DNA of 64,000 nucleotides from Cycas panzhihuaensis (GCA_023213395.1 CM041465.1:133059741-133123740); one strand, 5' to 3'. Positions 1 through 64,000 are shown, counted from the stretch's first letter. Notes: generated from the letters alone by a model not told the origin. Numbers and translations: made by a program.

Positions 1-2155
1 ATGGTAGGTTACAACAAAAACTCAAAGGCTTACAAATGTATAGACCCTAAGAAAAACAAGGTCTATATAAGCAGGGATGTTGTTTTCAATGAACATGATC
101 ACATAAAAGATGCAATAATGGAACAATTGGTTGATGAAATTCCAAAAAGAGCAATACAAATTCAACCTCCGATTGAAAAAGTCTCTAGAATCACTTTAGA
201 AGACATACAAACAAATAATGCAGAGAGGGCATCACAGGAAATTTCCATTGACAGAGAGGAAGAATTGCATCCAAATGAAGCTGAAACAAGCATTGAAGCT
301 GAAGAAGACAAGAAGGAAAAAAAAGTACCAAGATGGTATCTCAAAACCATTGAAGAAAGCAAAGGAGATGTATATGCTCACAGAACAAGAAGTCAGAAGC
401 ACCAGGCTCTATTCACAAACATAGAGCCTCAATCTTTCAAAGAAGCTAAAGGCCATAAGAAATGCGAAGTAGCAATGAATGAAGAAATGGAATCAATCTC
501 TAGAAATCAAACCTAGGATTTGGTAAAGCTGCCTCCAGGCAAACCAATAGTGAATTGAAAATGGGTGTTCAAGATCAAAGAAAATGATGATGGAGAAATA
601 AGAAAATATAAAGCACGACTAGTTGCCTAAGAATACACTCAGACTCCTAGGATAGACTATGAAGGAACTTTCTCTCCAGTAGCCAAACTAGACACTATAA
701 GAGTAGTAATAGCCATAGTAGCTCAAAACAACTGGAAAATTTACCAATTAGACATAAAAAGTGCATTTCTAAATGGCAACCTTGAAGAAGAAGTTTACAT
801 GAAACAACCTGAAGGATTTATTTAGCCTGGTAAAGAAAATTTGGTATGCAGATTAAGAAAGGCATTGTATGGTTTGAAACAAGCCCTAGGAGCCTGGTAT
901 GCTAAGCTAGATAAGTATTTGATTCAGAATGGATTTTGTAGATGCAGTTCATACTCTAGCTTGTACACCAAAAAGAGACAATGTTTGATAACATTCATCA
1001 CAATATATGTTGATGATATGATTCTCACTGGTAGCGATATTGAATAAATTGAAAACATAAGGGCACAACTAAAAAGAGGTTTTGAAATGACTGGTCTAGG
1101 ATTATTAAACTACTATTTGGGGATAGAAATAAGACAAGAAAAAGATTTTTTTTTCTTGTCTCAGAATAGATACATTAAAAATCTGTTCTCAAAATTCACG
1201 ATGGAAGAAAGTAACCCTTGTGTCACACCTATGGAAGTAGGTTGTGATCTCACCCTTGGTGAAGATGAATAATGTGTTGATGGAACCCTCTACAGACAGC
1301 TAATTGGTAGTCTCATATATCGCACAACAACTAGACCTGACATCTCATATGCAGTAACTCTAGTTTCAAGATATATGCAGGATCCCAAGATCAAACATTG
1401 GAAAGCAGCAAAAAGAATCCTCAAATATCTAAAGGGGTCAATTAATTTAATACTTATGTATCCAAAACTGAAAGAAGACAAGTTAATTGGATATTGTGAT
1501 TCAAATTGGACCAAAGACAAAGAAAAAAGAAAATCAACAAGTGGGGTTTGCTTCTTTCTTGGACCAGTAGCAATCTCCTAGAGTAGTAAAAGACAGGCTA
1601 CAGTTGCTCTTTCATCTATAAAAGTAGAATACAAGTCAACAGTCAGTGCAATTTGTGAAGCAGTTTGGCTCAGGCAACTCCTGTCAGATCTAAATCAGCT
1701 ACAAAAAGAACCAACAACACTCTTTTGTGATAATCAAAGTGCAATCAAGTTGACCAAGAACCCAGTTCTACATGCTCAAACAAAACATATAGAAGTCCAT
1801 CATCATTTTATAAGAGAAAAGGTTCAAAACAAAGAAGTTGACTTGTTCTACTGTCCAACAAATGAACAGGTTGCAAACATCCTAACAAAACCTCTCAACA
1901 AAGATAGGTTCATGGTACTTAGAGACAAATTAGGATTGAAGGGATAAAATATGAAGAGAGGGTGTTAGGATATATAATGTTTCATCCAACTAATGTAATC
2001 TTGAGGGTCACATTCCCTCTTCTTGTATCTGTAGACGTGTATGACACGTGTCATCTGTACCAATGTCAATTACAATATACAATAGGTATGTATAAGTACT
2101 TGATCTATCATAATAAACATCAAACATTTTGATATTTCCTCTTGTTGTTTCTACA
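1..2155 (+). mobile_element. Ty1/Copia LTR retrotransposon A1, 3' half (integrase C-terminus, RT, RNase H, PPT, 3' LTR); defective
   Basis: ORF fragments carry Copia motifs (VGY..NSKAYK..ISRDVVFNE; LRKALYGLKQA; IYVDDMI; YCDS..RKSTSG; TKHIEVHHHFIRE), split by in-frame stops. PPT GAAGAGAGGG precedes the LTR. Confidence 0.95.
1963..2155 (+). repeat. 3' LTR of Copia A1 (193 bp, TG...CA)
   Basis: TGTTAGGA...TTCTACA; roughly 90% match by eye to the reverse complement of 11223-11414; contains the palindrome ATGACACGTGTCAT (G-box core). Confidence 0.93.
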
Positions 2156-2334
2156 ATGAGAAGAGAGAAATAATATTGATTTCTTCTTTAATGTGCTATT
2201 GCTATCACCCAACCACATTAAAGAATGTCAAGAGAGAATATCTAATCAAAGCTTTGAGGCTTCAAACCACTACAATGGCGCCGAAATGTGTGCTCGCTAC
2301 TCGCCACCAATAGAACTCAAGCAAGAAGGTAATA

Positions 2335-2844
2335 TGTAGGAAGGATAATGATCACACTACCAAGATTATCGACAAAGAAGCATAAGCATAGTACACACAA
2401 TAGGTTGAAGCAAACCTTATTTCATTACCATGAAGGGAATTGCATCGACCTATGAAGGCCCAAATGTAGGCCCAAAGTACAACAAATCAAGAGCCATCAA
2501 CCCAATATACAATGAGAGATACAAAGGAAGAAAGGGGAGAAAGCTCAATGCACTCACACACACACACACCTCTTCCGTGTACATGAATGCTCCTTTTATA
2601 GGCTTTCCCCCTAACCATCTTCTAACTAACTTTCAACCAATTCCCAACTAACTCATTAATGGTTGTTTGTTAACAATGACAATAATTACATTAGTTGTCA
2701 TGATCGCGATCGTGATCCTGATTGTGATCCTAATCTCGATTGCTATCCTAATTGCAATCCTAATCTTGATTGTGCTATTAATTACAATCCTGCACCTAAA
2801 TATAATCATGAAAGTTTTCAAAGCAAACCTGTTATCATCCTACA
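2335..2844 (-). mobile_element. Probable solo LTR (~510 bp)
   Basis: Terminal inverted repeats TGTAGGAAGGATAA / TTATCATCCTACA; TATAAAA on the - strand near 2595-2600; internal degenerate hexamer repeat at ~2695-2790; no convincing TSD. Confidence 0.55.
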
Positions 2845-2999
2845 CACAAGCACAAATAAATGTTAGATTTCTATGTAGGAAACTCAAGACTTGAAATAAA
2901 TGCAGACGTGTGAAGGATTAATCCAAACTCCCTTGAGGAAGTCGTTAGTCAAGCATGCTAGTCAAAAGTCTATGACCTAGCCATGTGTGATAGGTACAA

Positions 3000-3850
3000 A
3001 ATACCAAGAAAAAGAAACATACCAACAAAGAGCAATCCAAACCCCTTCAAGAAATGGAATGAAAGGGTAGCAGTAGACTGAGTTTCGCTAAGAGAACAAC
3101 AAGAAAGACAAAGGAGAAGAGAGAATAAACTTTGCTTCCATTATGATAAAAAATGAACCCAGACCACCCTAAATTTTGTAAGAAAACACATAAATAATTA
3201 TATGCAACGAAATCAATAGATGACACATTGGAGTCTAATTTAAAGGATGAAGTAAAGAAGGAACAAGAGCCACCAATAGTCCCTGACCAATTGAAAGTCT
3301 CATTAGAAAACAAGTCTATAAAAAGCAAACACCTTAAAAGTAAATGGGTTTATAAAGAAAAATAAGATGGTGGTACTAATCGATTTTGGAAGCACCCATA
3401 ACTTCATAGATACTAAGAAAGCTAAGCGATTAGGATCCACTACAAAACAAATGTTAGATTTTAGTCTGACAATTCTAGGAAATAGGATCACACAATGCAA
3501 TGGGGAAATAAATAAGTCTTAAACTATGGGGTTTTATACCCTAAACTTGTGCTTTTACTCATTAACCATGGGCAGAGTTAACATAGTCCTTAGCGTACGA
3601 CGGTTGAAGACACTAGGAACCTACAACACCAACTTAAAGAAAGATTTATGATATTCGTAAAAGATGGGATTGAATACACTCTGAATGGAACAAAAGTACT
3701 AGGCCTTCAAGTGATAGATTCTAGGAAAAGTTATTGAAGAAAGAGCCTATAGGTTATATAAAGTGCTTATATTCTATGGTACCATAACACATGAAATTGA
3801 GAGGATAGAAAACTCAGAGGATACAACAAACCAAACAATAGAGAAGATCT
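3000..3850 (+). pseudogene. Degenerate Gypsy gag-end/protease fragment
   Basis: Reads TLKVNGFIKKNKMVVLIDFGSTHNFID (retropepsin D[S/T]G-like region) near 3330-3410, with stops and frameshifts around it. Confidence 0.75.
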
Positions 3851-3960
3851 TGTAGGAATAACAAGATTAACTTAAATCAAAGTGTACATCAAGGAATAGG
3901 GGACTTCCCTATTTATAGGTATCAAAATGCCTCCTCCCCCCTAAAAAATTGCCTTCAATG

Positions 3961-3991
<31 letters not shown>
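3961..3991. repeat. (AAT)n microsatellite inside the element B LTR
   Basis: About 10 perfect AAT units. Confidence 0.95.
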
Positions 3992-3993
<2 letters not shown>

Positions 3994-6603
3994 TGTTCTG
4001 TTATAAAAAAAATGGCTTTAATAATAAAAAAGTACCAACTAAGGTTGTGAGGGTTCACAAGAAGTCCCCTCCCTTAGAAGAATCACTTTGCTCACAAAGC
4101 ATTACTAATGATGGGTGATCCCTAATAAATTATTTTTCTTTCCAAGTTGACTCATTGTTCTAATCCTTTGCACTTGATAAGGTACTTTGTCATGGTTCAA
4201 TACCCGAGTTTCCGTTGGCAAATATAGAGGATTCCTTTAGGTTCTACCACGAGCTTCTCTTCTTTATCTCTGATTGATAGTTTAGTCATTGGTTTGAAGT
4301 GGAAGCCCATTTTTTGCTTAAGGCAAGATATGTGGAGGACATCATGAATACGGATCCCTTGAGGTAGTTCGAGAGCATAAGCCACCTCATTGATTTTTCT
4401 TTGGATTTTATATGGGCCATAAAATATGGGCATTGGTTTAAACTTGCCCTGCTATTTGAGAGACGATTATTTGTATGGATATAATTTCATATAAACCAAA
4501 CCTCAAACCTTGAATTGCCTTTCAATTCTTGTTCAGTCATCTTGTTGCTTCATTCAGTTCCTCACAATATTTTAATGATCCTTGAGCTCCTTCAAAACCT
4601 TCTCTGATTGTAGTATGAGTTCTTCGGTAGCTGGGTTTTTGCTGTGGCTCGAATGTAGTCCACCAAGGTGGGAGGCAAGTAGCCATATAACGCCATGAAG
4701 GGTGTTGTCTTGATGGACAAACAGAGATTGGTGTTGTACCAATATTCAGCCAAGTGGATCCCTTTTACCCAATGGGATTAATTATCTCCAGTGTATCACT
4801 GCAAGTATGTCTCTAGACTTTTGTTAATTGCTTTTGTTTTATCGTCATCCTGAGGATGGTATGTAGTTCTCATGGCGAGTTGAGTGCCGACTATCTTGAA
4901 TAAATCCTCCCAACAATGGCTTGTAAATTTTGGATCTCTATCACTAATTATCTTCTTGGAAAACCTATGTAATTTAGATATGTTCTTCATAAATGCTTTT
5001 GCTATTTGAGGTGCTTTATAGGATGATCGTATGGCAATGAAGTATGCATACTTTGTTAGGTGGTCCACTATTATGAACAAGGCATTTTTCCCTTCTGATC
5101 TTGGAAGTCTTGTTATAAAATTCTTAGATATCTCCTCCAAGGTCTGCACAGGTCAATTGAGAGGTTGTAGTAATCCTAGGGCTCATACTAATTCTACCTT
5201 TTGCATTTGACATGTTTCACATTCAATGACAAACCTCTTCACATCCTTTTTCATTCTCTTCCAATAAAACAATATCCTTATCCTTTCATATGTTTTGAGG
5301 AATCCTAAGTGCCTAACTATGGGTGATTCATGATGCTCCCTGAGGGCTATTTCCTTAAATCTTAATTCTTGTGGAAAATAGATCTTGTTCTTGTAAAGTA
5401 AGGTATTTCCCTTGCATGCTAGGGAGTTCCTACTAAGACTTCATAATTTTTGTCCATGATGCTCATTGCCTCCTGATCTTGTAAGTACTCTTACCATAAT
5501 TCTTTGAGCCAAGTGGGTACAACTATTGCGATGTTCGAACAACTAGTATATTCAAATTTTCTTGATAAGGCATTTACTATAATGTTTTCCTTTCCCTTCG
5601 TATATGAGACCTCAAAGTTGTAATCCTAGATTTCTCAAACCCATTTTTGTTGCTCCTCTGATAGCTTTTGTTGGGTTAGGAAGTATTTTAAATTATGGTG
5701 GTCTATCCTGACGATGAATTTTACTCCTAGCAAATATTATCTCCATTTTGCCAAGGGATGTAGGATGGCTAACATCTCCTTGCCACACGTACTTTTAGCT
5801 CCTTTTTGTAGGTTAAGATTTCGTGTCTCACGGGCTATGGGGTGATCCTTTTGGAGGAGAGTCATGCCTATGCCCATGCTTGATGCATTGCACTCTACTA
5901 TGAATGGTTGGGAGAAGTCTGGCATGGCTAGGATTGGAGCAATGGTGATTGCCTTTTTATGCTTTTTGAATCTTAAGTCAACATTCTCATCTCAATTAAA
6001 GTTGTCCTTCTTGGTAAGGTTGATTAGGGGTCCAATTTCATCGGCACATCCTTTGATGAACTTTTGGCAATGTCCTGTAACCCCTAAAAATCCTTTGAGC
6101 TTCAATACATTTTTTTGGTACTAACCAATCAAGGATCGCTTATATCTTTCCTAGATTGATTATGATTACTTCTTATGAGATTATGTGTCTAAGGTATTCT
6201 AAGGTCTTTTTTCCAAAGTAGCATTTGGATTTCTTCATTAAAAAATTGTTGTTTCAAAGAGTTTGGAGTATCCTTTGAATGTACGCTAGGTGCTCTTCCC
6301 AAGTTTTGTTGTACACAAGAATGTTGTCCAAGAAAACCATGACAAAATTTCTCAAGAAGGGAGAAAACACATAGTTCATATTTGATTGAAAGGTGGTTGG
6401 GGCATTGGTCAACCCAAATGGCATTATCTTGAATTCATATAGCCCTTGGTGCGTGCAAAAGGCTATTTCCTCTATATCCTAGGGCTTGATTAGGACTTGA
6501 TAATATCCACAGTGTAAATTGACTTTGGTAAAGCACTTTGCCCCATGAAGTTCATCTGTAATGTCATCCATTTGTGGAATGGTGTATTTATTCTTGAGGC
6601 TTA

Positions 6604-9600
6604 TGTAGAAACAACAAGAGGAAATATCAGAATGTCTGATGTTTATTATGATAGATCAAGTACATATATGTACATTTTGTATATTGTAACTGAAGATTAC
6701 ATTAGTTGGATGAAACATTATATCCAAAATGTACATATCTGTACTTGATCTATCATAATAAACATATAATCTATTGGATGATACCCTCAAGATTACATTA
6801 GTTGGATGAAACATTATATCCTAACACCCTCTCTTAATGTTTCATCCCTTCACTCCCAATTTGTCTCTAACTACCATAAACCTGTCTTTGTTGAGAGGTT
6901 TAGTCAGGATGTCTACGACCTGTTCATTTGTTGGACAGTAGAACAAGTCAACTTCTTTGTTTTGAACCTTTTCTCTTATAAAATGATGATGGACTTCTAT
7001 ATGTTTTGTTTGAGCATGCAGAACTAGGTTCTTGGTCAACTTGATTGCACTTTGATTATCACAAAAGAGTGTTGTTGGTTCCTTTTATGGCTGATCTAGA
7101 CCTGACAGGAGTTGCCTGAGCCAAACTACTTCACAAGTTGCTCTGACTACTGACTTGTATTCTGCTTCTATAGATGAAAGAGCAACTGTAGCATGTCTTT
7201 TACTACTCCAAGAGATTGCTGCTAGTCCAAGAAAGAAGCAATACCCACTTGTTGATTTTCTTTTTTCTTTGTCTCCAGCCCAATCTGAATCATAGTATCC
7301 AATTAACTTGTCTTGTTTTAGTTTTGGATACATAAGTCTTAAATTAATTGACCCCTTTAGATATCTGAGAATTCTTTTTGCTGCTTTCCAATGTCTAATC
7401 CTGGGATCCTGCGTATATCTTGAAACTAGACTTACTGCATATGAGATGTCAGGTCTAGTTGCTATAAGATATGTGAGACTACCAATTAGTTGTCTGTAGA
7501 GGGTTCCATCAACACATTGTTCATCTTCACCAAGGGTGAGATCACAACCTACTTCCATAGGTGTGACACAAGGGTTACTTTCTTCCATCGTGAATTTTGA
7601 GAACAGATTTTTAATGTATCTATTCTGAGACAAGAAAAAAAAAGTCTTTTTCTTGTCCTATTTCTATCCCCAAATAGTAGTTTAATAATCCTAGATCAGT
7701 CATTTCAAAACCTCTTTTTAGTTGTGCCCTTATGTTTTCAATTTATTCAATATCGCTACCAATGAGAATCATATCATCAACATATACTGTGATGACTGTT
7801 ATCAAACCTTGTCTTTTTTTGGTGTACACGCTAGAGTCTGAACTGCATCTACAGAATCCATTCTAAATCAGATACTTATCTAGCTTAGCATACCAGGCTC
7901 TCAGGGCTTGTTTCAAACCATACAATGCCTTTTTTAGTCTACATACCAAATTTTCTTTACCGGGCTAAATAAATCCTTTAGGTTTTTTCATGTAAACTTC
8001 TTCTTCAAGGTCGCCATTTAGAAATGCACTTTTTATGTTTAACTAGTAAATTTTCCAGTTGTTTTGAGCTGCTAGGGCTATTACTGCTCTTACAGTGTCT
8101 AATTTGGCTACTAGAGAGAAAGTTTCTTCATAGTTTATCCTGTGATGCCCTCTTAGCATCATTTGTTTCTATGTCTTCTGAAGTGATTCCAGAGACTTCT
8201 TCAATTAGAGGTTGAATTTGTATTGCTCTTTCTGGAACTTCATCAACCAATTGTTCCATTATTGCATCTTTTATATGATCATGTCCATTGAAAACAATAT
8301 CCCTGCTTATATAGACCTTGTTTGTCTTGGGGTCTATACATTTGTAGGCCTTTGAGTTTTTGCTGTAACCTACCATTATACATTCTATACTTTGAGTCTA
8401 ATTTTGACCTCTTTTTATCTGGAATGTGAACAAAGGCTTTACACCCAAAGATTTTTAGATTGCTTATGTCTGGTTTGAGGTTGGTCCAAGCTTCCTCTAA
8501 AGTAATTTGATCCAAAACCTTTGTCGGACTTCTGTTTATGAGATATTCGGTTGTGCTGACTGCTTTTTCCTAGTAGATTTTTAAGATCTGACTTTCTTCG
8601 AGCATGCATCGAGCCATCTCTATGATCATTCTATTCATCCGCTCAACAACTCCATTGGGTTGTGGTGTATATGGAGTTGTGAATTGTCGTTGGATTCCCT
8701 GTTCTTTGCAGAAGTTCAAAAACTCTTTCAAGATGTATTCACCTCCACCATCTGACCTGATACATTTCACCTTTGCTCCAGATTCCAATTCAACTTCCGC
8801 TTTAAATTCTTTAAATTTCTCAACAACCTCATATTTGCAGTATAGAAAATAGATCTAAGTTTTCCTAGAGAAATCATCAATGAAAGTCAAAAAATATCTA
8901 GCACTGTTGATTGAACAGGGTGTGAGAGGACCACAGAGATTAGTAGGTACCTGGTCCAACTTATTTTGTGCTCGCCATTCATTTGCCTTAAATGGAAGAC
9001 GGTGTTGTTTTCCTAGCATACAACTTTTACACATAAGATGTTGAAAAGAAATGTTAGAAATACCATCAACCATTTTATATTTTTGCAACTGCATTAGTCT
9101 ATCAAAAGAGATGTGTCCATACTTCAAATGGCATAATTTGTTATTATTGGTATTAACTGTAGTACATGCTATCTCATTGAAAGTTATAGGTTTGGAAAGT
9201 AACTTATAGAGATCATTACTTTCTATTCCTTTAGCAATTAGTGCTCATTCATTTTTCATATCAAGAATATGACAAAAGCCATTCTCATCAAACATAGTTC
9301 TCAGCTTTTTCTTTCTTAGCTGAGGGACAGAAAAAAAAAATTTCTCAGTCCTAGAACAAAAAGTACATGACCTATTTTTTGTATGCCTCCTTTAATTTTG
9401 ATGGCTATGGTCCCAACTCCTTTGATATTTAGAGGATGTTTATCCCCTAGTTCAACATATTTATGAGAGGTGAAAGGTTTTAGGGATTCAAACCAATCCT
9501 CTTGCCCAGTTATGTGCCTGGATGCCCCATAATCAATGTACCAAACTTTCTCATCCCCACGACCAGCTGAGACAGCTGCTATGAATGCAATTTCTTCTTC

Positions 9601-11414
9601 ATCTTCATCATCATGTTCTTTGTTGAAGTTCTATGCAGGTCGCTTGCCTTTTTGGATTTCGGCTCTTCTTTATGGACATTAGTATGGATAGTGTCCAGAT
9701 CGTCTGCAGTGATAGCAGACATCAAAAGCTCTGCAATTACTTGAGTAGTGTCTTGGTCTGCCATAGTTGAAGCATACTCTAGCCTTTCTAGGAGGTATGC
9801 TCGACCTCTGCGACGGTTGTCTTGACCTCTTCCTCAAGACATACTTCATGTGTCTGGAACTCTGGTACGTTCACGAGATTGACCCCGTCCTCTGGGTTTG
9901 TGATGAAGTTTGGTGATGAATGCATCTTCAATTTCTGTAGTGTCCTCATATCGCTTGTTTCTCTGTTCCTACCTTAAAAGGAGCCCTGTTAATGTGTCAA
10001 GTGTCATATTGTTAATTTGATTGTTATTAGTGATTGTGTTAATCGTTACATCAAATGATTTGGGCAACTTGCTTGCTACCATCTCAACTATCTCCTATTC
10101 TTCAATTTTGGCACCTACACTCAGTAAGTCATTTCTAATGGAAATAATTTTATGAAGAAATTCAGAGATGGTTTCAGATTCCTTCATATGCAATTTGAAC
10201 AAATCCTCCTTAAGTGCTATAATCCGAGCTTTGTTCTTTTGACCATACAAATTCTCAAATAGCTGCCAAACTTCTAAGGACGAATTTACATTCTTGACAT
10301 AGACAAGGAGAGGATCTGAAATGGAAAGCTTCAATGTGATCAAACCTGCGTTGTCCCTTTCTTCCCAACTGAGATAATCTAAATCATCTTCATCTGGTTT
10401 TGGTTCCTTGCCTGTGGCAATTTTCCAGGCATTTTTAGCTCTTAGAAGGGTCTCTATTTTGATTTTCCAAACATGGTAGTTGGTAGCAATCAATTTATCT
10501 TTTTCAAACAATGCTAGAACTGAAGAGGCCATTTTTTTAAAATAAAAAATGTGTGAACAGAGGTCAAGAAAGGGCCCTAGCCATACGACTGTACAAAATT
10601 CCGTATAGAAATCAAGGTGTACAGATACAAACAAAAATAGACTCAAAATTTAGCTCTTGTCACCAGGGTTTCGATTCCAAAGATAGTTTTTGAAAAGACT
10701 TTAAAAAAACTAAGAAAATAGGCCCGAAAGGGTAGAGACCGACGATTAGGGTTTAAGCAAAATCTGCTCAAATCTCTTCAGATCTTCAACTGGAAACATA
10801 GAAAATGGATTCTAATCTTCAATCACAGAGGATTGATGAAATTTGAGATGGATTTACCTAGATTTATGATGAATCAAGACTAAAATCTACAATTTTCTTC
10901 AGAAACCCACGCGGCCAAGAAAAGGGGTAACAGACCCTGAAAACGAGCTTGGATGAAATTGCTCCAAAAGAAAAGAATGACGCCCATGTCAAGGCAAACA
11001 TACAGACCAAATTTCATCAAGTTCGGAGTAGGTCAAAAACTTTAGAGTCCATATAGGTCCGTACTCATCCGTACGATGGATAATTTGACAGTCTGAAAAT
11101 TCCTTCTATAAGATTGTCTTGTCCCTGACCTTCTTGAGACTGGAGAAGTTCAACTAACCCATAGAGCTCTTCAAAGCAGCTTCAAAACTTATGATCATGT
11201 AACCTAACCTACTCTGATACCATGTAGAAACAACAAGAGGAAATATCAGAATGTCTAATGTTTATTATGATAGATCAAGTACATATATATACAAGTTGTA
11301 TATTGTAACCGACATTGGTATAGATGACATGTGTCATACACATGTCTAAAGATACAAGAAGAGGGAATGTGACCCTCAAATTACATTAACTGGATGAAAC
11401 ATTATATCCTAACA
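6604..11414 (-). mobile_element. Near full-length Copia A2 (same family as A1), inserted into the RT of Gypsy B
   Basis: LTRs at 6604-6826 and 11223-11414; PBS TGGTATCAGAG; PPT next to 6827; TSD GCTTA/GGTTA. Gag ORF 10095-10646; integrase (IRSDGGGEY, TPQPNGVVER); RT/RH 7085-7633. Flanks rejoin as Gypsy RT ..RALKWIT|LKNKYTIP. Confidence 0.95.
11212..11222 (-). other. Primer-binding site (initiator tRNA-Met) of Copia A2
   Basis: Reverse complement TGGTATCAGAG lies immediately inside the 5' LTR. Confidence 0.9.
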
Positions 11415-13770
11415 GGTTATCCACTTCAGGGCCCTATTATCCACTCACATTCAAAAAGATCTATCCTTCTTCTTGATTAAGATGAAAGGTGCCACATAGG
11501 GGCTTTTACTTAGTGTAATAGCACCAGAATCGGGTAATTCTTATGTGATGGACAAGCAATGATAGGCCCTTTTTCTAGCTCCAACTCAATGATATGCTCC
11601 ATATTTTGGCTAGGAGGTGGTGTCTTGGGTATCTCTTGAAATACATCTTGGTAGCAGTCAAGGAGTTGATCTATTTAGTACCTTTGGCTTGAGGGTGACT
11701 CCTCCTTTAGAGTCTCTTCTTGAATGGAGAGTAATGCTATGATGAAGGCAACATGTTTTTGGAGAATCATCTTGCCTTTTTGTTTTTTTTTGCAAATATG
11801 ACTTTTGATCTTGGGGCGTTGATTCCTGTTAATTGATATTTGTGCCCATCACTTTTGAATCTGATAAAATTTTCGTCATGGTTAAGGGCATAGGTCCCTA
11901 GCATCCTTAGCTATTCAATTCCCAAGACTACATCAAAGCCCCTAATGTTAAAGGTGTAGTAATTGGCCAAAAACACATAACTGCCAGTATGCTATCGTTT
12001 GTGTTTGATTTCGCCATGGCATGTTAAGGCTTGTTCTACTAGAAGTGTGATATTGAATTCTTTTTTCTCCATGTTTAGTCCTAATTTTTTATCCACGCGT
12101 GTGTCAAAGTTGCAAGTGTTGCTCGCATCTATCAAGATCAGGACCACCTCCTTTCTCAGATACCCAAAAAGTTTGATGGTTTTAGGTCATGATATCCCTA
12201 ACATGGTAGATAGGAAATTTTAGTTGGTTGTTGTCCAATTCCTTTGCATGGATCGATGCCTCCTCAAGTGGTTCTTCCTTGAATTGTTCTTCCTTAGAGT
12301 ACTCCTGGTGTTCTTCCTCCTTCATCTTCAATGTCAACTTTTGCATTATATAATTTCTTTTATGTGCCTAAGGCCCTTTCTTTAGCCTTTTCTATTTCTT
12401 GAGCCTTTATGTTGCACTTGAAGATCAGCTTGTGTTTGGATTCCCTTGACAATTTTGAAACCCTTGAACGCTTGGCCCTGTTGGTTTATATTCTATCTTG
12501 CGGTTTGCGATGTTGAACCTTATCTAGATGATCTAATTCTTGGATTCAATTTGTTGTGTGAGGATGATAGCTTCAACCAAACTTTTTGGTTTGAAACAAC
12601 AAATTTCTTCTCAAATCTCAAGTTGTAGATTACTAATATAGAATGGAAGAGCTTCGGTGGAAGTATTCCTAGCCTCTAAATGAAGCTTTTCAAATTCTTC
12701 ATATATTGTTTTACTGTTCCCTTTGGAACTAGTGTGCCAGTTGGATATTATATAGATCACTCCATTTATCCTTTGTTCTACTCTTGAATTCCTCCACAAA
12801 GTGCTTGGACTAGGTCATTTTCCCTTATCTTTTCCAAAGAGTGGCCCACTGATACATAAAACCTATCAAATGGTGTTTTGCAAAGTTGATCTATTCCTAA
12901 CTGTTGATAATTTAGAGTGAATCAATGACATTTTCTATCTTGGCCAGCCACTCATTGGCATCAATATCCTCATCTTATGAAGAGATAAGTACCTTGATGT
13001 TGTGGCAAAATATTGGTGGGCATCGTTCACGAAATCTCCTATGGTTCTTTTAATCTTCCCCTTCCTTATTGGTGGTGTTGTCATTTTCCCAAGCTCATTC
13101 CTCCTTCAAGATCTTTCTTTTGGCCCAAGTCTTTCAACATCTGTCTCCTATCGTTCATGTTGACCTTCAACTTGACTCTATCACTTATGCTTGCCCATAG
13201 TTGTTGGGACTTGTCAAGATTTGTGCAAGAAATCAAAGTTCCTCAACATCTTTATCCATCATCCTTTTCTTTTTTGGGTATTCAACTTCTCCAAGCTTCA
13301 AAAATCCTAAGCAAAGCTCTGATTTGTCTAATCAACTAGTGATCTCCTCAATCCCCTTCCAATGCCTAGTTGAAGTGCTCTTCTGCCAAGGGGATTCTCC
13401 AAACTTGTTATGCAGGTCATCAATATGGAAGGTCAATCTTCAAACTAAAATTACTACATCAAATTAGCTCCAAAATGCATCAAATTATAGCTTAGAATGA
13501 TAGTGTTTGAGTCAGGATTCTAGTAGTTTAGATGGAATCAAATTTCAACGCCTATAGTAGAAGTTATGGACGAAAACATCCAGGTACCTCCTTTTTAAAA
13601 TTGAAGTGAAAAAAAAAAAATTAGGCTCAACTCCCCTAAGGTTTCAATCCCTGGTCACTTGCAGCTCCAATGTGACCATTGGCTTGCAAATAGGGCTAGC
13701 AGACTCTAATGATTGTCTTGGCCTTTCCTATAGGTGATTGTGAAGTCAAAAACTTGGAGGCGTTCATATT

Positions 13771-16700
13771 TGTGGGTTTGGTCCTCATCATCCTCCAAAC
13801 TAACTACCTTTTTCTTGCTTTCATGATGATTTTGTAAGCCTTAGGGCACTCTAAATTGTAAGCCTTAATCCTAGAATGTTGTCTTTTCTGTTTTGGAAAA
13901 ATTACCTCTTATGGCAACATTTTGATGTATTTTGTACAATGACATAATTACCGACTTACCGGCATCTATAATGCAGTAACTCAATAGTTATCAACAAACT
14001 ACTAATGACTAGCTGCAAACATGTAAACAAATTAAGACTTTATGCTTTGTGTGACGAAAACCTACCAAGACTTATAAGCGGTTGTCACAACTTACTAGGT
14101 CATGTATAAATATTTTTTCTCATTGTTAATGAAGCAATAGAAGGGATTTTTCATAATTCATTCATTGTTCTTATTCCCGTGTATGTGTGCCCATTTAACT
14201 TGTCTTGAATAAACCTTTGTGCCGTTATTGCAGACAAGTGGGGAATGCTGCCAACTACAAGTGTGGGAATTCCTAGGGGGAATTCCCACCTCAAACACAG
14301 ATAATTTCCACAAACAAGACTATTTTGTAGATATGGATACAAATGGCCAAGGAAATAAAGCAAATACTAAAGAGAAAATGCACCATTCACATCTTTATAG
14401 GCCAAATAGACTAATTATCAAGCAAAATAATGCTGAATATATATGCACACTAAATAAAAAAAACTTACAATAGATAAAATACTAACACAAACTTCCTCTT
14501 CAAGGCAAAGTGTCCTCTTCAAGCAACTCTTAAGGGTCGAAAATATAACAAATCCAAAACCAAATTCATGCCCTAATCTGGAGCTGAAATGCCCCATATA
14601 TAAGTGGGCAAATCTAGATTAGTGAAGTTGACCAGAATTTGGAGTTTAAGTTGGCTAGAATAAAAGATTTAAGTCAACCTGACTAGTTCATGAAATCAAC
14701 CAAAATAAGGGGGTAAGGTTAGCCAAATTAGCTTTAAGAAGGTGGTTAGAGACTAGTTTAGAAATGCCACAAGTCTTTCCCCCTGAAAGCATGCTTTTCC
14801 CTCAAAGCATGGGAAGGGTTGTATGTTATTGGTACCATTCCTAAGATTCCCAAGTAGCTTCTTCATTGTCATGAGTCTTCCACTTGATCAAGCACTCACA
14901 AATTTTTTTGGGAATGTAGCTTCCTAGTTCATATCTATAAGATGTCGTTTGGTTCTACTATCATCTTCCCTTCTTCATCCAATGATGGTAATTCCGTTTG
15001 CGGAATGGTAGTTTGTCCTAGATTGTGTTTGAGGCAAGAAACGTGGATGACATTATGGCTGTGGCTAGTTGAGTCAATACGCCACTTCACCCACCTTGTC
15101 TAAAATCTGATATGGGCCAAAGAATTGTGGTTGCAATTTGAATTTTCATTATTATTTCAAAGTGTTTGGTTTATATGGTTGAAGCCTTGCTTCAAATGAT
15201 CTTTACATTCTGTGTAGGTCAGTTTGTTGTTTTATTTGATTTTTCTCCAAATTAACATTGTCTTTAAGAATTTGCATTGTTTACATCATTTGCTCTTGTT
15301 GTTCTTGTATGAATTAGAATCAAGAACTACTAGCCCATGCAAGAAGTATGCGACGTTGTGCTTACTAGTTGTGTAGGCGATGTTGGTGGTGCCTGCAACT
15401 TATACTTGTGTCCCTTCTAGAAGAAGGGCTCATAAAAACATGTCTTGTAGTTGGTAACAATATTTCCTAGGTACAACAACCATTGAATATCAAGGATTAC
15501 GTTGACACTTATTGGCATAACAAACATGCTTCTATTGACAAAGTACTCTACTATTTGTAAGTGCACCTTATTGCAAAATTCTCCATAGGGCATACCAAGC
15601 TTAGTTGTTGTAGGCCTATTGATAAAATTATGAATACTACCACTGTCTACAAGAACTAATATCTTTGCATTTTTATCACCCCTTCAAACTAGAGTGTCTG
15701 AGGCATGTTGGCCTCTCCTGTAATGGCTTGTAATGATATCTATACATTTTTAGCATCGGTCTCATTAAGTAACTCCTCGATAATTGCTACGTCATCGACT
15801 GGCAACAATGGTTCTTCTATTGAATCTTCCATGTCAGAAAGGTCTATGTCTTCATTGCTAACCATAAACACCTTTCTAGCTGGGCACTTGTGGCCACAAC
15901 TCCATTTCCCATTACAATCAAAGAACATTCCCATCTTTAGATGTTCGTCCTAGGACAATTTACTTCTGGCTAGTTCACTTTCTTTTTCCTTTGTAAATGT
16001 AGGCTTGACTTTCGTGCTAGAGGAGTGCCAATTGGGCAGGTCACTCTAACCTTGATATCTAAAATGTTCATTACAATGAACATGACTCTGTCTGGATTTC
16101 CTAAATTTAACTTCAATAATCCTCGCTTGGTGGATTGGTTCTTTTAATGTCTCCATTCCTAATGTTTTTAGGTGAAACTTAACGGTTCCTTTAAGCCTTG
16201 CAATATATGACTCTAGTAGTAAATTGGGATTGACTTTAGTGATAATTAGGCTCTGTAAATTCTAAAATTGCTCATTATAGGCCTACGTTGTACTAGTCTA
16301 TTGTAACCGCATAAGTTGGGAAAAATGGTTCGCGTTTCAAATGTCTTTGTATTGCTCTATTAGAGACTTCTTCAAGAAATCCCAATTGTAATGTGATGTT
16401 CCCTAGTAATTTTTATTGCACCAAGGGAACCATTTAAGTACCTTCCCATTCAAGTGAAGGGATGCTGCCAAGATTTTGTCCTTCTTAAAACTAGGATTCA
16501 TCTAAAAATACATATCCATTTGAATTATCCAACTTTGAATTGCCTTCAATTTCTCTAGGCCAAACTTTTCTAGAAGAAGTGTAGAGCTCTTGAGACCAAC
16601 ATTTGGCATATCTTTATCTTTTCTTTTTCTATCTTCTCTTCCATTTTCCCCATAGTTGTAACAATTTTTTCTTCACACTCCTCACCTCCTTGTTCATTCT

Positions 16701-19700
16701 CCATCTTAGGTTGATCTAATAACCCTCTGGAACACAAGGTTTTATTTATGTCATCTATGCCCATTGCCAATTCTTCAATTGTTTTTGTCATGTCTTCCCA
16801 TAATTGGTTGTGCCTTTTGAGCATTTGATTGTTTATAACATCGAGTCTCTTGTTGACAACCTCAACTATTACTGATTGGGTGCTCACCATTTCTTTTGGC
16901 CTTAATTCCAGTCTTAAAAAAAAAATGGCCCCGATAATGAGGCTTTGATGCTACTTGTGGGACTTCCTAGATGGAATTCACACTTCACACACATAATTTC
17001 CATAAACAAGACTATTTTGCAGATATTGATATAGATAACGAAGGAAACAAAGAAAATGTTGAAGAGAAAAATGCAACATCCACAACTTTATAGGTCAAAT
17101 AGATTGATTATTAAGTGAAATAATGCCAAACATATATGTACAATAAAATACTGAAACTTACAATAGACAAAATACTATCACAAGCTTCCTCTTCATCAAA
17201 AATATGGAGGATTCAAAGCTGAATTGATGCCCTAATCTTGAGCCAAAATGCCCTATATATAGGCAAGCAAATCTAGACTAGTGAAGTTGGCCAGAATTTG
17301 GAGTTTAAGTCAGCTAGAATAAAAGGATTTAAGTTGGCTAGACTGGTTCATGAAGTTGACCAAAATAAGGGGGTAAGGTCAGCCAAACTAACTTTAAGAA
17401 GTTAGTCAGAGACTAGTATAGAAATGCCACAGTAGGGGCAACACTATGAGACAGTGCCCATGTATTTTAGTTAGTTTCTTTTGTATTTTGTTTGTTGGGT
17501 CTTTACTTCTACATAGGGTTTATGATAGAAATGTGTGAATGGAAAAGCCAATAAGCAAGTAGTTTAGTAGGAGTCTGATTGTTGCTTACAGAGCCTCAGT
17601 TGGTGACATTTTAATCTGTTGATCCACAAGCTTATGTACTCTAGATTGACAATATTTCTTTAGTGGGTTCTCGTAGAACTTTCATTGAAGTTGAAGAACC
17701 AATTCAAGAGGGATTGTTTTGGTGCCATTACTAGGAAACCTGACAACCAAAACATGTAGGTTGTGCACAAAGAGAGAGAGATGAGCATTAAAATTTCTTT
17801 TAATTGGGGTATGAACAACCAACATCAAGACGTCTTGGGAAAGTTCACAACTGAGCATTCTCAATCATTTCAATGGAGCCCAAAGAAAAAATGGACTAGT
17901 CCCAAAAAGGAACGAACCAACGAGAAAATCCAAGAATCAACTACGGTTGAAGATTGCAAGGATGGAGTATGAGGCATTGGGTTCCCAATTGCATTTGAGC
18001 AAAAAGACTAGTCTGGGTAGATGAAGGGGACCCCACACAATTTGCCATAGTTCCATGGTAAAATGTTTGAAGACCCTGATGTCTTTCTCTTTGAATTTGA
18101 TGTGCTTTATTGAAGCCATGATTATCTATCAAATGCCCAACAATTGAAATTATTCTCATCTACATTAAAAGACAATACACTTAGATGGTTGATGACAGTC
18201 CTTATTGGTTCCATTCATTCATGGAAAGAAATGAAGGAGCTAATCTTAGAAAAAATAGAGAATTCCAACAAGATGAAGACTTGAGAACTCAAATCTTGCA
18301 AATTAAGGAAAGGGAAGATGAATCAATAGAAGAATGCACCGAGAGGATGGAGTATTTACTCCAACATTGTCCAAACCATTGGCATCTAAAGAGTACGATC
18401 AAGATAGTATTCTTAGTTGGATTGGATGAATTTGTACAAATGTGGCTGGAAATCTCAGGATCAACTAAGTCTACAACAATTCTATTTGAACATTTAAAGG
18501 CCCTCAGTGTTAAGTATAATAAAACCATGAGAAAATGGGGAACCAAAGTTGTTGGAATTAATAGAGTCTATGTTGCTAATAGTGAATTTGTTTTAGGCCC
18601 TATTTCAAGGGTGGAGCTAATAAATGTGTTGGGAGATGTAAAGCGAGAAATACTCTCAACTATGGCAGAGCAACTCACCCTCTTGGAGATAAAGCAAAAA
18701 GAGGAGAAGAAAATATCTCCTCTTATAGAAAGATCGAATCACTAGATGCAACAAGAAGAAGAGGTTGCAAAATTGAAAGAATGATCTGCAAAACCCACTA
18801 TCTCAAGGGTATGTCAAGAATCTTCTGCAGTCCTTTTTTTTGCAAGAAAATACATACTTTCCTATTTCATAATCAACATATTTTATGGCTTTGAAAATTT
18901 TTCATAATATAGACAAACTGTTCTTTGTTCATTCCCTCAAGATCCATGTTATGTTGCACAAAATTCATTTCAAGGCCAGTAGCAAGGATGTCAAAACTTG
19001 CAACAACAATTTCCTCATAATTTTTAATAACCATTTAATGGCCAATTAAATCCCCAAAATAAATTCATGGAATAACTATTTAATGCTAATGTGGGTTAGA
19101 ATTTTTATAAAGAAGCTTTGCCAAATCACAATGCTTCACCCCATGGTATGCCCCCAACATTGACTCTGCCCACCCAAGCCATTCGAAATCTAGGAGAAAC
19201 AAAATAGAAAACACAAGATTCTACTCATATCGACTATTCTCCATAAGGACAACCATAATAGATAATAGAGAATTAACCACCAATGGAGATCAATGAGATT
19301 GTTCACTGTGATAGGATTCAACTTGATTTGACACTGTTACGAGAAGTTCCTAGACCAAAAAAACAAAGATTTGAAAAGTTGCCAATAATGCAACCATTGC
19401 AGCAACATGAAGAAGAGAAAGAAGATTCAAAACTAAACCATGCTACAGATCAACATGATGCAAAGAAGTAGATGAATAAGAAAGTGCCATATCTTGCCAG
19501 ATTGAAGCAAGAAATCTAGCAGGAACCTTTGGATTCCTAGATTTCAGGCAAGAGCTTGAGAATGTATACATTCATATACCATTGTTGCAGGCTATCCGAG
19601 ATACCCCAATCTATGTGAAGCATGTCAAGGACCTATGCTTGGGCTGGAAGAACAAAAAGTAGGAACCAAGATCAATTGCTTTGGTGGGGATGATAGCTAA

Positions 19701-22700
19701 CCTAATTCAAGGTGAAAAGCTACTCATGAAATATGGTGATCTAGGTAGCCCAAAGGTCAACATTGCCATTGATAGAACTAAATTAAAATGAGCATTGGTA
19801 GATTTAGTAGTAGGAATAACCTTAAGGACGTATGGACCATGCAATATCTTAACCTCAAAGGTATGCAACCAACCTGCCTAGTGCTTCGCATGGTAGATAG
19901 ATTGGTAGTACAACCAAAAGGGGTTTTGATAGACATCTTTGTCCAACTCTACGACTGGAATTTTTTGGTAGACTTTATGGGTGTCTAAACCAAGAGGGAT
20001 GTTGAAGGTTACCCAATCATTTTGGGGTGACCTTGGTTGGCAACAATGGACACAATGATCACATGTTGATCAGGAAAAGTGCTAATAGGAAATGGTGAAC
20101 AAACACAAGTTGTGTAGTAGCACCTCCTGTAATATTAGAAGTAGCACAAGATCAAGAGCAACTAAAGTGGATTGATTTCAATGATGAAGATGAAGACCTT
20201 AAGGATTTTACGACAAAATGGAATGAAGTGGACACTATATACCAACACTTGGGCATGGGTGAGTACATAGAAAAACCTTTGGCTTAGATAGATGTAGAAG
20301 TAAAGCAAGAGGCATTCAATGAATTAAAAACTAATAGCCAAGAAATTTGTGTTAGTAAGGAAGTTGTATCTCTGTGCACCATTGAAACATAAATGAATGG
20401 TATGAATGAGAAAGATAGCGAGGAGCTTGAGACATGCCCAATGGTTTTCATAGAAAACAAACATTGCACATTGGAATAGGGTACACAAAAGAAGAATAGG
20501 GAAATATACGACATGCACCCACGCCATTTTTGGATGTGTTTGCTTGGTCATATGAAAATTTGAAGGGAATTAATTCTTGATTGTGTTAGCATTGTATTTT
20601 CATAGAGGATGGCAATATTCCAGTGAGACAACCTCAAAGGCAGCTTAATCCAAATAAGTTGCAGACTGTCAAAGAAGAGTTGAAAAAAAAATTGGATGCT
20701 TGGTTGGTTTATCCCATCTCTGATAGTTGACGGGTTTCTCCTTTGATGGTAGCCCCAACGAAAGGAGGAAAATGGATAATTTGTGTTGATTATAGGGAGT
20801 TGAACAAGGCAATAAGGAAAGATCATTTTCTTATTCCTTTTATTGATCAAGTGTTGGATAAACATCCAAGGAAAAAACATTTCTCTTTCCTCGATGGGTT
20901 TTCTAATTATAACTAGATACCAATTGCCTCAAAGGACCAAAATAAGACTACTTTTGCATGCCCATGGGGGACTTTTGCATACAGAGTGTTGCCTTTTGGC
21001 CTCTATAATGCATCAATGACATTTAAATGAGCAATAATCGATATATTTCTTCACTTTATCTATGAATTTGTTGAGGATTACATGGATGATTTTTCAATTT
21101 ATGCTGACACATTTGAGGAGGCAATTGAAAGGTTAGATTAAGTCAAAGGAACAGGCAAACGAATCTTTGGTTGAGTAGTGACAAAAGCAATTTGATGGTA
21201 CGAAAAGGCCTTGTATTAGGGCACACTATTTCAAAAATGGGAATTGAAGTTAATCTAGGAAAAATCAAGGTAATTCAATGACTTTACCTAAAAAACTTAA
21301 AGAATTGAGAGGATTTTTTGGGCATGTATGCTATTACAAAGGTTTTATTAAAGATTCTAGCAAGATAGTTACTCCTTTGTATCGTTTGCTTTAGAAAGAT
21401 GTTCCTTTTGAATGGAATGATGTCTGTACAAAAGCCTTTCAAAATTTGAAGGGGCGATTGATGCAAGCTCCCATAGTTTGAGGGCCTAATTGGACCAAGA
21501 CATTTCACATACACATAGGCACCTCAAACATAGCTTTAGGAGCGTTGTTGTCATAGTTTGATAATGGGAAGGAACACCTCATCTATTTCACTAGCAAATA
21601 ACTTCATGGAGCTGAGATCAACTACATGATCTACAACAATGGTGCTGTCAAGCTTCGAAAGATATACACTCTTGAACAACAACTTTTTGTTAATGGATAT
21701 AGACTCGAGCTATATCTTCAACAATTCACTCGAGAACAATTTGTCTGGACAATGCACAAACAAGTTGACCTCTGGTTGATATAGGAAGAATGTTTTCTAT
21801 CATGGATATGGATGGTAGTTGCGGTCAACCAATAGAGTACTTAGTTTTCTTTTGTACTTGTAAATATGGGAAAAAACCCAGTTATTTATTTAGAATGGCC
21901 TAGGATGTAGGAGATCTATTTTTAATTTCATTTGATCAGCTACCTCCTATAGTGCACCTAGGATGGATTGATTTGCATGAACAAAAATATAATAACAACA
22001 AGAGAAAGATAGAAAAAGGAAAAGTATAAAACACTCATGCAACACAATGCAATATGCAAGCATCTTATCCTTCATGTTGAAGACCTTGTTAATCTTCAAC
22101 ATAAGATAAAAATATTGCAAGGACATGGGCTCTGATTCATGAATGGCATACATCTGTACAAGAAGACAACAACATAACCCATTAGATTTGTGCCATCTAC
22201 ACTACCAGTTAACAATGATCATTCAAGAATGTGCATTTTCCTTGCATAAGTAAGAAGTTAGCACACATTTAAGCTGATCTATTATTAATTTATACTACCT
22301 AAAGACCATCTTAATACCACATCATATAAGGGAAATATTTAATCTTTTGTATCCCTAAGTGAAAATGTATTCATTGACACAAGTAGGGGGAAGAAAAATG
22401 CATAACCCAGACTAGGTTGTTCACTATCATATGATTTAATGCATGGTTACTGGAGGTAACCAATTTGAGTTTTTTTCCCGAGAGGCAGGGGAGGGGGGGT
22501 GTGAGGCATCAAGATGCCTAAAGGAAGGTCCCATCAAATCAAAGTGTGGAAGGTCAAAAAGTGTAGCAAAGCTCAAAGAATGCTCATGTATTTGTTATGT
22601 GGGGACAAAGAAATTTAGAATAGAGTCTTGTAAGAACTCAAGAGTTGAGTCACAACAATTTAACCAACAGAGGTAATGGATATTAACCGGCAAATAGAGG

Positions 22701-25700
22701 TGGCAAATTTAGCAAACAAATAGAGGCAATGGATTTTAATTCAACAGGCTTCACAAATTCGTGAGTGATTTTCTAAGTACAAAAATCATTGTCTGAATCA
22801 TTCAGTTAGTAGAACAAAAGGGGAAAATGTAGCTCAGGTCAAAGCATATAACCGAGGCTAGGAAGGCAATAGATGCACCAAAACTGGAGCAAGGTTCATT
22901 TGTGGAAGAGATTGTAACCACAACCTTAGAAGGAACAAAGTCGAAAATTTTCTTAGGAGAAACATTCACCCATAGTAAGAAAAAAAAAATGATCCAAGGA
23001 AATAATGTCAAAAGGAGGGAAGAATCCAAAATTTACTCCCAACAAGAAGATGAATTCAAAAACCCAACAATAGAGAATAAAAAGAAGAATCTGATGGGTT
23101 ACTCACAAGAAGGTGAATGCAGAAGGAATAGGAGGTGATTTGTTGAAGATCACGATAAGGGTAGAGCTAGATTCAAAGCATATAATTGATGAAAATCTCT
23201 AGCTTTAAGACAACCTAAGAAGGAATGATTTATGGTATCTTTGTTACTCTTAGTTCCCATCTTTTACTAGAGGAGATATAGAAGAATATATTACAAATTT
23301 TAGAGATGAAGAGGACATGAGATCTAAATCACTCCAAATTTGTTTGCGAAGTCATTGGGAGTGTCTAAAGAAGGGGCTATTTGGCAGTCACAAACTAAAA
23401 AGGGGGAATTCCAGGAGTTAATAAAATGTCATGACTAAAGAACATCGAGGACAAAAATTTCCTAGGGGAGTGCCTATAATTTTCATCATTGAACCATGGG
23501 GATTATTGGCTAACATGTTACCTAAGCATGTTTTTTGTTCAGTTCAACCTACTTATGTAACAACTTAGCATCTCTAAATTTTGAACACTTGGAGGGAAGA
23601 AAAACAAATGAACATGGGAGAAATCATAAAATCAACTCTTAAATGAAACATAAATACAAAGACTCATAAACTACAACATTCAAAAATCTAAACCGAAGGG
23701 GGAGACAAAGCAAGAAGATTAGATCCTTGAAGGGAAGAATTTAGTTTCTTGAAAGGAAGTTGGGGAGAAGATAGAGACAAATTTTGTCCTTGAAAACAAA
23801 GTTAAAATAGTTACAGGAAAAGGTCTATGAAATGAGCAAATAGTTGGAAGAAGGTGGGAAGAAACAAGCCCAAAATTTGACAAAAACAGTGATAGAAAGA
23901 TAGGAGGAGGAATTGAAATATGACAAGCACAAGGAAGAGAAATTTAAGATCTCTACGGCAATGTTCAATTTGTTAGAGTTAGTCCATACTTGTAGAATAC
24001 CTCTTAGGACACATACAATATCATATATCAAGAGAAAGTTGCTTTCCTTAGAATTCGGTCATGTTTAACAATGAGTCCATTGGTGGATGGTTCATGGGAA
24101 ACCTTTAAATCTTTCTGAGAGATTTATAACAAAGATGATAAGGATTTGATGGATGAAATGTTTTTGTGCAATGAATTTAAATGCTCATTAGAGGAGAACC
24201 CCAATAATTTATGGGGAATATTCATAGCATAACTTGCTGATCAACTTGCATGAATGAGATGAAGAGGGCTACGACTGAGGAGGCATATAGGAAAACGGAG
24301 TATGTTATTCATCAACCTATGAAGAAGAACAATTAAAGTCTTGTTGAATCAATTACCCTTCATAACAAACTTAATAACTGAAGAGTAGGTTTGTTATGAA
24401 GGAAAACAATTGGAATCTTGTTGAATCAATTTCCCTTCATAACAAACTTATAGCTAAAGAGTATGTTTGTCGAACATATGCAGCAAGCCAACAACAAGTG
24501 TTATCTCATTGGGATGCTGAGAAGGAAAGGATGATGAGGTAGTAATGATGGTTTCAAAAGTTACACAAAGTTTGTGCAATGGTTTGAGATAGTTGGAGCC
24601 TTATTGTTATGATGAGTATAAGTTGGTAACCTCCAAAATTGTTAGGTGATATATAGACTCAGGGTGGTACAGGCCCATGGATTGGCATCATGTTTTAATC
24701 ACGCCTTCTCTTCATGCTTTTTTAGAAGCAAGTTGTGGCAAGACGAACACATCACTTTTCCTTTCGAGTGGCTTGGAGAGCCAATCTTGGAATGGACCTT
24801 GAGAAATGTTGATATTTTGAACTTACGACAAGAATATGCTTGATTGCATTGGCTAATACTAGATTCAACATCTAGACTTGATGTGCAAATTCTTTCCCAA
24901 CTAGAGCAAAAGATAAAAGACAATGAGAAACATATCAAAAGCAACCTATTAGGGATGAAGGGAAGACAATTAAGGGGAAAACAATGAGGCCCATTTTGTC
25001 CCTAATCACCCTCTGAATTGACTACCTTTTTCTTGCTTTCATGATGATTTTGTAAGCCTTAGGGCACTCTAAATAAGTCTTAGTCCTAGAATGTTGTCTT
25101 TTCTATTTTGAGAAAATTGCCTCTTATGGCAACTTTTTAACGTAACTCCTAACTTACTGACATCTGTGATGCAATAACTCAATAGTTACCAACAAATTGC
25201 TACTAGTTAGTTACAAACATGTAAACATATTAAGACACTATGTTTCATCTGACGACTACCTACCAAGACTTGCGAGCAGTTGTCATAATTTACTAAGTCA
25301 TGTGTAAATGCTTGTTCTCATTGTTAATGAAGCAATAGAAGGGATTTTTTAGAGTTCATTGGTTGTTCTTCCTCCCATGTTTGTGTGCCCATTCAGCCAT
25401 CTCGAATAGACCTCTATGCCACTGTTATAGATGAGAGGGGAGTGTTTCCAATTGTAGGGGTAGCACTATGAGATGGTACTTGTGTATTTTGGTTAATTTC
25501 TTTCTAATTTTGTTTGTTGGGCCTTTACTTCTACAAAGGGTATATGATAGAATCGTATGAATGAAAAACCAATTAGCAAGCAATTTAGTAGGAGTTTGAT
25601 TGTTGTTTGCAAAGCCTCAATTTGGTGACTTTTTAGTTTGTTGGTTCAGAAGATTTTGTATCCCAGGTTGATACAATTTCTTTATTGGGTTTCCATAGAA

Positions 25701-25741
25701 CTTTCATTGGAGTTGTAGAACCAATTCAAGAGGGATCGACA
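13771..25741 (+). mobile_element. Athila-like non-chromovirus Gypsy C with ~750-bp LTRs, integrase largely deleted, ~3-kb 3' region
   Basis: 5' LTR (13771-14261 plus 17432-~17715) aligns with 3' LTR (24985-25741). PBS TGGTGCCATTACTAGG at ~17720 is a decayed TGGCGCCGTTGCCGG (tRNA-Asp type). Gag ~17970-18750, protease ~19750-20100, RT/RH ~20560-21625 (DYRELNKAIRKDHF, YMDDF). PPT AAGGGGAAAA at ~24972. Confidence 0.85.
14262..17431 (-). mobile_element. Internally deleted / non-autonomous Gypsy D (gag, protease, integrase C-terminus, chromodomain), inserted in the 5' LTR of C
   Basis: LTRs 14262-14771 and 16956-17431 (TGTGGG...GCCACA); decayed Met PBS at ~16941-16953; PPT at ~14772-14785; gag start ORF 16570-16890; LVDSGS protease motif ~15640-15655; no RT or RNase H; degenerate TSD ACAAG/GTAGG. 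Confidence 0.88.
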
Positions 25742-25934
25742 AGTCATAGGAACCCTACTTCACTAACAACTTTTGGCAAGGATTTTCGCAAGCAATAGAC
25801 ATGACAATCTACACAAGTATAACATACCACCCCTAAAGCAATAGAAACATAGAAGCAGTACACAAATGTTTAGAAGGATACCTAAGGAATTATGCAAGGG
25901 ATAAATAAATCACATAAATTAAATGGCTTTACTT
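25742..25934 (+). pseudogene. Gypsy integrase fragment (target of Copia E; continues at 32937-~33030)
   Basis: Reads roughly FTNNFWQ..YHP..AVHKCLEGYLRNYA..KWLY, then resumes LAKF*YNMTY after element E. Confidence 0.8.
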
Positions 25935-28900
25935 TGTTGGAATAATGTCCACATTGGAGCAATTGCCCGCATTGGGGTGATTACCCACATTGGAGCAGTT
26001 ACCTATATCTTGGGTCAATATCTCGTGCTAGCACATTGTTAGGCGTTTGTCAATGCCAGTCAGTGGTGGACCTTGAGAGGTGTGCCAAATCCTCTCGGTC
26101 CCACTTATATCTATAGGGGGTCCGAAGACCCTGGTGTTCATCAACAACACCTTCCTTACAAATTGCTAGTTACTCCTCCCTTGCATGCATTTGCTTCTTC
26201 TTTGCTATTGTCCTCTAATTCCATCATTTGGTATTAGAGCCATAATGCTCCTCCTCATGTTGTCTTGCATTTGTCAACTTCTGTTTGTCCTTCAATCAAC
26301 TTAGAGAATCAAGTGGGTAAGGTGCACATAGTATCATTGCATCTGTTTGAAGAGGTGTAGAAAGCCTTGTCTATTTTTTCAGGCTATTTATCTCTATATT
26401 AGAATTGTTGCATTAAATCAATGTCAGAGTGCCCATTCTGTATATGTCTCAAATTTGTGGTATTGTTTCTTTATAAGTGTGTTTCAGTAGTGTTGTTTCT
26501 GCTTGGGCTTGCTTGTTTGCTTTTCTCATCACTCTCTACTTTTGGTTGGTGTAACTGCCCATCCAACTACAACAACTTTGTGCCCACTTAGCAAGAGGAG
26601 TGCCTCTAATTGAAGCCTGAAATCGTCTCAGATCCATAAGCTCCTCTCTCATATCATTCACCATTGACTTGGCCTATAAAGGATTTGCGTCTATTTGCAC
26701 ATTCTCTCCTTTTTTATCCTTGTGTAGTCCACTTAGCCAAAGTATCCTAAGAATGGAGAGCACATTTCATGTGGAGAATTGTGAGGAGAAAGTAGTTGAA
26801 TGCAGCCAACATCCTGACGTGCCCTTTCCAGGCCAACGTCTTTTGAAGTCTTCGTCTTTTGCTTCACCTTCCCCTTTATCTATACATCTGCCTTTCCTCA
26901 TTCTTGGGAAGACATAGGTAAAATGATCCACCCCGACTCTCTTTTTCTGGGTTTTCCTTGATCTAGATCAAGGTTCACACTACTACATAAGTGCAAAAAC
27001 AACAAGGGACAGTGACGAATTCTACTGATTTGTAACTACGCATATTTATTATAGAACAATCATGGCATCCATCTCATTGTGCATTGACTCTTGTCTATTG
27101 CGTCTGGATTGAGTTGGTCGCCATTTTCATGTGGTCTACATTCTATGTCTACGTTCATCTTACGCATCCTCTAATGACCAGTGCGTCTAAAATTCAACTG
27201 TTTTGCATACTTGCATTTGGTGTTCTAGTGAATCCATGTGTTTGTCTCCATGACTGTTATGTTCAACTATTGATTTATGTGAAGATCTATTTGTGTGTAT
27301 TAAATCCTAGTCTTACCATGCACCATGGAACTACGTTTCCATTTGTGGAAATCCTCGCCTGTATCACAATGTTGTGTAAGCCAACACATTCCATTTACAT
27401 CTCCATGACCATGGTTATATCTTAGCTAGCATTTGTGATCTGTCTAGATAAATATTTATCTCACATCTACTTTTTTCAGTGTGTTGTGTTATTATTTTCT
27501 CGTATCGAAGGGACTGGCACCTAATCTACCTTCATTTGTCCGTTTGGTTGTTCATTCACACTCCATTTTTGAGACTCTAGCTTGCATATTTGGATGTCCT
27601 TACGAAATGGTGCGTCAAGTATTGGCTCCATTTGTTAGCCATGCACTGTATGTGATTCTTCTAACTTAGAGTTCTGGTGCATGTTACACATCTCAATTTT
27701 GAAGAGAACATGTAAACATTCATGGAGTGAGTTCTAGTTTGAAATTGATAAGTTATCGTAGCAAACCCCTTGTCATACAACTTGCAGGTCACTTTTAGCA
27801 TTCAAGTGACCAGGGGGTAGTTTTTAAAGGGGCTAAGTTTTCTTTTTTCAAGGAGGCTGCCTTGTTTTGTGTACTTGTTTTTGCTTTAGCAAGCATAACG
27901 GTCACTTGTGGGGTCCATTTTCAAATATGCCAACTCCAAAGCATTCTTCATTTCCACCTGAACGAAATGAGTGGTCACATGCCTATGTTGAAATTGCATT
28001 TGATATTTCATTTGATGACTAAAAGTTGATAAAAAATTTCTTTGTAGTTCATGTGCTAAAGGGTTCTTTATCATTTTTAATCTCCTTGTACTATTTAAAG
28101 CATAACTTGGTCATAAAATGCCAGAATCAAGTGTCCTTTAAAGCGTTGGGCTCATATTTTGATCTTCTATTGAGTGAATGGTCTTTTAAGTACTTTTGAA
28201 ATCATTTGATGTAATATTTTTATGTTCAAAGTTGATGCTAGTTTGTGGACTTCCTGTGAATTGATTCTTGAACAAGCTTAGCAAAACTTCACTTTGTAAT
28301 CACAATTAATACAAAATTATTTGCCTTGGAGGAGGTTGAGTCCTAGTTGGGACACTTTTGCATGTCCCATAGTTGAAGGACAATTTGGCTTGTGTTTTTT
28401 GAATACCTTCATTGCCTTGCTTAAGTGCATTTCAGTATATCATTTAAGCACTATATCTTTTCAAAGTAGTTTATTTTAAGGCAATTTTTTTATCATGGCC
28501 TCTAATATAAGCAATATAATGGTACCTAAATTTAATGGTACAAATTTCTTGCATTGGAATCATAGGATGAAACCTATCTTTGTGTCAAAAAATATGTGGG
28601 ATTTGATTGAGACAGGTTATGGGGCATTTGATCTTAGTGCTACCGAAGATCAAAAGAAGTCCTACAAAATGAATGAAAAGCAAGATAATGAAGCCTTGAT
28701 GTTCATTTTCTGTGCATTGGAGGACCACATATTTCCAAGAGTTAATGAGATGAGTACATCAAAGGAAACATAGATGCTTTGAAGACCATCTACGAAGGAG
28801 CTGTTGCATCAAAACTCCAAACACTAAGGAGTAGATTTGAAAACTATAGGATAAATAATAATGAAGGGATAAATGACTTTATAATTAAGGTACAAGGCAT

Positions 28901-31900
28901 AGTCAATCAAATGAGGGCTTTAGGAGATGCCATTAGTGAAAAAGGGTGGTAGAAAAGATCCCAAGGTGTGTTAGTGATATCAAAAGGTTTGAAATGGTTT
29001 CAACAAGCATTGAGGTCTCTAAAGACCTAACTACACTCAAGCTTCATCAACTTAGTGCAATGTTACGTGTTGGAAAGAAAAACGGGGATAGTGAATTATT
29101 AAAACATGCTTTTGCCACTAAGACAAAGATTAGGCCAAAGTTCTAGGGGAAGAAGTAAATCTCTTTGAGGAAGAGGTTAAAATTTTAGAAACCAAGGGCA
29201 ATTTCATCAAAGACAAGGTCAAGCTTATTAAGGGCAAGGGAAATACCATCAAGGTCAAGGTCAAAATCAATTTCATAAAGGACAAATCAAGGGCAAAGAC
29301 AATACTTTTAAGGCTAATTTAATCAATGCCAAGGACAAGTTTTTAGGCCTCAAGGAAGAGGTAGAGGACAAAGTCCAAGGGGTAGGAATCAAGAACAAAA
29401 AGGAAGGAATCCTAGAGGTAGAGAAACAATGCAATATTCCTGTTGTCATAGAAGTGGACAATTAGAAATGAATTGTTTCACAAAAAGGTTCAACATGCAA
29501 AGAGGAATAGATAATACAACAGTTGAAGAACAAAGGGAAAATGAGAGATTCTTCCTATCAAGTCTAATAGCCAATGAAGAAGAAGATAGTCAGTATATTA
29601 ACTCAGAATGCTCTACCCATATTACACATAGAGAAGAATGGTTCAAGGAGTTGGGCAACACCAAAAAAAGCAAGATCATGTTTGGAGACAACACTACTCA
29701 AGCTACAATTAATAAAGGAAATGTAACCATCCAAACAGACTTTGGAGAAACAAGATGTATCAATGATGTACTCCATGCCTCTGCACTTAAGAAAAACTTG
29801 TTATCAGTGAGACAAATGATGGGGAAAAAGTACAAGGTTATCTTTGCCGATGGTGAGTGCACCATTAAGGATAAACTGAGGAATAAGACAATAGTTGCTA
29901 AGGGTCAAATGACTAGTGATCGATTGTTTAAATTAGTTATTCCCTCAATTGATTACTATGCTTTGAAGGCATCAATTAATGTGGATAGTGCAACTTGACA
30001 TAAAAAACTTGGCCATAGGAACTATAACAACTTGGCATTAATGGAAAAAATGGAAATGGTGATAGGTCTACCTGACATTGAACATGGCAAAGAAGTATGT
30101 GAAGGTTATATACTAGGCAGACAACAAAAGGAAGGATTCCTTAATAACAATTATAAGGCAAATGGGACTCTTCAACTAGTGTACACAGATCCATGTGGAC
30201 CAATGGATGTACTTTCACTTGGAGGAGCCAAGTATTTCATAACTTTCATTGATGACTTTACAATAGTGGTTCGGGTTTACTTTCTCAAATACAAGTCAAA
30301 TGCACTTCAATGTTTTATTGATTTCAAAGTTATGATCGAAAGACATAGTGGATATAAGATATTAACCCTTAGATTAGATAATGGGGGAGAATTCATTTCG
30401 AATGAATTCAAGGATTATTGCAGATGTTTTGGGATAAGGAAGCAATTTACTAATTCTTACACCCCTCAACAAAATGGTGTAGCAGAAAGGAAGAGCAGGA
30501 CTATTGTTGAGATGGCTAGGAGTATGCTTAAGGATAAGCATCTTGGCAAGGAATATTGGGCAAAATCTATACATACAATTGTTTATTTGTTAAATAGATG
30601 TACAACTAAGGCAGTGAAATGGGTTACACCTGAGGAAGCTTGGATAGGTTACAAACCAAACATCAAACACTTAAGAGTTTTTGGGTGCATAGCTTATGCA
30701 CATGTTCTAGAACAAAGAAGGAAAAAATCGAATGACAAAAGTACCAAGTGCATATTTATACGATATAGTGACTCATCAAGATCTTATAAGTTATATGACT
30801 CCAAGAGTAAAATAATCATCATGAGCATGGATGTCATCTTCAAAGAAGATGAATTATATCAAGCGGAAGTTATTGAAGAAGTCAAGGGCAAAAACATTAT
30901 GATTGAAGTAGACTCTAACTTAAGTGGTACAAATGTACCTAGTGCAAGTGAACCGGGACCATCTACTTCAAATCAAAAGGTTCCAAAATGGGTACAAAGG
31001 GCTCATAACCCTCAAAATATCTTAAACACTAACTTTGAGAGAAGAAAAACAAGATCTCAAAGGGTAAACTTTGCACTTATGACTCAAGTCATGGAGTCAA
31101 ATGAGCCTCACAACTTTGAAAAGGCTAATAGCCAAGATGAATGGAAAAATGCAATAAGGAAGAATACAATGCCTTAGTAAAGAATGACACATGAGAGTTA
31201 GTTGATTTGCCATCTAGAAAGAATGTCATAGGAACAAAATGGGTCTACAAAATCAAGTATAAATTAGATGGGTCCATTGACAAATACAAGGCAATATTAG
31301 TTGTAAAAGGCTATGCTCAAATTAAAGACATAAACTATAATGAAACATTTGCACTTGTTGCAAGGTTGGAAACAATTAGATTAATCATGGCCTTAGCTGC
31401 ACAACAAGGTTGGATAGTCCATTAAATGGATGCGAAGAGTGCCTTCCTTAATGGATATGTTGATGAGGAGATCTATGCCCAACAATCCAAGGGTTTTAAA
31501 GTGAAGGGAAAGGAAGACAAGGTCTACAAACTTAAAAAGGCCTTGTATGGACTCAAATAGGCACCTAGAGCATGGTACTCTAGGATTGATAAATGTTTTA
31601 AACGTAAAGGATTCTTAAGATGCCAATCAAACCCAATTTGTATATCAAATTGGAAGGAAGTTCAATATTAATTGTGGATTTATATGTGGATAACCTAGTA
31701 TATATTGGGAATTGTGACTACTTATCCCAAAAGTTTAAGGAAAATATGTGCAAAGAGTTTGAAGTGACAGACTTGGAACTTATACATTATTTCTTAGGCA
31801 TTGAAGTATGGAAGAATGAAAAAGGGATTTTTGTGTCACAAAGGAACTCACATATTGGATATGTTGCATAAATTTAACATGGATAGTTATAAGCCAGTTG

Positions 31901-32936
31901 CAACACCAGCAGAGGTTGGGTTAAAATTGTCTAAGTTTGAGGACTCTTAATCAATTGATTGTACACTTTATAAGCAGTTGATTGAGAGCCTTATTTACTT
32001 GACTTCAACTCAACCAGTCATTATGTATGCAGTCAATGTGGTTTCCAGGTTTATGCATAAGCCTAAAGTAAAACAATGGCAGGTAGCCAAAAGGATTTAC
32101 AGGTATCTTAGAGGTACTGTTGCATATGGTTTACATTACAAGCCATCAGGGGATTATACACTGATTGGTTATACAGACTCAGACTAGACAAGTTGTATAG
32201 ATGACAAGAAATCTATTTCAGGTTATGCATTTAGTTTGGGTTCGATAGAAGTAGCATGGAGTTCAAAGAAGTAGGCAAAAATTTCTCTCTCTACTACAAA
32301 AGTAGAGTACAAAGCAGTTGTAGTAGGAGCTTATGAGACAGTTTGTCTTAAGAGATTGCTTTAGGATTTACAAGAAGAACAAATTGATGCCACACCGTTG
32401 TTTTGTGATAATCAAAGCATAATTTAAATGACAAGGAATCTAGTGTTTCACGACAGAACAAAACACATTGAAACACAACATCACTTTATCAGAGAGTTTG
32501 TACAGCAAGATGAATTGGAGTTGGTCTATTCTAGCACTGAGGATTAGGTGGCAGACATCTTCACAAAAGAACTTAGCAAAATAAAATTTACCAAATTCAG
32601 AGATAAACTTGGAGTCTCCCCAAATGGATATTATAAGGGGAAAATGTTGGAATAATGCCCACATTGGGGTGATTGCCCATATTGGGGCAATTATCCACAT
32701 GGGGACGATTACCCATATCTTGGTTCAATATCTTGTGCCAGCACATTGTCAGGTGTTTGTCAACACCAAGCGGAGGTGGACCTTCAAAGGTGTGCCAAAT
32801 TCTCTTAGTCTTGTCTGTATCTATAGGGGGTCTAAAAACCCTAGTGTTCATTGACACCACCTTCCTTATAGATTGTTGGTTACTCCTCCCTTGCATACAT
32901 TTACTTCTTCTCTACTCTTGTCCTTTGATTCCATCA
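25935..32936 (+). mobile_element. Full-length defective Copia E (7.0 kb; 292-bp LTRs; ~2.25-kb 5' leader)
   Basis: LTRs 25935-26226 and 32645-32936; PBS TGGTATTAGAGC at 26229; PPT AAGGGGAAAA; TSD TACTT/CACTT. Gag from 28495; integrase ORF 30032-31177 (LDNGGEF, TPQQNGVAER); RT/RH to ~32620. Each LTR starts with ~4 copies of an 18-bp unit. Confidence 0.95.
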
Positions 32937-33274
32937 CACTTTGGCCAAATTTTGATATAATATGACATACTATTGAGCAATAAAGATGATACCATTTATG
33001 GCATTCTAATGGTACCCACTCTCTTCAATAAAATAATATCTAAGCGTAAACACTAAGGTCTAGTTAGGCAAGTTGACCAGACCCATTGCACATTATTACC
33101 CTATTCAAGGGGATGCCACCCCAAGATCAAAGGTGTTGCATTTTTTTTTCTACCATTGGGCACTTATTGTGGCGTTTACCACACTATGCATGCTTAGTCC
33201 TATGCAACACCCCTTTAGCTTGAGAAGTATTTGTAATAGGTTTCTACAGTTTAAACAACTTTGCACTTTCCCTT

Positions 33275-33421
33275 AGATAGGTAGATAGGTAGGTAGATAG
33301 ATCAATAGGTAGGGAGGTAGGGAGGTAGATAGATCGATATATTGATACATGGATAGATGGACAGATAGAGATAGACAGCTGGACAAATAGACAGATGGAT
33401 CAATGAATGGATGGATGGATA
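33275..33421. repeat. Compound (TAGA/TAGG/TGGA)n tetranucleotide microsatellite
   Basis: Directly visible, degenerate units. Confidence 0.9.
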
Positions 33422-34051
33422 GAATGTAGTATTCAATAGATCAAGACTATCTAGGTACACATAGTAAAGAATTACATGCAAAATAATGAGAATCCCCATA
33501 CAACAAAAGTCATTACCCACACACTAACAATCTTCAACATTGATCATCAAAAGACCAGCCAAATGGTTTCCTAGGCTGGACTATTTGCCTTTATGATGGA
33601 TGGGTGTATAGATAAACGTAACATTCTTTGGTAATAATGAGGAAGAGATATGTACTTGTTTTACTGTTATACTATTTTTGTTTCATCCTCTCTATTTGAG
33701 TTTTATGTAACAGTATTCTCAAGTTTTGATATACCCCTGATCAGGAGAGCTAAGGATACTCTGTTGATTTTGCTTGTTGACAGGGCATATGGCTCCAATT
33801 CTCACCATTCAAATGTTTTAATTAAGGTAGCAATGCAGTTAAGCCTCTAAATATTTTGGGAGCTAGGAATCACTCATGAAATCTATTCAATCTTTGATGT
33901 CAGGAGGTTGCAGAGAAAATGCTTGCAATCCATATACAGTTTCAGCACTTAAATTTCCAAATCTCACTATGATTTCCAACCAAACTTAAAATCTTAGCCT
34001 AAAGTACAAATTTATAGCTTGTGAAATAAAGCAACTAGGTTATTTTCTTAC

Positions 34052-34246
34052 AGTTTGACACCAGGTGGTATCTTCATGTGACTAGGTCCATCCAGGCCAT
34101 TGATGATATATAATGAAATTGTCCATGCCAATAAGCCCACAAAGATGAGAAGAATGAGGAATTCACCAGCAGTAACTGTTCCCAGGGGTCCCTGTATGAA
34201 GACTGGATACGCCCACAGACTCACTCTCTGTTTCTTGCTTTTTGGC
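34052..34246 (-). CDS. FRO: Ferric reduction oxidase (FRO family), exon 3
   Basis: tttcag|G...CT|gtaaga. Encodes (K)PKSKKQRVSLWAYPVFIQGPLGTVTAGEFLILLIFVGLLAWTISLYIINGLDGPSHMKIPPGVK, matching the FRO 'LW..PV...GPLG.V.A.E' motif; in phase with exon 2. Confidence 0.9.
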
Positions 34247-34320
34247 CTGAAACGGAAATGGTTTTCACATTTTAAGCTCTTGGTAAATAAATATGTAATT
34301 GCTAAAATGATAACTCATCT

Positions 34321-34624
34321 CTATCATAAATGGGCCATTCCTATGAACACATGCATCATACAAAAGATACTCTTTCAATTATTTAGGACTTCGTCAATGG
34401 CAAATGGCTATATAACAAAGGAAAGGTTATGCATTGAAATATAGTTTCCTTCAAACTGCTACTAAACAAGCTATCACAAATGGGCCATTCCTATGAACAC
34501 ATGCATCATACAAAAGATACTCTCTCAATTATTTAGGACTTCGTCAATGGCAAATGGGTATATAACAAAGGACAGTTTATATATGCATTGAAATATAATT
34601 TCCTTCAAACTGCGACTAAACAAG
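34321..34624. repeat. Tandem duplication, 2 x ~150 bp, in FRO intron 2
   Basis: Units 34321-34470 and 34471-34624 (CTATCA.AAATGGGCC...ACTAAACAAG) differ by a few substitutions and a 4-bp indel. Confidence 0.95.
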
Positions 34625-35689
34625 TGTCATCATTATCCAGACAATGGATAGTCCATTCCTCAAAATGTTCCAAGTAGCAGGTCAAATGACTCAAATTACT
34701 TGAGCATGCCAACTTGCTACTATTGCCATCTATAGTGTTAGGAAACCGTTCCTCATATCTTGACATCCACAAGAGTACCATGAACCTTTTTTGCTCCCCT
34801 CTTTGCAAAGATTTTCTTCTGTCATCTCTTTGGGCTAAGGACTTGCATAATAGTGGAGTGATGATGACATGCAGGTCATCAGTGGAGGATTTCTTGATTG
34901 TGACCTTCAACAGCAAACAGATGAGTAGAACCAGCAGCTGTAGTTGGAAGCTGGCTCTGGTGGAGGACGCTGACCAGGATACTTGGGAGCATCCACCTGG
35001 GAAGGTGCAACAGTGTGTTATTGATGAACAGAGGTCTGAAACTCAGGATGAATTGAAGCTGTAGATGACATGCTCATAGAAAACTGTCAGCAGGAGAAGG
35101 AAGATAGGGACCTACCGGATCATGGTACACAGGCAGAACAAAAGTGGACGGATCATGATCTGATTGATAACAATTGTCCAACCACTATTGCCCCAGCCAA
35201 TAATGTTACAGGAGTAGATAATGGAACCCCTGTGAATATGCCCAGCACTAGTGCAATCAGGAACTATGGAGTAAAAAGGAAAAGAGAGGAAAACGTTTTT
35301 CCCTTCGATGATAGCAGAGACACTGTAGAGGGAAGCCTTATCACTACCAAAGGACCCTGCGTATACTTTAGTGTGAAGGAGGCATGCAAATCTGCATTTT
35401 GGAGATGTAGGGGGGCTAGAAAGAAGTTTAACAGACTTGATGAGGTGTTGGGGCGCCTGAGAACTAAGAGGAGAAGATCCTATGCTTGTGTAACTGAAAA
35501 GGTTTTGCCTTTTATATCCCCTTTCCATTTTGTAGCTTTAGGTCTGTATTTTGTTTGGAAAAGGCTTTTACTTGAGACCCTTTTTGATTAGAGCCGACGC
35601 TATGTAATCCTTTCTTTAAGAAGGCTGAACAAGTCCAGGTTTCAAGATTGGAGTGGGAAAAAAAAAAAAAAAGAGAGGAAAAAACTCAC

Positions 35690-35783
35690 TTAATTTTTAG
35701 CTGATATCTGGAAATATGGAGGTATACGGACCCCAAAATTGCTATCAGAAATATAGGAGCAGAAAACAGAAGGTTAACAGAAC
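35690..35783 (-). CDS. FRO: FRO exon 2 (94 nt)
   Basis: ttgtgcag|GT...AA|gtgagt. Encodes (G)SVNLLFSAPIFLIAILGSVYLHISRYQLKI, a typical FRO second membrane segment. Confidence 0.9.
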
Positions 35784-36519
35784 CTGCACAAGTAAAAGAC
35801 ATATCATGAGTCCCTAAATCAGAGGATACAAGTAATTCACTGTTCTTTCATTCAGATTCTCTAACCGAATAGATTTTCCAATACCAATCAGATACTATCT
35901 GGCACTATAGCACTAATGGCTCTTGTCCTATCAATGATAAGTCCTAGTGAAGTTTCTGGAAAGACGGAAAACAAAAAGGCAACCCAAGTCATGGATTAAG
36001 CTCCTGGTTACTCAAATAGGTGCACTTTTCTAACAAAGTTAGTAGTTACGTAGGGACCCCATGGCAATTGAACTAATGACTAACCAAAGTGGGAGCATTA
36101 GACCAAACTTTGTATACAAGTTTTAGGCATTCAATTGTGTTAAATGCAATTTTGACAGGCCTTTTCAGTGCTTTTTGTTTTTTGTCAGTTGATATCATCA
36201 TCTATAATTTTGGAGTAAAAAAAAGAAGGAAAAAGGCTACCTAAACACTGTAAATCAAAGGAGGGGAAATTGCAGTTGCTAACATTTGCCAATTGGCTAT
36301 AGAAATCTGTGTGAAAAGAAATCACAGGCCTCAAAATGTCCTAAAAAGTGGCATAATTGGAAACAATATATCAGGGGATTTCTGCTTTCAAAAAGAGGAT
36401 TCGCCTTCAACTTCGAAAGTTGTATCTTGTATTGAACTACATTGGTAAAGGAGGCGGCTTGTGTCCTTAAAATTATTCCTAATGCAAGCAAAGAGTGGAA
36501 AGGGCAAGGAAATTCACAC

Positions 36520-36688
36520 CAGCAGATCCAAAATAAGATGTACTTGTCTTGGTTAACAGGGTCTCCCAAGGCTCTGACCATAACTTAGTTGGCCTCAAAA
36601 ACCAGAGACCAATCCATCCTGCAAAAAGTACCCACATTGCCGTTTTCAACAGAACTGAAACTGGTCCTATCATTGGATTTGCCTTCAT
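36520..36688 (-). CDS. FRO: FRO exon 1 (169 nt from ATG)
   Basis: MKANPMIGPVSVLLKTAMWVLFAGWIGLWFLRPTKLWSEPWETLLTKTSTSYFGSA(G), resembling plant FRO N-termini (GW..LW..[K/R]PT..W...T.FG..G); donor G|gtgtga, phase 1, matches exon 2. Confidence 0.88.
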
Positions 36689-36899
36689 CTTCTCGTTCAG
36701 ACCTCAACCAACTCGAACACTTAAAGGAGGGGGTCCCAAGCACAGTCCCAATGCACAGAACCAATTGTGTCAGCCTTCTACCTCATATACTATTCATCTC
36801 ACAACTAACATATTGCTCTGTATGCAACAGCCTTCCTTGAAGAAGAAGGAAAAGAAAGGTACGCTTCCAATATTTTGGACCATGAATTTGTACTGAGAT

Positions 36900-37260
36900 A
36901 CTACAGTTCAACGTAGCAATCATTATATCTCCTCCTCCATAGCCGATGATGAATTACAAAGCAAGTACCGTCAGATTGGTAAAAATTAGGATAAGAGAAG
37001 AACATAAAGTAAGGCCGAGGAGATCTGAGAGGACGTGGGGTGGAATCCACCGTTCGTCCATGCATTACGTCATCACGTTATGCATGAGGGAGCCCGGAAT
37101 CTTGCTGACAAGCCGTAGATTTTTGAGTTTATAGCGCGTTCTACATCAAAATTTAACCATGAGGTGTAAAGTAGAATAAGGGAGCTTTTGCATATGAATG
37201 TGAAAATGATAAAAAAAATAAAGAGTATACACATGACGTCCCGAGGTGATTAAAGTGTCA
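36900..37260 (-). promoter_or_regulatory. Putative FRO core/proximal promoter
   Basis: Local CpG retention against CpG-depleted flanks; TATA-like motifs on - (TATAAT ~36922-36927, TATAAA 37128-37133); several ACGT cores (ACGTGG, TGACGTAA, TGACGTC) and two CATGCA. Confidence 0.6.
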
Positions 37261-40200
37261 TTTTGTAAAGTCAATAAGCAAGCACTCATTTCTCTACTAT
37301 TTGTCTCTTACTTTTTGTGAATAAATGGATTTTAGAAGCTTAAATAGTGTGTGAAAACTAATAAATTGGCATAGCATCATAATTTTTATTCAAATAGTAT
37401 ACATTTTTTCTGGTTGTTTAGCTTAGTACAATAGATTGTGTTTGTTTAGACCAAAAGGTGCATTGGCTTGATGGGTTTATGGTAACGTTCTAATGGAAAT
37501 AACAAATTGTGTTTTTCTTACATAATAAGATTCTTTGTATTTGTATAATGCTAGAGAATGGCTTGCTACACTTTAGAATTGCACCATGGATTATGTTCAT
37601 TTAGACAAAATGATGGTATCATATGAAAACTTTCTAGATTTATAGCAATCTTGTTTTGAAAACAAGTGTTGTAGTACATCACAACTCTTTAATGGGCTAT
37701 AGGCATAACTTACTATGTAAAAAACTACCCTTACCCTTTGTCCATTTACTTAGTGATATATGTAAGACCCATGGTTCATGTTTAGCATTTTAGTAGTCAA
37801 TATTTGTTGCATACATTACAAGTTTGGCTATGCATGCACATTCTTATTACCACTCTTTTACAATTTGATAATATCGTTTGGAAATCCTTAGTCAACATCA
37901 ATGAGAAAGGGAGCATAGCATTTTTAATATATACTATGTAAGTAAACATAACTTACATTCAAACAATGAGCAAGGCACATTAATTGTGTGTTGTTAACTT
38001 ATGGTGGGTGTTGAAGGATTTCTCTTTTACTAAGTGCATGTAAACCTCAATCATGACCACCATCAATTTATTCCCTTGTGCATATGCATGATATCGATTG
38101 ATTGCATTGATTTAAGTGGTGTGCCTATATAAGTTTAACTAGCCCTACAAGATGTATATGAGATCCAAAATGTTGACCAATGGAGCCAAGCTCATTTTGA
38201 CTATAATTGAAAAACAAATAAGATAAAGGATATTAATGCAAAGAAGGATTATAAGAATTATTATATGAGTTAATATCTTGATCATTACTCCTTCCATGTG
38301 GTCCAATGAAAAAGTTAAAAGGTTTCTTATTCCCTTATCTTTGTCTTGACAAGATATATCATAAAACATGCATGTCCCTACTTGTGATGAAAATATGAGT
38401 GAAGCATGTGAACCTACTCCACATGAATCGCCCTCTTCATACCATTTAAAGAAGAAATGAAGGAATGCGTTTGAAGCTTATACACTTCTCAATATAGGTA
38501 TTAATTATTGTCATGTATTTATCATGAAGCATCTTCATCTTATTTGGTGTTTTCTTTCCTTAGTTGAACAAGGAGCATTGCTATTGAATTTTAATTTGAA
38601 TATTCATATGATATTAATGAATTGCAAGATAAATGTCAATTTGTATTTCTTAAATCTTTGATTAGATTTCTATGGGCTTATAGCTATTATTTAGTTGCAT
38701 TGCTTTGCAATTAACTTAAACAGTTCTTCCTACTTGAAATTCTCTATGTTCTTCCTAAGAGTCAGAGTTAAACAAGTTTTTGAACTTACCACTACCATTA
38801 TATTTATATAATTTGGAAACCCTTAAAGAATTAGAGAGGTGCCAATATCCATATATTTTCAACAATATTCATAAGCTAGTTTTCTTTATGATTCTTTCTA
38901 ATACCTTCACCTCTTACACTATATGATGGGACTAATGGAATTATGTTTCATCCATTTATAAATTTGATTGGTCCACTAATATCCTTTTATAGTAACTGAA
39001 ATGTGACCTCTCTAATTCGTTATAGATTTGTAATTTTTTTCTTTATTAGAACAATCATCCATAACAATGCTTTTTCTTCCCTCCCAAACTTCTTTTACAT
39101 GTCTTTTAGCCTCTTGATGCTTGAGATCCTTTCTTGACTTGAGCTTGCTTGACCAAGTTGTCTCCATTAAGACCTTTGTTTATATTTTCTATTATTTTAC
39201 TTGACTTGAGTTATTGAACAATTTGCATAAGATACTCTTTGACAATTTCCTTCTTCCATCACATCACCTTTAGGTAGATATTGAGATAAACTAAACTTTT
39301 CTAGGCAACTTGTCTTCTTAATATTTTCCTTCTTACTCTTCCTTTTGTTGCTACTATGTAAAATAAATACTTCCCTTAAAATAGTTTGGACTCTCTTCTA
39401 CCTTGTTGGTTTTGCCATTCTCAATTGAATCAATCACAACATTTAGCATTTCATGTGGTTTATATTACTCCTAAATAATATCCAAGCCCTCTTCCTTATC
39501 ATTAGGAAGAGGATCTTGTAAGCTATATACTCTGATGTTTATCCCATTTATAACATATTCCTCCATTTCCATCATCTTTGCTATTTTATATACTTGATTA
39601 TAATGGGATATTTTTACCTACCCCCTTTGGTGATGAGGGCTTTTGGGCGTAATCTTTGACTTGGTTAACCTACTTTAGGTTCATTGTGCAAGTATCTTTT
39701 TTCAATTATATGTTATCATTGCCTCTCATTCCCCTTCTTTTGCCAAGAACCTAACATATCTTTTCTTTATATACCCTTACTCATGAAACTAGAGCCATTA
39801 CAAACAAATGTGCTATAATATGGAATTTAACAATCCCTACATTCCCAATTATTTCAAAATTATAAAATTTGAAAGGTTTTTTTAAAGGAAAGATATATGT
39901 ACACTCTCGCTAACCCACTAGTTATTTTATGTATCTTGTTTTAATCTATTTGAATAACTGGTCCAAGAAATTCTCTTATTTGTCTTGATGTATTTAGGTT
40001 ATTATCTTCATCTAGAAGAAGAGAAATCATATTTAAATTGACTTGCTCAATAGATAGTTTATTTAGTAGTAACATATACCATCTCTATTAGTTTATAAGT
40101 AGGTACTTTAGCAATGCATACTACTACCCTATTGGCTAGGTTTTAGTTAGTTATTTAGGTTAGTATTTTGGTGGGGATGTAAATTATTTTATGCATGACT

Positions 40201-40491
40201 ATTTGGGTTGATGTTAGGGTGCTATATTCCATCTTTTTGGTCAATTTTAAGATTGTGTCTATTTGGGTTGGTACTAGGGTGGCATATGTCATTCTTTGGG
40301 ATACTTTTAAGTTAGATATTTTTGTTGTTACCAAGATCATATATACTACTCAATTTTGGTTAGTAATATATGAGTTTTTTGGTTAGTTATATAATAATAT
40401 GACATTAATCCTAAAACTAACCCAGTTATCTTTATGTTGGTCTATCTATCCTACCCTTAGGCCCAATAATGAAAAAGAAAAAGGAAAATAA

Positions 40492-43400
40492 TATTAGGGA
40501 TCCAACTCCTAACTCATCTTCTCTTATATCTTCTACTTCTTCTCTCTCTTATATCTTCTATTTCTTCTACTTCTTCCCTTTTTTTAATATCCTACATGCA
40601 TAAGTAGAAGGTTGTGTAGTGGTCATTGAGCACTATATATATTCATGTAATATCCCACATTCATAAGAAGGAGGTTGTGTAGTGAGCATAGAGCCATATA
40701 TATATTTATGTAATCCTTAGAGTATGGTATCTTAAATATCATTGTTATTACACGTAATTGGGAGGTTGCCCCCTTGAAGGGTATTACAATACAAGTTCTC
40801 TTTTTGGAGTTATTTGCTTATTATGTTGGTGTGCAATTATCATTAAGGAGTGGTGTCCTATCAAGTGGTATTAGAGCGGTTGGTCCATACCTTGTGGGAG
40901 AGTCAAAGGTACTAAATAATTAATTGTTTTCCATCAGTACCTATTCTCATTTAATTTTTGCTTAACTACTTTACTTTTTAGGGGTAGATAATACTGTAAT
41001 CAGGTAGCTACCATAACATTGCCATCAGGCAATTTTCTTTTGCATTTAGATAAAGACCCTGTGCCGGGGGTCTATAAATATCACGAGGATCTGTTGTTTT
41101 GGTCTAAGCGCATTGTGGCTTTTTTGTCCCTTGCATGAAGGACTGGAGATCACACTCCTGAATCAAACCTTAGATAGAACTCAGCTATGGAATTGTGCAT
41201 CCATGTACCTGCAGGTATATAGGAGGACCCCCTAGATAGGTCTTCCTAGTATAAGTAACTATAGGAAACCTATTGACTATCTGCAATTTATAGTGCATTA
41301 GTAAGCGGTTAGCCCCGAGAAGTTATTCTCCACGTACCCTAGAGACAGGGTAATACGACTGCTGAATAGAGTGTTTGCCTTTATAGGTTGATATTATTTA
41401 TGACTAGGATTAGCATTTCGAAGGGCCTACAAACTAGACAAGCCCATACCTAGTGTACTTGGTCAGTTTATTAGTGGTTTGTGTGCATCTAGTCAGACGG
41501 TGAGTCAATTATCATCAATTTGTTAAATCCAGTGTGTCTGGCCAATTTGTCATCAGCTCATGCACATATAGTTAGTCAGCCAACTAGTGATCAAAAAGAA
41601 AAAAGAAGTAAAAAGTAAAAAAATAAAAAGTAAAAAATAAAAAAGAAGCAAAAAGCAAAAAAAAAGAAAGTAAAAAAATAAAAATAAAAAGAAGAAAAAA
41701 AGAAAAGAAAAGAAAAATCCATATTACCTCATTGTAAAATATTGGGGATAACAGTATATAGACACCCCATCAAATCCTTTTCATTCACATTTACTAACTA
41801 GGATTCAACTTAGATCTTGTGAATAAATGGCCCCTAAGATGAACCCAAGTTGGACTCAAGATCTCAATAATGCTACCACATAACTTCGAGGAGATATATT
41901 ACAAATCCAAAATGATTTCAATGAAAAATTTAAAGCAGTAATGTCAGAGCTCACATCCATGAAACCTTTTAAGGAATAAAAGATTGACTTTGATGATACT
42001 ACTCACATAGGTGAGGGCCACTTCATTAAAGAATATGAAAGTAATGATGATAGGCATTTCTGTCTAAACTTCCTTCCCAAAGTAGAAATCAAGAAGTTCA
42101 ATAGCACAGATGTACATACCTGGATCACCCAAATTGAACAATACTTTTCTCTTCATCAAGTTCCAGCAGATAAGAAGATCCCTCTTACTTCTCTACACAT
42201 GGAAACTGAACCCTACCAATGGTACCAATGGGTTATGAAAATAATTGGTGGGCTTAGTTATCAATGGGAAGGTTTTGTCAAGGATCTTACAGCTCAATAT
42301 GATAGTACCTATAATCATGATCACTTTAACCAATTAGCTAAAGTCAGACAGGAGGGGACTGTTTCAACTTATATAGTAGAATACCAATGTCTCTCCACAA
42401 GGGTTGATGGTCTTTGTCAGAATAAATTACTTGAGTTATACATTGGTGGGTTACGAGATGATATTAGACATGAGTTGTGACTCTAAAACTATCAATTTTG
42501 CTCGACATATTGAAGTAAAAAATAAGGCATCCTGACCCCTCTAATGAACATTCCCAGAAAAGTGACCACAAATTCAGGTTCCTAGTGTGCGACAGATGAC
42601 TTCCTAAGAGATGGATTAGAAACACTTAAAAGGGTTATGTTTTCATTGTAACTAAAAGTGGAATAAAGACCATCAGTGTCCTGAACAACGTTTATTCATA
42701 ATTGAGGATGTCTAAGATGATGAACCAGTAGAGGAAGCCTCATTAGAGCCAAAAAATAATGATTATGACCCACCTGAGGAGGAAGAAGAGGATACTACTA
42801 CTATAGCTATGCATGCCCTAGCTAGAATTGCAGCCCCTTAGACACTCAAACTCATTAGGTAAATTAAGAAAAGGAAGGTGGTTGTCCTCATAGGTTTTGG
42901 GAGCATCCACAATTTCATTAATTGGAAACTTGTTGAACTCAACTGTTTTCCATTTCCTGTCAAAAATTTCCAAGTTATGGTGGCTAATAAAGGGACACTC
43001 GCTTGCGGGGAAAAATGTCACATCAAGTTACAGATGGGTGACTATCACCTCTCCACTTTTATGTATGCCATTCTCATTGGAGGAGTTGATGTTGTATTAG
43101 AGGTACAATGGATCAAACCACTAGGGACCATTCAACTAAATATGCGAGAGCTCTTCATCTGATTTACTTCTGAAGGAATTGACTATCAATTGAATGGGAT
43201 CATTCCTCCTTCAACCCAAATCATCAGCTCAGACTGTATGGAGAGGCTCATTAAAAAGGGTGGTATAGGAATCATTGCCAAATGTTATGCTCTGGAAGGT
43301 TAGGAACTTCCAACAGAAGGGGACATTCTCTAAGATGATGGTATACCAAATGACTTAAAATTAGTACTTCACTGCCACAACCAAGTCTTTCAGGATATTC

Positions 43401-46400
43401 CTCAAGGTCTTCCCTCAATACGTGACCAAGATCATAACATTGACTTGGTAGCTGGAAGTAATTCTCCTTGTATTTTACCATACCGGTATCCCTACTAGTA
43501 AAAGAATGAAATTGAACGACTAGTTCAAGAACTTCTTAATGCTGGTACTATTAGGGAAAGCAAAAGCACTTTTTCTTCCCTAGTGATTTTAGTAAGCAAA
43601 AAAGATGGCTTATTTCGCATGTGTGTAGACTACCATGAGCTCAATAAGATAACCATCAAGGATAAATTTCCTATACCAATTATCGATGAACTCCATGGAG
43701 CAACGTTCTTCACATCATTAGACTTGCGGTCATGATACCATCAAATTAGGATCAAGGCAGAGGATGTTCATAAAACTACATTTCATACACATGAAGGACA
43801 TTATGAATTTTTAGTCATGCCATTTGGCTTGACTAATGCCCCATCCACCTTTTAAGGACTCATGAACAAACTCTTTTGGTCTTACTTAAGGAAGTTCATG
43901 TTAATATTTTTTAATGACATTCTAATCTTTAGTTATACATAGGAAGACCATCTTCAACATGTTGATAAGGCATTATAGGTGTATGCAAGCAACTAACTTT
44001 ATGCAAAAAAATTAAAATGTCAATTTGGGCGAACTGAAATAGAATATTTGGGCCATATTATCTCTCAAGAATGAGTCAAGGTGAATCCTAAGAAAATTAC
44101 AATTATCACAAACTGGCCTAAACCCAAAAACATCAAGGGCCTTTGTGGATTCTTAGGAATCACAGGGTATTATCAAAAGTTTGTTCAGGGCTATGCAAGG
44201 ATTGCTTCCCCTTTAATCAACTTATTAAAAAAGGATTCCTTTCATTGGAATGATAAGGCCTCTAAAGCATTTGAATACTTAAAGGTGGCTTAACTACCAC
44301 ACTAATCTTTGCAACACCAAACTTTACAAAGAGCTTTACCATTTAATGTGATGCATCGGGGCAAGGTATTAGAGCAGTCTTAATGTAAGAAAGGAAACCT
44401 TTGGCCTTTGAAAGTCATCAACTTACACCCAAGGAACATGTCAAATCCACCTATGAGAAGGAGATGTTAGCAATTCTCCTTGCAGTTAGGAAATGACAAC
44501 AATATTTATTGGGAACATATTTCCAAATTAAAATAGACCATGATAGCTTAAAATATTTCCTATCTCAAAGGACGACATCTGAGGAACAATAAAAATAGGT
44601 CACCAAAATACAAGCTTTTGACTTTGAAATCATATAGAAAAAAGGAAAGGATAATATAGTTGCTAATGCTTTATCTCATAAGGAAGAAGGCTCTACACTA
44701 TATTCTATCACCACAATTAATCCCTCTTAGATAGTAGTCGCTAAGCAAGAATGGGATTAGGACCCCTTTACAAAGCAGATCATTTAAGACCTTCAAGCTG
44801 GAGTAAGGCATTCAACCCATTATATATGGTCTGCAAATATTCTCTAGTACAAGAATCGAACATATATATACCCTCACTCTAGCCTCAAGGATCAAATTTT
44901 ACATGATACACATCCCTCTTCAATAGTAGGTCACTCAGGGTTCCTACGAACATACCACCATTTAAAACAGTCTTTCTTTTGGAAGGGACAAAAAGAAGAT
45001 GTAAAGATATATGTTTCCTCATGTGAAAATTTTCAATGACATAAAATAGAAATAATCAAGTCTCCAAGATTGCTACAACCCCTTCCCATACCAAATCAAC
45101 GATGGGAAGAAACTTCTATAGACTTCATTATGGGTCTGCCCAAGTCAGAAGAAAAAGATGCTATATTGGTGGTTGTTGATAGACTAACCAAATCTCATTT
45201 TTGTGGCATTCAAGCCACATATAAGGCAAAGCAAATTATTGAGATCTTTTTAAAGGATATACACAGGTTGTATGACATGCCCAAATGTATAGTCAGTGAT
45301 CGGGACTCTAAGTTTACCAGTAACTTTTAGACAGAACTCTTCCATCTACTTGGTACTAAACTGACAATGAGCTCATCCTACCATCCACAAACAGATGGTC
45401 AAACTGAGGTGGTTAATAAGTGCCTTGAAGGATACCTTCATTGTTATGCTTCAGAGAAGTAGGGCCAGTGGCATCATTGACTTCCTTTAGTAGAATGGTA
45501 GTATAATACAACTTATCATGCATCAATAGGAATGACGCTATTCCAATCATTATATGACTATGAACCACCCACACTTAGGAGCTATGCCATAATCAGTTCT
45601 AAGGTTCAAGCTGTTGAGGACTACATCCAACAAACAACACAGATTCTTAATCTACTTAAGGAAACTTTGAATCTTGTACAAAATTGGGTGAAATAACATG
45701 TAGATAAAGGGCAAAGTGAATGAGCATTTCAACCAGGTAACTGGGTATACTTACAGGTGCAATCGTATAAGCAGGCATCTCTTAAACATGATGGGCAACA
45801 TAAATTACAACCTCAATTTTATGGGCCTTACAAAATTCTCAAGAAGATTGGTAAAGTTTCATATGCCTTGGACTTACCACCACTATCAAGGATCCATAAT
45901 GTCTTTCATGTTTCGTGTCTCAAGAGGGTAATTGGGTAATAAATACAAGTTTAAATAGAATTACCTATCTTAAATGAGGAGAGGAAACTTCAACTCATTC
46001 CAGAATGTATCATCGACTAAAGAATTTGACATCTACGATCAAGGAAAATCATTGAGTATCTTATCAAATGGAAACAACTTCCACGAGAAGATGCAACCTG
46101 GGAGAATGAGCAATTTATCCTAGAGCACCCTAAGATCACGTAGCTTTAAGGGCAAAGTTTTTTTAAGCGGGGGGGGGTGTTGTTAGGGATCCAACCCTTA
46201 ACTTACCTTCTCTTATATCTTCTACTTCTTCTCTCTCTTATATCTTCTATTTCTTCTACTTCTTCCCTTTTCTTAATATTCCATATGCATAAGTAGCAGG
46301 TTGTGTAGTGGTCATTGAGCACTATATATATTTATGTAATATCCCACATGCATAAGAAGGAGGTTGTGTAGTGAGCATAGAGTCATATATATATTTATAT

Positions 46401-46552
46401 AATCCTTAGAGTATGGTATCTTAAATATCATAGTTATTGCATGTAATTGGGAGGTTGCCCCCTCGAAGGGTATTGCAATACAAATGCTCTTTTTAGAGTT
46501 ATTTGCTTATTATGTTGGTGTGCAATTATCATTAAGGAGTGGTATCCTATCA
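40492..46552 (+). mobile_element. Complete but defective chromovirus-type (Reina-like) Gypsy F
   Basis: 372-bp LTRs 40492-40863 and 46181-46552; perfect TSD AATAA; PBS TGGTATTAGAGC at 40866; G-run PPT at ~46169-46177; gag-PR-RT-RH-INT order; chromodomain EYLIKWKQLPREDATWE at ~46050-46105. Confidence 0.96.
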
Positions 46553-48029
46553 AATAACTTATGAAGGGCAAGGTTGATAATATAGTTGGTAATTGATCTC
46601 TCTATTGTAGTATGATCTAATATGTACAAGGTCCACTTAATTAATATTGGCTTTAATCCTATTGAGCGGTGCTACCCCCTCCATCTTAACTTTATTTAAA
46701 GGTAGCACTCAAAGGTTCCTGATTATTTTATTTGTATATTATCCACATACACATAATAAGATTTATGTATAGTTGAGTTTTTGTACCCTACCTTCCTAGC
46801 AATAAACAATAAAGAATATTTTACTTGAGCATTCATAGGAACTAACCTTAGGAATAAAGGGCATACTAGACAATAAGTCAAATTGCATAGTAAGTGGTAC
46901 ATCAACCCTACATATTAATAATAGGCTAACCTACCAAGCATAATTAGTGAAGAAAATGGTTGGAAGGTGGCCACACTTTGGTATGCCAGTACCCATACTT
47001 GATCAATGTTTAGATATGGTTAAATTTTCTATGAATTATGCTAATTATGTTAGTAGTGTTAAGTTGATAAAGAGGCATAAGACATAATACAAGATCATAC
47101 TATATTATTTATGGTCAACCATTGGCATGTGATTAAAGGGCATGCTCACGTTAGGTTAGATGTTTGGGGTTTTATGTTTTGAAATCTTATATGAATATTC
47201 TAGTTATTAATGAATTACTAAAGAATCATGGAATTGCCTATGTAATCATCTTTAGTTATATTATGATGTTATATTAATTATATATTGATCCTTCCATGAG
47301 CATTTCAATCAAATGCAACATGATATTATAGTTATTTCATTGTATATGACCATTTCATTAATAACATGACTCTCTTGTAAAGGAGAGTATTCTTAAACCT
47401 AGGCAACATATCCTTAGTTATGGTCATCACTTTAATGCAATTATATCATAACCCCATCATGGTTAACCTTAGTTCTAGAGGGGAACAATGATGAAGCTGA
47501 AGTCTTAGTAAAAAGTGTTTATGTCTAAGGGAGGAAATAAGTACCTTAGTTATTTGGAATATAGTTGGTTTTAACCAAAATTGGAAATCTAGGGGATATT
47601 CCACTACCATGAAAAGGGCATCCTAAAGAAAAATTTGAGTCTACATGAGAGAAGGCATTATCGTAGGATACCAAAAGGGCAAATCAATTTAAAAAGGCAA
47701 ATAATAACAACAAAAATAAGGGCATACCTAGTAAGCAAAAGGAGGAAGAGCCTATAGTGGCTATCAATGATTAGGTTAAGGCCACTCCAATCCAAAAGTA
47801 GGGTCAAGAGAATAGGACATTCCCCTAATAGAAGTGAGTAATAACATAACCCTTGAAACTTACCATCTATAATGCCCTAATTCTATGAGTATACTTGTAA
47901 AGGATATAAGTACCAGGGAGTGTTTAACAAACTTAGAGAGGGAAGATAATGAAGAAAGTAGAGAGGTGAGTTAGGACCATAGTAAAGATAGGAAGAGGAA
48001 GTAATTAAGTTAGTGTTAAGAATTTCTAA

Positions 48030-49200
48030 TTTTATCGATTATTTAACACCTTGATAATGGGTAATTTGCCAAAACCAAATAATGTTGAACCATTTATGAT
48101 TATCTCATCTCTAACATTCAAAACCCTGATAAGAGAAAATATAATCCACCATTGAACTCCAAGAATAGTAAGGAGATATACCATTGATTGAGAAGTAGCA
48201 TGGCAAGATGATAATACATTCAACTTAATTATCAATGGGATAAGAGAACCATCTTACCACTTGGCATTATTTAAATATGTACTATATATAAGGGGCATAA
48301 CATACCTAATGGATATTAAGAGAAGATTTTTTAGAACCTTGAGAGGTATTACATTATCTTGGTAAAAATGTTTTAGGGTAGCTTCTCTAACATGGGATAG
48401 TATAAAGTCATAATTTCTATCTTGATTTTAGAAGTTACAAGGTAATAACACCATGGTAAGGGTATTAAGAGAACCAAAACAATACCATGAGGAATTCAAA
48501 ATGGATTTTGACTATAGATTATATATAATAGCTTTCCAAATGAACCCCAGAGAGAAAACATCTTAGACATAAATGCAAGAAAATGTTGTGGGATGATTAT
48601 TATCTAAATTTCATGAAAGGATAAGGCAAAACCTATTGGATAATCAGGATCACATTAGAGATCTAAATTTGAAATTTGAGTTGCAAACAAGTAATGGAGC
48701 CAAATATAATAAGTAAATTGTTGCTTTGTAACAATTACATAATTAAATAATATAATTAAAAAATAAGCAAATAGTAAGAGGCATAATTAAAGATAATGGA
48801 ATTTAAAAGGCAGATATGTTTGAGGTAGATGCACTCCCAATAGAGGTAGCCCATTCGAAGTTTGGAAAATATTAGGGAAGATAACAAGAAAATGTGTGGT
48901 AATGCTAATAGAAAGGGACATAAAAAATGAGAATGTGGAAACAAAAGATGGGAAATAGTGCTATATTCATGTAGTAGACATCCATGATATGGAGTAATAT
49001 TAGTATAATGGTCAAAATAATGGAGGATCTTGAAGTAGAGGTCGAGGTCAAGGGCATTATGATTGTCTAATTTATGATGCCATAACAATACCAAATAATG
49101 GCAACCAACATAAGAAAACACCTAGAAGATGTGCGTATTATTTGTAGTTTAGACATTGGTGAGTGAATTATCCTTATGATAAAACAAGGGAAGACGAGAA
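48030..49200 (+). pseudogene. Highly decayed Gypsy gag-like remnant
   Basis: Retrotransposon-gag-like segments (FRTLRGITLSW) and a decayed Cys/His knuckle at ~49130-49175; many stops. Confidence 0.45.
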
Positions 49201-49866
49201 TTATCATTATAGAGAGTGTGGTCTAAATAGTTATGGTTTTGATAACTATTTAATGATAACAAATATTACCAATCTTATTATGTTTACATGAGATGAACCA
49301 TGAATATTAATTATTAGGCATGGGGTATGAAGAAATGAATAAGAATAATAAAACAAACTCTAAGGTGGATAGGTTCAAAAAAGTTAAACCTACAATCTAT
49401 AAATATTAACAAATAATATATGTTAAGTAAAATACCTAAAATTAAACAAGTGTATAGAAGAAGAATAATTTAGCCTAAGGTGGATAACACTTGAATATAC
49501 GACAATAATATACAAAAAAAAATTATGAGGGAAATCACTAGAGTTTGGCATAACAATAAAATTAGTAAAAGAATTTACTTGGTAGGGATATGGGCTATTT
49601 AGTAGAATACCATTTGTGAATGAAATCCTAAAAATAGTAATATAACATGCTCAACTAGGGATAGATTTTGACCCATAGATAATAAGAATATATGATTAGT
49701 TATTATGTTCAACAATGGTGGGTGGTGGTTTAGGTTTTAACAAATTTCTAGTTTTTTCTTATGAAAAGAAAGTGTCCCCACCCCTTTGTCTACTAAATTT
49801 CTTAATAAAATTTACTCATCAATAGAAGATTTAACTTTTGGGAATATTGCCAAACATATTTACTAA

Positions 49867-51350
49867 TGTTGTAGGCATTACAAGCACCCTAGAATTTGTA
49901 GTGATAGAATTGCTATTTGGGTCTAAGATGTATCTCACACTTCTAGGGAGGCCCTAGTTATATGGTACTAGATATTTATAGTTCCATAGGAAGAGAGCCT
50001 TTACTCTAATTAGATATGGATATGTTAAAAAGAAATATAAACAAAATAAGTTCTCTTTATAATTTTACTTAAGAGGCCCTAGCGTACTTTATGAATAAAA
50101 CATAAGATAGAACATTAATATTTCAACATCCTCCCTTAATGTTTTATCCATTATTTTAAAATTTCAGTTGATTTTTGAGATATTAGAACTTATCCTTTGA
50201 AAAAGGCTTTGTAAAAATATCTGCAAATTATTGTTCATTGCTGTAGTATTATAAATCTATTTCCTTAGCTTGAATTTTCTCTCTAATAAAATGATGATGC
50301 ACTTTTATGTGCTTTGTTCTTTAATGAAAGATAACATTTCTTATTAACTTGATACCACTCTAATTATCACATAAGATTGTGGTTGCTTTAAAGCATTCTT
50401 GACTTAAATGCTTGAGAAGTTGCCTTAACTAAATTACTTCATAGATTGCACTTGCTATAGCCTTATACTCAACTTCTATTAATGATAGGGCCACGATTAA
50501 CTATTTTTTGCTACTTTGAGATGTAACAACTGATCCTAGGTTGAAGCAATATCCTAATATAGATTTCCTCCCATGTCGTTTGTTTGCCCAATCTAAGTCA
50601 CTATATGCAATCAACTCCAATTCAATAGCCTTAACATAGTTTAATCCTAAATCGAATGTGCCTTTGATATATCTTAGGATACTTTTAGCTACATTCCAAT
50701 GAGTGATCTTTATAGCATGTACACATTTAGAGATAATTCCTATAGAGAATAATATGTTTGGTCTGATTGCCATTACGTAAATAAGGCTTCTAACTAGCTA
50801 TTGATAAAGTGTTTAACTTGTCTATTAATTGTCTTCATTAGCTATCAAAACACATCCTATTTCCATAGGTATAACACAAGAGTTATAGTCTTTTATAGTA
50901 AATACTTTGAAAAGATTCTTGGTACATTTTGCTTGTGACATGTAGATAGCATTTGTTGCTTAACTTACTTCAATAACAAGATAATAGTGAAGTGGGCCTA
51001 TATTTATCATCTCAAAATTGTTTTCCATTTATCTTCTTACCCATTTGAATGCTTCATGATCACCACTTGTAATCATCATATCATTTACATATACAACAAT
51101 TATAGTAATTAAGCCATTTCCTTTATTTTTTATATATAGGCTTGGATCATAGTCACGTATATTGAATCTTTTTTTCTTGAGATAATAGTCTAATTTTGCA
51201 TACCAAGTTCGTGGTGCTTGCTTTAGGCCATATAATATTTTTTTTAGTTTGTAGACAAAATATTCTCCTTGTTTTGTATATGTTGGAGGTTGCTTTATAT
51301 AAACTTCTTTATCCAAGTTGCCATTTAAAAAGACATATTTTACATCAAAA
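49867..51350 (-). mobile_element. Copia 3' remnant (RT/RNase H, PPT, 3' LTR ~49867-50128)
   Basis: ORFs 50501-50773 and 51029-51316 (LYGLKQAPR, VYVNDM); PPT as TCCTCCCTT on +; LTR ends TGTTG/CAACA. Confidence 0.85.
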
Positions 51351-51761
51351 GAAAATTAAATTAGAATTAAACCATGTCATCCAATATCTTATTTTGAAGG
51401 CTTTTGAACCAAGATTTAAATAGTTTTGATGGAGTTGAATTCTAAAACTTGTAGCAAAAGTTATAGTAGAAAAAGTATAAGTATTTTCTTTGAAAAATTA
51501 ATTAAAAAAATAAAGGGGTTTTAGCCTTTTAAGGACTTAGCCCTCAATCACGTAAAATTAGCACATGATTACCTACTAACAAATAAAATATTGATGGATT
51601 CTAAAATGAAATTTAGTCTAGCTTAATCAAGGAGAATACCTTCTAAAAATATACCATATTTATTTTTAAAACCCTAAAAAATACTTGTGGGTGTGCTTAA
51701 TAATAATGCATAGAGATTATATATCTTACCAAGGCTAAATCTCATAAGGGGATAACCATCC

Positions 51762-51798
51762 ATATATATATATAAATATATAGATATATAACTATATA

Positions 51799-51876
<78 letters not shown>

Positions 51877-51881
51877 TATAT
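51762..51881. repeat. (TA)n microsatellite, interrupted
   Basis: Directly visible. Confidence 0.97.
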
Positions 51882-52199
51882 CCATCCTCTTAACTGCAAG
51901 CTTTTTGTTGGTCTCATTGGCTCCATGAATGATCTCTTGACTCTACATAAAATAGTAGGCTTTGTTGTGAGTACTTAATACTTTCTTATTTAAACTATAT
52001 TTTCCTAATTACTTGTTGAGTGAATGCAATCTCCTATTTTTCTCCAATGTAAGACTACCTCATCTGTGAGCTCCTTGACCATGCACTATAGATTTTCTCA
52101 ATTCCATGAATTGTATGGTGATAATACCATAAATTATTAGCCATGCAATTAATTCTCTATTATTTCTTCTATGTATGAAAAATAGATGTAAAACTACCA

Positions 52200-53740
52200 T
52201 AGACATAAGATTACTCCATAGTGTGCTCCTTTATAGGTAAGAAATTAACAAAAAATGAGGGTGTATGTTTAAACCTTTCTTTGCAAATTTCTCTCAAATG
52301 TTTTCATTTCAAAGCGTAAAATTAGTCTTAAAAATTTCATCATAATGTAATTTTTCTATCAAACATAAATTTACAAGGTGATTTTATGAATTTTTTAAGA
52401 TATGAGTAAAAAATCCTTCTAAACCCTATCTAATATTTAGAATTTCAAGCCAATTCCTAAATAAATTACAAGTCTAATAAAAAACCATCTGTGGGTCTAA
52501 AAAGGTATTGCAAAGGTATTTGATTTGAGACCCTTTTTAAAGTGATCATACAACCTTTTTTTTAGAGTACAATCGTACAATCGTACGAATCAAACCTATT
52601 CCTCACACAGAATAGTCTCTTCCACAAAATTTTATCATTTATCTGATAAGAATTGTCTCTATTTATTCATTGGGAGACTCTAATAAATTAATAAGACAAA
52701 ATTATAGTGCCTAAAAAATTAGAATAAAGGGTCTTCTAGTTACTAAAATTGCTTAAGATCTTGTCATATGAAAGGAAGTAGATCTATGTATAACTAATGT
52801 TATCAAACTTGCTAGTTGGGAAGAAAAAGATAGACAAGATCATGCAATCATTACTCTATTTATAGGAGACTCTTCTAACTCATATTGGTGAGGCATTCTC
52901 ATTTGTAGAGTCTTGAAATACCTTAGCTTCCTTATATAGTCAAAAAAATGAAACAAGAATAATCACACTAAGAGAATAATTATATCGACTACAAGGAAGG
53001 TAAACTAGTCTCAGATTTCATTACCAAAGTTGTAGAAGTAAAGGATAGCTTGGTTTCTCTAAGTGAGTTTATATCTAATATAGAACTTGTTCATCTCATC
53101 CTTAACAAGCTACCAAAATCATTTGATAGTCTCATTAACACTCTTACTATAGGAGGACAAGTTAGAAGAATGTCCTTTGATACTCCTTGTAGACATTTAT
53201 TGTAGCAAGAATAAAGAATAAAAAGATATAAAGAAGAAACTGAGATCAAATAAGCCTTCATATCTTAATTAAGAATTGGAGGATAAGGATAATCCATAAA
53301 TCTTTTAAGAGGCAATGGAAAATTAGTAGATACAAGATATATATCAGAAGACATCTAAATCTATCATTATTATGGAAGACAGGGAGATCTTATTAGTGAT
53401 TGTAGAGTAATGGAAACTTGCACCTATTATCATTATGGGAGATCTAGACATCCTACTAGTAACCATCAATAAAGAAGATCAAAGATCTATAAAGAAAAAT
53501 AAGCTAAAGATAACTATAGTAATGAGAAGTCAAAAGATGAGGAAGAAGAAACTGCCTTTATCACTACTCTAACTTCCTACATCTAAATCAATAAGGATTA
53601 GTTCATAAACTTTTGGGCTTCAAATCATATGATAGGAAGAAAATACTGGTTCAAAATCTTCATCCATATTCATCTAGCAAGATCATAGAAATTGGAGATA
53701 ATTTTCCTTTATGTATAAAAGGTAAAGGAATTATAAAGGA
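52200..53740 (+). pseudogene. Copia leader, gag and protease remnant related to the A family
   Basis: Decayed SWEEKD...LYSQKNETRIITLRE matches A2 Gag SWEERD...LYGQKNKARIIALKE; GASNHM protease motif at ~53615. Confidence 0.75.
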
Positions 53741-53744
53741 AATT

Positions 53745-54138
53745 AGTCAGAGGGGATAGTCTCAAAACCCACAACTATACTATCATTTCCACCTTGCTCT
53801 CTAAACCTTGACTGGATCCACTAATTAGTTCCATCTTCTACACTCTAGTAGCTATGCTCTTCAGCCTGTGTGTTTATTTCCTACCATATGTGGGATAAAT
53901 CTCCTCTAGTCACTCCTCGATCTAATATTCTTAACTCCAGTTCATCTTGTCCCCTCTTCCACCTATATACGAGCCATATGGGATCATGTCCATGCTCAAA
54001 GAGACCCTGGTCATTACCTGCAAACTCTCTATCCAACTTTAACTACCACTGCAGTCTGCCCTTGGTTCACCCAACTCTTATCCGTTCGCTTGCAACTTGC
54101 ATCCACAGAATCATAAGTCATCTTAAGTGGTCCATGAT
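53745..54138 (-). other. GC-richer non-coding insert, probably a truncated LTR
   Basis: On - it begins TATCATGG (TGTCA-like) and has TATATAGG; it abuts the integrase DNRG(G) motif of the next remnant. Confidence 0.4.
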
Positions 54139-56682
54139 AATAGGGGATAATTTATTTCAAATGAATTTAAGGTATATTATAAATACTATGGTATAAGGAA
54201 GTAATTCACGAATCCTTATACTTCATAACAAAATAGAGTTACAAAAAGGAAAAATAAAACTATTGGTTGAAATGACCAGAAGTATGGTTAAGGATAAGTA
54301 ACTTGATATGAATTCTGGGAATAAGTATTGCATACAATAATTTTCATATTAAATATGTGTACCACTAAGGCTATTAAGTGGGTTATACTAAAGGAAGCTT
54401 GGTCTAGTTATAAGCCAAGTATATAACACTTGAAGATTCTTGGATGCTTAGCGTATGCTCATATTCTATAACAAAGAAGAATAAAGTTCGATGATAAAAG
54501 CACCAAGTGCATCTTTTAGGATATTATGATGTTTCTAGATCTTATACATTATATGACCTAAAAGAAAAGAAGATAATTATAAGTAGGGATGTCATCTTCA
54601 AGGAAGATGAATGTTATTGAGAAGAAGTTGAAAAAGATAAAGGAAAGAAGATTATAGTTGAAGTTGATTCAAATCCAAAGTCTACAAATACTCTAAGTCC
54701 AAATGAAGTAGGACCCTCTATATTCAATCAAAAGGTTCTAAAATGGGCTCAAAGGGGTCATGATCCTTCAAATAATTTAGACAATAACTTTAAGAGAAGG
54801 ACCACTCACTCTCAAAGAGTTAACTTTGCCTTGATGAGTCAAGTAATAGAATTAAATGAGCCTTATAACTTTGAAGAGGCTAATACAAAAGATGAATGGA
54901 AATATGCCATGAAGGAAGAGTACAATGGCTTAGTTTAAAATGATATTTGAGAGTTAGTTAATTTGCCACCAAATAAAAATGTAATTAGAATAAAGTAGGT
55001 CTATAAGACGAAATATAGATTAGATGGAACAATTGATAAATATAAAGCAAGATTAGTTGCCAAAGGATATGTATAAGTTGAAGGTATTGACTACAATGAG
55101 ACATTTTCACTAGTTACTAAAATGGAGATAGTTCATCTGATGATGGGTTTAGATGCATAAGAGGGTTGGAGAATTCAATAAATAGATGTTAAGAGTGCCT
55201 TCTTGAATGGGTATATAGAAGAAGAAATTTATATCTAATAACTTAAAGGTTTTGAAGTAAAGAGAGAAGAACACAAGTTATACAAACTCAAAAAGCCCTT
55301 GTATGAACTCAAACAAGCACGTAGAGCTTAGTACTTTAGGATTGATAAGTACTTTAGAAAAATAATTCTATTGGAGTCAATTTGATCATAATTTATATAT
55401 CAAGATAGAAGGAAGATCAGTATTCATTATGGGCTTGTGTGTTGATCACCTAGTTTATACAAGCAATGATCCTTACTTGTCCCAAAAATTCAAAGAAGAC
55501 ATATGCAAAGAATTTGAAATGACTAATTTGGGACTTATGCACTACTTGTTAGGCTTGGAAGTTTGGAAAAATGAAAATGGGATACTTGTTTCCTAAAGGA
55601 TGTACACTTTGGACTTATTACATAAGTTCAACATGAGTAATTGTAAGGAACTTGCTACACTAGCCAAAGTTATGGTAAAATTATCTAAGTATGAAGAATA
55701 TGCATCATTTGACCCTAATCTCTATAGGCAATTGATCGATAGTTTGATTTACTTCACTTTAACTTAGTTAGACGTCATGTATGCAGTTAGTGTAGTTTTC
55801 AAGTTTATACATGAGCGTAAGATGATACATTGGCAAGTAGCTAAGAGGATCCTCAAATACTTAAAATGAATAGTTAGTTATAGACTTCATTATAGGTCAT
55901 CGATAGATTTCATATTAATTGGTTACACATATTCAGATTAGGTAGGATGTATAGACAACAGAAAATCTACATTAGGTTACATGTTTAGTTTAGATTCAAC
56001 AACAATAGTTTGGAGTTCAAAGAAACAAAGCATGACATCCTTATCTATTGTAGAATTAGAATACAAAGTAGCAATAACAGAAGCTTATGAAATAGTTTGG
56101 CTAAGAATACTACATTAGGATTTACAGGTAAAATAGGATGGCCCCACACAAATGTTATGTGATAATCAAAGTACCATACAAATGACTCAAAATCTTGTGT
56201 TTCATAGTAGAATGAAACACATTAAAAGTCAATATTATTTCATCAAAGAATTGGTTTCAACACGCCAAATTAAGTTGACCTATTACAACATAGAAGAGCA
56301 AGTGGCAGATATTTTCACTAAGGCACTTGGAAATATTAAGTTCAAAAAATTTAGAAACAAGCTTAATGTCTCCCCAAATGGGCATTATGACAGAGAAATA
56401 TTGGATAATACCCATTAAGGCTAATATCGACACCTATCAACGTATGATGGCATATCTCTTGGTGCAGCTAACTTAGTTGAATATTATCATCATTTGAGTG
56501 GATTTCTTAATGGTGTTTTTAAACACTAGTTAGCGATAGACATTGGGTTTCTTCTAAGCTTTTGTCTATTTATTCAAGGGATCTAAAGACCCTAGAGTTC
56601 ATCAACACCATCATTATGCTAGAGATTTGATTTTCCCTTTATTGCACTCTGTCGCTCCCTCTGACTCCCATATTTCCATTCA
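54139..56682 (+). mobile_element. Copia G 3' portion (integrase, RT, RNase H, 3' LTR ~56399-56682), related to element E
   Basis: Colinear with E 30380-32640, including the linker KV.KW.QR.H.P.N..D.NF.RR..SQRVNFALM; LTR shares AAGACCCT.G.GTTCATCAACA with E. Confidence 0.88.
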
Positions 56683-57749
56683 TAACTAGCTGATTAGGTT
56701 GAAAAGTAATCTAGTGAGAAGCCTATATAAGAGTAATGTGATGGGCAATATAATGAAATAATAAGTGAATCACATAAATTAAGCAAGGAAATACCCATCA
56801 ATGAGTAACTTAAGAAAGAATCTAAGACATAAGATGACTCTAAAAAGGCACTTAATTTAAATTGCAATTATGTCTTATAATTGTCCATTTCATTTGAAAG
56901 TATCATCGTTCATCTTGATTTCCCTAATTCCATAGTCTTGGGAAACTTCCTAGCTCTTGCAAAACAAGCTCTTATAATTGAACTAGATTCTAAAGCCTTA
57001 AATTCTCAACCTCTAGTAGGTAAATTTCTTATCCTACTCAACATAGATCTTCATATCTCATTCCCTAGGAAATCTTTTTTTCACCAATCCTATATTCTTT
57101 GTCCCTTGTAATAAGTTTTAACCTTTAGTGCTATCATTATACACCCCTTCTATAAGATGTTGACATCCTTCCTCTATATCTTAATTCACTTTATCACCAA
57201 CTTTCTTACCTCCCTACTTATTGTCCCATTAATATTTTATAATACTCAGGAAACCATTTTCATAAACCCTTTGCCAAAACCCCTTTCTCATGAAGAGTTC
57301 TTATTCCCTACTCATTCCATTTTATTCCCTCAAACCCTTAGCTTACTTATAGATCTAAATTATTAACCTCTCATTCTATATCATAACATTACCCACAAAT
57401 TCCTTTTATCTACCCCTTAATTAATCTAATCTTTATATATTATATTCCCATATCAAGTCTCCATATATGCTTCCTCCTAGCTTCCCCTTGATATAACTCA
57501 TCTATACCCTCTATTCCCTATATTTTGTATTTCTCTCTCCTTGATATTTGTCCATACACATCTTCCCTTATACAATCTACCCCTCACATTCTATGATCCC
57601 CATATGTAATTCCACCTTTACATCCCTACGCCTTATTTTCAGAACTATCCATACCTATTTTTCTAATACAATATTAATAATCCATACATTTCCCCTACAT
57701 TCCTCCTTAAGCAAAATTGTAAATGGGCACAAAATACAAACATAAGTTA

Positions 57750-60730
57750 AGACTTCAAAACACATGACTTTTAAGATCGTGCAAGAACAAAGTCTCATAT
57801 AAAAGTAGTTTCATACAAGGCATTATCCCAAATAATAAAAAATCACATATGGGTTTCTTCAAGAAGACAATGTAAAGGAGAACCAAATGTCTATGATATT
57901 TTGGCCTTAGTGAGTGGAATGTTCAAGACACAACATGAGGAACTATATACTCTAGATTGCAATAAAATTACAAATACTTTGTGGATGAAGTATTCATTGA
58001 AGGAGGGATAGATTATAACTATCATAAAAATTACTAAGTAAGTTAATTTTTTTTTTATAAGTTAGTATTTTATTAATTATTGTTATTAAGGAGTTGGTAA
58101 TATTAGTTAATTTGAAGTTAGCTTTTTTGAAGTGCTTATTTTGGTGCCTATATAAGGAGGCCTTAAGACTCATTTATGTAAGCTTGATTTTATTTTTAGT
58201 TTAATCCAATTATTTTAGCACTTGGTGCCCAAGGGTTGCTTACTTATTCAACTTTCTTATTAAGCTTTCATTTAGCTTTATTTTCAGCATAGAAATTTTG
58301 GTTTTCTTATTATTAGTTATTATATTATAAAAACTATTACATTGAGGGTAATGGCCTCAACATCAACTTTAGCTTTTTATGTTAATTGAGGAATCTTCTT
58401 ACATATGTATAAGAATATAAATTCTCATCATAAGATTCTATAACTCTTATAATGTATTGTTATTCCCTTTCTCTTTATATTATTACTTTGTAACTATAAT
58501 GAGGGATATTATAACTAATGAGGCACATATGATAATTTAGACTATTGGTGATATTAATCTATTTAAAGGATCATCTCTCATATAACTATTGAGTAGAGTT
58601 GATTTCGATATTAATGTAATTATAGTTGTTTACTCCCATGGTTTTTCTCTTTGTGGGGTTTTTCATATATATCTAGTATTTGATCTATGTTTGCTTGCAC
58701 TGTTACTCTATTATATTATCTCTTGATGTATTTTGTTCATTCCAATCTCTTACATGGTATTAAAACATACCATTGTGTATCTCACATATATTAGAACTTT
58801 GATTATTTAATCATATTGAAATTTAGCATGGTATCAAAGTGTCGTTTAATTTCTAATATGATATTAGAGCTACATCAATCTTTATAGTTGTTTAGAGTGC
58901 AATAAGAGTGATAATTTATTGGGTTATATGTTCATGTTAATGATACTATTTGACATTAGGAGAGTCCTTATTTTTTCAATAGATAGAAGCCAAGAGGATA
59001 AGAACATCTTAGTGTTTATTGATAATTGTATGTTGTTAATGAGACATATTATTGTATATAACTCTTATCAATTCTATTTCTCAGTTATGGGCACATATAG
59101 AGGTGCTTGGGAACCCTCAATTTGGGTATGCATAGAAGTCTGTAAGAACCCAATTATACTAGTTTTTATTTTGTGAGGTAGATTTAGACCTCATAATGGT
59201 ATGGTGGATTTGGGCAAAGCTCAAATATCCTAATTACCTAAGGAAGGTGATTATAAATTAAATGTACAGATGAAGTTAGATGAGAAGATCTACTATGTTA
59301 ATGCTCACATATTAATTGATGAGAATGTGTTTAAGACTAAGTCCCATAAGAACACATAGGATAGTATCTATGAGGTTGATATTCATATAACATTTAATGG
59401 AGGTAATGATATAGTTAAAGACCCTCAGAGGGTTGCAAAGAATTTTTATATGACAAAGAAGGCAATTAAGATTATTTCTAGTATAAGTATCCAAAGTGAG
59501 AAGGCAAAGCATTCTAGAGGACTATGTGAAGGAGCTTATGGAAAAGAGGCCCATGGAGGAGATGAAGATGGATTCAGGTAGGAAATCTAAATTACTGGTG
59601 TAAAATGAAATGCTTATCATCTTATCTCACCTAATAATAAGGACTTATACTAAGTGGTGTAAGTGAAAGTTATGTAATCAAGTTGCCTGAGAATCTATGG
59701 TCATTTATTATTTGAAGACTAGAGCAAAGATCCTGTTTAAGACATCCAAGAGACACATGAAGGTTAAGAAGAGGAGGTTGATGATTAGCAAGTCTAAGTT
59801 AAGGAGAGTGTGGTTGCTAAGATATCATGCAATTATATTTAATCTTGAATAATTAAACTTCAAGTCTAAATCAAGGGAGAATTATTAAGCTCTTAACACA
59901 CTATGTAACTATAAATGGAAGAGTTTACAAAGATGAAGGTGATAAGAAGGAAGATTGAGGATGAAGTTTTGGGAGAATTTGTCAAAGGTACAAGTTAGTG
60001 AGGTGAAATTTTATGAGGGTAAGGCTCACGAAATCATGTGTTCATGAATGCGAATGCATGAAATAAAGATGGATTGTGGAATATCATTGGACTATTTAAT
60101 TAAAGAATTTTGTAAAGTGTACACATAGAGGAATGCTATTTGGATGTAAAGTTATGATATTATAGGGTAAGTGCTTTGAAAAAACATATTCTTACTAAAG
60201 AAAGGTATAAGAAAGATTAGAAGCTATGAAAAAGATATTCATGAGGAAGCAAGTTATAGAGTGAATAAAGACTATTGATCATTGGGTATCTGGTTTCATC
60301 TAAAGACATTCATAATGGAGCCTTCACTCATTTAAAGCATTAGAAGAAGTGTTGGAGATAAGAGTAAGTCATGAGGAAGAATATCAACCATTTGATTAGG
60401 ACACATGTTGACATCTCACATGTCAGAGTTTTATAAATAGGCACATCACCATAAGTGCTCTTGCTAAAGGAAAGTCTCATGAAGAATGAAATATATAAAA
60501 TTTATATTCATGAGGAAGTAAAGTAGAAAGTATATAGAAGCCATTAGATTGTAGGACTTGGTATCATTAGAGGAAGTTTTTAACTTGATTATGCCCCGCA
60601 TTCCTATTTGAACTTATGGGATTGTGAGCCATAAGATCACTAATTGTTGAATGGTAAGAGGGTGAATGTCAACCATATGATGAGGAAGACACCCATTAAC
60701 ATCTCATATATTATATATTTACATAAGCAT
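57750..60730 (+). mobile_element. Cluster of very old LTR-element remnants
   Basis: PPT-like GAAGGAGGGA (~58000) and TCAAGGGAGA (~59871); Met-PBS-like TGGTATTAAAAC (58755) and TGGTATCAAAG (58829); diverged ~280-bp direct repeat at ~60230-60725. Boundaries unresolved. Confidence 0.45.
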
Positions 60731-60738
60731 TAAGGGCC

Positions 60739-63479
60739 TGTGATAGGAGAAGGAGAAAAACATTACTATGGAAGAGTGTTATATGACCACATGTGACTAG
60801 CAGAACTACGATGCTATCACTCATGGTTAATACACTAGAAGGCTATTAAAGGCACCAATGAAATGAAAGGTCATTTGGCTTGCCAATGGGATTATAGGGA
60901 GGAGGCCCTCTTTTGTCTATATAAGGGCCTTGAATTATAAAGGAAGGTTTTTATGTAATTATTTTTTCTTAAGAGATTGGTACTTTAGTACTCTTAAGTT
61001 ATCTTTGGTGTTCATTTGTGCTCTTTGGTGATATTTAATTCTATGTTTGGTTTCTATTAATAATATGGTATTGCATTTTCCTACTCATTTTCTTCGTATT
61101 TCCATTATGTGTGTGAACAAAAGTAGGATAGTTGTATCCCAACTGGTGTCAGAGCTTAGTTTCTAGATCTAATAGGAAGCAATAAGCTTGAAGGAAGCTA
61201 AGGAGAAAGGGAAAAATTCCCTTGGTATATCACTATAACCCTTCTCTATAGTTCTATTCATTTTTATTTTAAGTGGCATCTACTTAAATTTCTTATAAGT
61301 CTATAAAGTTGTAAGTGGGTAGTAAAGTCCTACCCTATCCCACCCCTTTCCCCTAGTGGTTAGATAGAGACCTTGTGCTAAGGGTCTATAAACATCATGG
61401 GGATCTATTATTCTGAGCTAAGCATTCATGGTTAAAAAACTGTATGTGATATGAAGTGGTACAACAATGCTTGTGTAAGCTTTAAGAAGAACCTAACTAC
61501 ATATGTGAGCCTCCACATACTTTCAGGTATATAAGAGGACCCCTTTAGGTTTCTTCATTCTGACCTAGAATAAGAAACCAATTAATAATTTGTCCCTCTA
61601 TGGTACATGGGTTAGCAGTTAGCGCTTGAAAGTTACCCTACTTGAATATCCTTGCATGGCTATAAACCTTATAGGGATGCACATTACTCCATAGGTAGTT
61701 CCCTAAGATATTAGGTTAAGCTCTAGTAATAACAAGGAAGTTTACATAGGGCCTATAAAGCCAAACACTCCTTTGTCAGTGTTTAGTAGACTCCCTCTAA
61801 TCATCTCTATCGCTTCCCTAATAAAATTATTTATTACAAAATTGCTTATTTTACTATATTTTTGAAATTAAAATCATCTATTACCAAGACTATTATAACT
61901 TCTAGTGTAATCCTCTAAAGCTACTATAAATCTAAACACACTGCTACATATACAAAGATATACAGATTGAACCTACAATAATGGTACCACCTAAATATTA
62001 ATAGTACATAAGTAATATGATAATATATATCAACAAAGCATAAAAGATTTGATTATTCCTATCTAAACCTTCAACTAAAAATTCTAAATTCAATACTTGT
62101 TAAGCACCCTTGTTCTTAGTCCACTCTCTCATTAGAAAAAAAAAGGCAAAAGAGTTTGCAAGGTCACTTTAATGAATGCTTCTCTATTTTTAACAAAACC
62201 TATATCATTGGACTCATGACAAAAAAAATATTATTAAAAAAAAAAGGCCACCCCAAAATCTGTAATATGACCACTTAAAATTTTTAGAATGAGTCATTTC
62301 ATTTTAAATTTACCATTGCTTCTTAAAACTTTTGCTGTTCAAACTCTAATATACACTTTGAAATGCTACATTCAAGTAGGGAAAAAAAAAATATAAATAC
62401 TCTTACTTTGAAACCACTTGTAACAAGCTTAACCTTGTTACCTCTTTAACATATAAAACTATAACAAGATAACCAAAATTAGATGGAGGTGGATGAAGTA
62501 GAAGATGGAAGTGAAAAGTGTTAAAAGAGAACCAAAGGTTACCAAAGTGAACCCTAAGAGAAGTATATTTATCAACATATCATTACAATGAGTAGGGTGC
62601 CATATTTATAGAAGGATCACCTATATTATATTATTCTACCTTTAAGCTAATTAATCCAACTCCCCTAACAAACTAATTTTTTCAAATCAAATAAGGAAAT
62701 AATTAAGTAGCCAAGTAGGTTATATTGTATTCATCTACAATATCTAAGCCCTAACAAACATTGACCTTGATATTCAACATATCCTTAATAAATATTAAGC
62801 TATTTTCACCCCCTGTCAGCTAGCCTCCCACTAGATCATGGGTGTTACCACCCTATTGAGTTGAAAAATCCCCATGGCCCGATCAATCTCTAACCTTATA
62901 GAAATTCATACTTTTAAAAGAATGGGATTAAAAAGATTACCAATGAGTTAATGAAAATAGAGATAATTCAATCCAATAAAAGCCCATATGCTGGCCCTAT
63001 TACGTCAGTTAAAAAAAGGGATGGCTTATTTAGGTTATGTGTCAATTATCAAGAACTTAATAAAATAACTATAAAAAATAAATTTTCTACCCCCAAAAGT
63101 GATGACATGTTAGATGAGATCGATGGCACCATAGTCTTTACCAAGTTAGATCTTTAATCTAAATACTATTAAATACTAATTACACTAGAAAGCCATCACA
63201 AAATTGTATTATGTACACACTATAACTAGTTTGAATTTCATAGTATGCCTTTTAGTTTATGCAATACCCTAGCCATGTTTTAATTCCTTATGAACAAGAT
63301 ATTTAATCCTCACCTTAGGAAATTTATTATTGTTTTCTTTGATGACATACTCATTTATATCATAAGCATGGCCGTCCATACCTACCATTTAAAGACAATC
63401 CTAAAAATTTGGGGGCAAACACCAATTATACACTGTCTCTAAGTGTTAGTTTAATAAATCTAATATTACGAACCTAATT
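60739..63479 (+). mobile_element. Decayed Gypsy H (5' LTR 60739-61141, PBS, conserved leader, RT fragment)
   Basis: TGTGATA...TATCCCA termini; PBS TGGTGTCAGAGC at 61144; RT ORF 62951-63157 ([18 protein letters not shown]) and VFFDDILIY at ~63330-63360. Confidence 0.75.
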
Positions 63480-64000
63480 CGTAACATAAGAGCAATTACC
63501 AAATATACAAGAGAGCACATGAGTACATTGAAGGAGTTTTATAGTCAACAAACTAAATATTTGATTGATAAGATACGAATGATATATAATACATTAGAGG
63601 CCTCATTTATAGGTGTATAATGGGCCCCTTCACTTATAAGTCACAACTCTTTAGAGATGCCCTTTCATTTAATCAACAATTAATTAATCCTTTAAGGAGG
63701 TCTGTAACAATTCCTCCCTCTTAAGATGTTTCACCCATGAAACATAGTCAAATGATTGCAGTCCCTTAAATGAACATTGTCCTTTATTGTTGTAGAGTCC
63801 AGTAAGCAATTAGTCAGATGTTATAGGCATTTGTTGGAAGATTCTTCTGGTTGAAAACCTTGGCTATATTTTTGGGATGCTTGTGGTTACTTCTCGATTT
63901 CTTCACCCTTATTCTTGCATAGTATGACTTTAGTTTTATTCAATCTTTTTCTTGATAATGTGATGGTTCTTCCTTCTTTCTTAAATCACATAAATTATTC
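63480..64000 (-). mobile_element. 3' end of another Gypsy element inserted in H (3' LTR 63480-63709, PPT, integrase end)
   Basis: (C)GTAACA...GTAACA LTR-like segment with TATAAA on -; PPT as TTCCTCCCTC at 63711-63720. Confidence 0.6.

Follow-up and report, generated by a model that had tools for sequence, protein, structure and literature searches.

Conserved non-coding blocks in the leaders of two Gypsy retrotransposons of Cycas panzhihuaensis, a possible packaging or dimerisation signal

Gypsy elements fill gymnosperm genomes, and to our knowledge the cis signals by which plant LTR retrotransposons are packaged, dimerise and choose between translation and replication have hardly been described, with next to nothing on Gypsy. 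In the retroviral 5' leader, Psi and DIS lie between PBS and gag, as in SL1-SL3 of HIV-1 and in the Psi of MLV with its UCUG sites. The closest systems described in retrotransposons are the PSI/DIS of the barley Copia elements BARE1 and BARE2, a non-coding PBS-to-gag region that is kept even in BARE2 copies unable to make Gag (PMC3735527), and the PAL/pseudoknot region of Ty1, a packaging/dimerisation signal between PBS and gag (PMC6844567). In addition, BARE uses two TATA boxes that give rise to separate RNA pools, the TATA2 RNA lacking the R domain and serving translation only (PMC3735527), and in the LTRs of Sireviruses the box cTATAAATA is preceded by conserved repeats that are palindromic around a CGG-CCG core (PMC2829016).

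Here we describe short blocks shared by the leaders of two Gypsy elements, F and H, in a stretch of 64 kb from Cycas panzhihuaensis (the window). The kind of signal is known already from the PSI/DIS, the Sirevirus motifs and the dual-TATA pools; the F/H module itself is undescribed in the searchable literature, as the literature searched contains neither the motif strings nor an account of such a module in a chromovirus leader.

Elements F and H and their colinear leader blocks

Element F (40487-46552) is a complete but decayed chromovirus-type Ty3/gypsy retrotransposon. The TSD AATAA is present on both sides, with the true 5' start near 40487, and blastn aligned its two LTRs (40494-40864 with 46183-46553) at 94% identity over 371 bp. 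Its domains follow the order gag, protease, RT, integrase, SH3 and chromodomain, all present as pieces (Pfam Ty3_capsid/Retrotrans_gag, rve, SH3_Tf2-1 and Chromo), and it was counted as a chromovirus because of the C-terminal chromodomain. Among public proteins, those closest to its gag belong to Ginkgo biloba (about 60% identity), which places the host among the gymnosperms. The likely gag ATG is at 41827, giving a leader of about 950 nt, which is itself unusual because the internal regions of chromoviruses are said to be almost filled by coding sequence (PMC6317226).

Element H is known from its 5' part alone, the remainder being cut short by another element and by the window end; the position of its 5' LTR is putative, with the 3' copy outside the window. 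The RT remnant is its sole coding similarity to F, with 43-49% identity in translation (tblastx), and no gag or protease similarity was found in the AT-rich 1.1 kb (29.5% GC) between the leader and this remnant. H may likewise be a chromovirus; of the coding domains expected in one, the window shows only its RT remnant, with neither a chromodomain nor a full gag-pol.

Table 1. Positions of the features of elements F and H in the window
Feature	Coordinates	Strand	Evidence and remarks
F 5' LTR	40487..40863 (about 377 bp)	+	blastn; flanks read directly
F PBS	40866..40877	+	TGGTATTAGAGC; tRNA-iMet type, 1 mismatch
F block 1	41046..41110	+	pattern match, blastn; hairpin 1, TATAAAT (41073-41079), then GGATCT..CTAAGC
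F hairpin 1	41054-41073	+	7 bp, 6-nt loop; in both copies
F block 2	41194..41235	+	palindrome TACCTGCAGGTA (41206-41217); weak hairpin (41200-41224)
F hairpin 2	41235..41274	+	13 bp, bulged C, 13-nt loop; -12.8 kcal/mol
F block 3	41302..41326	+	AGC.GTTAGC...AAGTTA; weakly conserved, without supported hairpin
F block 5	41423..41434	+	GGGCCTACAAAC; colinear with block 5 of H
F gag piece	41980..42477	+	Pfam Ty3_capsid, Retrotrans_gag; Ginkgo gag relatives
F chromodomain	46030..46140	+	Pfam Chromo, E 2.5e-9
F 3' LTR	46183..46553	+	blastn match to 5' LTR
H PBS	61144..61155	+	TGGTGTCAGAGC; tRNA-iMet type
H block 1	61360..61424	+	pattern match, blastn; TATAAAC (61387-61393)
H hairpin 1	61368-61387	+	7 bp, 6-nt loop; in both copies
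H block 2	61506..61547	+	weak hairpin (61510-61538), CAG/GT (61524-61528), TATATAAG (61528-61535)
H hairpin 2	61548..61579	+	14 bp, bulged C, 3-nt loop; -13.3 kcal/mol
H block 3	61612..61636	+	colinear with block 3 of F
H block 5	61749..61760	+	GGGCCTATAAAG; colinear with block 5 of F
H RT remnant	62894..63412	+	tblastx; Pfam RVT_1

An earlier reading made from the sequence only had reported colinear non-coding blocks in the two leaders, about 170-200 nt past the PBS, in elements whose LTRs showed no visible similarity. Both the coordinates and the colinearity proved right. The two long motif patterns of blocks 1 and 2 occur at the two leader sites only in 64 kb, with 0 expected, and the comparison of F against H by blastn gave four HSPs in total, two in the RT core (76% and 68%) and two in the leader, which pair 41046-41109 with 61360-61423 (80%, E 1.5e-10) and 41194-41231 with 61506-61543 (82%). 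Block 1 begins 168 nt past the PBS in F and 204 nt in H, close to the distance first estimated. The weaker blocks are colinear as well, with GTTAGC at 41308 and 61618, and GGGCCTA (within GGGCCTAYAAA) at 41423 and 61749. As to the LTRs, blastn agreed in finding no similarity, since nothing 5' of the H PBS resembles the F LTR, a comparison in which the H LTR is a putative one. An nhmmer search with a profile of F and H found no third copy of the leader in the window. The blocks are also non-coding, as claimed: a decayed coding region was rejected, the tblastx matches being similarly strong in all six frames and containing stops. A tRNA-like gene was likewise rejected as the identity of the leader blocks.

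Beyond the window, the block 2 pattern had 6 matches in a metagenome scan, all by chance and without other leader similarity; they lie in bacterial ribosome-binding and rpsL regions and in a fungal promoter, the fungal contigs carrying the same 20-mer about 70 nt 5' of an ATG, where it looks like part of a TATA-box region. Nothing was found in viral contigs with two DNA patterns and two gag-based scans. Sequencing runs containing the stretch include DNA runs from 12 organisms, and none is on record as RNA. Five low-share runs containing the stretch were only guessed to be RNA.

Sequence conservation and local folding of the leader

The comparisons of conservation and structure below are all between two sequences, the F and H leaders. 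Over the 65 nt of block 1, 51 positions are identical, with 13 transitions and a single transversion (2% transversions), and block 2 has 32 identities, five transitions and three transversions (3/40, 7%). By contrast, the 83-nt spacer between them (41111-41193) has 39 identities, 18 transitions and 22 transversions (22/79, 28%), and the stretch 41327-41419 reaches 42% transversions. The sequence-only reading had proposed a comparison with the synonymous sites of pol, which came out in favour of the blocks: the RT of F and H differs by transversions at 19-21% of first, 8-17% of second and 32-38% of third codon positions, so that the blocks, at 2-7%, lie below the second and far below the third positions. 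The observed/expected ratio of CpG is low in the leader cores (0.07 in H, 0.45 in F), and most block transitions are therefore probably due to post-insertion deamination in dead copies.

The spacing is kept along with the sequence. From block 1 to block 2 it measures 166 nt in F and 164 nt in H, and from block 2 to block 3 96 and 94 nt, whereas F and H differ by 36 nt in the distance between the PBS and block 1, and by 16 nt in that between blocks 3 and 5. The low share of transversions and the kept spacing together point to purifying selection on the primary sequence of a unit that is compact, spanning about 290 nt (in F, 41046-41330). We conclude that the blocks are very probably a real signal whose conservation reflects selection.

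Hairpins 1 and 2, both put forward in the sequence-only reading, do exist in F and H, with z-scores of -2.65 and -2.51 for hairpin 1 and of -2.55 and -4.67 for hairpin 2. Their differences are, however, not those of a covarying structure with different sequences at the same position, as that reading had it. The stem of hairpin 1 is invariant at five of seven pairs, and its loops, GUGCCG in F and GUGCUA in H, are neither of them palindromic. The lower stem of hairpin 2 is formed by homologous sequence in the two elements, apart from a C-G pair replaced by U-A and a displaced bulged C; the arms differ by C/U transitions and the place of the bulge and are not independent solutions, and the upper stem of H is without counterpart in F. 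Among 28 stem pairs, 17 are invariant, five are changed on one side and still paired, five are broken in H (5 of the 11 that vary, as judged in the F register), and just one is compensatory, the C-G to U-A pair of hairpin 2. RNAalifold proposed nine double changes, which with two sequences fits noise, the shuffle control being without power (241/500). The two further hairpins that had been proposed did not hold up: AGTAAGC/GGGTTAGC has z-scores of -1.15 and +0.21 and shapes that differ between the copies, and TACCCT..AGGGTA is found in F only. Both elements can form a hairpin of block 2 whose 3' arm contains CAGGUAUAUA, but without significance (z -0.88 and -1.29).

The folding of the whole stretch (411 nt in F, 422 nt in H) is no better than that of dinucleotide shuffles, with z-scores of -1.60 and -0.46, compared to -0.83 and +0.18 for the antisense strands. 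When a two-sequence consensus fold was compared with column shuffles in 120-column windows (16 tests), a modest signal appeared in two windows only, 41040-41157 (z -2.65, SCI 0.56) and 41158-41277 (z -2.55), and it was weaker in antisense (z -1.2 and -0.87). The SCI ranged from 0.18 to 0.56 overall, with values of about 0.2 or below in the other windows. The multi-domain fold over 400 nt envisaged by the earlier reading thus gives way to local elements: the modelled support for structure is local only and does not demonstrate an RNA fold with several covarying domains. Block 2 (GGAGGACCCCC) has two further possible partners in F and H alike, namely GGGGGUCU, which is the 3' arm of hairpin 1 and makes blocks 1 and 2 complementary in both copies, and the 5' arm of hairpin 2. 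These alternative pairings may permit a conformational switch and prove nothing. No match to Rfam at gathering score was found in the window, the leaders giving chance-level matches only (E at least 1) in a cmscan-type search, which agrees with the view that the leader is not a known Rfam family.

Several short motifs coincide with the strong blocks. Only two TATAWA motifs are present in the 713-nt leader of F, one each in blocks 1 and 2; the chance of finding one in both blocks, estimated post hoc, is about 0.014. The TATA consensus stands at conserved positions in both elements, as TATAAAT at 41073 and TATAAAC at 61387 in block 1, and as TATATAG at 41216 (to 41222) and TATATAAG at 61528 in block 2; the TATA-like strings of the strong blocks read GGGTCTATAAATA and CAGGTATATAGG. 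The TATA of block 1 has a palindrome directly 5', with a CCGG core in F, and about 30 conserved nt 3', and block 5 of H makes a third TATA-like box. The palindrome of block 2 is perfect in F, reads TACTTTCAGGTA in H and is thus intact in F only. Block 2 of F also contains CAG/GT (41212-41216), and CAG/GTAT is invariant in F and H; read the other way, it makes a good acceptor. The AUG triplet is depleted in the F leader (5 versus 13.4 expected) and not in that of H (10 versus 12.9), and one upstream ATG (ATGAAG) is common to both, at 41135 and 61451. CTAAC lies about 30 nt 5' of CAG/GT in H, and in F a pyrimidine tract is followed by TACTAAC-TAG/G just before the gag ATG.

A packaging or dimerisation signal and its rivals

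We tentatively read the blocks as a cis-acting signal of the genomic RNA for packaging or dimerisation; we infer both RNA as the level of action and the role itself. The reading draws on where the blocks lie, on the two hairpins common to both copies, on the better folding of the sense strand and on the preserved spacing. The distance from the PBS is 168-560 nt and that to the gag ATG of F 390 nt or more, and the blocks would be selectively maintained cis signals in the 5' leader, about 950 nt long, of one chromovirus lineage. The unit of about 290 nt would act in the sense genomic RNA, where it would present two well-supported short stem-loops, namely hairpin 1 and hairpin 2 (the long one with the bulge), a weaker one around block 2, and invariant single-stranded flanks with UCUR repeats, GGAGGACCCC and, in F, a palindromic CCUGCAGG core. 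Gag/nucleocapsid would recognise these flanking single-stranded stretches, which would also pair between two genomes and so bring about dimerisation, and the re-pairing of block 2 with the arms of hairpin 1 or 2 would switch between a translated and a packaged form. Among the functions that the earlier reading had named, this one stands as the most likely single reading; what speaks against it is that the two sequences offer just one compensatory pair, with 5 of the 11 varying pairs broken, and that H has lost the intact palindrome seen in F. Further counterpoints are the TATA motifs in both strong blocks and the whole region being without thermodynamic signal. Moreover, the conservation of primary sequence, including loops and flanks, fits an invariant host-factor site more readily than a coevolving pair of Gag and RNA.

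The strict conservation of primary sequence, together with the TATA motifs, makes internal core promoters of the TATA type, acting in the leader at the level of DNA, a serious rival, which we consider rather unlikely overall. In such a promoter, block 1 would comprise a palindromic element, TATAAATA and about 30 nt to a start near CTAAGC, and block 2 a second TATATA(A/G)G box, with a PBS-less, translation-only RNA as the product. It would explain why blocks 1 and 2 contain the only two TATAWA motifs of the F leader and would accommodate GGGCCTATAAAG as block 5 of H; the position of the 20-mer in the fungal contigs fits it, and conservation of primary sequence is the expectation for binding of host TBP/TFIID. 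Precedents are the dual TATA of BARE (PMC3735527) and the palindrome plus cTATAAATA of Sireviruses (PMC2829016), but both are inside LTRs and not in leaders. It leaves unexplained the two or three serial TATA boxes, the block spacing kept to within 2 nt, hairpin 2 and block 3, and the better folding of the sense strand compared to the antisense also argues against it. Block 2 has a different explanation if it is a splice site in the leader, either a major donor CAG/GUAUAU, of the kind found in retroviruses and BARE1, or an acceptor YYUNCAG/GU, such that splicing would part the translated RNA from the unspliced, packaged genome. This is improbable, even though CAG/GTAT is invariant in both copies and identical to the proven BARE1 donor (PMC3735527), with the CTAAC upstream in H and the pyrimidine tract and TACTAAC-TAG/G of F in its favour. 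It does not account for block 1, the best-kept block, GUAUAU fits the donor consensus at only 7 of 9 positions, and a single-ORF element is without known need of a subgenomic RNA.

That the blocks have no function, being leftovers of common descent, a patch from template switching or a captured piece of an LTR, is about as improbable as splicing. H is indeed a defective copy without gag, but its transversions against F are unevenly spread (1 in 65 nt, then 22 in 83 nt, then 3 in 42 nt), whereas under neutral descent or an exchanged patch the similarity should be uniform and the kept spacing would go unexplained; near-invariant blocks that alternate sharply with saturated spacers argue against a recombination patch or plain descent. 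Translation was another of the proposed roles. Ribosome-shunt landing structures occur in plant pararetroviruses, and the length of the leader, the conserved upstream AUG and the stable hairpins would suit such a structure or an IRES. We found nothing in support of an IRES-like element and regard either form as very unlikely: the depletion of AUG in the F leader fits ribosome scanning, the upstream ORF has no strong stem closely 3', a global fold is absent, and the blocks lie 400-780 nt 5' of gag. Least likely is the unrecognised self-cleaving ribozyme of the earlier reading, for which the conserved hairpins and nothing further can be adduced; no Rfam ribozyme family matched at E up to 5 with lax filters, the weak matches being at chance level (E at least 1), and there is no conserved multi-helix junction.

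Returning to the blocks as such, block 1 is a non-coding sequence of 65 nt in which transversions between the two families are rarer than at even the most conserved codon positions of the RT core, and hence a concrete, testable candidate signal. As a marker of the lineage, it might also help to annotate copies that are decayed or lack gag. A broader version, which we hold to be unlikely, is that the unit of about 290 nt is a platform for host factors, as a palindrome-plus-TATA promoter and/or a donor within a hairpin, that would generate separate RNA pools from the leader and would be shared by several retrotransposon families of gymnosperms. A host-factor site of this kind, whether a leader promoter or a control of splicing, would, if true, extend the two RNA pools of BARE to Gypsy.

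Comparison with known systems

The F/H blocks resemble the signals of BARE and Ty1 in their position between PBS and gag and in combining short hairpins with palindromic sequence. They differ in that BARE and Ty1 belong to another superfamily and share no sequence with F and H, for which the role is read from sequence alone. In addition, the conservation between F and H spans families with RT about 45-50% identical, unlike that in BARE and Ty1, and the palindrome is that of F only. The likeness to the retroviral leader lies in the order of PBS, hairpins, a donor-like CAG/GU site in a stem, and gag, as well as in the possible alternative pairings and the repeated UCUR motifs; however, there is no homology, the loop palindromes are not conserved between F and H, and the resemblance is one of motifs and order in the sequence. 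Compared to the Sireviruses, a CCGG-core palindrome likewise stands directly 5' of a canonical TATA and is conserved across very diverged elements, although the Sirevirus motifs are in a Copia LTR and those of F and H in the leader of a Gypsy chromovirus. Similarly, the TATA2 of BARE lies inside the LTR, whereas an internal promoter of F and H, as suggested by the sequence motifs, would follow the same logic in the leader.

Upstream start codon and decay of the leaders

The non-coding leaders between the primer-binding site and gag of element F, a Ty3/gypsy LTR retrotransposon, and its relative H, known from its 5' part, share an upstream start codon, ATGAAG, in an otherwise diverged spacer. 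In F, the upstream open reading frame (uORF) that it opens is 8 codons long; the uORF of H extends over 27 codons, and its stop falls in the TATATAA of block 2, one of the short colinear segments conserved between the two leaders. The F leader (40878-41590) contains 5 ATGs, compared to 13.4 expected from composition, and the H leader 10, compared to 12.9.

Over the leader cores, the CpG observed/expected ratio is 0.07 in H versus 0.45 in F, indicating that H is far more deaminated; thus, most transitions separating F and H within the blocks are probably post-insertion decay.

Features of elements F and H
Feature	Position	Description
Element F, chromovirus	40487-46552	structurally complete, 6.07 kb; TSD AATAA; 371-bp LTRs, 94% identical
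F leader core	41046-41445	
F uORF	41135-41161	
F palindrome	41206-41217	perfect, 12 nt
F tract	41590-41720	A-rich, low complexity, inside leader
H leader core	61360-61770	
H uORF	61451-61534	
H segment	61770-62900	1.1 kb, AT-rich (29.5% GC)

Palindrome of block 2

Block 2 of F carries the palindrome TACCTGCAGGTA, which grows to ~18 nt if G-U pairs are allowed; the centre of its H counterpart is broken (TACTTTCAGGTA). The 20-mer CAGGTATATAAGAGGACCCC, matching the block 2 pattern, is found in three related fungal-looking metagenome contigs (L002:925-944, L004:4402-4421 and L006:411-430), in each case ~70 nt upstream of an ATG. There it reads as a TATA-box region, the matches being by chance.

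Spread and architecture of the elements

Parts of 40494-42500 are present in DNA sequencing runs from 12 organisms and 12 studies, indicating that a species-rich group has the F family in common. Five runs with a low share of this region are RNA by guess only.

In H, the segment separating the leader from the reverse transcriptase remnant has no gag or protease similarity. Either H is a gag-less relative, non-autonomous or rearranged, or it carries a replaced segment.

In the chromovirus lineage, the coding sequence usually fills almost the whole internal region (PMC6317226); by this standard, the ~950-nt leader of F is long.
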